Source: an uncultured delta proteobacterium (GTDB lineage Bacteria > Myxococcota_A > UBA9160 > SZUA-336). Taken from it: a stretch of 64,000 nucleotides of DNA. Where the stretch lies: the NCBI GenBank assembly GCA_963704165.1, contig CAVPHD010000001.1, forward strand, positions 544,001 through 608,000, written 5' to 3'. Within the stretch, counting starts at the first letter, position 1, and each line of letters starts with the position of its first letter. Positions 1 through 64,000 of this stretch are shown one piece after another. The notes below the pieces were generated by a model. The model saw nothing but the letters and a program-made list of their open reading frames with translations, did not search any database and was not told the DNA's origin. The translations under genes were made by a program, and so were the position numbers.

Positions 1-3155
<3,155 letters not shown>

Positions 3156-3159
<4 letters not shown>

Positions 3160-4256
3160 GGCTCTTCCGCGCATTCGGGGTCCGAACACCAGCGCGCCGG
3201 CAGCGCCGACCTGAACCCCGCCGACAGATTCTCGAAGGCTTCGTCGAAACGCGCCGCCTCGTCGGTGGCGAACGCGGACGTGCCGCGTGCGACCGCATCG
3301 CTCGACAGCACGCCTCGAAGCAAGAGGCCGCGCTTCAGAGCGGCCAGACTCCGCTTGCCCGACGGAAACCGGTAGCTCTCGGAGAACGCACGGAAGAGCG
3401 CGGCGAGCTCGTCCATGCGCTCGACGTCACCCGCGCCCGCGACCTGCCAGGCACGCTGCCACTCGCGCGGCCAGAGATTCGCGGGACCCGACACGACCCC
3501 CGCCGGAAGCTGGTCGTGAAGCAGGAAGCGATTCCAGTGCTCGCGCAGGGCGCCGAGAAGGCCCGAGCGCGGGCGCATCATCTCGAGAATGTGCAAGGCC
3601 TCACCGACGTAGATCCCGAACGCGCCGCGATCTCGAAACTGACGCGCGGCCTTGGTGTAGTGACCGAGCTTGCGCGGCGGCGCCGATACCTTGATCCCGC
3701 GCACGAAGTCGAGCCGCGAGAGCTGCTTCACCCACTTCGTGCGCAGATGGGCGATGTCTCCCGCCGAGATGTCGGCGTTGTCGTACAGGAAGATCGGCAG
3801 CCTGCGCTCGCGTGCGTCGAGCAGATCCGCGACGTCGCGGGCGATGAAGCGAACGGGGTCGTCGATGTCGCGGATCGCCAGCGGCGCGATCACCCCGGCA
3901 TGCGCACCGACGTCGAGCGCGAGCTCGAGCGTTTCGAGCGTCTCCTCGCGGGTCGGCGCGGTCAGCCCGACCCACGCCTCCACCGTTCGGTGTCCGGCCT
4001 GCGCGAGCCGCGCCTCGTGCTTGCGGGTCTCCTCGACCACGACGCGAATCACCCGATGGCGGCGCGTCTGGTCGAGCCGGTTCCACTCGCCGGTCGTCCC
4101 CATCACGAAGATCACGTCCGCGCCGCGTCCGGCCTGGATCAGGTAGCGCACCAGGCGACGCTGATCGGCGTCGATCGGCTCGCCGCCCGCGTCGACGCAG
4201 GTGATGCAGGGAATCGAGAGGCCGCCGCGCGGCGTGTAGTTTTCGAGCGTGCGCAC
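3156..4256 (-). CDS. Dihydrodipicolinate synthase/N-acetylneuraminate lyase-family (class I) aldolase
   Basis: GTTGE motif, LYDN tyrosine and GIKVS Schiff-base lysine. Confidence 0.8.
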
Positions 4257-4265
4257 GTCCCGAAC

Positions 4266-5294
4266 TTACGTCCCCTGTTGGCGCGGGTCGAGGGCATCGC
4301 GCAGCCCGTCCCCGAGCAGGTTGTACGCGGTCACCGTGACGAAGATCGCGGCGCCGGGGAAGACGGCGAGCCACCACGCGGTGGTGTTGGACTGCGCGAC
4401 CGCGAGGATCGATCCCCAGGTGACGACGTGCGCGGGCACGCCGATGCCCAGGAACGACAGGCCCGACTCGGTCAGGATCGCGCTCGCGACGCCGAACGAC
4501 ATCGAGACCAGCACGGGCGCGATCGCGTTGGGCAGGATGTGGCGGAGCATGATGCGCGTGTCTCTCGCGCCGAGGCTCTGCGCCGCCGCGACGTAGTCCA
4601 TCGCGCGGACGCGCAGGAACTCGCTGCGAATCAGACGCGCGATCCCGACCCAGCCGGTCAACCCGAGGATCACCATGATCAGATAGACCGACGGTTTGAA
4701 GACGGCGGCGACCGTGATGATCAGGAAGAACGTCGGGATGCCGAGCATCACCTCGAAGATCCGCGAGAGCACCAGGTCCGCCGGTCCGCCGTAATAGCCG
4801 GCGATCCCGCCGAGCAGAACTCCGATCGAGGCCTGGATCGCGACGACCACGAGTCCGATCGTGAGGGAGACGCGGATGCCGTGAATCAGACCGGCGGCGA
4901 CGTCCCGCCCCAGACCGTCGGTGCCGAGCCAGTGCTCGCGCGACGGGGCCTCGAAGACGTCGCCGGTGATGTCCGGCACCGTCGCGCTGTAGGGAATCGG
5001 CGGCCAGTACACGCGGTCGGCCGTCGCTGCGAGGCGCGAGAAGCGCTGGTTCGCGAGCGGTGCCGGCCACTGACGGGCGCCGAGCCAGACCTGGTAGTCG
5101 ATCAACACCGGGTAGTAGCTCTCGCCCTCGATCTCGATGTAGTACGGCTTGTCGTTCGCCACGAAATCCGCGAGCAACGCCAGCAGCGCGAGCAGTCCGA
5201 TCACGCCGATTCCGAAGACCGCCCGCCGCTCGCGCCGGAGCGCGCGCCAGACGCGGGCGCGGGCACCCTCCACCGGCTCGTTCGACGCGCTCAC
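4266..5294 (-). CDS. Opp/Dpp-type ABC transporter permease (OppC/DppC-like)
   Basis: HWLGTDGLGRD, EAA-like loop DYVAAAQSLGA and HILPN. The GTG start overlaps the upstream stop. Confidence 0.9.
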   Translation of the reverse strand: MSASNEPVEGARARVWRALRRERRAVFGIGVIGLLALLALLADFVANDKPYYIEIEGESYYPVLIDYQVWLGARQWPAPLANQRFSRLAATADRVYWPPIPYSATVPDITGDVFEAPSREHWLGTDGLGRDVAAGLIHGIRVSLTIGLVVVAIQASIGVLLGGIAGYYGGPADLVLSRIFEVMLGIPTFFLIITVAAVFKPSVYLIMVILGLTGWVGIARLIRSEFLRVRAMDYVAAAQSLGARDTRIMLRHILPNAIAPVLVSMSFGVASAILTESGLSFLGIGVPAHVVTWGSILAVAQSNTTAWWLAVFPGAAIFVTVTAYNLLGDGLRDALDPRQQGT

Positions 5295-6319
5295 GCCCGC
5301 GATTTCCCGAAGCTGATGCGCGGATCGACGAGCGCGAGCGCGATGTCGGCGAGCAGAAAGCCGACCAGCGTCAGAAACGAGCTCGCGGTGAAGAGCGCGA
5401 GAACGACCGGATAGTCGCGCGCGAGCACCGCCTGATAGCCGAGCTGCCCGATCCCGGGGATCGAGAAGATCCGCTCGATGATCACCGAGCCGCCGATCAG
5501 ACCGGGAAGGATGCCCGCGAGAATCGTCACCATCGAGATCAGCGAGTTCCGGAGCATGTGTTTGCCGATGACGGTGCGCTCGGGAAGTCCCTTGGCGCGC
5601 GCGGTGCGGATGAAATCCTGGCGCGCGTTCTCGAGCATCGCCGAACGCATGTAGCGCGAGAGCTCCGCGTAGCTGCCGAGCGTGGTCAGGAAGAGCGGCA
5701 GCGCGAGGTGATAGGCGATGTCGGCCGCGCGCTGGCCGAGCGGCCAGTCCGCGCTGTAGTCGAGCGATCGCAGGCCGCCGGGGGGGAACCACGCGAAGTA
5801 GTCCCCGCCGCAGAAAAACACGATCAGAAGCACGCCGATCCAGAAGCTCGGCAGCGAGTACAGCATGAAGATCGAGATCGTCGAGATCTGATCGAAGCGG
5901 CTGCCCGGGCGCACGGCCGAGTAGATGCCCAGCGGTATCGCGATCAGGTACATGACGAAGATCGAGACCGCGGCGATCGTGATCGTGACCGGAAGCCGCG
6001 GACGGATCTTCTCCCAGACCGGCTGGCGGTCCTTCATGCTCGTGCCGAGGTCGGAACGCAGCAGCCCCGCGAACCACCGCGCGTACTGCACGGGAATCGG
6101 CTGGTCGAGACCGAGCTCCTTTCGCAGCCGCGCCTTCGACTCCTCGAGATCGGCGAGCTTCTGCGTGCTGATGCCGCTCTGACCCGCGCCGAGCCCGCCC
6201 GAGAGGTACAGCTCGACGGGATCGCCCGGCGCGAGATGGATGATCGCGAAGCCGATGAAGGTGATCGCGATGAACGTCGGAACGAGCAGCGCGATTCGCC
6301 GGAGCAGGTAGAAGAACAC
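5291..6319 (-). CDS. Opp/Dpp-type ABC transporter permease (OppB/DppB-like)
   Basis: APGDP, LGLDQP..VQY, DFIRTARAKGL and RDYPVV. Start placed at GTG 6319. Confidence 0.9.
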   Translation of the reverse strand: MFFYLLRRIALLVPTFIAITFIGFAIIHLAPGDPVELYLSGGLGAGQSGISTQKLADLEESKARLRKELGLDQPIPVQYARWFAGLLRSDLGTSMKDRQPVWEKIRPRLPVTITIAAVSIFVMYLIAIPLGIYSAVRPGSRFDQISTISIFMLYSLPSFWIGVLLIVFFCGGDYFAWFPPGGLRSLDYSADWPLGQRAADIAYHLALPLFLTTLGSYAELSRYMRSAMLENARQDFIRTARAKGLPERTVIGKHMLRNSLISMVTILAGILPGLIGGSVIIERIFSIPGIGQLGYQAVLARDYPVVLALFTASSFLTLVGFLLADIALALVDPRISFGKSRA

Positions 6320-6330
6320 CGCGCTCGCCC

Positions 6331-8142
6331 TCAGCGATACTTCTGGCTCGCGACCGGAACCCACCACTCGGGCTCGAGCGTCGATCCGGTCGGGTACCAC
6401 GTCACGCCTTGAAACCGGCGCGCGTAGGCCGCGAGCGACTTCGGCGCGTACACCCAGGTGTAGGGTTGCTCGTCGTGCAGGATCTCCTGCACGCGGTCGT
6501 AGAGCCGCTTGCGCTCGGCCGCGTCGAACTCGACGCGATACGTCTCGAGCAGGCGATCGACCTCTGCGTGCTTGAACGAGATGTGATTCGAGCCGCCCGC
6601 GACGGCCTGCGACGAGTGCCAGATCTGGAAGAGGTCGGGCGGGATCGTCCCGCTGTTCGTCCAGCCCAGGATCACCGCGTCGTAGTCGAAGCTCTTGACC
6701 TTCTCGAGCAGGATCGACCAGTCGATCGCGCGGAAGCTCGCGTCGATTCCCGCGCGCTTGAACTCGTCGACGACGACGAGCCCGAGGTTCTTGCGGTCGT
6801 CGTTGCCGGAGTTCGAGACGATCTCGAAGCGCAGCGGCACGCGCTCACCGTCGAAGTCCTTGTCGAGAATCCCGTCGCCGTTCGTGTCGGTCCAGCCGGC
6901 CTCCGCGAGCAGCGCCTTGGCCTTCGCGGGATCGAAGCTCCAGCGCGGGAGCGCGGAGTTGAACTCGGGACGCCCGGGGTAGATCGGGGACTCGACCGGA
7001 TCGGCCAGGCCGAGCAGGAGCTTGTCGCAGACGTTCTGCTTGTCGACGAGGTGCGAGAGCGCCTGCCGCAGCCGCTTGTCCGAGAAGATCGCGCGCTTCT
7101 GGTTCCAGCCGATGTACGTGTAGCTGCCCGCGCGATCGACGTGCTTCAAGACGCGCTCGTCGAAGCGCGCGTCGCTGGTCTGCTTCAGGTACTGCACCGG
7201 GCGCAGGCCCATGAAGTCGACCGCGCCCGCCTTCAGCGCCGCGAGCGCCGCGTCGAAGTCGTTGATCACGCGGTAGACGACGCGGTCCACCCACGGATCG
7301 CCGAGCAGCGGCTGGCCGGGCGCGAAGTACCCCTCGCGATGGCGGAGCTCGATCTTCTCGCCGGTCACGTAGTCGCGCGCGGGGTCGTCGAGCACGAGCG
7401 CACCGGGGCCACGCGGCCGCCGGTTGAATCCCTCGTTGAAGGCCTTGGCGAAGCGCTGGGCGCGGTCCTTCTTCGAGGGCTCGAGCTCGTCCCAGTGATT
7501 CAGCTCGGCGACGCTGATCCCGTCGAGCAGATTCTCGGGGTCGTAGTAGCTGCGCGGGATCGGGCTGATGCCGCCGAGCATCCAGTCGTTCAGGAAGTAC
7601 ACCTCGCCGAGCTCGATGCGGACCGTGTGCGGATCGACGACCTCGGCGTCGGCCACCGAGTTGTAGTAGTTGCGCTGGGGCGCGGCGTTGACCAGCGGAT
7701 GGCGGATCGCCTTCAGCGTGAACACCACGTCCTCGGCCGTGAGCGGAGCTCCGTCGCTGAACGTGACGTCGTCGCGCAGCCGGTAGGTGTAGGTGAGATG
7801 GTCCGCCGACACCTCGGGAAGCTCGCGCGCGAGCAGCGGCTCGAGCGCGAGCGTGTTCTGATCGATGCGGACGAGCGCCGGAAAGATCCAGCCGAGCACC
7901 GCGCTCGCGCCCGCGTCGTTCGAGGTGAGCGGATTCAGGTTCTCGGGATCCGAGAGCGAGTGGATCACGAGCCAGTCGCCGCGCACCGCAGGCCCGACGT
8001 CCGCCGGCTCGGCGGTGGGTGCGGGCGCGGCCTCGGCCGCCGACTCATCCGTCGCGGCACCCGTCTTCTCGCTCTCGCCCGGTCCGCCGCACGCGACGAG
8101 CGCGAGCGCGCAGACGAGTGTGCAGAGCTTGAATCGAATCAT
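6331..8142 (-). CDS. Family 5 ABC substrate-binding lipoprotein (OppA/DppA-like)
   Basis: Lipobox LVAC after ATG 8142 (SD GGGGGA). YTYRLRDDVTFSDGAPLTAEDVVFT is the family-5 signature. Confidence 0.9.
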   Translation of the reverse strand: MIRFKLCTLVCALALVACGGPGESEKTGAATDESAAEAAPAPTAEPADVGPAVRGDWLVIHSLSDPENLNPLTSNDAGASAVLGWIFPALVRIDQNTLALEPLLARELPEVSADHLTYTYRLRDDVTFSDGAPLTAEDVVFTLKAIRHPLVNAAPQRNYYNSVADAEVVDPHTVRIELGEVYFLNDWMLGGISPIPRSYYDPENLLDGISVAELNHWDELEPSKKDRAQRFAKAFNEGFNRRPRGPGALVLDDPARDYVTGEKIELRHREGYFAPGQPLLGDPWVDRVVYRVINDFDAALAALKAGAVDFMGLRPVQYLKQTSDARFDERVLKHVDRAGSYTYIGWNQKRAIFSDKRLRQALSHLVDKQNVCDKLLLGLADPVESPIYPGRPEFNSALPRWSFDPAKAKALLAEAGWTDTNGDGILDKDFDGERVPLRFEIVSNSGNDDRKNLGLVVVDEFKRAGIDASFRAIDWSILLEKVKSFDYDAVILGWTNSGTIPPDLFQIWHSSQAVAGGSNHISFKHAEVDRLLETYRVEFDAAERKRLYDRVQEILHDEQPYTWVYAPKSLAAYARRFQGVTWYPTGSTLEPEWWVPVASQKYR

Positions 8143-8275
8143 TGAATCCCCCCGATGGACGCGTCCGAGATCTTGCCCTTGCAAGAAAGCCCTCGCACGG
8201 ACCATAGCTCGCGCTATGATCCGATTCGCTCCTGATCGTCCTCCCCGATTCACAACTTCCCCCCTCGAGGGATGC

Positions 8276-8509
8276 ATGAACGGCAGCACAGACTGCAGGG
8301 GTGGCGACCGCCGGGCGAACGAGCGCGGCGTACCACTCGAGCTCGTGATCGGGCGCGAGACGATTCGCGTCTGGCTCGACGACGCGGGTATCCATTTCCG
8401 ACACGCGGACGGATCGCCCACCGAGGGGCACTTGCCCTGGTCGGTCGCCATCGCGATGTCGCTCATTCCCGCCGATTCACCTCGCATCGGAACGATCGAG
8501 GCCGCATAG
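8276..8509 (+). CDS. Small hypothetical protein (77 aa)
   Basis: ATG with an upstream GAGGGA; it fills the gap before the next gene. No family recognised. Confidence 0.35.
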   Translation: MNGSTDCRGGDRRANERGVPLELVIGRETIRVWLDDAGIHFRHADGSPTEGHLPWSVAIAMSLIPADSPRIGTIEAA

Positions 8510-8514
8510 CCGGA

Positions 8515-9254
8515 ATGGGTCTTCTCTTCGGACTTCTCGGCTTCGTCGCAGGGAGCGGATTCGCGTGGTTGATTCTGCGCCGGAGACGACCGCCAACGCC
8601 GGTGGTGTCGCTCGCCGATCGCGACGTCGTTCCGGAGCGCAAACCCCTCACCCCGGTGCGCGAGCTCGGCGTGGAGCGGGAGAACGATCGTGCGGCGCCT
8701 CCCCACCTGATCTCGCTGATCGGCGACGCGATCCGCGAGCCGCTGCGCCAGCTTCGCCGCTCGGGAGAGGTGCCGGGCGAGGCGCTCGCGAGGCTCGAGC
8801 GGATCGCCTGGCAGGTGCGGATGCTCGTCGCGAGACCGCGTCCGATGCGCGCGGCGCCCACGGCTCCGATCGCGCTGCTCCAGGAAGCGGCTGAGCAGAT
8901 TCCGCTCCTGCGCGACGGCTCGGTCGGCACCTCGTGGTCGGTGCTGAACCGTCAGCCCGTTCACGTCGATCCCGAGCGAATGCGCGCCGCATTCCGGGCG
9001 CTGCTCGAGTCCGGCGCGGAGCTCGCCGGCGTGGGCGGCCGGATCGGAATCAAGATCCTGCGCGGTGACGCGGAGGGCTTCCCGGTCCAGATCGAGATCG
9101 AGATCGGCCGCCGCGGCACCGAGCTCGACGCGCTCTCGATGCTCGTGACGCGTCACCTGATCGAGAGCCAGGGCGGCCGGCTCGAGATCGACGGCAACAT
9201 GACGCGCGTCTCGCTGCGAAATGCCGGACCCGAGGAGCAGATCGCCTCGGTCGC

Positions 9255-9258
<4 letters not shown>
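8515..9258 (+). CDS. Membrane-anchored degenerate histidine-kinase-like protein
   Basis: N-terminal TM segment. HisKA-like segment IGDAIREPL lacks the His. HATPase-like tail ([10 protein letters not shown]...[11 protein letters not shown]) lacks N/G boxes. Confidence 0.55.
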
Positions 9259-12037
<2,779 letters not shown>

Positions 12038-12041
<4 letters not shown>

Positions 12042-12994
12042 GACGGCAGCCTCGAGAGCTCGCGGCGCAGCAGCACGAGGAAGAGCGGCCCGCCGACGAG
12101 CGCGGTGAGGGCGCCGACCGGAAGCTCGATCGGCGCGAGCACGACGCGCGCGAGCGTGTCCGCGATCACCAGGAAGGCCGCGCCGGCGAGCGCCGAGGCG
12201 GGAAGCAGCGTGCGGTGGTCGGAGCCGATCGCCAGACGGAGCAGGTGCGGCACGATCAGGCCGACGAATCCGATCAGACCCGACACCGCGACCGACGCGC
12301 CGATCATCAGCGCGCTCGCGGCGAGGACGTGCCGGCGCGTGCGCGGCACGTCGACACCGAGGTGGGCCGCCGTCTCGTCGCCCTGCGCGAGCAGGTTCAG
12401 CGCGTAGGCGTGGCGCAGCGCGATTCCGAGTCCGATCGCGAAGAGCGCCGCCACGCCCGCGAGAAGCGCCGGCTCGACCAGGCGGATCGAGCCGATCAGC
12501 CAGAGGAAGACGCTCGCGACCCGCGACAGATCCGCGGCGCTGGTCACGAACACGATCAGCGACGATGCGAACGCGTTGAACACGACGCCGGTGAGCAGCA
12601 GGCTGTGCGCGGGAGCGCGACCGCCCGAAGCCGGCGATCGCGTAGAGCAAGAGGCTCGCGCCGAGCGCCCCGGCGAACGCGACCAGCGGCACGGCCGAAC
12701 CGCCGAGCCAGAACCCGGCGCCGAGCGCCAGCGCCGCGACGCCGCCGAGCGCCGCGCCACCCGAGATTCCGAGCACGTACGGATCGGCGAGCGGATTCTG
12801 CAGGAGCGCCTGGAGCAGCGCTCCCGCCGTCGCCAGCCCCGCGCCGACGATCGCGGCGAGCAGCGCGCGCGGCAGGCGGATCTCGAAGCACGATCGCGGC
12901 GGTCGGATTCTGCGCCGACCCGATCCACAGGCTTGCGCCGACGCAGGCGAGCACGAGCAGCCCGAGCCATCCGAGCACCGGACGCGAAGCTCAC
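12038..12994 (-). CDS. FecCD/BtuC-family ABC permease (several apparent frameshifts ~12980, ~12890, ~12625)
   Basis: [35 protein letters not shown] and ELPVG..TALVGGP, spread over frames. Confidence 0.85.
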
Positions 12995-13860
12995 GGCGCG
13001 CGGCTCGCTTCGAAGTCGGGGTGGACGCGCGCGCGCAGGATCCGCGCGCCCTCGGCGAGCCGCGCGCCGGGCAACGTCGCGACGCGCGACGACACGATCT
13101 CGACGCGGCGCACGAAGCTGAAGCGCGACCAATAGGCACGGGCTTCGCGCTCCGTCTCCGGTCCGGTCGCCGCGACCTGCGTCGAGTCGATCAGCACGTC
13201 GGGAGCGCGCTCGGCGAGAAGCTCGAGCGAAACCTGTGGATAGGCGCTCGGAAGGTCGGCGAAGACATTTCGCCCGCCGGCGACCTCGATCAACGCGCTC
13301 GCGAAGCTGCCGCCCGCGGCGACGTAGAGCGGCTCGCGTTCGACGACCAGCGCGACGCTCGGTCGCGCGAACACTTCGACCGAACGCGAGACGTCGGCGA
13401 GTTGCTCGCGCACGCGAGCGACGAGCGCCCGCGCTTCGGGCTCGCGCCCGATCTCTCGCCCGATCTCCTCGTAGGTGCCGAGGACCCGTTCGAGCGAGCC
13501 GCTCGAATCGATCTCGTGGACGCGGATGCCGCGCGAACGGAGCTGCGCGAAGAACGCCCCCTGCGACTCGCTCCGAACGCCGAGCACCAGCGTCGGCCGG
13601 AGTTCGAGCGCGCGCTCGAGGTCGGGCGCGAAGAGACCGCCGAGCGAGGGCAGCTCGCCAATTCCCGGAAGCGCGCGCGAGTACTGGTCGACGCCGACCA
13701 GCATGTCTCGCTCACCGAGCGCCATGACGATGTCGGTCGTCGAGGGCGAGAGTGAGATGACGCGCGGCACGCCGATCTCGGCCGCGGGCTCGCTCGCGCT
13801 GCACGCGCAGGAGACCGCGATGGCGAATGCGATCCAGCGGGCGCTTCGGGGGATGCGCAC
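12991..13860 (-). CDS. Helical-backbone (BtuF/FecB-like) substrate-binding protein
   Basis: [32 protein letters not shown] and VSLELL..RAPDVLI; signal peptide. Confidence 0.88.
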
Positions 13861-13944
13861 GACGCTGTTCTAGCACTTCACTCGCGCGCGCGTCCCGAAA
13901 GCGGGGGCGCGGACGACCCTGCGGCCGCCGCGCCCCCGGACCGT

Positions 13945-14289
13945 TCAGTTGCCCGACTGCGCGGTCGTCTTGCCGTCGAGCGTCACGTGCGGCCGCATGC
14001 GCTCGAGCGCCTTGTCACCGATGCCCTTCACTTCCGAAAGGTCGTCGACGCGCTTGAACGCACCGTGCTGCTTGCGGTACTCGAGGATGGCCTGCGCCTT
14101 CGCAGGGCCGACACCGGGCAGGAGCGAGAGCTCCTCCGCGGTGGCCGAGTTCACGTTGACGACACCGGCAATTGCGGCGCCTCCCGCGTGCCCGGCCGGC
14201 TCGTTCCCGGCGGCGATGGCCACGTTGCACAGAAATGCCACCAGCGCGATCGCGCTCGCGGCCCGGACGATCCTTGCTCGGATCTTCAT
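13945..14289 (-). CDS. ComEA-family helix-hairpin-helix DNA-binding protein
   Basis: Signal peptide plus VNVNSATAEEL..LPGVGPAKAQAI..YR...GAFK.VDDL.EVKGIG. Confidence 0.88.
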   Translation of the reverse strand: MKIRARIVRAASAIALVAFLCNVAIAAGNEPAGHAGGAAIAGVVNVNSATAEELSLLPGVGPAKAQAILEYRKQHGAFKRVDDLSEVKGIGDKALERMRPHVTLDGKTTAQSGN

Positions 14290-14347
14290 ACCCTGCCTTT
14301 CCTTCGTTGGGGTGAGGAAAGCGGGTGAGGCGGGGAAACCTGTTGGA

Positions 14348-15359
14348 CTAGCTCTGGCGGCCGACGACGAAGTCCGCGAGCGCGAGCATCGCGTGCTTCG
14401 CCTCGCAATCCACGAACGGTTCGATCTGCGAGCGCGCCTGGCTGCCGAGCTGCTCCGCACGGGCGAGCGCGCTCTCGACGCCACGGTGCCGGGCCACGCA
14501 CTCGGCCACGCGTTGCACGCTCTCGCGGTCCGGGCTGCGCCCGGCGGCGCTCTGCAGCGCGAACTCCTTCAAGAGGGCCGAGATCGCATCGCGCTCCCCT
14601 GTGCTGCAGCGCTTCAGGGTCGCGATCAACGGCAGCGTGAGCTTTCCCTCCGCCACGTCGGTGAGTGGCGCCTTGCCGAGGTCCCGCTCCGTGCCGGCGT
14701 AGTCGAGCGCGTCATCGACGAGCTGGAAGGCGAGGCCGAGGAGCCAGCCGTACTCGCGAACGGCGCGCCGCTCGGAACGAGTCACGCCACCGAGGATCGC
14801 ACCCGCCTCGGCCGCGGCGGCGAGCAGGCTCGACGTCTTTCCGCCGATCACTTCTAGGTAGGTCGGTCTCGTTCATCTCGGGATCGAAGCTGCGCGTCAG
14901 CTGAAGGACCTCGCCCTCGGCCATCGCGCGGATGCTCTCGGCGAAGGCCGCGAGAATGTCGGGGTCCCCGTCCTCGACGAGCGTCTGACAGGTTCGCGCG
15001 TAGAGGAAGTCGCCGACGAGGATCGCGAGCTTGCTGCCGAAGTGCGCGTTCACGCTCGGACGCCCGCGCCGGGTCTCCGCGCCGTCGACGACGTCGTCGT
15101 GCAGGAGCGACGCGCTGTGCAGGTACTCGGCCGCGGCCGCGATCTGGATCGCGCGCGGACCGCGATAGCCGCAGAGTCGAGCGGCGAGCAGAACCATGAC
15201 GGGCCGGACGCGTTTGCCGCCGCTTCCGAACGTGTGCTCGCCGATCGTCGGAATCACCGGCGCGACGGAGCGCATGCCGGCACGCATGACGCGCTCGACC
15301 TGATCGAGGTCGTCGCGCAGGAAGCTGATGATGCGGTCGAGATCGGGGGCGGCTGTCAA
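14348..15359 (-). CDS. Polyprenyl diphosphate synthase (IspB-like), frameshift ~14862
   Basis: GGKRVRP, first DDxxD (LLHDDVVD...RRG) and second AFQLVDDALD...GK motif in two frames. Confidence 0.88.
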
Positions 15360-15411
15360 CTCGCTTGCATCCGGTAGGAGGTTCGGCGAGTCTAGCCCGC
15401 GGCGGGGGGCG

Positions 15412-15468
15412 ATGTCAAAGATTCCGATGCCAAATCCGCTTCCATTCCAAGTAGTTAACGGAAGTTCT
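15412..15468 (+). pseudogene. bioF: Detached original 5' end of bioF (MSKIPMPNPLPFQVVNGSS), cut off by the IS
   Basis: ATGs at 15412 and 15427 read to the TSD. Removing the IS plus one TSD joins them in frame to RLDAEL... at 19041. Confidence 0.65.
15461..15468 (+). repeat. Left 8-bp target-site duplication GAAGTTCT
   Basis: Identical to 19033-19040; abuts the left TIR. Confidence 0.88.
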
Positions 15469-15490
15469 CGGAATTAGGTACTTGACGCAA
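15469..15490 (+). repeat. Left terminal inverted repeat CGGAATTAGGTACTTGACGCAA
   Basis: 19/22 match to the reverse complement of 19011-19032 (GGCAATTAGATACTTGACGCAA). Confidence 0.9.
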
Positions 15491-15522
15491 CAGTCTCCGC
15501 CTGACCCTAGACTAGGCGCAGT

Positions 15523-15828
15523 TCATTGAGACGGTGTGACCTTGGACCTCCGCAGCGTCGGCCAGTCGGAGAACCCAAGTGCCCAGCGAGCCGCGAAGAT
15601 GCAGCCGGCGATTGGAGCCCACTTCCCGGCGTGGAAAACGATCACCAGCCTGAGCATTCGGAGTGCGGGGCTCGCGGCCTCGACCCCGACGGGAGCGAAC
15701 AGGGAGTCGCCCCCGCTCAACACTCGAACGACCGAATCGAGCGACTTGAACATCTGCCAGGACCAATACGCCGACCAAACAGCGATCGCGAGCCGACACG
15801 CAAAGCCGAACCAGTTCTCCCGTTTCAC
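15523..15828 (-). CDS. IS passenger: small hypothetical membrane protein (101 aa)
   Basis: GTG with an upstream GGAG, two hydrophobic segments, co-oriented with the other cargo genes. Confidence 0.45.
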   Translation of the reverse strand: MKRENWFGFACRLAIAVWSAYWSWQMFKSLDSVVRVLSGGDSLFAPVGVEAASPALRMLRLVIVFHAGKWAPIAGCIFAARWALGFSDWPTLRRSKVTPSQ

Positions 15829-15844
15829 GCCGCGGGTCTCCGGC

Positions 15845-16012
15845 TCAGCGCCGAACCGCTTTGCGCCGTGTTCTCTTCTTCTTCGGCCGCTCCGGCCATC
15901 CGCCCTCGGGCTTTCGCTTGGAGACCGCTCCTTTCAGCGCATCCTCCCAGGTTCCTGGCAGATGTAGCGCTCTAGCGTCTGGCCCGGTGTTCTTGGTCTT
16001 CCGATTTGCCAC
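15845..16012 (-). CDS. IS passenger: small basic protein (55 aa; TGPD..LHLPGTWEDALKGAV.KRKPEGGWP)
   Basis: GTG 10 nt after the NYN stop. It resembles small basic ORFs I recall accompanying IS1595 transposases (not verified). Confidence 0.5.
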   Translation of the reverse strand: MANRKTKNTGPDARALHLPGTWEDALKGAVSKRKPEGGWPERPKKKRTRRKAVRR

Positions 16013-16022
16013 GGGTGAAACT

Positions 16023-16673
16023 CTAAGAGCCTGCCGGCGGCAAGTATTTCTGGGGGCAGCGGGCAACCACGATTCCCGTCGAGTCCTTGACCTCTAGGGG
16101 AAAGAGGCTCTTGCGCAGGTGTTTCGGCTCGATACTGCGAAGGCTCGGATATCCACCGAATGCGTGCACGATCTCCTTGCTGTGCCGCCGCTTCGGTGGC
16201 GCAACGAGCCGAAGGGGCTTCGTGGGGAACTGCGTTCTGAGCATTCGCACAACAGGCGCCAGATCGGAGTCTGCCGAGAGAAGAAGTCCCATATCGTACG
16301 AGTTCTTGTACGCCTCGTTCAGCATGAAGAGGCCGATGTTCACGTCCGTCTCCTTTTCCTCGTGCGCGATCCACTTCCCGCCGCACTTCTTGCAACTGCG
16401 GTCCTTCGGCTTAAAGAACCCCATGACCGGCGTCACCCCCACGCCTTCCAGTGCAGCAACGTATTCGCGGTGGCGTGCATATGCATCTGGAAGCCATGTG
16501 GCGTACGCAGAGAAGTAGTAGATCTCGCGCAACTCTTGGTATGGCTTGGGAACAAAGAGCTGCAGGAGCGCCCTTAGGTTCAACCACTTGAAGTGGTTCT
16601 GTCCAATGTCATCAAGCGCATGGTAGATGTTGAACCCATCGACAAAGGCCGCGACTCGTTGTGTCCGTACCAT
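16023..16673 (-). CDS. NYN-domain (LabA/DUF88, PIN-like) putative ribonuclease with CxxC insert
   Basis: FVDGFNIYH, EEKETDVNI and LLSADSDLAP acidic motifs intact; CKKC insert. ATG 16673 has SD GAGGG. Confidence 0.88.
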   Translation of the reverse strand: MVRTQRVAAFVDGFNIYHALDDIGQNHFKWLNLRALLQLFVPKPYQELREIYYFSAYATWLPDAYARHREYVAALEGVGVTPVMGFFKPKDRSCKKCGGKWIAHEEKETDVNIGLFMLNEAYKNSYDMGLLLSADSDLAPVVRMLRTQFPTKPLRLVAPPKRRHSKEIVHAFGGYPSLRSIEPKHLRKSLFPLEVKDSTGIVVARCPQKYLPPAGS

Positions 16674-16758
16674 GTTGGCCCTCAAGTCCGGCTGGACGAC
16701 AGCCGAATCCGCGTCTAAGATTCGCCTTGAGTCATCCCGCAAGGTTCGCCCTTGCGCC

Positions 16759-16788
16759 GCCCATGGGCTTCGGCCCATGGGCTTTTCT
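16759..16788 (+). terminator. Intrinsic-terminator-like hairpin oriented antisense to the cargo genes
   Basis: GCCCATGGGC-TTCG-GCCCATGGGC (10-bp perfect stem) followed by TTTTCT on the + strand. Confidence 0.6.
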
Positions 16789-16809
16789 ACATCAGATACG
16801 CGAAAATGC

Positions 16810-16876
16810 TGGAGCCGGAGGGGATCAAACCCTCGCGCCCAAGTTCCAAGCCCGGACGCAGTACCAACTCGGCCCC
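16810..16876 (-). ncRNA. tRNA-like RNA (67 nt) with Ala-type acceptor stem and no D-stem
   Basis: GGGGCCG/CGGCTCC-A acceptor (G3:U70, A73); 10-nt AGTTGGTACT linker; 9-bp stem GCGTCCGGG/CTTGGGCGC with loop CTTGGAA; T-arm GAGGG-TTTGATC-CCCTC; followed by GCA rather than CCA. Confidence 0.65.
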
Positions 16877-16988
16877 GAAGGGATCGCTCACCATGGCCCG
16901 CCCCAAGCCGTCCCAACGCGCTTGGAGGCGGGCCTTCTGGTTACGGCCACCAACTCCGGTGAACAGGAGAGCGGTGGCTAAACGGTCC

Positions 16989-17714
16989 TCATGATTCCTC
17001 CAGCGGCAGGGTCGCTAGAAACTTCGCCAACCGGTCTACGTCGGCGGCTGTCAGATCCATAGGCAGCGCGAGCTTGATAGGCATGTCCCGACGAAGTTGG
17101 AACGGATGGACCATGAACCCAGAAGGGGTGTCAATTACTGGTGTGCGGTGAACGTCATCGTTCGGCGTACCCTGATCGCGCTGTCCGGATCCGCGTTTCT
17201 TGCTTGGCTTCCGCGAGCTCCGGGACTGAGCCGATTGCTGTCTACTAGCTCCACCTGCACCACGGCGGGGCTCGAAGTGGGGCGATATAGTCAGCTTCGC
17301 TTCCTGCATCGCGGAAAGGTAGAATCGCACTGCTTTATCGAGGACTTGGTTCTCTGCCTTGCCTCGTGTTCGGAATGCTTCCTTGAGCTGCGCGATGGTG
17401 CCAGAGTCGAGATCCACTCCTGCGAGAATCTCGCCGTACGCCTCTGAGATTGCGTTTCCTAGCGCCTCCGGCCACGTCGATGTACCATGGGCCTTCACGA
17501 CGGCCCGAAGCCGATCGGTAACAATTCCGGGGCCTTGGATCATCCCGAGAAAACGGAGAGCAACGCGCAGATGGCTTTGGGTTGCGCCGGACATGCTGGT
17601 CATCAGGCTCGCGTCGATCGCCGGGGGAAGGGCGGTTTTGCTCAGCTTTCCGATGAAGCCCAGGAAGGTCTGGAAGGGTACGTAGGGCGGTCGAGCCGTT
17701 TCTTCTTTGCTCAT
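16989..17714 (-). CDS. IS passenger: DUF5343-like protein
   Basis: PPYVPFQTF..FI..L....LP..ID.S.M..MSG.TQ..L..ALRFLG pattern (family assignment from memory), basic linker and short C-terminal LP.DLT.ADVDRL..FL domain. SD GGAG precedes ATG 17714. Confidence 0.6.
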   Translation of the reverse strand: MSKEETARPPYVPFQTFLGFIGKLSKTALPPAIDASLMTSMSGATQSHLRVALRFLGMIQGPGIVTDRLRAVVKAHGTSTWPEALGNAISEAYGEILAGVDLDSGTIAQLKEAFRTRGKAENQVLDKAVRFYLSAMQEAKLTISPHFEPRRGAGGASRQQSAQSRSSRKPSKKRGSGQRDQGTPNDDVHRTPVIDTPSGFMVHPFQLRRDMPIKLALPMDLTAADVDRLAKFLATLPLEES

Positions 17715-17746
17715 CATCAACTCCGTGAATTACGTGGAGAGCGACA

Positions 17747-18028
17747 ATGGAACAGACAAGTCGAGTCGTGTCAACCCCAGCGGAGTACGTCACGGATGCA
17801 GTGACGGCGCTCGTGCGGGCGTATGGCGATGAGGCGGTAGAGCTGCGGGCCTTCCGTACCGCTGCGGACCGCGTAGCAGTTGTCGGTCCTGATGGAACTA
17901 CGACCGGATATCCGATCTGCTTCGTGTACGAGTGGGATGCCCAGCTGTTCGAGCGCCTGAGTGCTGCATACGGCGCAGCCGATTGCGCGCAGCTCGAACG
18001 GCTGTGGACCCTCGCGAAGCCCTTCTAG
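17747..18028 (+). CDS. IS passenger: hypothetical protein, convergent on the transposase
   Basis: Only ORF filling the gap. GGAG precedes the ATG; the start may instead be GTG 17801. Confidence 0.45.
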   Translation: MEQTSRVVSTPAEYVTDAVTALVRAYGDEAVELRAFRTAADRVAVVGPDGTTTGYPICFVYEWDAQLFERLSAAYGAADCAQLERLWTLAKPF

Positions 18029-18984
18029 TACGAATCGCGCATCAAGCGCTTGCCATCGCCATTCCGAATCGCCAGCACCGTTCGATCGCCGTCGTCCATC
18101 TTGCGAGCGTTGTAGCGGAACTCGAACTCTGCCACGTAGCGATGCAGGTGCTTCGGCGAGACGTGGTGGAACGTTCCGTAGATCCCTCGCTTCAGCAGCG
18201 AGAAGAAGCCCTCGACGGTGTTGGTCGTTACGTCGCCGCGGGCGTACTCGTAGAGGCTGTGCTTCACCGCGTGATGGCCTCCCGCGAAGTGCTTGTTGAG
18301 CCCGCGATATGGATGCGCCTCGTCGGTCATGATGCGCGCGCTAGGGTCAACGTGCTGGCGGACCTTGGCCTTCAGGTTCTGACCCGGACCCTTCGGGACG
18401 TGTGAAGCGCGTGCATTGCCACCGCGCTCGACCATCGCGAACACGGTCTCCTTGGGCGTGCGCTTGTTCTTGCCGTGGAGGCGCTGGTTGCGCATTCGAG
18501 TCCGGCCACCGACGTAGGTCTCATCAACCTCGACGGTGCCCTGGAGCTGCGGTGGCGTGGAGTGGTCTTCGGCCATCGCGAACCGGATGCGGTGCATCAT
18601 GAAGAGCGCGCTCTTGTATGTGAGCCCGGTCTCCCGCTTGATCTGGAGCGCCGAGACGCCTTTCTTCGACGAGCACGCGCGCCAGAAGGCATGGCACCAG
18701 ATGCGCATCGGGATCGGGCTGTCCTCGAAGATCGTACCGACCCGGACGGTGAACTGGCGCTTGCAGCCCTTGCAGCGCCACAGGAAACGCTTGCTGCGCT
18801 CGCCGGTGGTGCGATCCTTCATCGCGTACACGTTCACGTCACCACAGCGCGGGCAGGCGGGCTCGCCGCCCCACCGCTGGGCTTCTATGAACTCGACCGC
18901 AACGCTTTCGTCGCGACACGCCTCTGGGAGTTGGGCGATGATCGAGTCCTTGTCCTGCCCGACCTTGCGTTGTCGTTGTGCCAT
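18025..18984 (-). CDS. IS1595-family DDE transposase
   Basis: Zn ribbon CPRCG...WRCKGC; KKGVSALQI HTH; VEVDETYVGG, IMTDE and TNTVEGFFSLLKRGIYGTFHHVS.KHLHRYV.EF.FRYN. Confidence 0.96.
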   Translation of the reverse strand: MAQRQRKVGQDKDSIIAQLPEACRDESVAVEFIEAQRWGGEPACPRCGDVNVYAMKDRTTGERSKRFLWRCKGCKRQFTVRVGTIFEDSPIPMRIWCHAFWRACSSKKGVSALQIKRETGLTYKSALFMMHRIRFAMAEDHSTPPQLQGTVEVDETYVGGRTRMRNQRLHGKNKRTPKETVFAMVERGGNARASHVPKGPGQNLKAKVRQHVDPSARIMTDEAHPYRGLNKHFAGGHHAVKHSLYEYARGDVTTNTVEGFFSLLKRGIYGTFHHVSPKHLHRYVAEFEFRYNARKMDDGDRTVLAIRNGDGKRLMRDSY

Positions 18985-18990
18985 GCCCGT

Positions 18991-19019
18991 AGACTAGAGG
19001 AATCAACGGTTTGCGTCAA
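18991..19019 (-). promoter_or_regulatory. Putative sigma70 promoter of the transposase (-35 inside the TIR), likely leaderless mRNA
   Basis: TTGACG (19019-19014), 17 nt, TAGTCT (18996-18991), then 6 nt to ATG 18984; no SD. Confidence 0.6.
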
Positions 19020-19032
19020 GTATCTAATTGCC
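19011..19032 (+). repeat. Right terminal inverted repeat
   Basis: TTGCGTCAAGTATCTAATTGCC, inverted copy of 15469-15490. Confidence 0.9.
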
Positions 19033-20195
19033 GAAGTTCTCGGCTCGACGCCGAGCTCGCGATCGAGCTCGGCACCCTGCGCGAGAGGAGCCTGTACAGG
19101 CGTCTCCGGCGCATCGAGGGACGACAGGCGCCGCGCATGCGCGTCGACGGCCGCGAGTGCACGATGCTCGCCGGATCGAACTACCTCGACCTCGCGGGTG
19201 ACGCGCGCGTGATTGCCGCCGCGCAGAGCGCAGCGGACGAGTACGGCACCGCCGCGGCGGGATCGCGGCTGATCAACGGAAACCTCGCGCTCCACGAGGA
19301 GCTCGAGGCCGATCTCGCGCGCTTCACCGGCCACGAGGCCGCGCTCGTCTTCAGCAGCGGGTACATGGCGAATCTCGGGGTGCTCGGCGCGCTCTGTGGA
19401 CCCGACGACGTGATCGTCTCGGACTCGTTGAACCACGCGAGCATCATCGACGCCTGCAGACTCTCGCGCGCACAGACGCGCGTGTTCCGCCACAACGACC
19501 CCGCGGATCTCGCGCGTGTCGCCGCGGAGCTCGCCGGCTACCGGCGTCGGGTGCTGGTCGTCGATGGCGTCTACAGCATGGATGGCGACAGGTCGCGGCT
19601 CTCCGAGCTCGTGCCGATCGCGCGAGCTCACGAGATGATCGTCGTGCTCGACGACGCGCACGGTCTCGGCGTGCTCGGCGCGACGGGCCGCGGCGTATCC
19701 GAGGCCGAAGGCGTCGCGGTCGACCTCTCGATCGGGAATCTCGGCAAGGCACTCGGCAGCTTCGGCGCGTTCGTCGCCTGCTCGGCGCGCGTGCGCGAGT
19801 ACCTGGTGAACACCTCGCGCAGCTTCATCTTCACCTGTGCGGTCGCGCCGCCCGCGCTCGGCGCGGCACGCGAGGCGCTGCGGATCGCGCAAGGGGAACC
19901 GGAACGCCGAAAGCTCCTGCTCGAGCGCGCGGAGCAGCTCCGCGTCGGCCTGCGTACGGCCGGCTACGACACGGGCGCGAGCACGACGCAGATCGTTCCG
20001 GCGATCGTCGGCGAGAACGACGCGGTAATGCGACTGACCGAAGCCGCGCTCGAGCGCGGCGTCTACGCGCAGGGCATCCGCCACCCGTCCGTGCCGCACG
20101 GCACGGCCCGGATCCGCTTCACGCCCACCTGCGCGCACACGGCCTCGGACATTGTCCGGGTGGTCGAGATCTTCGCGGAGCTTCGCGACTCGTGA
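19011..20195 (+). CDS. bioF: 8-amino-7-oxononanoate synthase (start now lies in the IS TIR)
   Basis: SNYLDL, GSRLING, FSSGYMAN, SDSLNHASIIDAC, DGVYSMDGD, DDAHG and LGKALG (PLP Lys); followed by bioA and bioD. Confidence 0.9.
   Translation: MRQVSNCRSSRLDAELAIELGTLRERSLYRRLRRIEGRQAPRMRVDGRECTMLAGSNYLDLAGDARVIAAAQSAADEYGTAAAGSRLINGNLALHEELEADLARFTGHEAALVFSSGYMANLGVLGALCGPDDVIVSDSLNHASIIDACRLSRAQTRVFRHNDPADLARVAAELAGYRRRVLVVDGVYSMDGDRSRLSELVPIARAHEMIVVLDDAHGLGVLGATGRGVSEAEGVAVDLSIGNLGKALGSFGAFVACSARVREYLVNTSRSFIFTCAVAPPALGAAREALRIAQGEPERRKLLLERAEQLRVGLRTAGYDTGASTTQIVPAIVGENDAVMRLTEAALERGVYAQGIRHPSVPHGTARIRFTPTCAHTASDIVRVVEIFAELRDS
19033..19040 (+). repeat. Right 8-bp target-site duplication GAAGTTCT
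   Basis: Identical to 15461-15468. Confidence 0.88.
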
Positions 20196-20211
20196 GCGAG
20201 CGGCGGAGGCG

Positions 20212-21570
20212 ATGAGCCGAACGCGCGAGCTTCGCGAGCGCGACCAGCGCGCGCTCTGGCACCCGTTCACCCAGATGAGTGACTGGATGGATGGGCACCC
20301 CATCGTGATCGATCGCGGCGAAGGCAACTACCTGATCGACACCGAAGGAAACCGGTACCTCGACGGCGTCTCCTCGCTCTGGGTGAACCTGCACGGTCAC
20401 GATCACCCGACCCTGCGCGCTCGGATTCACGAACAGCTCGACAAGCTCGCTCACTCGACGCTGCTCGGATTGGCGGGAACGCCCTCGATCGAGCTGGCCG
20501 AGAAGCTCGTCGCCGTGGCGCCGCCTGGGCTCACGCGCGTCTTCTACAGCGACAACGGCTCGACCGCCGTCGAGGTCGCGCTGAAGATCGCCTTCCAGTA
20601 CTGGCAGCAGAAGAGCGAAGCGACGCGAGTCCGCACGCGCTTCGTCGCGCTGCGCGACGCGTACCACGGCGACACGCTCGGAGCCGTCGCGGTGGGGGGA
20701 ATCGAGCGCTTCCACGAGGCGTTCCGTCCGCTCGTCTTCGACGTGCTCCGCGCGCAGAACGCGTACTGCTACCGCTGCCCGTACGGTCTCGAGCAGAAGA
20801 CGTGCGGGATCCACTGCCTGGAATCGCTCGAGAGCGTTCTGGAGGAGCACGGCCACGAGGTTGCGGGCGTCGTCGTCGAGCCGCTGCTTCAGGCCGCAGC
20901 GGGAATGCTGCTGCTGCCCGACGGCTGGCTTCGGCGCGTGCGGGAACTCTGCGATCGACATGGGACGCTCTTGATCGTGGACGAGGTCGCGACGGGCTTC
21001 GGCCGCACCGGGACGATGTTCGCGTGCGAACACGAGAATGTGTCACCGGACCTGATGGCGATCGCGAAGGGCATGACCGGGGGCTATCTGCCGCTCGCCG
21101 CGACGCTCGCGACCGAGGAGATCTTCGCGGCGTTCCTCGCACCGACGCACGCCTCGCGCCAGTTCTTCCACGGCCACTCGTACTCGGGGAATGCGCTCGG
21201 TTGCGCCGCGGCGCTCGCCAATCTCGAGATCTTCGAGAAAGAGGACGTGCTCGGCCGCGTCGCGCGAACCAGCGAGCGTCTGGGCTCGAAGCTCGAGGAG
21301 CTGCGTGCGAGCGCCTGCGTGGGCGACATCCGCCGTCGCGGGTTGATCGCCGGCATCGAGCTGGTTCGCGATCGCGAGACGCGCGAGCCGTTCGATCCGC
21401 GCGACCGCGTCGGGCATCTGGTCTGCACCGCGATGCGCAAGCACGGCATCATCCTCCGGCCGCTCGGTGACACGGTGGTGGTGATGCCACCGCTTTCGAT
21501 CCGCGACACCGAGATCGATGCGATCGTCGATGCGCTCGCGCTCTGCATCCGCGAGGTGACCGGCGCGTGA
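20212..21570 (+). CDS. bioA: Adenosylmethionine-8-amino-7-oxononanoate transaminase
   Basis: WHPFTQM, SSLWVNLHGH, GSTAVEVALK, YHGDT, DEVATGFGRTG and AKGMTGGYLPL. Confidence 0.95.
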   Translation: MSRTRELRERDQRALWHPFTQMSDWMDGHPIVIDRGEGNYLIDTEGNRYLDGVSSLWVNLHGHDHPTLRARIHEQLDKLAHSTLLGLAGTPSIELAEKLVAVAPPGLTRVFYSDNGSTAVEVALKIAFQYWQQKSEATRVRTRFVALRDAYHGDTLGAVAVGGIERFHEAFRPLVFDVLRAQNAYCYRCPYGLEQKTCGIHCLESLESVLEEHGHEVAGVVVEPLLQAAAGMLLLPDGWLRRVRELCDRHGTLLIVDEVATGFGRTGTMFACEHENVSPDLMAIAKGMTGGYLPLAATLATEEIFAAFLAPTHASRQFFHGHSYSGNALGCAAALANLEIFEKEDVLGRVARTSERLGSKLEELRASACVGDIRRRGLIAGIELVRDRETREPFDPRDRVGHLVCTAMRKHGIILRPLGDTVVVMPPLSIRDTEIDAIVDALALCIREVTGA

Positions 21571-22238
21571 GCGCCGTCTTCGTCACCGGCACCGACACGG
21601 GATGCGGAAAGACGACCTTCGCGTGCGCGCTCGCGCGCAGCGTTCGCCGCCAGGGAAGACGCGTTCGCGTGCTGAAGCCGATCGAGACGGGCTGTCTGAA
21701 CGGCGTGCCCGCCGACGCGCTCGCGCTGGCCGAGGCGGCGGGCGACGACCGGCCCGTCGAGCAGCTCTGTCCACATCGCTTCGCGCTTCCGGCCGCGCCC
21801 GAGATCGCCGCGAGGACCGAGGGCGTGACGATCGACCTGGAAGCCATCGAGGCTGCGCTCGCGCGTGCGCGTGCCGACGCCGACCTCGTGATCGTCGAGG
21901 GCGCGGGCGGACTGCTCGTTCCGATCACGGACAGGCTCGACATGGCCGGGCTCGCCGGCCAGCTGCGGCTTCCGCTGCTGATCGTCGCGCGCGCGGCGCT
22001 CGGCACGATCAACCACACACGGCTCTCGATCGAGGCCGCACGTGCGCGCGACTTGCCGGTTCTCGGGGTCATGATCAATCACACCACCGCGGATCTGTCC
22101 GCGGCCGATCGCCGGAACCTCGACCTCTTGATCGAGCGTCTTTCGGTTCCGCTCCTCGGCGAGCTGGCCTTCGGCGCGCGTGAGCTGCCCGCGGGCTTCG
22201 ACGTGGCGGCGTTCCTGGCTTCCGCCGGCAACTCCTGA
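21567..22238 (+). CDS. bioD: Dethiobiotin synthase
   Basis: FVTGTDTGCGKT, KPIETG, VEGAGGLLVP and LGTINHT. Confidence 0.95.
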   Translation: MSAVFVTGTDTGCGKTTFACALARSVRRQGRRVRVLKPIETGCLNGVPADALALAEAAGDDRPVEQLCPHRFALPAAPEIAARTEGVTIDLEAIEAALARARADADLVIVEGAGGLLVPITDRLDMAGLAGQLRLPLLIVARAALGTINHTRLSIEAARARDLPVLGVMINHTTADLSAADRRNLDLLIERLSVPLLGELAFGARELPAGFDVAAFLASAGNS

Positions 22239-22274
22239 CTCAAGTCGCATCCGTCTCTGGCCGAAATCTGCTCG

Positions 22275-22871
22275 ATGGCGCGCGGCCAGCAAGATCCCGT
22301 CGACGAAGAGCTCGACGAGCTCGACCAGGGCCTGAAGCGCCTGCGGGTGGAGTACGACCAGTACTTCCTCGGGATCCTGCGGCGCCCACCCGAAGTTCTT
22401 CAGGGGCGGATGCAGAAGATCATCGTCAAGTACGCAAATCAGATCCTTCGCAAGACGCACCAGAAGTTCCGCTTCAACCAGCTGAACTCGAAGTTCCAGA
22501 TCTACCGCCAGCAGTGGGGCCGCACGATCCGACAGATCGAGTCGGGGACGTATCGCGGCCACCGCTTCAAGGCGAAACTCCACGAACGCGAGCGGGGACT
22601 GGTCAAGACGGTGAGCGACGCTCCGACGCCCGAGGCCGAGACCCCGAAGCCCGCCAAGGCGGCGCCGATGGACCAGCTCTACGATGCGCTGATCGCGGCG
22701 CGAAAGCGCGCGGGCGAGTCCGGTCCCGATCCCGATCGCTCGAAGGTATCCGAGCTCGTGCGGAAGCAGACCGCCGCCCTGCGCGAGAAGCACCCGGGCG
22801 CGAAGGTGCGCTTCCGCGTCGCCGTGGACGGAGCGCGCGCCAAGCTCGTCGCGTCGATCGTCAAGGACTGA
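22275..22871 (+). CDS. MXAN_5187 C-terminal-domain-like protein
   Basis: L..LRVEYDQYFLG..RRPP...FRF....W.R..RQIE.G and C-terminal V.FRV.V.G..AKL pattern (recognised from memory). Confidence 0.65.
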   Translation: MARGQQDPVDEELDELDQGLKRLRVEYDQYFLGILRRPPEVLQGRMQKIIVKYANQILRKTHQKFRFNQLNSKFQIYRQQWGRTIRQIESGTYRGHRFKAKLHERERGLVKTVSDAPTPEAETPKPAKAAPMDQLYDALIAARKRAGESGPDPDRSKVSELVRKQTAALREKHPGAKVRFRVAVDGARAKLVASIVKD

Positions 22872-22899
22872 GCCGAGCCTTGCGCTAATCTGAGCCGCC

Positions 22900-24000
22900 G
22901 TGGCGAAGATTCCGATGGTCGATCTCAGCGCGCAGACGGAGGCGCTCTTCCCCGAGCTCGAGCGGGCGGTGCTCGGCGTGCTGCGCTCCGGGCGTTTCAT
23001 ACTCGGACCGAACGTCGAGGCCTTCGAGCGCGAGGCGGCTGCGTTCCTGCGCGTCCGCTTCGCGATCGGTGTCGGCTCGGGAACCGACGCGCTGGTCGTG
23101 GGATTGCGCGCGCTCGGGATCGGGCCAGGTGACGAGGTGATCGTTCCCTCGTTCACGTTCTTCGCGACCGCCGAAGCCGTGAGCCTGGTCGGCGCGACGC
23201 CGATCTTCGCCGAGATCGATCCGACGAGCTTCTGTCTCGACCCGATCGCCGTGCGTGCCGCGCTCGCTCCCCGCACGCGCGCGGTCATCCCGGTGCACCT
23301 GTTCGGGCACGCCGCGGACGTGCCCGCGCTGCGCGAGATCGTGAAGGGCAGGAAGATCGCAATTCTCGAAGACGCCGCGCAGGCCTTCGGCGCCGATCTC
23401 GGCGGCCAACGGATCGGCGGGCTCGGGGACGCCGCCGCGTTCTCCTTCTTTCCGTCGAAGAACCTCGGGGCGTTTGGCGAGGCCGGTCTAATCGCGACCA
23501 ACGACGAGCGTGTCGCCGACTCGGTGCGCAGTCTGCGCGCGCACGGATCCCGCCAGCGCTACGTGAATACGGAGATCGGGTACAACGCCCGCCTCGACGA
23601 GATCCAGGCCGCGCTCCTGCGCGTGAAGCTGCCCCACGTCGAGAGCTGGAACGTCGAGCGCCGACGCGTGGCGGCCGAGTACACCGCGAACCTCGATGGC
23701 CTGGAAGGTGTGACACCCCCGAGTGTCGCCAGCGGCAGCACCCACGTCTTCCACCAGTACACGCTGCGCATCTCGGGCGGCCGCCGCGACGCGGTCGCGC
23801 GCGCGCTCGAGGCCGCCGGGATCGCGACTCAGGTCTACTACCCGATTCCGATCCACCAGCTTCCGGTGTATGCGGATCGCAAGGTCTCGCTGCCGATCAC
23901 CGAAACCGCGGCGAGCGAGGTCCTGTCGCTGCCGATCTTTCCCGAGCTCTCCAGTGCGGACGCGCGGGAGATCGCCCGAAGGGTGCGCGAAGCGCTCTAG
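22900..24000 (+). CDS. DegT/DnrJ/EryC1/StrS-family PLP aminotransferase
   Basis: GSGTDAL, PVHLFG, EDAAQA, FSFFPSKNLG and GYNARLDEIQAA. Confidence 0.92.
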   Translation: MAKIPMVDLSAQTEALFPELERAVLGVLRSGRFILGPNVEAFEREAAAFLRVRFAIGVGSGTDALVVGLRALGIGPGDEVIVPSFTFFATAEAVSLVGATPIFAEIDPTSFCLDPIAVRAALAPRTRAVIPVHLFGHAADVPALREIVKGRKIAILEDAAQAFGADLGGQRIGGLGDAAAFSFFPSKNLGAFGEAGLIATNDERVADSVRSLRAHGSRQRYVNTEIGYNARLDEIQAALLRVKLPHVESWNVERRRVAAEYTANLDGLEGVTPPSVASGSTHVFHQYTLRISGGRRDAVARALEAAGIATQVYYPIPIHQLPVYADRKVSLPITETAASEVLSLPIFPELSSADAREIARRVREAL

Positions 24001-24134
24001 ACGCGCACCGCCACCGCAGCAGCCGAAGTCACCCCGGCCGACAGCGTCGATCCGCACGATCGGGATGGGAGAAGCGCGGTTCGCGGCTCTTTCCGATCGA
24101 CGCCGTATCGGTCGTGATCGAATGGAAGGCCGCG

Positions 24135-24539
24135 CTAGCCCTTCAACGCGTCCACGCGCGCCTGCGCGCAGTCCACCGCGTCGCGCAGCTTCTCGACCTG
24201 CTCGGGCGGAGCGGAGGAGCCGACCGCGTCGAGCGCCTCGACGGCCTCGGCGCGTCTGCGGTCGGCCTCGGCCGCGTCGATCTGCTCGGAGAGCTCGGCG
24301 ATGGGCGCGAGCACGGTTACACGCTCCTGCGTCACCTCGGCGAAGCCACCGGCGATCGCCGCTCGGCGCCCGCGACCCGACTCGACCCAGCGCACGACGC
24401 CCGCCTTCAGCTCGACGAGCACCGCCGCGTGGCCCGGAAGCACTCCGAACTCCCCGTCGCTTCCGGGCGCGACCACCTGCTCGACGTCCGCGTCGACGAG
24501 CGGACGAGCCGGGGTGACGATCGAGAACCGAAGCGGCAC
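24135..24539 (-). CDS. atpC: ATP synthase F1 epsilon
   Basis: IVTP, GEFGVLPGHA and GGFAEV. Confidence 0.93.
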   Translation of the reverse strand: MPLRFSIVTPARPLVDADVEQVVAPGSDGEFGVLPGHAAVLVELKAGVVRWVESGRGRRAAIAGGFAEVTQERVTVLAPIAELSEQIDAAEADRRRAEAVEALDAVGSSAPPEQVEKLRDAVDCAQARVDALKG

Positions 24540-24542
24540 GGA

Positions 24543-26830
<2,288 letters not shown>

Positions 26831-26836
26831 GGTCGA

Positions 26837-28378
26837 TTACGCTTGCGCGCTGCTCGGCTGGAAGGTCTTGCCGAACGCGGCGAGTGCCTCGTCGAGCTTC
26901 GGGCGGGTCTGATCCGACAGAGCGCCACTCGACTTGATCTCGGCCAGGATCTCCGGATGGCGCTGTTGCAGGAACGCCGTCATCTCGTCCGCGTAGCGCG
27001 GGATGTCCTCGGTCGGGTAGTTGCGCACGAAGGACGCGCCACCGTCGGCGCGCGGGGTCGCGGAGTAGATCTGAACGACCTGCTCCTCGACCGGAAGCGG
27101 CACGTACTGTCCCTGGCGGAGCATCATCGTCAGACGCTGACCGTTCGCGAGCTGCTCCTGTGTCGCGCGATCGAGGTCGCTGCCGAACTGCGCGAAGGCC
27201 TCGACCTCACGGTACTGCGCGAGCGTCGTGCGCAGGGTGCCGGCGACCGCCTTCATCGCCTTCACCTGCGCGCTCGAGCCGACGCGCGAGACGGAGATGC
27301 CGGCGTTCATCGCCGGCCGCTGGCCGGAGTTGAACAGGCCGGTCTCGAGGAAGATCTGGCCATCGGTGATCGAGATGACGTTGGTCGGGATGTAGTCGGA
27401 GACGTCGTTCGCCTGCGTCTCGATGATCGGCAGCGCGGTGAGGCTGCCGCTTCCCTGATCGGCGCTCATCTTCGCCGCTCGCTCGAGCAGGCGCGAATGC
27501 AGGTAGAAGACGTCACCGGGATAGGCCTGCCGTCCCGGTGGACGGCGGAGGAGGAGCGAGAGCTGCCGGTACGCGGTCGCGTGCTTCGAGAGATCGTCGT
27601 AGATGATCACCGCGTGCTTGCCGTTGTCGCGGAACCACTCGCCCATCGTGCAGCCCGTGTAGGGCGCGATGTACTGGAGCGGCGCTGGATCCGCGGCTCC
27701 GGCGGCGACGACGATCGTGTAGTCCATCGCTCCCTGCTCGGTCAGCTTCTGGACGACCTGCGCGACGGTGGACTGCTTCTGACCGATCGCGACGTAGATG
27801 CAGAAGACGTCGGTGTTCTTCTGATTGATGATCGTGTCGAGAGCGATCGCCGTCTTGCCCGTCTGCCGGTCGCCGATGATCAGCTCGCGCTGCCCGCGTC
27901 CGATCGGCGTCATGGCGTCGATGCACTTCAAACCGGTCTGAAGCGGCTCCTTCACGGGCTGCCGCTTGACGATGCCGGGCGCCTTGATCTCGACGAGCCG
28001 CGACTCGGTCGACTTGATCTCGCCCTTGCCGTCGATGGGCTCGCCGAGCGCGTTCACTACCCGGCCGCACAACATCTCGCCGACGGGAACCTGCATGATC
28101 TCGCCGAGGCGCTTGACGAGATGGCCTTCGCGGATGTGGCTACCCGTGCCCATCAGCGCGATGCCGACGTTGTCGTCCTCGAGATTCAGCACCAGTCCAC
28201 GCACTCCGCCAGCGAACTCGACGAGCTCACCGGCCATGGCATTGGCGAGTCCGTAGACCCGCGCGATTCCGTCGCCGACCGAGAGAACGGTGCCGGTTTC
28301 GGCGATGTCGACCTCGCGGTCGTAGTCGCGGATCTGCCGCCGGATGATCTCGCTGATCTCCGCTGCCTTGATCTTCAT
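26837..28378 (-). CDS. atpA: ATP synthase F1 alpha
   Basis: [30 protein letters not shown] and [11 protein letters not shown]. Confidence 0.97.
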
Positions 28379-28929
28379 GTCGCGGGCCCCTTCCTGAGAT
28401 TTGCGCCGAGGTTCTCGAGCTGAGTGCGGATGCTTCCGTCGAGCAGCAGGTCGCCGATGCGCGCGACGATGCCACCGATCAGTGTCGGATCGATCGCGAC
28501 CGCGAGCGTCACGTTCGCGTTCACTCGCCGGGAGATCGCCTGTTGAATCTGCTGCTGGACGTCGGGTGCGAGCGGACGGGCGCTGACGATGTGCGCCTCC
28601 ATCCGACCGGCTTCCGCGTCGACGAGAGCGCGGAGCTCGTCGCGAATGTCGATGAGCAGCGCAGTCCGGTTCTGATCGACGAGGAGCGCGCTGAACGTGC
28701 GCACCTCGGGGGAAATCGCGAGACGCTCCGAGAGTTCGCGGATCAGCGCCTTCCGCTCGGTTCGCGGATAGATCGGTGTGAAGAGCGCCCGCTCGAGCTC
28801 GGAGTTCGCCGAGATCTCCTCGGCGAGCGTGTCGAGTTCCGCGAAGAGGCGGGCACGCGCGGGCGCATCCTCGCCGAGCGCGAAGAGGGCGCGCGCATAG
28901 CGGCGCGCGATCTCACTTCCGCCGATCAA
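28375..28929 (-). CDS. atpH: ATP synthase delta
   Basis: [10 protein letters not shown] and DPTLIGG....GD.LLDGS; TTG start overlapping the atpF stop. Confidence 0.92.
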
Positions 28930-29501
28930 GTTCGCCTCCCGATCTGCTCGACGAATTCGCTGACCAGGCGGCGATCGTCGTCCGGAGTCACGCTCTGACG
29001 GATGATCTCCGCCGCGAGATTCGTGGCGAGCTGCGCGGCTTCTTCCTGGAGCTCGCGCCGCGCACGCAGGATCTCCTGATCCGCCGCGCGCCGGGCCTCC
29101 TGGCGGATTCGCTCGGCGGCCTGATTCGCCCGCTCCAAGGCGAGCACTCGCTCCGCCTCGGCCTGCTCGCAAGCCGCGCGGACGAACTCGGCGTTCTCCT
29201 CGTTGGCGCGCGCGAGGCGCGCATTGAGCTCCGCGGTCTCGGCACGGGCGGCAGCCAGGGCCTGCTCGGCGCCTTCGATCCGCCGGCGAATTCCGTCGCT
29301 TCGATCGAGCAGGAAGTTCTTGAGCGGCTCGCGCGCGAAGTAGACGATCACGCCGATCAGGATTCCGAGGCCGAGCGCGTGAAAGAAGAAGTAGCCCCAG
29401 TCGAGCCCGGTTTCACCGTGTTCTGCCGAGGCCGCTGCGGCGATCTCGGGTAGCGTCGCGAGCGCGACGAGTGCGATTCCGAGGACCGACGCACGCCGCA
29501 T
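28926..29501 (-). CDS. atpF: ATP synthase F0 subunit b
   Basis: TM segment plus coiled coil; position in the operon. Confidence 0.85.
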   Translation of the reverse strand: MRRASVLGIALVALATLPEIAAAASAEHGETGLDWGYFFFHALGLGILIGVIVYFAREPLKNFLLDRSDGIRRRIEGAEQALAAARAETAELNARLARANEENAEFVRAACEQAEAERVLALERANQAAERIRQEARRAADQEILRARRELQEEAAQLATNLAAEIIRQSVTPDDDRRLVSEFVEQIGRRT

Positions 29502-30017
29502 CAGAGCGCCCTTCCCAGGATTCGCGTGGCGACCTCGCGCGCGAGCGTCCGTGCATCCGTCGCCAGGCCCGTCCGGGCTTCAGCAAGTTCCGAGACGGAC
29601 GGACTGGCGCACGCCCTCGATGATTCCGGTGGCTTCGGCGCGCACGGCGTCGAGCACGGCGCGCTCCTGGATTTCGCCGTCGGCGAGGATCGCGGTGCGG
29701 CGCATCTGCGAGGTCGCGCGCGCTTCCGCGAGTTGCTCCTCGAGTGCCGAACGCGCTGCGCGCGCCTCGTCGCCGAGCTGCTGCGATTGCGCGAGAGCCC
29801 CCGAGGTTCGCGACTCGCGCTCGTCGAGGATTCGCATCAACGGCCGAACGAGGAGGCGGTTCACCGGATAGATCAGCAGGAGGAACAGGGCGATGTTCGT
29901 CGCGACGATGGTCGCGTCGGGGATCAGGTTGAGTCCGGCCGCCGCCGCGGAGGCGGGCATGGCCATCCCGGCCAGAATCGCGATCGGCCGGAGCCAGGAG
30001 GTCGCCTCGGAACGCAC
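29501..30017 (-). CDS. ATP synthase F0 subunit b' (frameshift ~29595)
   Basis: LNLIPD..TM..LLVRPLMRILDER; a shifted frame continues ...LAREVATRILGRAL* and overlaps the atpF ATG. Confidence 0.8.
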
Positions 30018-30245
30018 GGTGATCCCCTCTCTCTATCGCAGGTCCCTCACCGCGGACCGTAGACGCTGACGACAGTCCCGAGGCCACGATGACTCGCGCC
30101 GCCGCACGTGGGTTGCGCGCGAGGGCAGAGCCCCGGCGGGACACGAGCCCGCCTCGGCGGCCGGCAGTATGGCAAAGGACGCTTCCAAGTCAATCAGCGC
30201 CACTGCCACATTTCGCTGCCCCGAGGCGGGCTCGCGGCCCGTCGC

Positions 30246-30605
30246 TCAGCGTCGAGGCGCTTGGGTCGGCTCGGAGTGCGCGGACTCGCCCATTTCGATG
30301 CGCGCCGTCACCCGCGCGCCGTCGTCGATTCGGATTCGCGGCGTTCGGACCGTGCCGTCCAATCGGCCCTGGGGCCCGATCTCGACACGCTCTTTCGCGG
30401 TCACCTCGCCGACGACGGAGCCGCGAACCACCAAGCTGCGCACCTCGAGCTTGGCGTCGATCGTCCCGGTCTCGCCAACGATGAGTGTTCCGTCCGCGCT
30501 CGCCGTTCCCTTGAAGTGTCCGTCAATCCGAACGGAGCCCGTGAACGAGATCTTGCCCTCGAAGGACGTACCGCTGTCGAGAAATGTCTGGAGCCCGTCT
30601 TTCAT
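30246..30605 (-). CDS. Bactofilin (polymer-forming cytoskeletal protein)
   Basis: GTSFEGKISF.GSVRIDG.FKG...LIVGETG.I beta-helix repeats. Confidence 0.9.
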   Translation of the reverse strand: MKDGLQTFLDSGTSFEGKISFTGSVRIDGHFKGTASADGTLIVGETGTIDAKLEVRSLVVRGSVVGEVTAKERVEIGPQGRLDGTVRTPRIRIDDGARVTARIEMGESAHSEPTQAPRR

Positions 30606-31492
30606 GATTCACCTCCGAGGAGCCGCTCGCTCAGGCGGTCGAGCTCGCTCTCGCCGTGGAACTCGATTTCGATGCGGCCGCGCGCACGACGTCCGACGAT
30701 CCGCACTTTTGTCTTCAGCGCCTTTCTGAGCTGCTCTTCGAGATCGATCACGTGAACGTCTCTCGAGGGGCCCGGTCGCGGCTTCTGACGCGAGGTTGAC
30801 GCAGCGCGTCGTCCAAGCTCTTCCGCCGCTCGAACCGACAAACCCTGCCGAACGATCTGATCTCGGACCAGCGCGCGCTGCGGGGCCGGGACTTGCAGTA
30901 TGGCCTTCGCGTGCCCCATCGAGATGCGCTGATCGATCAGATCCTGCTGAATCGGAGTCGGTAGCTCGAGTAGGCGTAGGTGATTCGACACACTCGATCG
31001 ATCGAGCCCGACTCGGCGGCCGACCTCGTCCTGCGTCATTTCCTCGTCATCGACGAGCACCTTGAACGCCTCGGCGAGCTCCATCGGATTCAGGTCCGCT
31101 CGTTGGACGTTCTCGACCAGGGCCATTTCGACGACCTGCCGATCGCTCGCGTCGAGCACGACGACGGGCACCTCGTCGAGCCCGGCGATCTGCGACGCTC
31201 GCCAGCGGCGCTCGCCGATGATCAGCTCGTAGCCGTCACCGCGCTTTCGGACGACCAACGGCTGCAGGACTCCCTGCTCGCGAATCGAGGCCGCGAGGGT
31301 GGACAGCTCGCTCTCGCGGAATGCCTTGCGCGGCTGGTTGGGGTTCGGCGCGATGCGCGCGACCGAGACGAAGAGCGGCGCGGCCGTCGTGTCCTCGGAG
31401 TCCGGTCCGCTCCGCCCGCTCGACGGGACGGATGGCGACGGAGTGGGAATCAGGGCCGAAAGACCGCGTCCGAGCGCCTTACGTGTGGCCAT
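30602..31492 (-). CDS. parB: Chromosome partition protein ParB
   Basis: RKALGRGLSALI, PNPNQPRK, GERRWRA and ALVENVQR.DL. Confidence 0.96.
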   Translation of the reverse strand: MATRKALGRGLSALIPTPSPSVPSSGRSGPDSEDTTAAPLFVSVARIAPNPNQPRKAFRESELSTLAASIREQGVLQPLVVRKRGDGYELIIGERRWRASQIAGLDEVPVVVLDASDRQVVEMALVENVQRADLNPMELAEAFKVLVDDEEMTQDEVGRRVGLDRSSVSNHLRLLELPTPIQQDLIDQRISMGHAKAILQVPAPQRALVRDQIVRQGLSVRAAEELGRRAASTSRQKPRPGPSRDVHVIDLEEQLRKALKTKVRIVGRRARGRIEIEFHGESELDRLSERLLGGES

Positions 31493-32255
31493 GGTTGATC
31501 CTTTCCAGAACCTCCTCGGCGAGCTGCAGATAGCTCAGCGCTCCCTTGGAGTTGATGTCGTAGAGAAGCGCCGGCTTCCCATAGCTCGGCGCCTCCGAGA
31601 GGCGGACGTTTCGGGGAATCACCGTTCGGAAGACCTGGCCGGCGAAGTGCTCGCGCGTCTCGCGCGCGACCTGCATCGCCAGGTTGTTGCGAACGTCGTA
31701 CATGGTCAGCAGCAAGCCCTCGATCTCGAGCTTCGGATTCAGCGACGAGCGCACGAGCTCGATCGTCTGGGTCAGCTTCGCGAGACCCTCGAGCGCCAGG
31801 TACTCGCACTGCAGCGGAACCAGAACCGAATCGGCCGCGACCAGGGCATTCAACGTCAAGAGGCCGAGCGAGGGCGGCGTATCGATCAGAACTACCCGAA
31901 ATTGCTCGCGAATTGGATCTATCGCGCGACTCAGACGCCGCTCGCGATCGGGAGCCGAGGCGAGCTCGACCTCGGCCCCGACGAGCTCGGTGGACGAGGG
32001 GGCGAGCTTCAGGAACTGAAGCTGCGTCTCGAGCAGGATCTCACCGAGCTTTGCGTCACCAAGCAGGGCGTCGTAGGTGTCCGCCCCGTAGTCCGACGGT
32101 GAAAAGCCCAGGCTCGACGTCGCATTCGCCTGGGGATCGAGGTCGATCAGAAGAGTCGGGCACTCCGCGGCCGCCAGCGAAGCCGCGAGATTTACAGCGG
32201 TCGTCGTCTTTCCGACGCCGCCTTTCTGGTTCGCAACAACGATGACTCGAGCCAC
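31479..32255 (-). CDS. parA: Chromosome partition ATPase ParA
   Basis: ANQKGGVGKTT, DLDPQANAT, DTPPSLG and IPRNVRLSEAPS. Confidence 0.96.
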   Translation of the reverse strand: MARVIVVANQKGGVGKTTTAVNLAASLAAAECPTLLIDLDPQANATSSLGFSPSDYGADTYDALLGDAKLGEILLETQLQFLKLAPSSTELVGAEVELASAPDRERRLSRAIDPIREQFRVVLIDTPPSLGLLTLNALVAADSVLVPLQCEYLALEGLAKLTQTIELVRSSLNPKLEIEGLLLTMYDVRNNLAMQVARETREHFAGQVFRTVIPRNVRLSEAPSYGKPALLYDINSKGALSYLQLAEEVLERINHGHT

Positions 32256-32295
32256 TCTCCACCCCGCGGCATCCCGCGCCCCGATACTACCCCAT

Positions 32296-32311
32296 CGTTC
32301 CACGTGCAAGG
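32296..32311. promoter_or_regulatory. Putative parS site
   Basis: CGTTCCACGTGCAAGG resembles the parS palindrome and lies just upstream of parA. Confidence 0.55.
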
Positions 32312-32339
32312 AGTCGAAGTGAGCAGACCCCGAGGCACT

Positions 32340-32891
32340 TCAGGTCGTTCCACGGGAAACCGCCGCCGCAGGAACGCGCAAGATCGCGCCGCTCGAGGCG
32401 AGGGCGATGCGTCGTGCGCCCGGTAAATCGACGCCGGGGCCAGCCCAGATCCAGACTTCGCCCTCCTCGCAGGCCCAGGGCCGGCCGAGCTCGACGGAGC
32501 GCTCCGGCGCCGCAACTGCTCGCAGCAACACCCGATCGAAGCGCTTAGGCGGCGTCTTTTCGATCGACTCGCGAAGCACCTCGACCCGGAGGTCCAGGGT
32601 GCGGATGACGTGCCGCAGGAAGGCGACGCGTTTCTCGCGGATCTCGACGAGACTCACGCGAAGATCACGTCGGGCGATCGCGATCGGAAGTCCCGGGAAT
32701 CCTGCCCCGCTGCCGAGATCGACGACGGAGAGGTCAGGTTCCAGGTGTGGAACAGCGGCGAGCGCATCTTCCACGTGCCTCGAGATCGCCGCCGGAGCGG
32801 TCGAGCCGACCAGGTTCATCCGCTCACCCCAGCGGCAGAGCTCCTGGACGAAGAACTCGAGCGCCTCGCCGCCGGCCGCCGCTCGACTCAA
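32340..32891 (-). CDS. rsmG: 16S rRNA m7G527 methyltransferase
   Basis: W...MNLV, H..D, DLGSGAGFPG and KRVAFL; position before parA. Confidence 0.92.
   Translation of the reverse strand: MSRAAAGGEALEFFVQELCRWGERMNLVGSTAPAAISRHVEDALAAVPHLEPDLSVVDLGSGAGFPGLPIAIARRDLRVSLVEIREKRVAFLRHVIRTLDLRVEVLRESIEKTPPKRFDRVLLRAVAAPERSVELGRPWACEEGEVWIWAGPGVDLPGARRIALASSGAILRVPAAAVSRGTT
32346..32361. promoter_or_regulatory. Putative parS site (in rsmG 3' end, encoding VSRGT)
   Basis: CGTTCCACGGGAAACC. Confidence 0.6.
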
Positions 32892-33900
32892 TCGGGAGTA
32901 ATACGGACGCGCTTGCGCGGGCCGTCGCCCTCGCTCTCCGAGCGGACGCCGCGCTCATCCTTCAACGTGTTGTGCACGACCCAACGCTCGCGCGAGTTCA
33001 TCGGGCGCAACAACTCCGGCTCACCGGAGCGCCGTACGATTTCAGCCGCTTCTCGAGCCATGCGCTCGAGTGCCACCTCGTCGATGTCGCGCTCGCGGTC
33101 GTCGGAATCGCGGCGATTTCCGTCGCGGCGGCCATCGCGTCGAGGTCGGTCGTCCCGCTCGTCGCTCTGGGGGCGACGGGCACCGCGAATATCCACGCGC
33201 GCTGCCACCTCGTCATCGACGAGCATCTCGGCCGCGCGGTGAGCGAGGTGCGAGAGCGCGGCCGCAAACCGCGGCTCGCGATCGCTGAGGGCCGCGATCG
33301 CCGCGCCGTCGAGCGAAATGATGATGTCGCCCTCCTCGGTTTCCGTTTCGGTCACGGCTATGCCGCGCAGCTTCATGCGCTCGAGAATTCCGGCGACGAA
33401 CTCACCGACCGGCCCGAGTTCTCCGTCCTCGAGATCCGCGTCGGAATCCTCGACCGGCTCTGGTACGGCGCGGGGGGCCGGGCGCTCGGGTCGCGCGGCT
33501 CGGGCGGGTGCCTCGACCCGATCGGAGCGCTCGGTTCGCTGCGGCCGCTCCGTCGCTCCTGTCGCTCCGGTCGCTCCGGTCGCTCATTCCGCTCACTCCG
33601 CTCGGGTCGCTCGCTCCGCGGCGGACGCGCGGGACGTTCCTCGAGACGCTCGTCCCGCCTCTCCGGCCGCTGTTGGGATCGCGGTTCCGGGCGTCGTTCT
33701 TCCCGGGGCGCTGATCGCGCCGACAGCGGCGCGGCGATCAGGAGTACGTTTGAACCCAGTCCCGAGACTGTGACTGTGGCAGGAACCACCCACACATCGA
33801 GCTGATCTGGGGACAGTCGGAAGAATGCTGCGGCCTTGCCGAGGGCCTCCTCCCGGCTCTCCGCCACGAATTCCCGAGCGTCGTCTACCGATGCGTTCAT
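32888..33900 (-). CDS. jag: Jag/EloR (KhpB) RNA-binding protein, split by a frameshift at ~33460-33540
   Basis: Jag_N (REF.AES.EEAL.KA), ERP-rich linker and R3H domain (PMNSRERWVVH...SESEGDGP); follows yidC. Confidence 0.8.
33552..33612. repeat. Degenerate 9-bp tandem repeat (cgctcNNNN) encoding the ER[P/S/N/Q] linker of Jag
   Basis: tcgctccgg tcgctccgg tcgctcatt ccgctcact ccgctcggg. Confidence 0.6.
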
Positions 33901-33922
33901 TCCTCGATCCTCCGAGCCCTCG

Positions 33923-35605
33923 TCAAGTCGCCGTCGGCTCCGCCGGCGTCCGATTGACGAAGAGCTGCTGCGCGATCCCGAGAAGGTTGCTCACGAACCA
34001 ATAGAGCACGAGCCCCGACGGGAACTGGTAAAACATGAACGTGAAGGCGACACTCATCAGTGTCATCATCTGGCGCTGCTGCGGATCCGCGTTGGGCGCG
34101 GGCGTCAACCGCTGCTGCAGGAGCATGGACCCGCCCATCAGCAGCGGGAGTACCCGGATCGGCAGACCCGCGATCGCGAAGAAATCCTCCGGCGACGACA
34201 GATCGTTGATCCAGAGTCCGAACGGAGCGTGGCGCAGCTCGATGGACGTCTGCAAAGCGAAATAGAGCGCGATCATGAACGGCATCTGGATCAGGATCGG
34301 CACGCAGCCGCCACCCATCGCCGAGAGCGGGTTCATCCCCTTCTGGCGGTAGAGCTTCATCATCTCTTCCTGGAGCTTGTCGCGGTCGCTCCCGTACTTG
34401 GTCTGAAGCTCCTTCATCTGCGGCGCGATGACGGCGAAGCGCTTCATCGACTTCATGGAGCGCTGCGTCAGAGGGAACGTCACCAGGCGCACAAGCAGGG
34501 TGACCAGGATGATCGCGATCCCGTAATTCGAGACGATGTTCGCGTAGGTCCAACGGAGCATGGCCTCGAACGCGTGAACCAGTGGCCGAACGAGTGCCCA
34601 GCCGGCGTTGATCGAATTCTCGAGACGAGGATCCACCGTGGCCACGATCTCGGGCACCTTGGGCCCGAAGTAGAGTCGGAAGCTGCGCTCGACACCGGTG
34701 CCGGGCGGCACCTCGAAGCTCGCGGCCCCGAGTGCCGACTGGCCGAGATCGCGACCGAGCGGACCGAGAAAAGCCGTGCTGTCGCGGGGGCTTTCCGGGA
34801 TGGCGGCGATCAGGAAGTACTGGCTGTCCACACCGACCCAATCGACGGGTGCGGGGTAGGAAGTGCCCGTCGGCGCGGACCGCCCGAGCAAGCCGCCGAA
34901 GAACCCGGCGGTCCCGATACCGGACACGGCCATGCGCTCGACCTCGCCATCGACCGACGCCACGAGGCTGTACTGCATGAAGTAGTCGGGCGAGCCGCCC
35001 GGTCGCTCCTGACCGTATCCGACCACATCGAGCTTGGGCACGAGCACCGCTTTGCTCTGGTTCTGGATTGACACGGTCGCGCGCCCACCATAGCCCGCGT
35101 CATCGAGTTCAACCCGGCGCGTCACGGAGACCCCGTCCTTGCTGGTGCGGAGCTCGACGGCGCGCGGACCCGACGACACGATCTCGTAGCGGGTAGCCTC
35201 GAGTGATCGCAGCGGCTCGGGTCCCAGAAAGATGAACAGCGCTCCGCGAGGCTGGGTCGTGACGAGCTCCACCGGCCCGGAGTCCAGATCGACCGTCGCG
35301 CGATACTCGAGCAGTTCGACGCTGTCGAGTCGGCCGCCGAGATTGCTGACGCCGACCCTCACTGCGTCATTCTCGAGCGTCATGATTTCCGCCGGCGGGC
35401 TGGTGGCGGACGGCTCCGAAGGCGCCGTCGGCCCGGCATGGCGATCTGGTGGCTCCGATGCGGGCGGCGGCAGCGCCGCGGGCGTCTCAGCCTCGGCGGC
35501 GGGAGCGTCGACCGGAGGAGCGGGGGGAGGAGAAGGCGCGAACAGAAACGACGCCACCATCAGTGCGACCGCGGCGGCTATGGCTGCAATTTGTATGCGA
35601 TCCAC
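33923..35605 (-). CDS. yidC: Membrane protein insertase
   Basis: NYGIAIILVT.LVR, KLYRQKGMNP..GGC.P.LIQMP, LWI.DLS and PSGLVLYW. Confidence 0.96.
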   Translation of the reverse strand: MDRIQIAAIAAAVALMVASFLFAPSPPPAPPVDAPAAEAETPAALPPPASEPPDRHAGPTAPSEPSATSPPAEIMTLENDAVRVGVSNLGGRLDSVELLEYRATVDLDSGPVELVTTQPRGALFIFLGPEPLRSLEATRYEIVSSGPRAVELRTSKDGVSVTRRVELDDAGYGGRATVSIQNQSKAVLVPKLDVVGYGQERPGGSPDYFMQYSLVASVDGEVERMAVSGIGTAGFFGGLLGRSAPTGTSYPAPVDWVGVDSQYFLIAAIPESPRDSTAFLGPLGRDLGQSALGAASFEVPPGTGVERSFRLYFGPKVPEIVATVDPRLENSINAGWALVRPLVHAFEAMLRWTYANIVSNYGIAIILVTLLVRLVTFPLTQRSMKSMKRFAVIAPQMKELQTKYGSDRDKLQEEMMKLYRQKGMNPLSAMGGGCVPILIQMPFMIALYFALQTSIELRHAPFGLWINDLSSPEDFFAIAGLPIRVLPLLMGGSMLLQQRLTPAPNADPQQRQMMTLMSVAFTFMFYQFPSGLVLYWFVSNLLGIAQQLFVNRTPAEPTAT

Positions 35606-35617
35606 TGCCAGACCCCT

Positions 35618-35812
35618 TCAGGGAAGATCCAGGCCGCCGCGGCCCAGTGGGTGACAGCGCGAGAGCCGTCGAAGTGCGCGAAGCCCTCCGCGGACGGCTC
35701 CATCGCGCTCGATGACTGCGACCGCATACTGCGAACAGCTCGGATTGAAGCGACACGCCGAACCCAGCCAGGGCGAAATCACCAACCGATACCCGCGGAT
35801 GAGTCCGATCAA
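35618..35812 (-). CDS. yidD: Membrane protein insertion efficiency factor
   Basis: Y...ISP....CRF.PSCSQY...RCHP..GG.D.P; start uncertain. Confidence 0.9.
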   Translation of the reverse strand: MIGLIRGYRLVISPWLGSACRFNPSCSQYAVAVIERDGAVRGGLRALRRLSRCHPLGRGGLDLP

Positions 35813-36150
35813 GGCTGCGCTTCCCGCACGCCGAGCGGTGTGAGACGCAGATCCAGGTCTTCGCGCACGTCCTCCAATCGCAGCGATTGCGGGATGTTGC
35901 GCTTGGCGATGAGGACTAGATCGCACGATCCGAACTCTCGAGAGCGACTGCGGAACCATTCGCGGGCGAGGCGCTTGATTCGGTTGCGCCGCACAGCGCC
36001 GCCGACCTTGCGAGTGACGGTAATGCCTAGGCGGGTGGGGCCGCCGTCCTTTCGATCCATGAGCAATGCAATGAAAAACCGAGTCGTCCGACGTTCGCCG
36101 AACTCGGAGGACGCGACGAAGTCACTTCTGCGCATTCTCCGACGAGGCAC
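35809..36150 (-). CDS. rnpA: Ribonuclease P protein component (start uncertain)
   Basis: RLGITVTRKVGGAVRRNRIKR..REWFR. Confidence 0.9.
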   Translation of the reverse strand: MPRRRMRRSDFVASSEFGERRTTRFFIALLMDRKDGGPTRLGITVTRKVGGAVRRNRIKRLAREWFRSRSREFGSCDLVLIAKRNIPQSLRLEDVREDLDLRLTPLGVREAQP

Positions 36151-36184
36151 TCTGCGGGCGTCAACGGCCGGCGCCGACTGATCG

Positions 36185-36334
36185 CTACTTCCTCTTCGAG
36201 ACCCGCGTGAGCTCGTGACGACCCTTCGCGCGCCGACGCGAGAGCACATTGCGCCCGGCTGCAGTGCTCATGCGGGCGCGGAAACCGTGATTGCGTGCGC
36301 GCCGGATTCGGCTGGGTTGGAACGTACGTTTCAT
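36185..36334 (-). CDS. rpmH: 50S ribosomal protein L34
   Basis: [10 protein letters not shown]...HGFRARM.T..GR.VL.RRR.KGR. Confidence 0.97.
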
Positions 36335-36524
36335 CGGAAAGCCTCTCGAACCGGGCGACTGGGTGGGCGTGTATAGAAGCACCGCCCCCAAGCAGTGTCA
36401 ACGTCGGCTCGTTCGGGAATTTCTCGACGAGAATCCGCCTCGTCTTCTTGCTTTGCTGCGCGCCGCTTTGATATGAGCAGGGAATCCCACTCCGCCATCG
36501 CCTCGTGAAAGGCTCGAAGCCCCC

Positions 36525-37841
36525 ATGACTGCCAGCACCCCGGGCCTCGTCTGTACGGACGGGGCGTCTTCACTTTGGAAGTCGGTGCTGAGCACCCTTG
36601 CGCATCGGCTGGCTCCCGGTACCCGCGACTCGCTCGCCCACGGCACGCACTGTCTCGGGCGAACGCCGGATTCGCTCCGGCTCGCGGCGAATCGGAGCGA
36701 GCTCGAATCGTGGATTCGCGCGGGACACATCAATGCGATCGAGACATCGCTCTCGAGCTCGACCGACGGTGCGGTGTCCCTTGCGCTGATCCCCGTCGAT
36801 GACGTCTCGGCGCTCCGAGCGGATCCGGTCTTCACCTTCGCGACTCTCGTTGCAAGCCCGGCGAACTCACGCGCGCACGCGCGCGCCCGAAGATTCGCGA
36901 GTGACGGGATCGCTTCTGGAGGTGGTCTCGCGATCCACGGCGCCGTCCGCTCGGGCAAGACCCACCTGCTGCGCGCGATCGCGGCGGCGCGCGGGGACTT
37001 CGATCCAGAGGGAACCGTCCTGTACCGGCGGGCCGATCAGCTCTCGCTCGATCTGGTGAGTGCGATCTCCACGGACGACGTCGACTCGTTCCGCGAGCAG
37101 CTGCTTGCCTCGACGGCCCTGCTGCTCGACGACGTTCACGAACTGCACGGCCGCGAGGCGACTCAGGAGGAGCTTCTGGGAATCCTCGATCTCTTCGAGG
37201 AGCGCGGGATCCCCGTGGCCATGGCCATGGCGAAGCCACCCGAGAGGTGCCCGGGGTTGATCGAGCCGCTGCGTAGACGCCTCACACGCCTGGAGTCGGT
37301 CGCGGTCCGCCCACCGGAATGGGAGACCCGGGTCGCCATCGTCCTGGCCCGGACCCGGAGCTGGGGCGTCGAGCCGAAGCCCTCGATCGCCGCCCTGCTC
37401 GCGAGCAACCTGCGGGGTGACCTCTCGCGCCTCGATGCGTTGCTGACGCGTCTCCTGTGCCAGTCGTCGTGGTGCAGCGGTCTCGAGGACGCCGAGGCCG
37501 TGAAGCTCCTGCTGAGCCACGCGAGCGACCCGCCCACCCTCATCACCCCAGAAGACGTGATGAACGCCGTCTCCCAGCAGTTCAATCTTCGCCCACGCGA
37601 CCTTCGCTCCGACAAGCGCAGCCCCCGCTTCACGACGCCGCGCCAGATCGCGATGTACCTGGTGCGACGCCACTGCGGGCTCTCTTACCCCGAGATCGGG
37701 CGACGATTCGCCAAACACCACACGACCGCGCTGCACTCGGACCGCGTGATCCAGAAACAGCTGGGTGAGAGCGCGAGCCTGCGCGCGGCGGTCCTCCTCG
37801 TCGAGAAGGAGCTGATGCGGGTCTCGGAGGCCGGTGGATAG
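36525..37841 (+). CDS. dnaA: Chromosomal replication initiator DnaA (divergent)
   Basis: Lies between rpmH and dnaN. Motifs FTF..LV...N, GKTHLL.AI, LLLDDV, P..ETR.AI, RQIAMYL and SYPEIG..F..HHTT.LH. Confidence 0.85.
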   Translation: MTASTPGLVCTDGASSLWKSVLSTLAHRLAPGTRDSLAHGTHCLGRTPDSLRLAANRSELESWIRAGHINAIETSLSSSTDGAVSLALIPVDDVSALRADPVFTFATLVASPANSRAHARARRFASDGIASGGGLAIHGAVRSGKTHLLRAIAAARGDFDPEGTVLYRRADQLSLDLVSAISTDDVDSFREQLLASTALLLDDVHELHGREATQEELLGILDLFEERGIPVAMAMAKPPERCPGLIEPLRRRLTRLESVAVRPPEWETRVAIVLARTRSWGVEPKPSIAALLASNLRGDLSRLDALLTRLLCQSSWCSGLEDAEAVKLLLSHASDPPTLITPEDVMNAVSQQFNLRPRDLRSDKRSPRFTTPRQIAMYLVRRHCGLSYPEIGRRFAKHHTTALHSDRVIQKQLGESASLRAAVLLVEKELMRVSEAGG

Positions 37842-38010
37842 TCGGTGGATAACGCGGGCACCCTGCCGGTACTCCCCATCTGCCTCCGGATTCTCGCGGA
37901 CTCCACCCGGCTCGCGGTGGAGAACATTCCCAGTGGCTGCCCTCAGATGAAGGAGTTTTCCAGATTTCTACGGTCCTCCCTCCTACTCCTACTCACTTTG
38001 CTTTAAGATC
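37833..38010. promoter_or_regulatory. Putative replication origin oriC (DnaA-box-like motifs plus trio-like tract)
   Basis: GGTGGATAG 37833, GGTGGATAA 37844, GACTCCACC 37899 and GGTGGAGAA 37916; TCCTACTCCTACTCACT tract at 37981 followed by an AT-richer stretch; dnaA-dnaN spacer. Confidence 0.65.
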
Positions 38011-38037
38011 AGAAGAGGAAGTGGGAGGAATTCGGAC

Positions 38038-39144
38038 ATGAAGCTGACGATCGAGCGCGACGAGCTTCTGCGAGGCTTGGGACGCGTGCAGGCCATCGTC
38101 GAACGCCGCGGGACCATGCCGATCCTCGCGAACGTGTTGATCGAGGCTCGCGAAGACGGGCTGACGCTCGCCGCGACCGACCTCGAGGTCGCCGTGGTCG
38201 CGGACCACCCCGCGACGGTGAAGACACCCGGAACCGTGACGCTGGGCGCGAAGAAGCTCTACGAGATCGTTCGAGAGCTCGAAGGTCCCGAAGTCGCGCT
38301 CAGCACCGAGGATGGCGCGCGGGTGACGCTCACCTGTGGACCGGCCAAGTTCACACTGCTCTCCACCTCGCCCGAGGAGTACCCGTCGATTCCGAGCTCC
38401 GACGGCGTCGCATTCGCGCAGATCGACACCGCGCTGGTTTCGGAGCTGATCGATCACACCCTCTACGCAACCTCGAACGACGAGACGCGGTACAACTTGA
38501 ACGGCGTCTTCCTCGAGAGCGCCGACGGCAAGCGGATCCGATTCGTCGCGACCGACGGGCATCGTCTGGCGATGATCGAGCGATCGGTGCCGACCGCGGT
38601 GGGCTTTCTCGCGAAGGGCATCATTGCACCGCGCAAGGGAGTGGCCGAAATCCGCAAGCTCTGTGACGAGGGCGAGGGCGCCGTCGATCTCGGGCTTGGC
38701 GACGGATTCCTGATGGTCCGGCGGCCCGGTCTCTTGCTCACGACCCGGCTCATCGACGGTGAGTTCCCAAACTACCGTCAGATCCTTCCCAAGGGCCACA
38801 AAGTCCGACTGCTCATGGACCGGGAGCGACTCCAGCACGCCGTGCGCCGCATCGCGCTCATGGCGCACGAGCGCTCTCGCGGCTTTCGATTCGTCCTCAG
38901 CGAGGGTCAGGTCGATCTTTCGGCCAGCAACCCCGATCTCGGTGAGGCGCGCGAGGTGCTGCCGGTCGAGTATCAGGGCGATCGCTTCGAGACGGCCTTC
39001 AACGCGCGCTATCTGCTCGACGTCCTCGGTGCGATGACGGCCAAGGAGGTCGTGCTCGAGCTCGCGGAGGAGCTCAGCCCGGCCCAGTTCCGGCCCGCCG
39101 ACGACCCAGACGAGGTCGCCGTGATCATGCCGATGAGGCTCTAG
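38038..39144 (+). CDS. dnaN: DNA polymerase III beta clamp
   Basis: ATDLE, R..LNG, VATDGHRLA, LIDG.FPNY and IMPMRL. Confidence 0.97.
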   Translation: MKLTIERDELLRGLGRVQAIVERRGTMPILANVLIEAREDGLTLAATDLEVAVVADHPATVKTPGTVTLGAKKLYEIVRELEGPEVALSTEDGARVTLTCGPAKFTLLSTSPEEYPSIPSSDGVAFAQIDTALVSELIDHTLYATSNDETRYNLNGVFLESADGKRIRFVATDGHRLAMIERSVPTAVGFLAKGIIAPRKGVAEIRKLCDEGEGAVDLGLGDGFLMVRRPGLLLTTRLIDGEFPNYRQILPKGHKVRLLMDRERLQHAVRRIALMAHERSRGFRFVLSEGQVDLSASNPDLGEAREVLPVEYQGDRFETAFNARYLLDVLGAMTAKEVVLELAEELSPAQFRPADDPDEVAVIMPMRL

Positions 39145-39261
39145 CCGAGAGCCTCTCTCTGGGTTAGTTTTCCGAGCGTTTGCAGCACCTTGCGCCGCAA
39201 CGGGCCCCTTGCATCCGTCGCCTGACGTTTCCGAGACGAGGTCGGTGCCAAAGCAGGGTAA

Positions 39262-41763
<2,502 letters not shown>

Positions 41764-41773
41764 GCGGAAATCC

Positions 41774-44239
41774 ATGACCGACACGCCAGAGACGCCCGCG
41801 CTGCCACCCGTGAATCCTCCGATTCCCGTCGCGATCGAGGACGAGATGCGCCGCTCGTTCCTCGACTACTCGATGTCGGTGATCATCAGCCGCGCACTTC
41901 CCGACGTGCGCGACGGCTTGAAGCCGTCGCAGCGGCGCATCCTCGTCACGTTCAACGACCTGAATCTCACCTCGGATCGGCCGTACCGGAAGTGCGCGAA
42001 GATCGCCGGCGACGTTTCGGGCAACTACCACCCGCACGGCGAGGCGGTGATCTACCCGTCGATCGTCCGCCTCGCGCAGCCGTTTTCGCTCCGCTACCCG
42101 CTCGTCGACGGCCAGGGGAACTTCGGATCGGTCGATGGCGATCCGCCCGCGGCCATGCGCTACACCGAAGCGCGTCTCACGAAGATCGCGGCGGAGATGC
42201 TCGCCGATCTCGAGCGCGAGACCGTCGATTTCGTCCCGAACTACGACAACACGCGCACCGAACCGATCGTCCTGCCGACGCGCATCCCGAATCTCGTCAT
42301 CAACGGGTCGTCGGGGATCGCGGTCGGCATGGCCACGAACATTCCCCCGCACAACCTCGGCGAGACCGCCGACGCCCTGATCCTGCTGGCGCGAAACCCG
42401 AAGGTGACGCTCGACGAGGTGATGGAGAAGCTTCCCGGGCCCGACTTCCCGACCGGCGCGCTGATCTGCGGCGGCAGCGGGATCCGCGAGGCCTACCGGA
42501 CCGGGCGGGGACTTCTCACCGTGCGCGCGCGCGCCTCGACCGAGGAGATGCGCGGCGGTCGCATCCGCATCGTGCTCGACGAGATCCCGTACATGGTCAA
42601 CAAGGCTTCGATGATCGAGAAGATCGCGGAGCTGGTGCGCGACGGGCGGATCGACGGGATCTCCGACGTGCGAGACGAATCCGACCGCCGCGGCATGCGC
42701 GTCGTGGTCGAGCTGAAGAAGGACGCCGACGATCAGGTCGTCCTGAACCAGCTCTTCAAGATGACGCCGATGCAGACGACCTTCGGTGTGAACATGGTCG
42801 CGCTGGTGCGGAACCGGCCACAGACCCTCGGTCTGATCCCGCTTCTCCAGTACTTCCTCGATTTCCGCCGCGAGGTCGTGCGCAGACGCGCGGCCTTCGA
42901 CCTCCGCCAGGCGGAGGCCCGTGCGCACATCCTCGAGGGTTTCGCGATCGCGCTCGACAACCTCGACGCGCTCATCGCGCTGATCCGAGCGAGCCAGAGT
43001 CCGGCCGCGGCGCGCGATGCGATGATGGCGCGCTTCTCTCTCTCCGAACGCCAGTCACAGGCGATTCTCGAGCTTCGACTCCAGCGGCTCACGGCAATGG
43101 AGCGCCAGAAGATCCTCGACGAGCTCGCAGAGGTGCGCGCGAAGATCGAAGAGCTGAAGGCGCTGCTCGCCAGCGACGAGAAGGTGACCGAGCTGATCAT
43201 CGGAGAGCTCACGGAGATGCGCGCGAAGTACGCCGACGCGCGCCGGACCGAGCTCGCGGCGCCAGTCGAGGACTTCACGACCGAAGATCTGATCGCGGAA
43301 GAGGACATGGTCGTGACGATCACCCACCGCGGTTACGCGAAGCGCCACGTGCCGACGCTCTATCGCGCACAGCGGCGCGGCGGAAAGGGGAAGGTCGCGG
43401 CATCGACGGCGGACGAGGACTTCGTTTCGATGGTCTTCGTCGCGTCGACCCACGCCTACCTGCTCTGCTTCACGAACAAGGGGCGCGTGCACTGGCTGAA
43501 GGTCTTCGAGCTGCCCGAGCTCTCCCGCGGCGCGAAGGGGAAGGCGCTCGTCAATCTGCTGTCCCTGGCCGAGGGCGAGCGGATTCAGGCGATCCTGCCG
43601 GTGCGCGACTTCGCCGAAGCCGGCTACGTCGTGCTGGCCACGCGCAATGGAACGATCAAGAAGACCGAGCTCGAGCAGTTCTCCAACCCGAGGCGCGGCG
43701 GAATCATCGCGATCAACATCGCCGACGGCGACGAGTTGATCGCGGCTTCGCGCACCGGCGACGGCGACCAGATCCTGCTCGCCACCCAGGACGGGAAGTC
43801 GATCCGCTTCAACGAAGAGCAGGTCCGCGCGATGGGTCGGTCCGCGACCGGCGTGCGTGGAATCTCCACCCGCGAGGGCGACGCCACCGTCGGCATGGAG
43901 GTGCTGAAACCCGGCAAGACCATCCTCACCGTTTCCGAGCATGGCTTCGGAAAGCGCTCGCCCCTCGACGAATACCGCGAGCAGAAGCGCGGCGGGCAGG
44001 GAATCATCACGATCAAGACGACCGAACGAAACGGGCAGGTCGTGGGGATCATGCAGGTCGACGATCGCGACGAGATCATGCTGATCACGAGCGGCGGGAA
44101 GATGATCCGCACGCGCGTCGCCGAGATCCCCACGATGAGCCGGAACACCCAGGGCGTTCGGCTCATGGAGCCGAACGAGGGCGAGCGAGTCGTCTCGGTC
44201 GCGAAGCTCGGCGAGGAAGACGAGGTCGAGGCCGAATGA
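41774..44239 (+). CDS. gyrA: DNA gyrase subunit A
   Basis: [24 protein letters not shown] and GyrA-box QRRGGKG. Confidence 0.98.
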
Positions 44240-45522
44240 ACACCGCGCGATCGAGGCAATTGCTCGAGCGCGCACGCACGCGGATTCCCGGCGGCGTCAA
44301 CAGCCCGGTGCGCGCGTTCGGCTCGGTGGGCGGACAGGCACGCTTCATCCGCTCGGCCGCGGGCGCGCGGATCGAGGACGAGGACGGGAACCGCTACATC
44401 GACTACGTCGCATCCTGGGGTGCGATCCTGCACGGACACGCACACCCGGCCGTGCTCGAGGCGATCGCGAAGGCCGCGGCGCGCGGAACGAGCTTCGGTG
44501 CACCGACCGAGGCCGAGGTCGTGCTCGCCGAACGCCTGTGCGCGCTCGTGCCGTCGCTCGAGATGGTGAGGCTCGTCTCGTCGGGCACCGAGGCGACGAT
44601 GAGCGCGATCCGACTCGCGCGTGGTGCGACCGGCCGCGACCGGATCCTGAAGTTCGACGGTTGCTACCACGGCCATCCCGATCACATGCTCGCTGCCGCC
44701 GGCTCCGGAGTCGCGACGCTCGGCATTCCCGGCACCGACGGCGTGCCGCGCGCGGCGGTCGCCGACACGGTGGTGTTGCCGTTCAATGATCTCGCCGCGG
44801 TCGAGGCGCTCTTCGCCGCGCGAGGCGATGAGATCGCGGCGGTGATCGTCGAGCCCGTCGCCGCGAACATGGGGCTGGTCTTGCCGGCCGACGGCTTCCT
44901 CGGTGGATTGCGCTCGGTCTGTGATCGGCACGGCGCGCTCTTGATCTTCGACGAGGTGATTACCGGTTTCCGTGTCGCGCTCGGCGGTGCGCAGGCGAGG
45001 TTCGGCGTCGCGCCCGACCTGACCACGTTCGGCAAGGTGATCGGCGGCGGTCTCCCGGTCGGCGCCTACGGCGGTCGGCGCGCGCTGCTGGAACGCATGG
45101 CGCCCGTCGGCCCGATCTACCAGGCGGGAACGCTCTCGGGCAATCCGCTCGCGACCGCAGCCGGGCTCGCGGTCCTCGATCTCGCGGCGCAGCCCGGTGT
45201 GTACGAACGGCTCGAAGCCGGCACGAAGCGCCTGGCCGACGGCCTCGCGGGCATCGCTCGCGAAGCCGGGGTCCCGTTCTCTGCCAGCTCGCTCGGCGGG
45301 GTCTTCGGTTTCTTCTTCCACCCCGGACCCGTTCGCAACTACGCCGACGCGCAGAAGGCCGACACGGCGGCATTTCGCAGCTTCTTCCACGCGATGCTCG
45401 AGCAGGGGATCTATCTGGCGCCTTCCGCCTTCGAGGCCGGCTTTCTCACGACCGCGCACGGCGATGCGGAGATCGAGAAGACGCTCGACGCCGCGCGGCG
45501 CGCGCTCACCCGGGCCGGCTAG
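44236..45522 (+). CDS. hemL: Glutamate-1-semialdehyde 2,1-aminomutase
   Basis: [38 protein letters not shown] and [10 protein letters not shown]. Confidence 0.97.
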
Positions 45523-45771
45523 ATGTCCGACCCGAAGTCGACCGGTCCGCGGCGGTCGGCGATCCGGATGGGTCGCGGAGTCGAAGCCGCCTGGGAGGCC
45601 GCCCTCTCGATCGTGCTCGGCGCGGTGCTCGGCATCTACGCCGATCGCTGGCTCGACACGTCCCCGATCCTGCTCTTCGTGTTCCTGACCCTCGGGGCGG
45701 TGGTCGCATTCCGGCGCTTGATCGCGCTCGGCAAGCAGGCCACGAAGGACGCAGAATCACCTCCGCGGTGA
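45523..45771 (+). CDS. AtpZ/AtpI-family small membrane protein
   Basis: G..LG...DRWL.TSP motif at the head of the F0 cluster. Confidence 0.8.
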   Translation: MSDPKSTGPRRSAIRMGRGVEAAWEAALSIVLGAVLGIYADRWLDTSPILLFVFLTLGAVVAFRRLIALGKQATKDAESPPR

Positions 45772-46130
45772 TGTGGCGCAGCGCTTCGTTGCACGCCAAG
45801 TACTCGTTCGTGCTCGCGCTTGCAATCGCGGGGGCGATTCCGTATGGATGCCACGCCGCTTGGAGCTTGGCCCTGGGCGGAGGGATTCAACTCGTGAATC
45901 TGAGCATCCTGGATCGAAGCGTGCGCGCCGTACTCTCGACCGGCGGCACCGGAAATGCGGCTTCACTGGCTCAGATCACGCTCGTGCTCCGGACCGTCGT
46001 CTTCTTCACCGCGGTGATCTACGTGCTCACATCCACACCTGCCAAGGCGCTCTTCTTCCTCGCGGGCCTTCTGGTCGTCGTCCCGGCTGCGATCTGGCAC
46101 GGACTCGCGCTCCCGGTGCGGGGGGACTGA
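45768..46130 (+). CDS. ATP synthase protein I-like membrane protein
   Basis: Four hydrophobic segments, SLALGG....N, located before atpB. Confidence 0.65.
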   Translation: MMWRSASLHAKYSFVLALAIAGAIPYGCHAAWSLALGGGIQLVNLSILDRSVRAVLSTGGTGNAASLAQITLVLRTVVFFTAVIYVLTSTPAKALFFLAGLLVVVPAAIWHGLALPVRGD

Positions 46131-46131
46131 G

Positions 46132-46824
46132 GTGGGCCACCCTCCCTCGATCTACGACGCACTCGCGGCCACCGTGCCGGTGCTGTTTCAGTCGGTCATC
46201 GCCGGGATCCTGATCGTGGTGCTCGTCGCATGGCGCGTTCGCGCGAGCCTCGGCGCCGACGCCGTGATCCCCGACGGGCGCTTCACGCTGCGCAACTTCT
46301 TCGAGGTCGCCTTCGAGGGCATCGCATCGCTCGCGCACGAAGCGATCGGCCACGACTGGCGCAAGTACATGCCGATGCTCGCGACGCTCGGCATGTTCAT
46401 CCTGATCGGAAATCTGATGGGGCTCGTGCCGGGGCTTGGCGGGCCGACGTCCTACGTCGAGACGAATCTCTCCTGGGCGCTCGTCTCGGTCTTCACGGCC
46501 GAGGCGGCCGCGATCCGGGCGAACGGCATCGGGGGCTGGCTCAAGCACATGTCGCCCGGCCCGATCTGGATGGCGCCGCTGATGCTGCCGATCGAGCTGT
46601 TCAGCCACCTGGTCCGCTTCGTCACGCTCACGATCCGCCTCACGGCCAACATGTTCGCCGACCACACGCTGGCGGCGATCTTCATCGGCTTTGGCGGTGT
46701 GATCTCGGTGTTCGTGCCCTGGATCGTGCTCGGTCTCGGGGTCTTCATCTGCTTCGTGCAGGCGTTCATCTTCACCTTCCTCACCATTCTGTACATCGGG
46801 ATGGGTCTCGAGGAATCTCACTAG
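46132..46824 (+). CDS. atpB: ATP synthase F0 subunit a
   Basis: NLMGLVPG, IE..S...R..TL.IRL.ANM.A.H and QAFIF..L...Y. Confidence 0.95.
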   Translation: MGHPPSIYDALAATVPVLFQSVIAGILIVVLVAWRVRASLGADAVIPDGRFTLRNFFEVAFEGIASLAHEAIGHDWRKYMPMLATLGMFILIGNLMGLVPGLGGPTSYVETNLSWALVSVFTAEAAAIRANGIGGWLKHMSPGPIWMAPLMLPIELFSHLVRFVTLTIRLTANMFADHTLAAIFIGFGGVISVFVPWIVLGLGVFICFVQAFIFTFLTILYIGMGLEESH

Positions 46825-46837
46825 AAAGGGAGTAGCG

Positions 46838-47146
46838 ATGCGTGCGTTCTTCTTCGTTGCGGCCGTCGTGGCCATGGCTCTCTCGCCCGATCTGGCCTTC
46901 GCGGCCGAGGAAGGCGGTGGATCGGGTTGGGGGATCGCGATCGGCTCGGGGCTCGCGATCGGCCTCGCGATTCTCGGCGCGGGCATCGGCCAGGGCATGA
47001 CCGCCGCGAACGCGGTCCAGGGCATTGCGCGCAACCCCGGTGCGGCCGGAGTGATCCAGACCCCGATGATCATCGGCCTCGCGCTGATCGAGTCGATCGC
47101 GCTGCTCGCCTTCGTCATCGCGTTCCTGATCCAGGGCAAGATCTAG
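46838..47146 (+). CDS. atpE: ATP synthase F0 subunit c with N-terminal extension
   Basis: GAGIGQG, ARNP and LALIES. Confidence 0.95.
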   Translation: MRAFFFVAAVVAMALSPDLAFAAEEGGGSGWGIAIGSGLAIGLAILGAGIGQGMTAANAVQGIARNPGAAGVIQTPMIIGLALIESIALLAFVIAFLIQGKI

Positions 47147-47195
47147 TCCGGCGGGATCCCGCGCGCTTCGAGCGCGGCGCCCCGACAACGACTCC

Positions 47196-47237
47196 GCGCC
47201 CGGGCGTTCACACGAGCGCCCGGGCGCTTCTGTATTT
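47196..47237 (+). terminator. Intrinsic terminator after atpE
   Basis: GCGCCCGGGCGTTC-ACAC-GAGCGCCCGGGCGC followed by TTCTGTATTT. Confidence 0.7.
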
Positions 47238-47418
47238 CGCGGGTTTGCGCGCGGCACGCGCCTTGCTCTCTCGATCCGGCAGGTGGAACGGACATCCCTC
47301 TCACGGGACCAGGGATTCCGGGAAGCTCATGTCGGATGGGGAACGGGGAAAGGCGCACGATGAACGGGGTGAGGCGTGCGCATTCCCCATCCGGCAACCC
47401 CTGAGTCACACTGAAGGC

Positions 47419-48006
47419 GTGAAGGCGCGCGGCGGATTCCTGGTGCTCGAGGGGATCGACGGATCGGGCAAGAGCGAGCAGTCGCGCAGGCTCGCCGCCT
47501 GGCTCGTGTCGCGCGGACACCGTGTGGTGTCGACCCGCGAACCGACGGATGGCGCGCATGGACGGCGCTACCGCGCCTGGGCGCGCGGTGACTTCGAGGC
47601 GACCCCCGACGACGTCCTGCAGCTCTTCCTCGAAGACCGCCGCGAGCACGTCGCCCGCGTGATCCGACCCGCGCTCGATCGCGGCGAGATCGTCGTCTGC
47701 GATCGCTACAAGTACTCGACGCTCGCGTACCAAGCCGCGCAGGGCCTCGATCGCGCGCGCCTCCGCGCGCTCTTCGACGGTGCCGAGTTTCCCGTTCCCG
47801 ATCTCGTGCTCTGGCTTCGGCTTCCCGTCGGGACGGCGATCGCGCGCATGGGCGCGAATGCGACCGAGCGCTTCGAGCGCGAGGAGTTCCTCGGCCGCGT
47901 CGATGCCGAGTACGCACGCCTCGGGCTCGAGGCGATCGACGCGAGCGGAACACCCGATCAAGTGGAGCAGGCGATCCGCGCGCGGGTCGATCGCGCGCTC
48001 GCGTGA
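47419..48006 (+). CDS. tmk: Thymidylate kinase
   Basis: EGIDGSGKS, TREP, CDRY..S.LAYQ and PDL; GTG start. Confidence 0.93.
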   Translation: MKARGGFLVLEGIDGSGKSEQSRRLAAWLVSRGHRVVSTREPTDGAHGRRYRAWARGDFEATPDDVLQLFLEDRREHVARVIRPALDRGEIVVCDRYKYSTLAYQAAQGLDRARLRALFDGAEFPVPDLVLWLRLPVGTAIARMGANATERFEREEFLGRVDAEYARLGLEAIDASGTPDQVEQAIRARVDRALA

Positions 48007-48578
48007 GCGAGCAGAGCGCGGTCGAATGGATCGGCGCGCTCGCGGGTCTGTCGTGTGTCTGGCTCCTCGCGCGCGCGAGCATCTGGAACTGGCCGGTGTC
48101 GATCGTCAACACCACGCTCTACTTCGTGGTCTTCCTGCGCGCGCGCCTGTACGGCGAGGCGCTCCTGCAGGTCGTCTTCACGCTGCTCGGGCTTTACGGC
48201 TGGTGGAGCTGGCGATTCGGCGGGGCTCGAGGTGCCGAGTTGCCCGTCCGCCGTGCACTGCGCGTGGAAGTCGGCGTCGCGCTCGCGATCTCGATCGCCG
48301 GCACCGCCTTCGCCGCGCTCGTGCTTGCGCGCACCACCGACTCGCCGGTTCCGATCTGGGACTCGAGCGTCCTCGTGCTGAGCCTGGCGGCCACCTGGGC
48401 GCAAGCCCGCAAGGTGCTCGAATCCTGGTGGATCTGGATCGCGGTCGACGTCATCTCCGTGCCGCTCTACGTCGCCCGCGAGCTGTACCCGACCGCCGTT
48501 CTCTACACGCTCTTCCTCTTGATCTGTGTCTCGGGGCTGCGCCGCTGGAGAGAGCTTCTGGTCGAGCAGACGGCATGA
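48003..48578 (+). CDS. pnuC: PnuC-family nicotinamide riboside/vitamin transporter
   Basis: WNWP, LY.E..LQ, YGWW.W and A.K.LE.W..WI.VD. Confidence 0.9.
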   Translation: MSEQSAVEWIGALAGLSCVWLLARASIWNWPVSIVNTTLYFVVFLRARLYGEALLQVVFTLLGLYGWWSWRFGGARGAELPVRRALRVEVGVALAISIAGTAFAALVLARTTDSPVPIWDSSVLVLSLAATWAQARKVLESWWIWIAVDVISVPLYVARELYPTAVLYTLFLLICVSGLRRWRELLVEQTA

Positions 48579-49174
48579 TCGCTCGACGCGTCGTGCTGAT
48601 CGGCGCGGAGTCGACGGGCAAGACGACGCTCGCGCGTGATCTCTGCGACGCGCTCGTGCGGCGGGGCGGTGCGTTCGCTGCGACACGCTGGGTCCCCGAG
48701 TACGGACGCGACTACACGATCGAGAAGCTCGCGCGCGAGGGCGGCGCCGACGCCCGCATGGATCGGCTCGTCTGGACCACGGCTGATTTCGTCGCGATCG
48801 CGCGCGAGCAGAATGCGCTCGAGGAACGCGCGGCCCGCGTCACCGGACCCGTTCTGGTCTGCGACACCGACGCGTTCGCCACCGCGGTCTGGCACGAGCG
48901 CTACCTGGGCGCGCGCTCGGACGACGTCGAAGCGCTCGCGATCACGCAGTCCTCGCTCTACCTGCTCACCCACCCCGACGACGTTCCGTTCGAGTCCGAC
49001 GAGATCCGCGATGGCGAGCACTTCCGCGCGTGGATGACCGACGCGTTCGCGGAGCGTCTGCGCGGAAGCGTGCATCGCCTCGAGCTCGTGCGCGGAGCCC
49101 GCGAAGAGCGCGTCGTCCGCGCGTGTCGGGCGATCGACGGCTGGCTCGCCGGAGATCGGCCGCTCACACCGTAG
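48575..49174 (+). CDS. NadR-like (AAA_28) ribosylnicotinamide kinase domain protein
   Basis: GAESTGKTTL, PEYGR, CDTD..T and VPFE.D.IRD. Confidence 0.85.
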   Translation: MIARRVVLIGAESTGKTTLARDLCDALVRRGGAFAATRWVPEYGRDYTIEKLAREGGADARMDRLVWTTADFVAIAREQNALEERAARVTGPVLVCDTDAFATAVWHERYLGARSDDVEALAITQSSLYLLTHPDDVPFESDEIRDGEHFRAWMTDAFAERLRGSVHRLELVRGAREERVVRACRAIDGWLAGDRPLTP

Positions 49175-49191
49175 GACCCGGACGCCTGACG

Positions 49192-50242
49192 TCAGCGCCG
49201 CGTCAGACTCGTCGCGGTCTGGATCAGGAAGAGCAGGATCGCGGCGACGTTGAGCAGCGCGCCCCAGGCGCGAAGCTCGTGGACGCCCGCGACGTCGCCG
49301 GCGATTCGCATCACGAGTCCCGACGTGGAGCAGCACGAGGTGGATCCAGAAGCGGGGCGTGAAGCGAATGCGCAGACGAAGGATCGCGGGAAAGATGATC
49401 GGCGCGTGGCCGAAGATCATCGAGAACGCGAAGCCGACGAAGAGCGCGTGCAGGATCGCGTCCCAGGCTGGCCCTGCCTGTGGTGCGCCCCACGCGAGCG
49501 CGAACACGCCCGCGAGCGCGAGCCAGACGTGACCCGACATCACCGCCCATGCGAGGAAGCGCGGCGCACCGGGTCGGCGGAGTGATTTGCGCGCGAGATC
49601 CCAGCGCAAGAGCCACGCGGCAAGGCCGAGCCACGCGAGTCCGGAGATTCGCGCCCCGAGCGGTCCATCGACGAATGCGACGAGTGGCCCGGCGATCGCA
49701 ATCGCGACCAGCGTCGCGAACGCGACGAGCGCCGGACGCGTGGGCGCGAGCAGGCGCGAGAGCTCGAGTCGCTCACCGGCGACGGTGAGGATGATGAACG
49801 CGGCCCACCACGGCACGACGTCGACGAGCGCGCGGCCGAGGAGCCACGCGAGTGCTCCGGTCGCGAAACACGCAGCCCCCGCGAGCTGCGTCGCCGTCCA
49901 GCGCGTCGCGCGTTCGTAGAGTCCGACGGCGAGCACGGAGAAGAACACCAGCCCACCCAACGCGATCGCGACGCGTCCGGGCGTGACGGGGCCGCCTGCG
50001 GCGAGCGAGAGCGCGCCGATCCCGATCAGGACGGGCGCCGCGTAACCGAAGCTGCGCCGGAGCGCGACGGCCTTCTCGAGCGAGATCAGCGTGCCGAGAA
50101 ATCCCGTCAGCATGAGTGCGCCGTGCTGGAGCGTGACCTCGGCAGGCACGTTCGGCACCGCCCAGCCGACCCGAACCAGCCCACCGAGGAGGCCCGCGAG
50201 CAGGGAGAGCATTCCCAGCAGAAGCAGCGGTGCGCGTTCCAT
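49192..50242 (-). CDS. Multi-pass membrane protein, His-rich (NnrS-like?), frameshift ~49315
   Basis: HG.LM..GFLGTLISLE.AVA, GERLELSR and H..F.GF..SMIFGHAP; the C-terminus continues in another frame to TGA 49192. Confidence 0.6.
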
Positions 50243-50296
50243 CCCGACGATTCCCCGATGTTCGCGGCTCCGGAGTATAGAGGCTCGCGGTCACCG

Positions 50297-50302
50297 TATA
50301 AT
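50297..50302 (+). promoter_or_regulatory. -10 box TATAAT upstream of the hydrolase gene
   Basis: Perfect TATAAT in a high-GC divergent intergenic region, 21 nt before the ATG. Confidence 0.5.
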
Positions 50303-50323
50303 GCCGACCGAGAGGATCGAACC

Positions 50324-51247
50324 ATGAAGCGAGAAGCGACACTTCGCGAGAACGTCGAGTTTCCGAGCCGAGGCGCGCGCTGCCGCGGATGGCTCTACCG
50401 ACCGGAAGGCCAGACCGGACGACCCGTGCCCGCGATCGTGATGGCGCACGGATTCTCGGCGGTGAAAGAGATGTACCTGCCGTCGTTCGCGGAGTCCTTT
50501 CGTGCGGCTGGATTCGCGGTGCTGGTCTTCGACTTCCGATTCCTCGGCGAAAGCGATGGCGAGCCGCGTGGCCAGGTGTTTCCCTTCGAGCAACACGAGG
50601 ACTACCGAAACGCGATCTCGTGGATCTCGCTCCAGCCCGGGATCGACGCGTCGCGCGTCGGGATCTGGGGCTCCTCGTACAGCGGAGGGCACGCGATGCA
50701 CCTCGCCGCCTTCGACCGCCGCATCAAGGCGGCCGTCGCGCAGGTACCCGCGATTCGCGTCTGGCCGCTCTTGCACGCGCTGATGGGACGCGCGGGCCTC
50801 GACGCGTTTCTCGGCATGATCTCGGCCGATCGCGCCGAGCGCTTCGTCAGCGGAAAGGTGACCGAGATCCCCGTCGTCGCTCCGACCGGGCAACCCTGTG
50901 TGCTGGCGGCCCCCGACGCGTGGGAGTGGTTCCAGAAGACCGGCTCGTCGATCGCTCCGAGCTGGCGCAATGCCGTGACGCTCGAGTCGCTGGAGAAGAT
51001 GCTCGAGTACGATCCACCCGGTGCGATCGAGCTGATCTCCCCGACGCCGTTGCTCGTCATCGCGGCGCGGAACGATTCGCTGGTCCCGATCGAGCAGCTT
51101 CGCGCGACGGTCGCGCGTGCGGGCGAACCCAAGCGTTATCTCGAGCTCGATTGCGGACACTTCGATGTGTACGACACCGCGCCGTGGTTCGAGCGCGCAT
51201 CCGGGGCCGCGACCGAGTGGTTCCGGACGCACCTGAAGCCGGAGTGA
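50324..51247 (+). CDS. Alpha/beta-fold hydrolase
   Basis: MAHGF, FDFR..GESDGEPR, nucleophile GSSYSG, Asp (NDSLVP) and His (CGHFD). Confidence 0.88.
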   Translation: MKREATLRENVEFPSRGARCRGWLYRPEGQTGRPVPAIVMAHGFSAVKEMYLPSFAESFRAAGFAVLVFDFRFLGESDGEPRGQVFPFEQHEDYRNAISWISLQPGIDASRVGIWGSSYSGGHAMHLAAFDRRIKAAVAQVPAIRVWPLLHALMGRAGLDAFLGMISADRAERFVSGKVTEIPVVAPTGQPCVLAAPDAWEWFQKTGSSIAPSWRNAVTLESLEKMLEYDPPGAIELISPTPLLVIAARNDSLVPIEQLRATVARAGEPKRYLELDCGHFDVYDTAPWFERASGAATEWFRTHLKPE

Positions 51248-51270
51248 AGCCCGACTCGTGGTGACGAGCG

Positions 51271-52100
51271 TCAGATCCGCGGCGGCCCGGCAGGATCCTC
51301 GGCGTCGCGTGCCGCCGCGCGCAGCAGTCCGAAACCGACGCCACTGAGCAGGGCCGCGCCCGCGAGCCAGGCCGGCGGGGTGTGCGCCGCCGTGACGTCG
51401 TCGAAGCCGGCCAGACCGAAGGCCTGATACATCGCGGCGACGGTGACCAGACCCGTGAGCGCGTGAAGCGCGATCGGTGGCCAGAGCGACCCGGACGCCT
51501 GTCGCAGCACACCGAGCACGAGTGAGTTCGCGAACGCGGGCGCGATCCCCCAGAGACCGCCGAAGACGAGGCCGCTCGCGAAGCCCGAGAGCATCGCGGT
51601 CAGTGCGATCCCGCCGACGATGCCGAATCGCAGCACCGCGAGCGGCTGAAGGATCCCCCGGAAGAAGAGCTCGTAGGCGAGCGGGAACACCGCGATCTGG
51701 ACGACCGCGAGCGTCGATCCCCAGAATGGCGGGAGCTCGACGGGCTCCGTCGCGGGGGTGAATTCGCTCGGCACCGGGAACATCGCCTTCACCAGGTTGT
51801 CGATCTCGCTCGTGAGCACGACGGACGAGACCAGGAACGCGACCGCCAACCACGCCGTCGTCGGCGCGCGCACGAGCGAGAGCTGTTTCAGTGGCGGCTC
51901 GCGAAAGCGAACCGCACAGACCGTGAAGACGCCCCCGTAGGCGAGCACCGCGCCCATGCCGGCGACCGGCAACGTCCCGCGAAAGCCGATCAGCGACAGG
52001 ACCGTGACGCTTAGCAAGTGAAGGATCGGCGCGAACGCAGCGAGCATGAAGACGAACGCGAACGAGAGAGGGGGCCGGGATTCGCCTTCTCGCTCGGGGA

Positions 52101-52104
<4 letters not shown>
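51271..52104 (-). CDS. CPBP (CAAX protease/Abi)-like membrane protein with degenerate motifs
   Basis: YELFFRG and SGSLW..I.LH; about 8 TM segments; ATG overlaps the uvrA stop. Confidence 0.65.
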
Positions 52105-54928
<2,824 letters not shown>

Positions 54929-54932
<4 letters not shown>

Positions 54933-55882
54933 GTCTTCACCGTGTCCGTCTCGTTCTGGTTGCGCGACAACTCGAGCGCCAATCTTACCGCCTCGATCAT
55001 CGAGCGTGAGTCCGCGCGACCCTGCCCGGCGATGTCGAAGGCCGTCCCGTGATCGACGCTCGTGCGCACGATCGGCAGTCCGAGCGTCACGTTCACGGCC
55101 TCGCCGAAGGCGTGGGTCTTGAGTGGCCCGAGGCCCTGATCGTGGTACATCGCGAGCACGGCGTCGAATTCACCGGCGACCGCGCGATGGAAGAGGCTGT
55201 CGGCCGAGTAGGGACCCGAGGCCGCGATGCCGCGGGCACGCGCCGACGCGATCGCGGGGGCGATCACGCGCGCCTCGTCGTCACCGAATCGTCCGGCCTC
55301 GCCCGCGTGTGGGTTCAGGCCGCATACCGCGATTCGCGGCGCGTGTATGCCGAAGCGGCGTTCGAGATCCGCGTGCATGATCGCGAGCACCTCGAGAATC
55401 CCCGCGGTCGAGAGCCGATCCGGTACCTCGCGAAGCGCGCAGTGGATCGTCGCGAGACCGACGCGAAGTCCACGTCCTACGAGCAGCATCACCGCGCGCC
55501 CTGCGCCGCAGGTCTCCTCGAGCAACTCCGTATGACCCGGGTACGAGAACCCACCCGCCGCGATCACCTCTTTCGAGATCGGTGCGGTCGCGATCGCGTC
55601 GAGGGATCCCGACAGGCAGTCCCGCGCGGCGGCTTGGATCGCCGATACGATGCCGCGCGCGCTCGACGGATCGGGACGCCCGGGAGAGACCCGCGCGCTC
55701 GAATGCGCGTGGGTTTCGATGCCTTCGAGAACGCCACCTCGGCTTCGCAACGCGTCGATGTCGCCGTAGACGACGAGCTCCGCGTCCGCGCTCGGGATCG
55801 CGCGAAGTGCTGCCGCGACCACCTCCGGGCCGATGCCCGCTGGATCGCCGATGCTGATTCCGATCCGACGACGCGAGCTCAC
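54929..55882 (-). CDS. pdxA: 4-hydroxythreonine-4-phosphate dehydrogenase
   Basis: [27 protein letters not shown] and [14 protein letters not shown]. Confidence 0.96.
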
Positions 55883-56841
55883 TTCAGCTCCGGAGCGACC
55901 ACCTCGACGTAGCGGTTCTTCCGCACCTCGGTCATCCACTTCTCGAGCTCGGGCATGGTGCGACGCTCGATGATCTCTCCGCGGAGCTTGTCGGCGACCT
56001 GCTCGTACTTCACCGTGCTCGGGTCGAAGCGATCGAGAAACTGGAACAGATTCTGACCGTGCGCGTTCTCGATCACGTCGGTGATCTCGCCCGGCTTCAG
56101 GCCGTCGATCGCGCCCTTGATCAGCGCGGGAGCATCGGCCTCGCGGAAGACGGTCAGCCCACCCTGCTGTGCCGTCGGCGCCGACGAGTATTTCCGCGCG
56201 AGCCCTCCGAAGTCGCCCTCCTGGCGCGCCTGGTCGCGAAGCTTCAGCGCGAACTCGCGTGCCTTTTCCTGAGAGCCCGGAGGCGCATCCGGGGGAACGG
56301 CGAGCAGGATGTGCAGAACGCGAATCCGCTCGCCCGGCTTGGCCTGTCCGTAGCGTTCGTCGTAGAGCTTGCGGACCTCCTCGTCGCTCACGCGGACCCG
56401 CCCTTGCACCGAGCCGGAGATCATCTTCATTCGGGTGATCTGCGCGCCGAGCTGTTCGCGATAGGCCACCCGGGGCAGGCCCTGATCGGCCGCGGCGGCG
56501 TAGATCGCATCGACACTGACGCCCTCCTCTTCCGCGATTCCCTTCACGGCCGTATCGATCTCGTCCTCGCTGGCGGACACGCCCTGGAATCTGGCGACCT
56601 GCAGAATCAGCTTCTCGTCGATCAGGTTCTTGAGCGCGTTGTCGCGCAGCTGCTTCATCTCTTCCGGTGTCAGCGTCTGACCCTTTGGCACACGTGAAGC
56701 GATGGCCTGCATCGCGACGCGCACCTCGGAGAGCAGCACCACCTCGTCTCCGACGATCGCAGCGACGCCGTCCGCGACCTCGGCGCGAGCGGCGTCGCCG
56801 AACGCCAGCAGCAGTACGAGGAGGCAAAGTCTCCGTCTCAT
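55879..56841 (-). CDS. surA: SurA-like chaperone/parvulin PPIase
   Basis: D.VAAIV..EV.LLSEV N-domain, HIL and F..LA.KYS; upstream of pdxA. Confidence 0.8.
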   Translation of the reverse strand: MRRRLCLLVLLLAFGDAARAEVADGVAAIVGDEVVLLSEVRVAMQAIASRVPKGQTLTPEEMKQLRDNALKNLIDEKLILQVARFQGVSASEDEIDTAVKGIAEEEGVSVDAIYAAAADQGLPRVAYREQLGAQITRMKMISGSVQGRVRVSDEEVRKLYDERYGQAKPGERIRVLHILLAVPPDAPPGSQEKAREFALKLRDQARQEGDFGGLARKYSSAPTAQQGGLTVFREADAPALIKGAIDGLKPGEITDVIENAHGQNLFQFLDRFDPSTVKYEQVADKLRGEIIERRTMPELEKWMTEVRKNRYVEVVAPELK

Positions 56842-57710
56842 CGCAGGGTCTCCAGATAGTCGTCGTTCGATTGGATCGCGGCGTTCTTGCGCAGGCCGCG
56901 CACCCACTCGAGTCGCAGCTCTTCGAGACTCCGTTGGCCGAGCTCCGCTTCCAACTGCCCGCGCAGCTCCTCGAAACTCGGCTCCCGCGTGGGGATCTTG
57001 CGCTCCAATAGAAAGATGTGAAAGCCGTATGGAGATTCGATCACTGCGGAGATCTGGCCTTCCTCGAGCTCGAAGGCGCGATCGAAGGCCTCGGGAAGCT
57101 CGCCGCGTGCGAAGACCGGCAGCTCGCCGCCCGATGGCGCTTCGGGCGCGAGGCTGTTCGCGCGGGCTTCCGCGGCGAAGTCACCCCCCTGTTCGAGCCT
57201 CGCCCTCAACTCGTCGGCCTTCGAGCGGTCCTCGATCACGATCTGGCGGACCTGCACGCGCTCGGGATGTGCGTACTCGCTGCGATGCTCTTCGAAATAG
57301 GCGCGCAGAGCGCTCTCGGGTACGCGCGTACGCGGCGCGAGCTCCACGAGTGCGATGCGATCGATGATCATCTCGCGGCGAACCGCCTCGCGATACCGCG
57401 GGTCCTCGTCCTTCCATTCCTCGCCGTGCAGAGCGCGGAGGCGCGCGGTCACTTCGGCGTCGGTGACGGTGACCCCGGCCTCGGCGGCGCGATTCAGCAC
57501 GACCTGCGCGGACACCAGGCGGTTCAGCTCCTCGGTCACGATGTCGTCACGATCGGCGTCGGGCGAGTCCGCGAGCCGCTGCTCGACGAGATGGCGCAGC
57601 TCGGTGGCGGGAATCCGCACGCCATCGACGTCGGCGACCCAGGTGTCGTCGGTCCCGCGCCCACCGCAGGCGAGCGCGAGACTCGCGAGCACGACGACAA
57701 TTCGCTTCAT
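56838..57710 (-). CDS. Parvulin-type peptidyl-prolyl isomerase lipoprotein
   Basis: Lipobox LALAC, GG.L..F..GE and S.VIESPYGFHIF. Confidence 0.85.
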   Translation of the reverse strand: MKRIVVVLASLALACGGRGTDDTWVADVDGVRIPATELRHLVEQRLADSPDADRDDIVTEELNRLVSAQVVLNRAAEAGVTVTDAEVTARLRALHGEEWKDEDPRYREAVRREMIIDRIALVELAPRTRVPESALRAYFEEHRSEYAHPERVQVRQIVIEDRSKADELRARLEQGGDFAAEARANSLAPEAPSGGELPVFARGELPEAFDRAFELEEGQISAVIESPYGFHIFLLERKIPTREPSFEELRGQLEAELGQRSLEELRLEWVRGLRKNAAIQSNDDYLETLR

Positions 57711-60700
57711 CGGTGTACGCTCCCCGCGACCGGCACGTCCGTGCCGGGCTGGAGAAGATCGAGGAGGCCGAAGCTCTCGGCCAGGGCGTCGCCCGCCTGG
57801 CGCAAACGCAAACCGAGCCGTCGGTCGGGATACGCGCGGATCGGCGCGCCCGGCCGGCCGATCACGCGCACGAGCCGCGTCGGATCGACGGCGGTGCGCT
57901 CGGCGATCCGCATCTGCAGCTCCCCGTTCTTGACCTCGACGGAGAGCACGCCGAGCGTGCGGCAACGGATCTTCAGACGGATCACCTCGAGCAGGTTCTG
58001 CGCCGATTCGGGCAGCGCACCGTAGCGGTCGAGCAGCTCGCCACGCAGCACGGCGAGCTCGTCGTCGTCTCGCGCCGACGAGAGCTGCTTGTAGAGCGCG
58101 AGGCGCTGCGAGACCTCGGGCACGTACGTCTCGGGTAGCAGCGCGGGAAGCGGCAGGCGGATCTCGGGATCGATCGCATCGGTCGTCTTCTCGCCTCGCA
58201 GTCGCGCCATCGCCTCGTCCATCATTTCCATGTAGAGGTCATAGCCGACCGAGGCGATGTGCCCGGATTGCTCGCCGCCGAGCAGGTTGCCGGCGCCGCG
58301 GATCTCGAGGTCCTCGGTCGCGAGCCGGAATCCCGCGCCGAGTTCGGACAGATCCTGGATCGCTTCGATCCGCCGCTGCGCGTCCTCGCTGACCTGCCCC
58401 GTCGCGGGCATCAGCAGATAGGCGTAGGCACGCCGGTTGCCGCGACCGACGCGCCCGCGCAGCTGGTACAGCTGTGCGAGCCCGAACATGTCGGCGCGGT
58501 GGATCAGGATCGTGTTGGCGTTGGGAATGTCGAGTCCGGATTCGATGATCGCCGTACACAGGAGAACGTCATATTCTCGGTGCATGAAGGCGAGCATCGC
58601 TCGCTCGAGCCGCTGCGCCGCCATCTGACCGTGCGCGATTCCGATCCGGACGCTCGGCAAGATGCGCTGTAGGTAGCCGGCGATCTCTCCGATCGTCTCG
58701 ACCCGGTTGTGCACGAAGAAGACCTGGCCGCCGCGCCGGAGCTCGCGCTCGACGGCCTCGCGTATCAGCTCGTCCGACCCTCGCGCGATCTGCGTGCGCA
58801 CGGCCGTGCGGTCCGGCGGGGGTGTCGCGATCACCGACAGATCGCGCATGCCCGAGAACGCCATCTGCAAGGTCCGGGGAATCGGCGTGGCCGAGAGCGT
58901 CAGCACGTCGACGAGCTTGCGCAGCTGCTTGAGCCGCTCCTTGTGCGCGACACCGAAGCGGTGCTCCTCGTCGACGATCACCAGGCCGAGGTTTCGGAAC
59001 GTGACGTCCTTCGAGAGCAGACGGTGCGTGCCGATCACGATGTCGAGCTTTCCGCTCGCCAGCCCGTCCCGCACCTCGCGCAGCTGTTTGGGGGAGCTCA
59101 GACGTGAGAGGCCGGCGATCTCGACCGGGGTGCCGGCGAAGCGCTCCCGGACCGTCTCGAGATGCTGCTGACACAGTACGGTGGTGGGCACCAGGAACAC
59201 GACCTGGCGTCCGGACATCGCGCACAGATACGCCGCGCGGCAAGCGACCTCGGTCTTTCCGAAGCCCACGTCGCCGCAGATCAAGCGATCCATCGGCCGG
59301 CGCTTCTGCATGTCGGCCAACACGTCGTCGGTGGCCTTGCGCTGATCGGGCGTGTCGTCCCAGCGGAAGCGCGCCTCGAATTCCTCGTAGACCGCGTCCG
59401 GCGCCGGAAACGGCGTACCCTCGAGCGTCTCGCGAGCTGCGACGACGGCGAGCAGCTGCTCGGCCATGTCCTGTACGGCACGGCGCACGCGCGACTTGGT
59501 GCGTGTCCACCCCTGTCCGCCCAGGCGGTCGAGCGTCGGACTCGCGTCCTCGGCCGAGGCGTAGCGCTGAACCTGGCCGAGCCGGGACACGGGCACGTAG
59601 AGCTTGTCGGACTTGTCGTAGAAAAGGAGCAGGAACTCCTGTTCACCACCCAACACGGAAATGCGTACGAGCCCGCCGAAGCGCCCGATCCCGTGCTCGG
59701 CGTGCACCAGGAAGTCGCCCTCCTGGATCTGCGCCAGCCGTTCGATCGCATTCGTCCGGCGGGTGATGCGCACCGCGCGGCGCTGCTGGCGCTGTCCGAA
59801 GACGTTCTGCTCCGTCAGCACCACCAGTCCGTCGTCGGGAAGCTCGAAGCCGTCGGCGAGGGGCGCCACCGCCACGTCGACCTCGCCCGGCTCTGGCCAA
59901 CTCCCGAACGCGTGGCCGCGCACGACGCGGAGCGCGAGGCCGTAGTCGGACAGGATGTCGACGAGCCGCTCTGCCGCCGATGGCGTCGGACAGGTGATCC
60001 GGACTCGCCGCCGCTGCGCTCGCCAGGTCTCGAGCCTGCGCAAGAGCGGCTCGAGCGCGTGGCCGCTGCCGCGCTGCTCCTCGATCTCGCGGCGCAGATC
60101 GCGGTGGTCGTCACCGCGCACGTCGATCACGTCCTCGTGCACGAGCGGGTCGGGCATGCCGAGCGGATCGAGCAGCACCGGATTGCGCGCGAGCAGTTCC
60201 TTCCACGCGGACTCGTCGGTCGTGTAGAGCGAGAGCGGGTCGCAGACGAGGCGGTCCTGCTCGGAGGCGCGCTCGTGTCCGGAGAAGATCTCACCCACGT
60301 AGGCGAGCGCGCGGGTGCGACCGGCGTCGGGATCGTCGATCAGAATCCGCGTCGAGGGCGGAAGATAGTGGAAGATCGTCTCGAGATCGTCGTGCAGGAG
60401 CGCCTCGAGGTTCTCGATCCCGGGCGGAAGCGACCGGCGCACGAACGCCTCGGTGACCGAGTAGATCTGCGACTCGGGCAGATTCCGCTCGCGGCCGCGT
60501 CGCCGGACCTCGTCGATCAGCGCATCGACGTCGTTCGGGATGCGGTAGGCGCGTGGTGGGATCGCGACCACCGAGTCGATCTCGCCCTCGGAGCGCTGGG
60601 TCGTCGGGTCGAATCGGCGCAGCGAAGCGATCGAGTCGAAATCGAACTCGATCCGAACGGGCCGATCGAGCTGAGGTGGGAACAGATCGACGATCCCCCC

Positions 60701-61189
60701 GCGCGCGCCGACCTCGCCGCGTTCCTCCACGAGGCTCGTGCGGTGATAGCCCGCCTGGACCAGCACATCGACGAGGGCGTCGCGGTCTACCGACAGGCCG
60801 CGCTCGAGGTGCGTCACGCGGCTGCGCAGCTCCCTGCGCGAGGGCACGCGCCGGAGCAGCGCGGACCACGGGGCGACGACCGTGAGGGGTGTCTCCGGAC
60901 CGGCCGAGAGCCACGCGTAGAGCAGGCTCATGCGCCGGGCCTCGATCTCCGGGTGGGCGGAGAAGCGATCGTACGGGGGTACGTCGTAACGCGGCAGGAT
61001 CCGGACGTCCGTGTCCGGTGAGAACGCCCGCAGCGCAGCCGCGAACACCTCGGCCCGGTTCGAACCCGGAGTGATCACGAGGAGTGGGCCGGGGTACGAC
61101 GCGCGCAGCTCCGCCGCGAGCCATGCGCCGGCGGAGCCCCGAATGCGTCCGAGACGCAGCGGGAGCCTCGGACTCTGCGCCAACTGCAC
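57707..61189 (-). CDS. mfd: Transcription-repair coupling factor
   Basis: RGGIVD.F, H..HGIG, GDVGFGKTEVA, DEEHRFG, LSATPIPRT and QLRGRVGR. Confidence 0.98.
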   Translation of the reverse strand: MQLAQSPRLPLRLGRIRGSAGAWLAAELRASYPGPLLVITPGSNRAEVFAAALRAFSPDTDVRILPRYDVPPYDRFSAHPEIEARRMSLLYAWLSAGPETPLTVVAPWSALLRRVPSRRELRSRVTHLERGLSVDRDALVDVLVQAGYHRTSLVEERGEVGARGGIVDLFPPQLDRPVRIEFDFDSIASLRRFDPTTQRSEGEIDSVVAIPPRAYRIPNDVDALIDEVRRRGRERNLPESQIYSVTEAFVRRSLPPGIENLEALLHDDLETIFHYLPPSTRILIDDPDAGRTRALAYVGEIFSGHERASEQDRLVCDPLSLYTTDESAWKELLARNPVLLDPLGMPDPLVHEDVIDVRGDDHRDLRREIEEQRGSGHALEPLLRRLETWRAQRRRVRITCPTPSAAERLVDILSDYGLALRVVRGHAFGSWPEPGEVDVAVAPLADGFELPDDGLVVLTEQNVFGQRQQRRAVRITRRTNAIERLAQIQEGDFLVHAEHGIGRFGGLVRISVLGGEQEFLLLFYDKSDKLYVPVSRLGQVQRYASAEDASPTLDRLGGQGWTRTKSRVRRAVQDMAEQLLAVVAARETLEGTPFPAPDAVYEEFEARFRWDDTPDQRKATDDVLADMQKRRPMDRLICGDVGFGKTEVACRAAYLCAMSGRQVVFLVPTTVLCQQHLETVRERFAGTPVEIAGLSRLSSPKQLREVRDGLASGKLDIVIGTHRLLSKDVTFRNLGLVIVDEEHRFGVAHKERLKQLRKLVDVLTLSATPIPRTLQMAFSGMRDLSVIATPPPDRTAVRTQIARGSDELIREAVERELRRGGQVFFVHNRVETIGEIAGYLQRILPSVRIGIAHGQMAAQRLERAMLAFMHREYDVLLCTAIIESGLDIPNANTILIHRADMFGLAQLYQLRGRVGRGNRRAYAYLLMPATGQVSEDAQRRIEAIQDLSELGAGFRLATEDLEIRGAGNLLGGEQSGHIASVGYDLYMEMMDEAMARLRGEKTTDAIDPEIRLPLPALLPETYVPEVSQRLALYKQLSSARDDDELAVLRGELLDRYGALPESAQNLLEVIRLKIRCRTLGVLSVEVKNGELQMRIAERTAVDPTRLVRVIGRPGAPIRAYPDRRLGLRLRQAGDALAESFGLLDLLQPGTDVPVAGSVHR

Positions 61190-61361
61190 CAGTTCCGGGA
61201 TCTTCAGTGGACTCGTCCAAACACGACAGGGCCCCCCTCCCGGGAATCTCCCGGGGGGTGGGTGGCCCCGTGCTCACTTTGCGAGCCCGAGTATAGGAAA
61301 GGGTTGGGCCGTGGAGAGGGCCCTGCTACTATGCGCGGCCCTCGTCTTTGGAGCCCCCGCG

Positions 61362-62000
61362 ATGAGTCTCGAACTGATTGGCCGCAAGCTCGGCATGACC
61401 CAGATCTTCACCGAGAGCGGTGATCGCATTCCCGTGACCGTGATCGAGGCCGGACCGTGCACGATCGTGCAGAAGAAGACCGGCGACCGTGACGGCTATG
61501 CCGCCCTTCAGATCGGCTATGGCACCAAGCGCGCGAAGCTCGTGCCGAAGGCCATGAAGGGTCACTTCGCCAAGGCAAACTCGGAGCCGAAGCGCGTGCT
61601 CGTCGAGGTTCGGGTCGGAGCGAGCGAGCTCGACGGCTACCAGCTCGGCCAGGAGCTCACCTGCGAGGGCTACAAAGTCGGACAGCGCGTGGACGTCATC
61701 GGCACGACGATCGGCCGGGGATTCAGCGGCGTCGTCCGGCGCCACGGCTTTCCCACCCGCAGCGTCTCGCACGGAAATCACGAATCCTTCCGCCACGGCG
61801 GCTCGATGTCGGCCGGTACCTTCCCGGGCCGCATTCGTCCCGGGCTGCGCATGGCCGGCCAGATGGGCAACGCGCGCCGCACGCAGCTCAACCTGAAGGT
61901 CGAGCGCATCGAGCCGGAGAAGAACCTGATCTACGTGCGCGGCGCGGTGCCCGGCCACCCGAACGCGATCGTGCGCATCCGGCCGACCGTCAAGGGCTAG
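61362..62000 (+). CDS. rplC: 50S ribosomal protein L3 (stand-alone copy)
   Basis: GRKLGMTQIF, PVTVI, DGY.ALQ, GRGF.GV..RHGF, MAG.MG and VRGAVPG. Confidence 0.95.
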   Translation: MSLELIGRKLGMTQIFTESGDRIPVTVIEAGPCTIVQKKTGDRDGYAALQIGYGTKRAKLVPKAMKGHFAKANSEPKRVLVEVRVGASELDGYQLGQELTCEGYKVGQRVDVIGTTIGRGFSGVVRRHGFPTRSVSHGNHESFRHGGSMSAGTFPGRIRPGLRMAGQMGNARRTQLNLKVERIEPEKNLIYVRGAVPGHPNAIVRIRPTVKG

Positions 62001-62003
62001 CGC

Positions 62004-62651
62004 ACGGCCCGCTACGAGCGGAAGGACGGGTTCTACCGCAGAGCGAAGGAAGAAGGCCTGCGCTCGCGGGCCGCGTTCAAGCTCGAAGACCTGCTGCGAC
62101 GTGCTCCGCCGCTTCGACGCGGCTCGCGTGTCCTCGATCTCGGCTGCTGGCCCGGTAGCTGGCTGCAGATCCTGTCCGCGCGCGTCGGACCCGACGGATG
62201 CGTGGTCGGTGTCGATCTCGAGCCGACCGACACGGTCGCGGCAAACGTCACGGTGCTCGCGCTCGACATGACCGAGCCCGAATCGGCATCGCGGATCGCG
62301 AACGCGCTCGGCGGGCCGGCCGACGCGGTTCTCTGTGACGCCGCGCCCAAGCTCACCGGCATTCGCGACGTCGACCTCGCCGCGATCGAAGAGATCTACA
62401 CGGCCGCGCTCGCGCTCGCTCGGCGGGTCCTGTCTCCGGCCGGATTCCTGATCGTGAAGGGCTTCCCCGGCCAGGAAAGCGATCTCTTCCGCAAGGAACT
62501 TCGCCGTGTCTTCGCGAAGGTCGACGAGATCCGGCCCGAGGGGAAACGCTCGACGTCGAAGGAGTTCTACTGGGTCGCGAGCTCGCTCCGCGATGCCGCA
62601 CGCGGATCCGGTAGTCCTTCGCGGATGAGCTCCGAGAACTCCGGGCTCTGA
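62004..62651 (+). CDS. rlmE: 23S rRNA Um2552 methyltransferase (RlmE/FtsJ); apparent start codon is ACG
   Basis: Frame upstream of the tracked ORF reads (T)ARYERKD.FYRRAK.EG.RSRAAFKL..VLDLGCWPGSW.Q; then D.AP, K.F.G and S.E.Y. Confidence 0.88.
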   Translation, partial: TARYERKDGFYRRAKEEGLRSRAAFKLEDLLRRAPPLRRGSRVLDLGCWPGSWLQILSARVGPDGCVVGVDLEPTDTVAANVTVLALDMTEPESASRIANALGGPADAVLCDAAPKLTGIRDVDLAAIEEIYTAALALARRVLSPAGFLIVKGFPGQESDLFRKELRRVFAKVDEIRPEGKRSTSKEFYWVASSLRDAARGSGSPSRMSSENSGL

Positions 62652-63565
62652 CCGGCGGCCTTCGCGCGCGCGTCGATGTTGCTCACCTTGCGAAGCTCCG
62701 CAAACGGCAGGGACGTGTCGAGCGTCCCGCGCTCGTAGAGGAGCTGATCCAGATAGCCGTTCACGAGCAACCGCCAATCGACGGGCGGCCCGTCGGGATG
62801 GATGTGTCGCACGTGCCGCTGGATGCTGGTCGTACAGTTGTCCGAGAACGCGTTGTACCATTCGGGCCGCTCGACGAGATCGTTCATGCTTCGTAGGTAG
62901 TCGAGCAGCAAGAGCCGCGCGTTCTCCGGCGGTGCGCTCAGGCGGTACAGCCAGACATTCTCGTTCCGGAAGTTCGTGCGCAGTCCGATCACGTCGCGTT
63001 CATCCGCGGCGACGTAGTAGATCGGAAACTGGCGGAAGAACCCCGCGACCGCGGAGTACTCCTGCCCGGTCACCTTGCGCGTCTCGATCGAGATGGCGAG
63101 GTGCTGACCGTCCGAGAAGTCCCACGACATGATCGTGTGGGCGATCAGCGGTGAGCCCCAGTGGGAGAAGTACATGTCGAGCCCATCGAGCTTGGCGAGG
63201 TCGTAGCTGCGGGTCTCCCAGTGCTCGGTGTAGTCCGTCTCGTTGCGATAGACGAAATCGCGCACGTTGTGCAGCGTCAGGATGTCCCCGTTCACTTCAC
63301 CGTACGCGAGCTGGCTGACGTCGGGCTGCCAGTCGCCCGTGTTCGACGGCGCGAGCGACAGGAACCAGACGAGCGCGAGCGCGAACGCCCCGAGCGCGGC
63401 GACGACCCCGCGCGCGAGCGGCCGGAGCGCGGCAAGCGCGCCAAGCGCCGCGAGCACGCAGACCAACGCCACGGCTCGTGCGATCCACCACGGTCCCGGC
63501 ACGGTGTAGTCGAGCGCGAGGCCGCTCCACCCGAGCGCGACCAGCACCGGCACGAGAATCAGCAC
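62567..63565 (-). CDS. DUF4105-domain membrane protein
   Basis: N-terminal TM segments; HNVRDF.YR, AHT..S..F, SIE.R and YN....NCT. Confidence 0.75.
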   Translation of the reverse strand: MLILVPVLVALGWSGLALDYTVPGPWWIARAVALVCVLAALGALAALRPLARGVVAALGAFALALVWFLSLAPSNTGDWQPDVSQLAYGEVNGDILTLHNVRDFVYRNETDYTEHWETRSYDLAKLDGLDMYFSHWGSPLIAHTIMSWDFSDGQHLAISIETRKVTGQEYSAVAGFFRQFPIYYVAADERDVIGLRTNFRNENVWLYRLSAPPENARLLLLDYLRSMNDLVERPEWYNAFSDNCTTSIQRHVRHIHPDGPPVDWRLLVNGYLDQLLYERGTLDTSLPFAELRKVSNIDARAKAAGQSPEFSELIREGLPDPRAASRSELATQ

Positions 63566-63582
63566 ACGTGAGGCGTTCTTGA

Positions 63583-64000
63583 TCAGAACGAGATGGTAGC
63601 CTCCGCGAAGGCGTAGTCAGCCTCATCGTCCTGGAATGCTACGTCGATCATCCCGCTGCCGAAGACGTGCGCGTAGTAGATGTTGAACGAGAGCCAGTTC
63701 ACGGGCTTCACCGTCACCGAAGCGTCGATCATCGTCCCGATCGACTTCCGGTCTCCACCCGTCGCGGTGCCCGAGAAGCCGAAGATCGAGTTGTTCGTCG
63801 CGCCGCCGCCCGCGTACAGGAAGTCGTCGTTCTGGCTCACCCGCAGCCAGTGCACCGTCGCTTGTGCGCTCACCATCGCATGGGGCTTCAGGACGAGCTG
63901 CCCGAACAGGTCGCGATTGTTCATCAGGTTGTAGAACGGGAACATCGCGTAGACGCGTGCGGTCGGAAGGATCTGGAAGAAGGTCTCGTGGTCGTCGTCG
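63583..64000 (-). CDS. Outer-membrane beta-barrel (alginate-export-like), C-terminal part
   Basis: TFFQILPT.R.YA.FPFYNLMN and amphipathic strands ending in ...EATISF; runs off the window end. Confidence 0.6.
   Translation of the reverse strand, partial: DDDHETFFQILPTARVYAMFPFYNLMNNRDLFGQLVLKPHAMVSAQATVHWLRVSQNDDFLYAGGGATNNSIFGFSGTATGGDRKSIGTMIDASVTVKPVNWLSFNIYYAHVFGSGMIDVAFQDDEADYAFAEATISF

Follow-up and report, generated by a model that had tools for sequence, protein, structure and literature searches.

A NYN nuclease gene with a candidate small RNA partner and a separate tRNA-like RNA in the cargo of an IS1595 transposon

Type III toxin–antitoxin systems (ToxIN, CptIN and TenpIN) are arranged as promoter, RNA, terminator and RNase gene, and ToxN-like nucleases are among the known partners of RNA antitoxins. 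In Clostridioides difficile, the small RNA RCd22 neutralises AbiF by binding it directly, in trans as well as in cis, according to the available part of that report (10.1101/2025.04.15.648962). For bacterial NYN domains, the accessible text of PMC5499597 recorded no functional studies as of its date; a characterised CRISPR-linked bacterial NYN protein trims crRNA, and the accessible portion of the article describes no toxin role for it (PMC11346440). HEC-09, an NYN gene presented as a single candidate defence gene, was assayed with its putative native promoter region and gave no protection against any phage tested, and the available text of the study mentions no RNA partner (10.1101/2024.01.29.577857). 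Passenger-carrying IS1595 elements, known as transporter insertion sequences (tIS), include ISNha5 (available text of PMC11891212, citing Siguier et al. 2009). Moreover, soil bacteria have allo-tRNAs and irregular tRNAs, the latter near transposon and toxin–antitoxin genes; G3:U70 variants were tried as substrates of alanyl-tRNA synthetase and worked as suppressors in Escherichia coli (available text of PMC5389517).

The locus described here lies within a window of 64 kb, the whole stretch of DNA that was analysed, and is a cargo-carrying IS1595 transposon, which as a transposon is ordinary (Table 1). The element spans 15469–19032 (3,564 bp), occurs once in its own genome (G000), and is a low-GC insert (61% vs 68–71% in genome and flanks) between a bioF-like gene and a polyprenyl-synthase-like gene, both ORFs read by eye. 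Its transposase matches PF12762 (5e-43, 147 bits) and NF033547 (2e-54, 185 bits), above the family cut-off; no transposase relatives were found in viral contigs. Imperfect terminal inverted repeats and an exact target duplication enclose passenger genes, as in a transporter IS, and together with the profiles they bear out the sequence-only reading that an IS1595 transposon carries a DUF5343-like gene, a structured spacer and an NYN gene. The end motif presumably resembles that of ISNha5. The transposase, inverted repeats, target duplication and passengers are shared with the tIS in the available text of PMC11891212, from which this element differs in having two RNA genes in its cargo. The 55-aa basic ORF is a possible core accessory gene. 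Elsewhere in the window, housekeeping genes are split across frames (enolase-like, 10186–11211; polyprenyl-synthase-like, 14348–15359; ABC transporter, 11213–13139), suggesting indel errors of assembly, and the genes within the IS are intact.

Table 1. Features of the IS1595 element and its target site, in window positions
Feature	Position	Strand	Remarks
Target-site duplication copy 1, 8 bp	15461–15468		
Terminal inverted repeat, end far from transposase	15469–15492		
101-aa hydrophobic ORF; possibly cargo	15526–15828	-	No Pfam, NCBIfam or PADLOC match
55-aa basic ORF, W-x-x-A...GWP motif	15845–16012	-	In three related IS1595 elements (L167, L185, L216)
NYN gene (LabA/DUF88-type, PADLOC HEC-09 family), predicted ribonuclease, 216 aa	16023–16673	-	Acidic motifs intact, CxxC insert
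Predicted sigma70-like promoter of small RNA	16693–16721	+	-35 16693–16698, 17-nt spacer, -10 16716–16721
NYN-associated two-hairpin small RNA	16729–16793	+	Directed away from NYN gene
tRNA-like RNA	16807–16876	-	Like tRNA-like domain of tmRNA
Two long hairpins 5' of tRNA-like RNA	16878–16985	-	Second is terminator-like on + strand
DUF5343-like gene, 241 aa	16989–17714	-	N-terminal domain predicted as winged-helix-like, then a disordered basic linker and a small C-terminal domain
93-aa ORF divergent from DUF5343 gene	17747–18028	+	No Pfam, NCBIfam or PADLOC match
IS1595-family DDE transposase, zinc ribbon, 319 aa	18025–18984	-	Pfam and NCBIfam profiles
Terminal inverted repeat, transposase end	19009–19032		
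Target-site duplication copy 2, 8 bp	19033–19040		

The spacer between the DUF5343-like and NYN genes, previously put at about 315 nt and called heavily folded, measures exactly 315 nt and folds better than 100 of 100 shuffles (z -4.6). It harbours two unrelated RNAs on opposite strands rather than a single co-oriented RNA. The three units had been rightly described as co-oriented as far as the two genes and the tRNA-like part on the minus strand are concerned, and the 3' part of the spacer is a separate RNA gene on the plus strand.

The predicted NYN protein matches PF01936 (1e-9) and, over nearly its whole length, the PADLOC HEC-09 profile (8e-51), the PADLOC search being one that the sequence-only reading had proposed. 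The acidic catalytic motifs are intact as that reading had stated: DGFN (residue 12), EEKETD (105) and SADSD (133). In Pfam, NCBIfam and PADLOC, NYN and HEC-09 were the only matches, and ToxN, CptN and TenpN were not among them. Among solved structures the protein has no close relative (best E 0.07), and the matches listed include no RNA holder. An alignment scan gave 555 relatives in genome contigs and 517 in metagenome contigs; the best 80 of each set were kept, and the resulting 160 loci contain near-duplicates. A scan of the genome contigs with the single NYN protein as query gave no relative, and the alignment scan did find them.

The regions upstream of these NYN loci share a unit of about 60 nt, with an unpaired CAUCCC-like start, two stems and a U-rich tail. 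The small RNA of the window has the same architecture: its unpaired 5' CAUCCC motif is followed by stem 1, and then by a terminator stem with a U-rich tail. A terminator is predicted at 16759–16782 (+), and the folding z is -4.9. A covariance model, R1, was built from 46 forward copies with the window copy left out, and contains stem 1 only (6 pairs). It matches the window at 54 bits (E 1.2e-10), which is the sole match in the 64 kb and the sole one reported in G000. At E<=0.01 the small RNA adjoins the NYN start in 113 of the 160 loci (62/80 from genomes and 51/80 from metagenomes), and among the NYN loci held out of the model, 67 of 114 have an R1 match. The remaining 47 of the 160 loci have no match at E<=0.01, and five loci have no usable upstream DNA; distant NYN loci score poorly, L167 with 13.3 bits and L169 and L170 with none. 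Stem 1 is paired in 89.6% of cells with 72 double changes, and its covariation of 0.547 compares with 0.18 in shuffles and at most 0.15 in slid controls, stem 2 not being counted. RNAalifold found stem 1 alone, since stem 2 is out of register between two subfamilies. The linkage of NYN and small RNA spans many phyla, from proteobacteria to chlamydiae.

In most NYN loci the layout is forward, with promoter, small RNA, terminator and NYN gene in this order, and the promoter score of forward copies is 10.7 vs 8.8 in shuffled sequence. The window copy is inverted, as are copies in five other loci (L037, L066, L147, L161 and L140). In the window, the promoter of the small RNA has 8 of 12 consensus matches, which 4 of 500 shuffles equalled; it falls under the threshold of the scan tool and was not called by it. 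A sigma70-like promoter on the RNA's own strand stands above chance in the window and in four of the five other inverted loci (fraction of shuffles as good, 0–0.026; 0.198 in L140). Moreover, the unpaired 5' motif is conserved in forward and inverted layouts alike. Since the RNA is kept with a promoter of its own when inverted, it behaves as a small RNA gene tied to NYN and not only as a leader, and its retention after inversion fits action in trans. The inverted copy in the window separates cis from trans action naturally.

R1 gave three further matches, two of which precede extra, broken NYN copies. These second copies of the small RNA lie at L065:4227–4291 and L035:4317–4381, each ahead of a broken second NYN copy, and RNA and gene appear to duplicate together. 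An orphan small RNA (L275:1496–1561, genome G278, 44.8 bits) lies between unrelated genes, with no NYN-profile match in its locus or genome; such a strong orphan occurs in 1 of 141 genomes of the class, and one further borderline match has no NYN in its locus. The small RNA reaches no cut-off in Rfam 15. Two described RNAs were tried as its family and set aside: BjrC68 (RF02353) scored at best 33.2 bits vs a cut-off of 39, in 1 of 17 NYN loci, with no match in G000, and marks other loci, the three BjrC68 loci found having neither an NYN nor an R1 match; SorX reached 23.2 of 46.6 bits. A full-text literature search, whose coverage excludes most subscription papers, returned no NYN-linked small RNA, and a small RNA partnered with this widespread NYN family is apparently undescribed.

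These data describe a small RNA gene with predicted promoter and terminator that is linked to a nuclease-type gene, which is a type III toxin–antitoxin arrangement in the broad sense. We suggest that the NYN gene and the opposite-strand RNA of about 60 nt form an RNA-controlled RNase cassette of the AbiF or type III kind, from which two other pieces of cargo, the tRNA-like RNA and the DUF5343-like gene, are separate; from the comparative analysis we put the probability of this explanation at about 0.5. The sequence-only reading, in proposing a transposon-borne NYN RNase under RNA control, was likely right in spirit, but the RNA that it named was the wrong one: the small RNA adjoins NYN in 113 of 160 loci, and an irregular tRNA lies upstream in 1 of 143. 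According to the cassette explanation, the short RNA would be made in excess, would bind the NYN protein and would keep it inactive; in the forward layout it would additionally throttle NYN transcription. Should its synthesis stop, whether because a phage takes over, under stress or because the element is lost, the RNA would decay and release NYN, which would then cut cellular or phage RNA.

The gene order of most NYN loci is that of ToxIN, CptIN and TenpIN. Unlike these systems, the NYN loci have no tandem array of RNA repeats, the candidate toxin is not of the ToxN family, and the RNA is sometimes inverted; in the window there is one R1 match, and the 20 largest direct-repeat families include no repeats in the spacer. 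The likeness to AbiF and RCd22, as given in the available part of 10.1101/2025.04.15.648962, lies in a small structured RNA adjoining a nuclease-like gene, and the forward NYN layout matches it. AbiF belongs in that text to the Abi_2 family with structural links to Cas13 ancestors, whereas the window protein is a PIN-fold NYN, and RCd22 has two abiF motifs where the NYN-associated RNA is a single unit. Neither the abiF RNA of Rfam nor Abi_2/AbiF of Pfam matched at the window. HEC-09 resembles the window gene across nearly the whole protein and was itself presented, in the available text, as a single gene (10.1101/2024.01.29.577857).

Binding to the protein is not required to account for all of this, because the forward RNA could be a mere 5' leader with a terminator and the inverted copy is a perfect antisense of a read-through NYN mRNA. 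The small RNA might then act at the mRNA level only, as a leader attenuator (perhaps with feedback through cutting by NYN) in the forward layout and as an antisense RNA in the inverted one, and NYN would be a tuned enzyme of RNA processing or decay rather than a toxin. In accordance with such control, most copies lie just ahead of the start codon and end in a U-rich tail, the inverted copy and the NYN leader are complementary throughout, HEC-09 failed to defend against phages in the available text (10.1101/2024.01.29.577857), and the CRISPR-linked NYN processes RNA in the accessible portion of PMC11346440. However, an attenuator should not outlast inversion with a promoter of its own in unrelated genomes, and the unpaired 5' motif stays conserved whichever the layout. 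Control at the mRNA level alone is the main rival explanation, and we regard it as somewhat unlikely.

If the RNA-controlled cassette is real, the PIN-fold NYN would add a further protein fold to the RNA-antitoxin class, beside the ToxN-like and AbiF nucleases. Such a cassette might likewise account for the failure of HEC-09 to protect when assayed with its putative native promoter region, in that the RNA may have kept the protein inactive. More tentatively, and at a level of belief short of even, HEC-09-type NYN proteins with the ~60-nt RNA may constitute a widespread, undescribed RNA-antitoxin family with a single non-repeated RNA, with IS1595 and IS1 transporter ISs in addition carrying a minimal tRNA with the shape of tmRNA's tRNA-like domain, of alanine identity and proline anticodon, together with a DUF5343-like winged-helix gene, as a decoy or a mistranslating adaptor.

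The tRNA-like RNA is about 70 nt long and is predicted to fold with a 7-bp acceptor and a T arm, a D arm that is reduced, and UGG in the anticodon loop. It also has the sequence marks of an alanyl-tRNA synthetase substrate, G3.U70 and A73, and ends in GCA, with no CCA. It falls short of a canonical tRNA: ARAGORN made no call, a full D arm and CCA are absent, and the Rfam tRNA score is 24.5 bits vs a cut-off of 29. Host RNase P and RNase Z are the likely processing enzymes, and the RNA may be charged with alanine. In the host assembly no tRNA-Pro(UGG) was seen, an absence that carries no weight at 84% completeness. Both ends of the tmRNA model (RF00023) align to the RNA at 20.4 bits vs a cut-off of 47, and the host genome has a full tmRNA elsewhere. 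The alanine acceptor marks are a further likeness to tmRNA, from which the RNA differs in having no mRNA-like domain or tag frame and in having an anticodon-like loop. Allo-tRNAs, as set out in the available text of PMC5389517, have an 8/4 or 9/3 acceptor branch and long variable arms, whereas this RNA is 7/5 with no long variable arm. A full-text search, with limited coverage of subscription papers, found no such minimal tRNA described in insertion sequences. The gene is a further concrete case of an irregular tRNA on a mobile element and an independent cargo of the IS.

Another reading takes the hairpins for common terminators and promoter scars and sees in the tRNA-like stretch a decayed, passively carried remnant of tRNA-Ala. 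The folding of the stretch is modest (z -2.1, with 4 of 200 shuffles as good; z -0.8 in its L185 copy), CCA is missing, and host tRNA-Ala comes closest to the acceptor and T arm, agreeing at 24 of 32 positions. In the L185 copy, nevertheless, the D, anticodon and T stems have changed in a compensatory manner and the anticodon loop has stayed the same. The tRNA-like domain recognised in the spacer from the start gives a weak signal by itself, and it is mainly these changes that confirm it as real. The second long hairpin is identical in L185. Similar short forms occur in other mobile elements (L168 and L272, 33–34 bits with the tmRNA model, adjacent transposases IS1-like by eye), and the small RNA covaries strongly and is tightly linked to NYN. 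We consider passive remnants improbable. The tRNA-like element pattern was found in two loci of a viral collection and in 0 of 251 genomes in the phylum of G524, and a plasmid search with the region gave no match. Short RNAs that are alanine-marked and resemble the tRNA-like domain of tmRNA were also seen at L221:4200–4270 (+), L272:2998–3068 (-) and L273:2998–3070 (-); those of L221 and L273 end in CCA, and the L221 and L272 copies follow another irregular tRNA in tandem.

The assignment of the 241-aa gene as DUF5343-like holds on its nearest ESM Atlas clusters, which are DUF5343 clusters (score 0.94), though its PF17278 score of 16.1 bits (E=0.014) is below the Pfam cut-off of 27; a 38% identical homologue carries PF17278. 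Relatives at E<=0.001 number 2,087 among 50%-identity representatives, and DUF5343 profile matches occur in 2 of 401 genomes, the own one included. In a wide search the structural model (pLDDT 87) matched many winged-helix proteins, with a best Z of 6.5 (rmsd 4.5, 150 aligned), a level that is not conclusive, and Foldseek with the model gave no match. We take the protein to be a likely DNA-binding regulator; the role as sensor once suggested for it found no support. A plasmid search for DUF5343 gave no match, and nothing on DUF5343 was found in the full-text literature search, in which subscription coverage is limited.

In transporter ISs, DUF5343-like winged-helix genes likely tend to accompany the tRNA-like RNA. 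The link comprises three loci, the window, L168 and L218, plus a remote homologue in L185 (profile comparison probability 45%, E 2e-4); L168 and L218 have both genes with no NYN nearby. L185, an IS1595 element of a sister species (G258:C36), occupies the same site as the window element and shares its target duplication; its transposase is 90% identical but interrupted. It keeps the tRNA-like RNA and has no NYN, nor does its genome have an NYN-profile match, so that the RNA occurs independently of the nuclease, independent occurrence being among the outcomes that the sequence-only reading had set against its proposal. Its cargo, with a phosphoribosyltransferase-like gene and a probable remote DUF5343 relative, is largely unlike that of the window element despite the shared site; the same site with different cargo points to exchange of cargo in place or to a preferred target site. 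Single-sequence comparisons of the L185 and L037 ORFs were blank.

The sequence-only reading had joined the DUF5343-like protein, a tRNA mimic as antitoxin, decoy or substrate, and NYN into one dedicated system. All three are co-oriented in the window, an independent case, the IS1595 element of L037, combines NYN and an inverted small RNA with an irregular UGG tRNA and an unassigned 272-aa ORF, a trio similar enough to be the main point in favour of one system, the elements of L167 and L088 each contain a tRNA-like gene besides NYN, and irregular tRNAs near toxin–antitoxin genes are in print (available text of PMC5389517). The expected co-occurrence with NYN homologues failed to appear: an irregular tRNA lies within 450 nt upstream in 1 of 143 NYN loci, ordinary-looking tRNAs in 6 more, and a DUF5343-profile match in 0 of 160. 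With the 272-aa ORF of L037 matching neither wHTH profile, the tRNA-like RNA present without NYN in L185, tRNA-like genes present beside DUF5343 genes with no NYN nearby in L218 and L168, and tRNA-like genes not enriched in NYN-bearing elements, a dedicated three-part system is very improbable.

Of 27 IS1595 elements with mapped ends, 6 carry NYN and 21 do not; a tRNA-like gene is present in 4 of the former and in 9 of the latter (Fisher p=0.38, with kin that are not independent). This tally leaves aside L186, L191, L194, L198/L227, L224, L090 and L098, whose ends are unmapped, as well as L200 (the element of L043), L199 (the same as L228) and L189 (a chance GC-rich end call). Since the tRNA-like genes of L185, L216 and L218 escaped Rfam, its blanks for 14 elements are weak, and absence there is judged by our own descriptor. 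The tRNA-like genes of IS1595 elements mostly have leucine-type bodies, with a UGG loop in 5 of 14 by eye. Leucine-type bodies with mismatched anticodon loops (UGG, UGC, GGG and others) were seen in L167, L037, L215–L219, L221 and L226, and the leucine-type irregular tRNAs of IS1595 elements often lie near HARE-HTH or unassigned ORFs of 170–270 aa.

Follow-up and report, generated by a model that had tools for sequence, protein, structure and literature searches.

What is the short tRNA-like sequence that lies between two cargo genes of a transposon in an uncultured delta proteobacterium, and what could be the use of an RNA that combines the acceptor end of an alanine tRNA with a loop of proline type? 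We examined this question in the window, meaning the whole 64,000-nt stretch of DNA that was analysed (Table 1), and in related loci from viral, genome and metagenome sequences.

The mini-tRNA and the transposon that carries it

The 67-nt RNA, referred to here as the mini-tRNA, is predicted to fold (MFE -34.7 kcal/mol; z-score -2.18, with 3 of 200 shuffles equally stable) into a four-way junction with zero linker bases and zero variable loop. In this predicted fold the D region forms a hairpin of 3 bp whose loop is UGGU, stacked straight onto the acceptor, and is followed by a 9-bp anticodon arm that contains three G-U pairs and carries the loop CUUGGAA, and by a 5-bp T stem with the loop UUUGAUC; GCA lies 3' of the RNA, and CCA is not encoded. 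The loop has the canonical 7 nt, U33 and purine 37 (A37), and the same CUUGGAA occurs in two relatives (L156 and L178), whose closing pairs favour UGG over the alternative register with GGA as its triplet, which we rejected. The acceptor with G3:U70, A73, the 9-bp stem and the T arm had been read directly from the sequence in an earlier note on this DNA and stand as described, whereas the unpaired D region of that account, and with it the label 'D-stem-less', does not: the D hairpin folds, a U-A pair in it becomes C-G in a sister copy, and the helix covaries throughout the family described below.

Standard tRNA searches, which the same note had proposed, failed to recognise the RNA. The Rfam tRNA model RF00005 gave 24.5 bits (E 0.063), below its gathering score of 29, ARAGORN made zero calls, and in an Rfam scan every family, the tmRNA families included, stayed below its cut-off. 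A pattern derived from the mini-tRNA had a single match in the window and none in any of 100 shuffles, a post hoc and weak test. With tRNA-Ala (RF00005) the mini-tRNA shares the acceptor identity set, the T arm, the GG of the D loop and a 7-nt loop with U33. Unlike tRNA-Ala, it is without the 8-9 linker, the D loop of 7-11 nt, the 5-bp anticodon stem and the variable loop, and has instead a 3-bp D stem, a 4-nt D loop in which G20 numbering is not assignable, a 9-bp arm and a non-Ala triplet. All four bacterial alanine acceptor determinants listed in Table 1 of PMC9976931 (A73, G2-C71, G3:U70 and G4-C69) are present, and the tRNA-Pro determinants given in that source (G72, G35, G36, G37 and A73) are not all matched by the mini-tRNA, which has C72 and A37.

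Table 1. Positions in the window of the mini-tRNA, its parts, and the features of the surrounding transposon.
Feature	Position	Strand	Remarks
Mini-tRNA, 67 nt, four-way junction	16810..16876	-	fold prediction and covariation
Acceptor stem, 7 bp, G3:U70	16876-16870/16817-16811	-	part of mini-tRNA
D hairpin of mini-tRNA	16869-16860	-	
Anticodon arm	16859-16835	-	loop 16850-16844; UGG 16848-16846
T arm	16834-16818	-	A73 at 16810
IS1595-family element, 3,564 bp	15469..19032	-	single copy in assembly
Left terminal inverted repeat	19011..19032	-	
Right terminal inverted repeat	15469..15490	-	
8-bp target-site duplication, left copy	19033..19040		
8-bp target-site duplication, right copy	15461..15468		
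IS1595 transposase, 319 aa	18025..18984	-	PF12760 and PF12762
Cargo ORF, 243 aa, DUF5343-like	16989..17720	-	below Pfam cut-off; weak PADLOC PDC-M34A match
Cargo NYN nuclease, 216 aa	16023..16673	-	PF01936; PADLOC HEC-09, E 8e-51
Upstream hairpin 1	16946..16978	-	3 of 10 predicted pairs changed on both sides in sister (two sequences only)
Upstream hairpin 2	16895..16934	-	identical in sister; + strand part terminator-like
Two hairpins just 5' of NYN	16738..16782	-	first terminator-like on + strand

The mini-tRNA sits inside an IS1595-family element, a setting that the earlier note had overlooked, with the DUF5343-like ORF upstream of it and the NYN gene downstream. The element has a transposase with both PF12762 and PF12760, inverted repeats and an 8-bp duplication; the family, as Siguier and colleagues are said to have described it, is marked by a Zn-ribbon and ISXO2-like DDE transposase, inverted repeats of about 22 bp, an 8-bp duplication and variable cargo. 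In transposase, repeats and duplication the window element is like other IS1595-family elements with passenger genes; its own feature is the tRNA-like RNA cargo, of which we found no description for IS1595 elements in the full-text literature. No sigma-70-like promoter was found inside the 3,564-bp element.

Among 32 genomes of the host's taxonomic family, a full match to the mini-tRNA was found only in G258, of the same genus. The sister element there (L156) lies at the same insertion site with the same duplication, possibly reflecting one old insertion; its transposase is 86%-identical and frameshifted, its protein cargo is different, with NYN absent, and the only internal stretch common to both elements is the mini-tRNA with its upstream hairpin. 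The cargo of the sister IS (L156:2201-4626) comprises a phosphoribosyltransferase (PF00156), ORFs of 86 and 92 aa and a divergent 253-aa ORF. Twelve substitutions separate the sister mini-tRNA from the window copy, and six of them form three compensatory pairs (in the D stem, the long arm and the T stem); the remainder comprise one change from G-U to G-C, two that break one pair and three in loops, a pattern that random placement produces with P = 3e-4. The sister has the same CUUGGAA loop, as does the third relative, L178, where the closing pair is flipped. ARAGORN calls the sister mini-tRNA only at a relaxed threshold.

A chance fold, or a pseudogene of the host tRNA-Ala or tmRNA, would agree with the modest folding z-score and with the Rfam score under the cut-off, and is nevertheless highly improbable: BLAST of the mini-tRNA against host tRNAs and tmRNA gave zero matches, its alignment scores were 31-34.5 against two host tRNA-Ala genes compared with 55 and 50 against the two closest relatives, and covariation extends across the family. 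The sister's compensatory changes and the family-wide covariation contradict a chance fold or a pseudogene, and the BLAST result and alignment scores set aside the decayed host tRNA-Ala or tmRNA that the earlier note had envisaged as a way for its reading to fail. It is also quite unlikely that the family is functional and the window copy a relaxed, decaying passenger. The T loop of the window copy has U56, found in 3 of 123 family members, and those of the sister and L178 have C55, found in 2 of 123, so that the elbow may be weakened in this off-consensus branch; these bases, the three G-U pairs of the arm, the sister's broken pair and frameshifted transposase, and a divergence between the two mini-tRNAs of 18%, similar to that of the flanks, would all suit decay. 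However, the three compensatory pairs and the covariation of the upstream hairpin argue against it, as does the retention of the RNA while all protein cargo was swapped.

Two further roles were considered and rejected. tRNA-Pro(UGG) was not found in the 84%-complete host assembly, but all four genus relatives, the sister's genome included, possess it, which argues against the mini-tRNA as a substitute. A substitute for tmRNA was dismissed in view of the host's own tmRNA; full-length tmRNA was found in three of five other carrier genomes, and not found in two.

Nor is the suggestion supported that the RNA is a processing signal releasing the NYN mRNA: the RNA persists in the sister element although NYN is missing there, and only one other locus was found to have an NYN relative. 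The NYN nuclease is a neighbour of the mini-tRNA, not its partner; HEC-09, the PADLOC class to which it is assigned, gave no defence in the results reported in 10.1101/2024.01.29.577857. A 297-aa open frame from 16916 reads through the mini-tRNA into NYN, and its N-terminal extension is treated here as probably incidental because NYN homologues are mostly about 210-220 aa long. An NYN scan of viral sequences gave zero matches, and BLAST against plasmids returned one irrelevant 28-nt match for the mini-tRNA region and none for a relative. Hairpin pairs 5' of NYN genes, as in the window, also occur in several unrelated loci (L001, L002 and L005), and similar hairpins were seen by eye upstream of NYN relatives without a mini-tRNA; the pair is possibly an RNA partner of the NYN family. 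Elsewhere in the window, a gene that we take to be an enolase is split over two frames (10186-11211 and 9911-10294), and other long host ORFs likewise change frame, which suggests assembly indels.

Structure, identity and distribution of the RNA family

The mini-tRNA belongs to a widespread, apparently undescribed RNA family of at least 123 distinct RNAs. The search patterns, which combined an Ala-type acceptor with a T arm spaced closer than in a normal tRNA-Ala, matched 40 viral, 90 genome and 2 metagenome loci (the metagenome pattern being narrow), and other builds, namely canonical-like, TLD-like and a 59-nt class, were removed by eye. Members have a 7/5 build of 66-71 nt, in which the D stem is linkerless and 2-4 bp long and the anticodon arm measures 9-10 bp. 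A family model was made from 60 sequences, and 101 matches from 100 chosen loci were realigned. In this alignment, which is model-fitted and includes kin that are not independent, the paired cells amount to 90.6% (67.8% in shuffles), and double changes were seen at 18 of 23 pairs; the D helix is 82.5% paired, with double changes in all three of its pairs. A model-free test found the linkerless junction in 74 of 101 members (shuffle mean 8.7, maximum 16, 200 shuffles), an upper bound given that the set was partly selected for such a build, and the 5' arm is 9 nt long in 42 of these 74. The covariance-model search for homologues advised in the earlier note thus yielded covarying homologues, with covariation in all stems. 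Only 1 of 15 members tested reached the RF00005 cut-off; mini-tRNA genes escape standard tools, leaving a widespread RNA family missing from annotations. The 59-nt Ala-acceptor RNAs (viral L009, L013, L022 and L025), with encoded CCA and a different middle part, make up a separate small class.

The alanine identity claimed for this RNA finds support in the four determinants of the window copy and in G3:U70, present in 120 of the 123 distinct members. As the search patterns fixed much of the acceptor, the fair tests are pattern-independent subsets. U70 rather than C70 occurs in 120 of 124 matches where the pattern permitted either, and of 28 members found by the model with an acceptor outside the search pattern, 26 have G3:U70. 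In an acceptor-free viral scan (at least 111 distinct sequences), the matches listed were mostly offset canonical tRNAs, and both of the two complete four-way hits among them had G3:U70 and A73. G51:C63, an EF-Tu affinity pair, is present in 114 of 123 members. Even if the family RNAs do not decode, such strict alanine identity would still indicate an unknown use of charged mini-tRNAs.

The tRNA-like domain (TLD) of tmRNA, including the TLD-only RNA of phage DS6A described in PMC4131195, is similar in its Ala acceptor and T arm, its short D region and a long helix that replaces the usual arm. The mini-tRNA could on this basis imitate the TLD, titrating SmpB and damping trans-translation, the more so as one member (G470:C11) scores 47.8 bits against RF00023 (cut-off 47) and TLD-only RNAs are reported in the same source to inhibit tmRNA. 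Such a role, close to the mini-TLD that the earlier note had imagined, is very improbable, however: the D stem is paired, the closed anticodon-like loop is conserved, a tag frame is absent, UCGAC occurs in 0 of 101 members and the pre-T-stem GAC in 1 of 101 (the host tmRNA contains both), the window copy stays under every tmRNA family threshold, and a true TLD-only RNA found at L068 differs in look. This latter RNA (L068:3324-3393, + strand) lies on a Saccharibacteria contig near tRNA-like hits and has the motifs UUUCGAC and GAC and no tag frame.

Family members were found in IS1595 elements, IS1-family elements, phages and, in multiple copies, Patescibacteria chromosomes. At 79 genome loci with flanks, an IS1595 transposase lay within 4 kb in 18 and an IS1-family transposase in 13; within 1.5 kb, one or the other was present at 28 of 79 loci, compared with 0 of 21 control loci (73-nt hits of the same model, of which the six inspected were all canonical tRNA-Ala). 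L105 was excluded by the length filter although an IS1595 transposase is present. In the host's class, six of the seven short model hits examined adjoin IS1-type transposases (one repeats L088). Of 46 loci linked to a transposase, 21 (13 IS1595 and 8 IS1-type) have inverted repeats and an exact 8-bp duplication around the RNA, a count for which part of the search required enclosure, and only 1 of 21 loci selected by transposase carried the RNA (some flanks ended at contig ends). In a comparison for co-evolution of the RNA with the transposase family, the nearest-neighbour label agreed in 28 of 42 cases. Besides transposases, no recurrent antitoxin or partner protein was found near family loci; neighbouring cargo includes candidate defence genes. 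A reverse-strand terminator upstream of the RNA was present in 10 of 42 IS copies versus 19 of 57 others, and was rejected as an IS-specific trait.

In most IS1-type elements the RNA directly precedes the transposase and shares its strand (19 of 23 rows, one a duplicate), and this arrangement, like the structured leader, would suit an RNase P/Z processing or punctuation signal for the mRNA of neighbouring cargo or transposase. That role is improbable in view of the mixed position and orientation of the RNA relative to the transposase in IS1595 elements, the missing NYN link and the stand-alone chromosomal members without transposase in Acidimicrobiia and Patescibacteria; neither G3:U70 nor U33, moreover, is needed for processing.

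A search around one Patescibacteria genome covered 26 genomes and found members in 8 of them, with a maximum of five in any one genome and with strong covariation. The Patescibacteria paralogues L339-L365 (G469, G470, G472, G478, G482 and G498), 2-5 per genome and all chromosomal, mostly have an encoded CCA and promoter-like upstream sequence (by eye); they show 14 different acceptor interiors and no IS1/IS1595 transposase nearby. An Acidimicrobiia member lies in largely conserved synteny (L055, L060, L072, L078, L081, L086, L095, L112, L121 and L127) and has Trp- or Cys-type loops (CCA, GCA), with two further copies in G468. Planctomycete members (L048, L051, L058, L082, L107, L109 and L110), six of seven beside IS1-type transposases, have loops of 7 or 8 nt with UAU, the commonest anticodon of allo-tRNAs in PMC5389517, directly before the conserved loop A.

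The anticodon-like loop and what it may decode

The loop is 7 nt long in 89 of 101 model-aligned members, 77 of these 89 having U33 and 76 having A38. Position 37 is C in 36, A in 33, G in 12 and U in 8, hence a pyrimidine in 44 of 89 loops, which is unlike canonical tRNAs. The 76 loops with U33 present 28 triplets, with five loops reading Ala and ten reading stops, although automatic loop placement misreads some rows. Patescibacteria loops have G35 in 21 of 23 cases and mostly read Ser, Thr, Pro or Ala codons (kin not being independent), and Ala at codons read by such G35 loops is a mild change. Among IS-borne members, G35 occurs in only 3 of 36, and seven read stop codons. Rare-codon targeting was rejected, the bias being weak (16 of 36 compared with 10.3 expected). 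Only the closest relatives retain UGG, and because Patescibacteria and IS-borne loops differ, it is seen as a trait of the window copy's branch.

Judged from sequence features, the mini-tRNA may be an adaptor that is charged by AlaRS and inserts Ala at non-Ala codons, here Pro, in low-efficiency mistranslation; this seems to us plausible while falling short of probable, and Ala-at-Pro would be the best-fitting reading of the mini-tRNA, given that a mistranslating adaptor would require just such features: a conserved arm length, U33 and an identity blind to the anticodon. The RNA would be transcribed together with upstream cargo, released by RNase P and 3' trimming and completed by CCA addition; some tRNA genes of the host likewise do not encode CCA. 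The D-stem/anticodon-stem stack of canonical tRNAs has about 10 layers, and the 9-10-bp arm could stand in for it, with the mini D loop offering GG to the T loop in an L shape of normal size. Host AlaRS would then charge the RNA, and AlaRS ignoring the anticodon is the reason we propose both for the alanine identity and for a loop triplet left free to vary; decoding with Ala would follow at codons that match the loop, which for UGG are Pro codons. The benefit, the weakest step, might be that of conflict-type transposon cargo, either by mildly poisoning the proteome or by filling A sites stalled during stress or infection.

Covariation, the compensatory pairs of the sister, the prevalence of G3:U70 (120 of 123), U33, the arm length and the Patescibacteria G35 all seem to favour an adaptor, whereas pyrimidine 37, U56 in the window copy, the few G35 loops in IS copies, the seven stop-reading loops there, the weak rare-codon bias and the lack of a partner antitoxin or a promoter match would count against one. 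The precedents reported in PMC5389517 point both ways: G3:U70 allo-tRNAs inserted Ala in E. coli, and some allo-tRNAs were not used in translation, which counts against an adaptor.

The main rival is a charged decoy that does not decode, alanylated and hence stable and not sensed as uncharged, whose loop baits anticodon nucleases or tRNA-targeting toxins and so protects host or element. Pyrimidine 37 in 44 of 89 loops, the off-consensus T loop of the window copy's branch, the broad triplet range, the candidate defence genes among neighbouring cargo and the irregular tRNAs on record as charged yet untranslated (PMC5389517) would all be expected of it. We nevertheless consider it rather unlikely: no co-occurring nuclease partner was found, and the Patescibacteria G35 bias and G51:C63 suit ribosomal use better.

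Returning to the mistranslating adaptor, we put forward, tentatively and with some doubt, that these RNAs form a new structural tRNA class, defined by a linkerless four-way junction without variable loop in which the D-stem/anticodon stack gives way to a single long arm. Phages and transposons of the IS1595 and IS1 families would spread the class, Patescibacteria would keep it in multiple copies, and anticodon-blind AlaRS would serve it to reassign codons to Ala, those for Pro in the present case and Ser/Thr/Pro, rare or stop codons in others. If these RNAs do decode, programmed mistranslation would be encoded by transposons and ultra-small bacteria, and a natural 67-nt scaffold with a freely changeable anticodon and natural stop-reading loops would offer a new minimal architecture for ribosomal adaptors and suppressor design.

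Relation to known irregular tRNAs

No account of the mini-tRNA family was found in the full-text literature, mostly non-subscription, the nearest being the allo-tRNAs. These and the irregular tRNA polycistrons of Mukai et al. (PMC5389517) are described there as combining diverse non-cognate anticodons with Ala (G3:U70) or Ser identity, as having a D tetraloop, and as lying near transposons and toxin-antitoxin genes; some mistranslate. The family's own range of triplets, only 5 of 76 loops being Ala, matches this anticodon diversity. On the other hand, the 8/4 or 9/3 acceptor branch, long variable arm and long D stem of allo-tRNAs in that source are their own: the mini-tRNA has neither such a branch nor a long variable arm, and its family is 7/5, without variable loop, with a short linkerless D stem and a 9-10-bp anticodon arm. 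The family would work like allo-tRNAs yet fails their structural definition, and the irregular 7/5 tRNAs mentioned in PMC5389517 could overlap with it.

The tRNA-ProX of Streptomyces (PMC11415595) is comparable as a natural bacterial tRNA with a mismatch of identity and anticodon that involves Pro. Its logic, as reported there, is the reverse, with Pro identity and Ala, Asn or Thr anticodons on a near-canonical cloverleaf. Finally, a full-size tRNA at L355:699-770 (- strand), 0.8 kb from a family member, joins an acceptor of Ala type (G3:U70, A73) to a CGU loop of Thr type that has C37.
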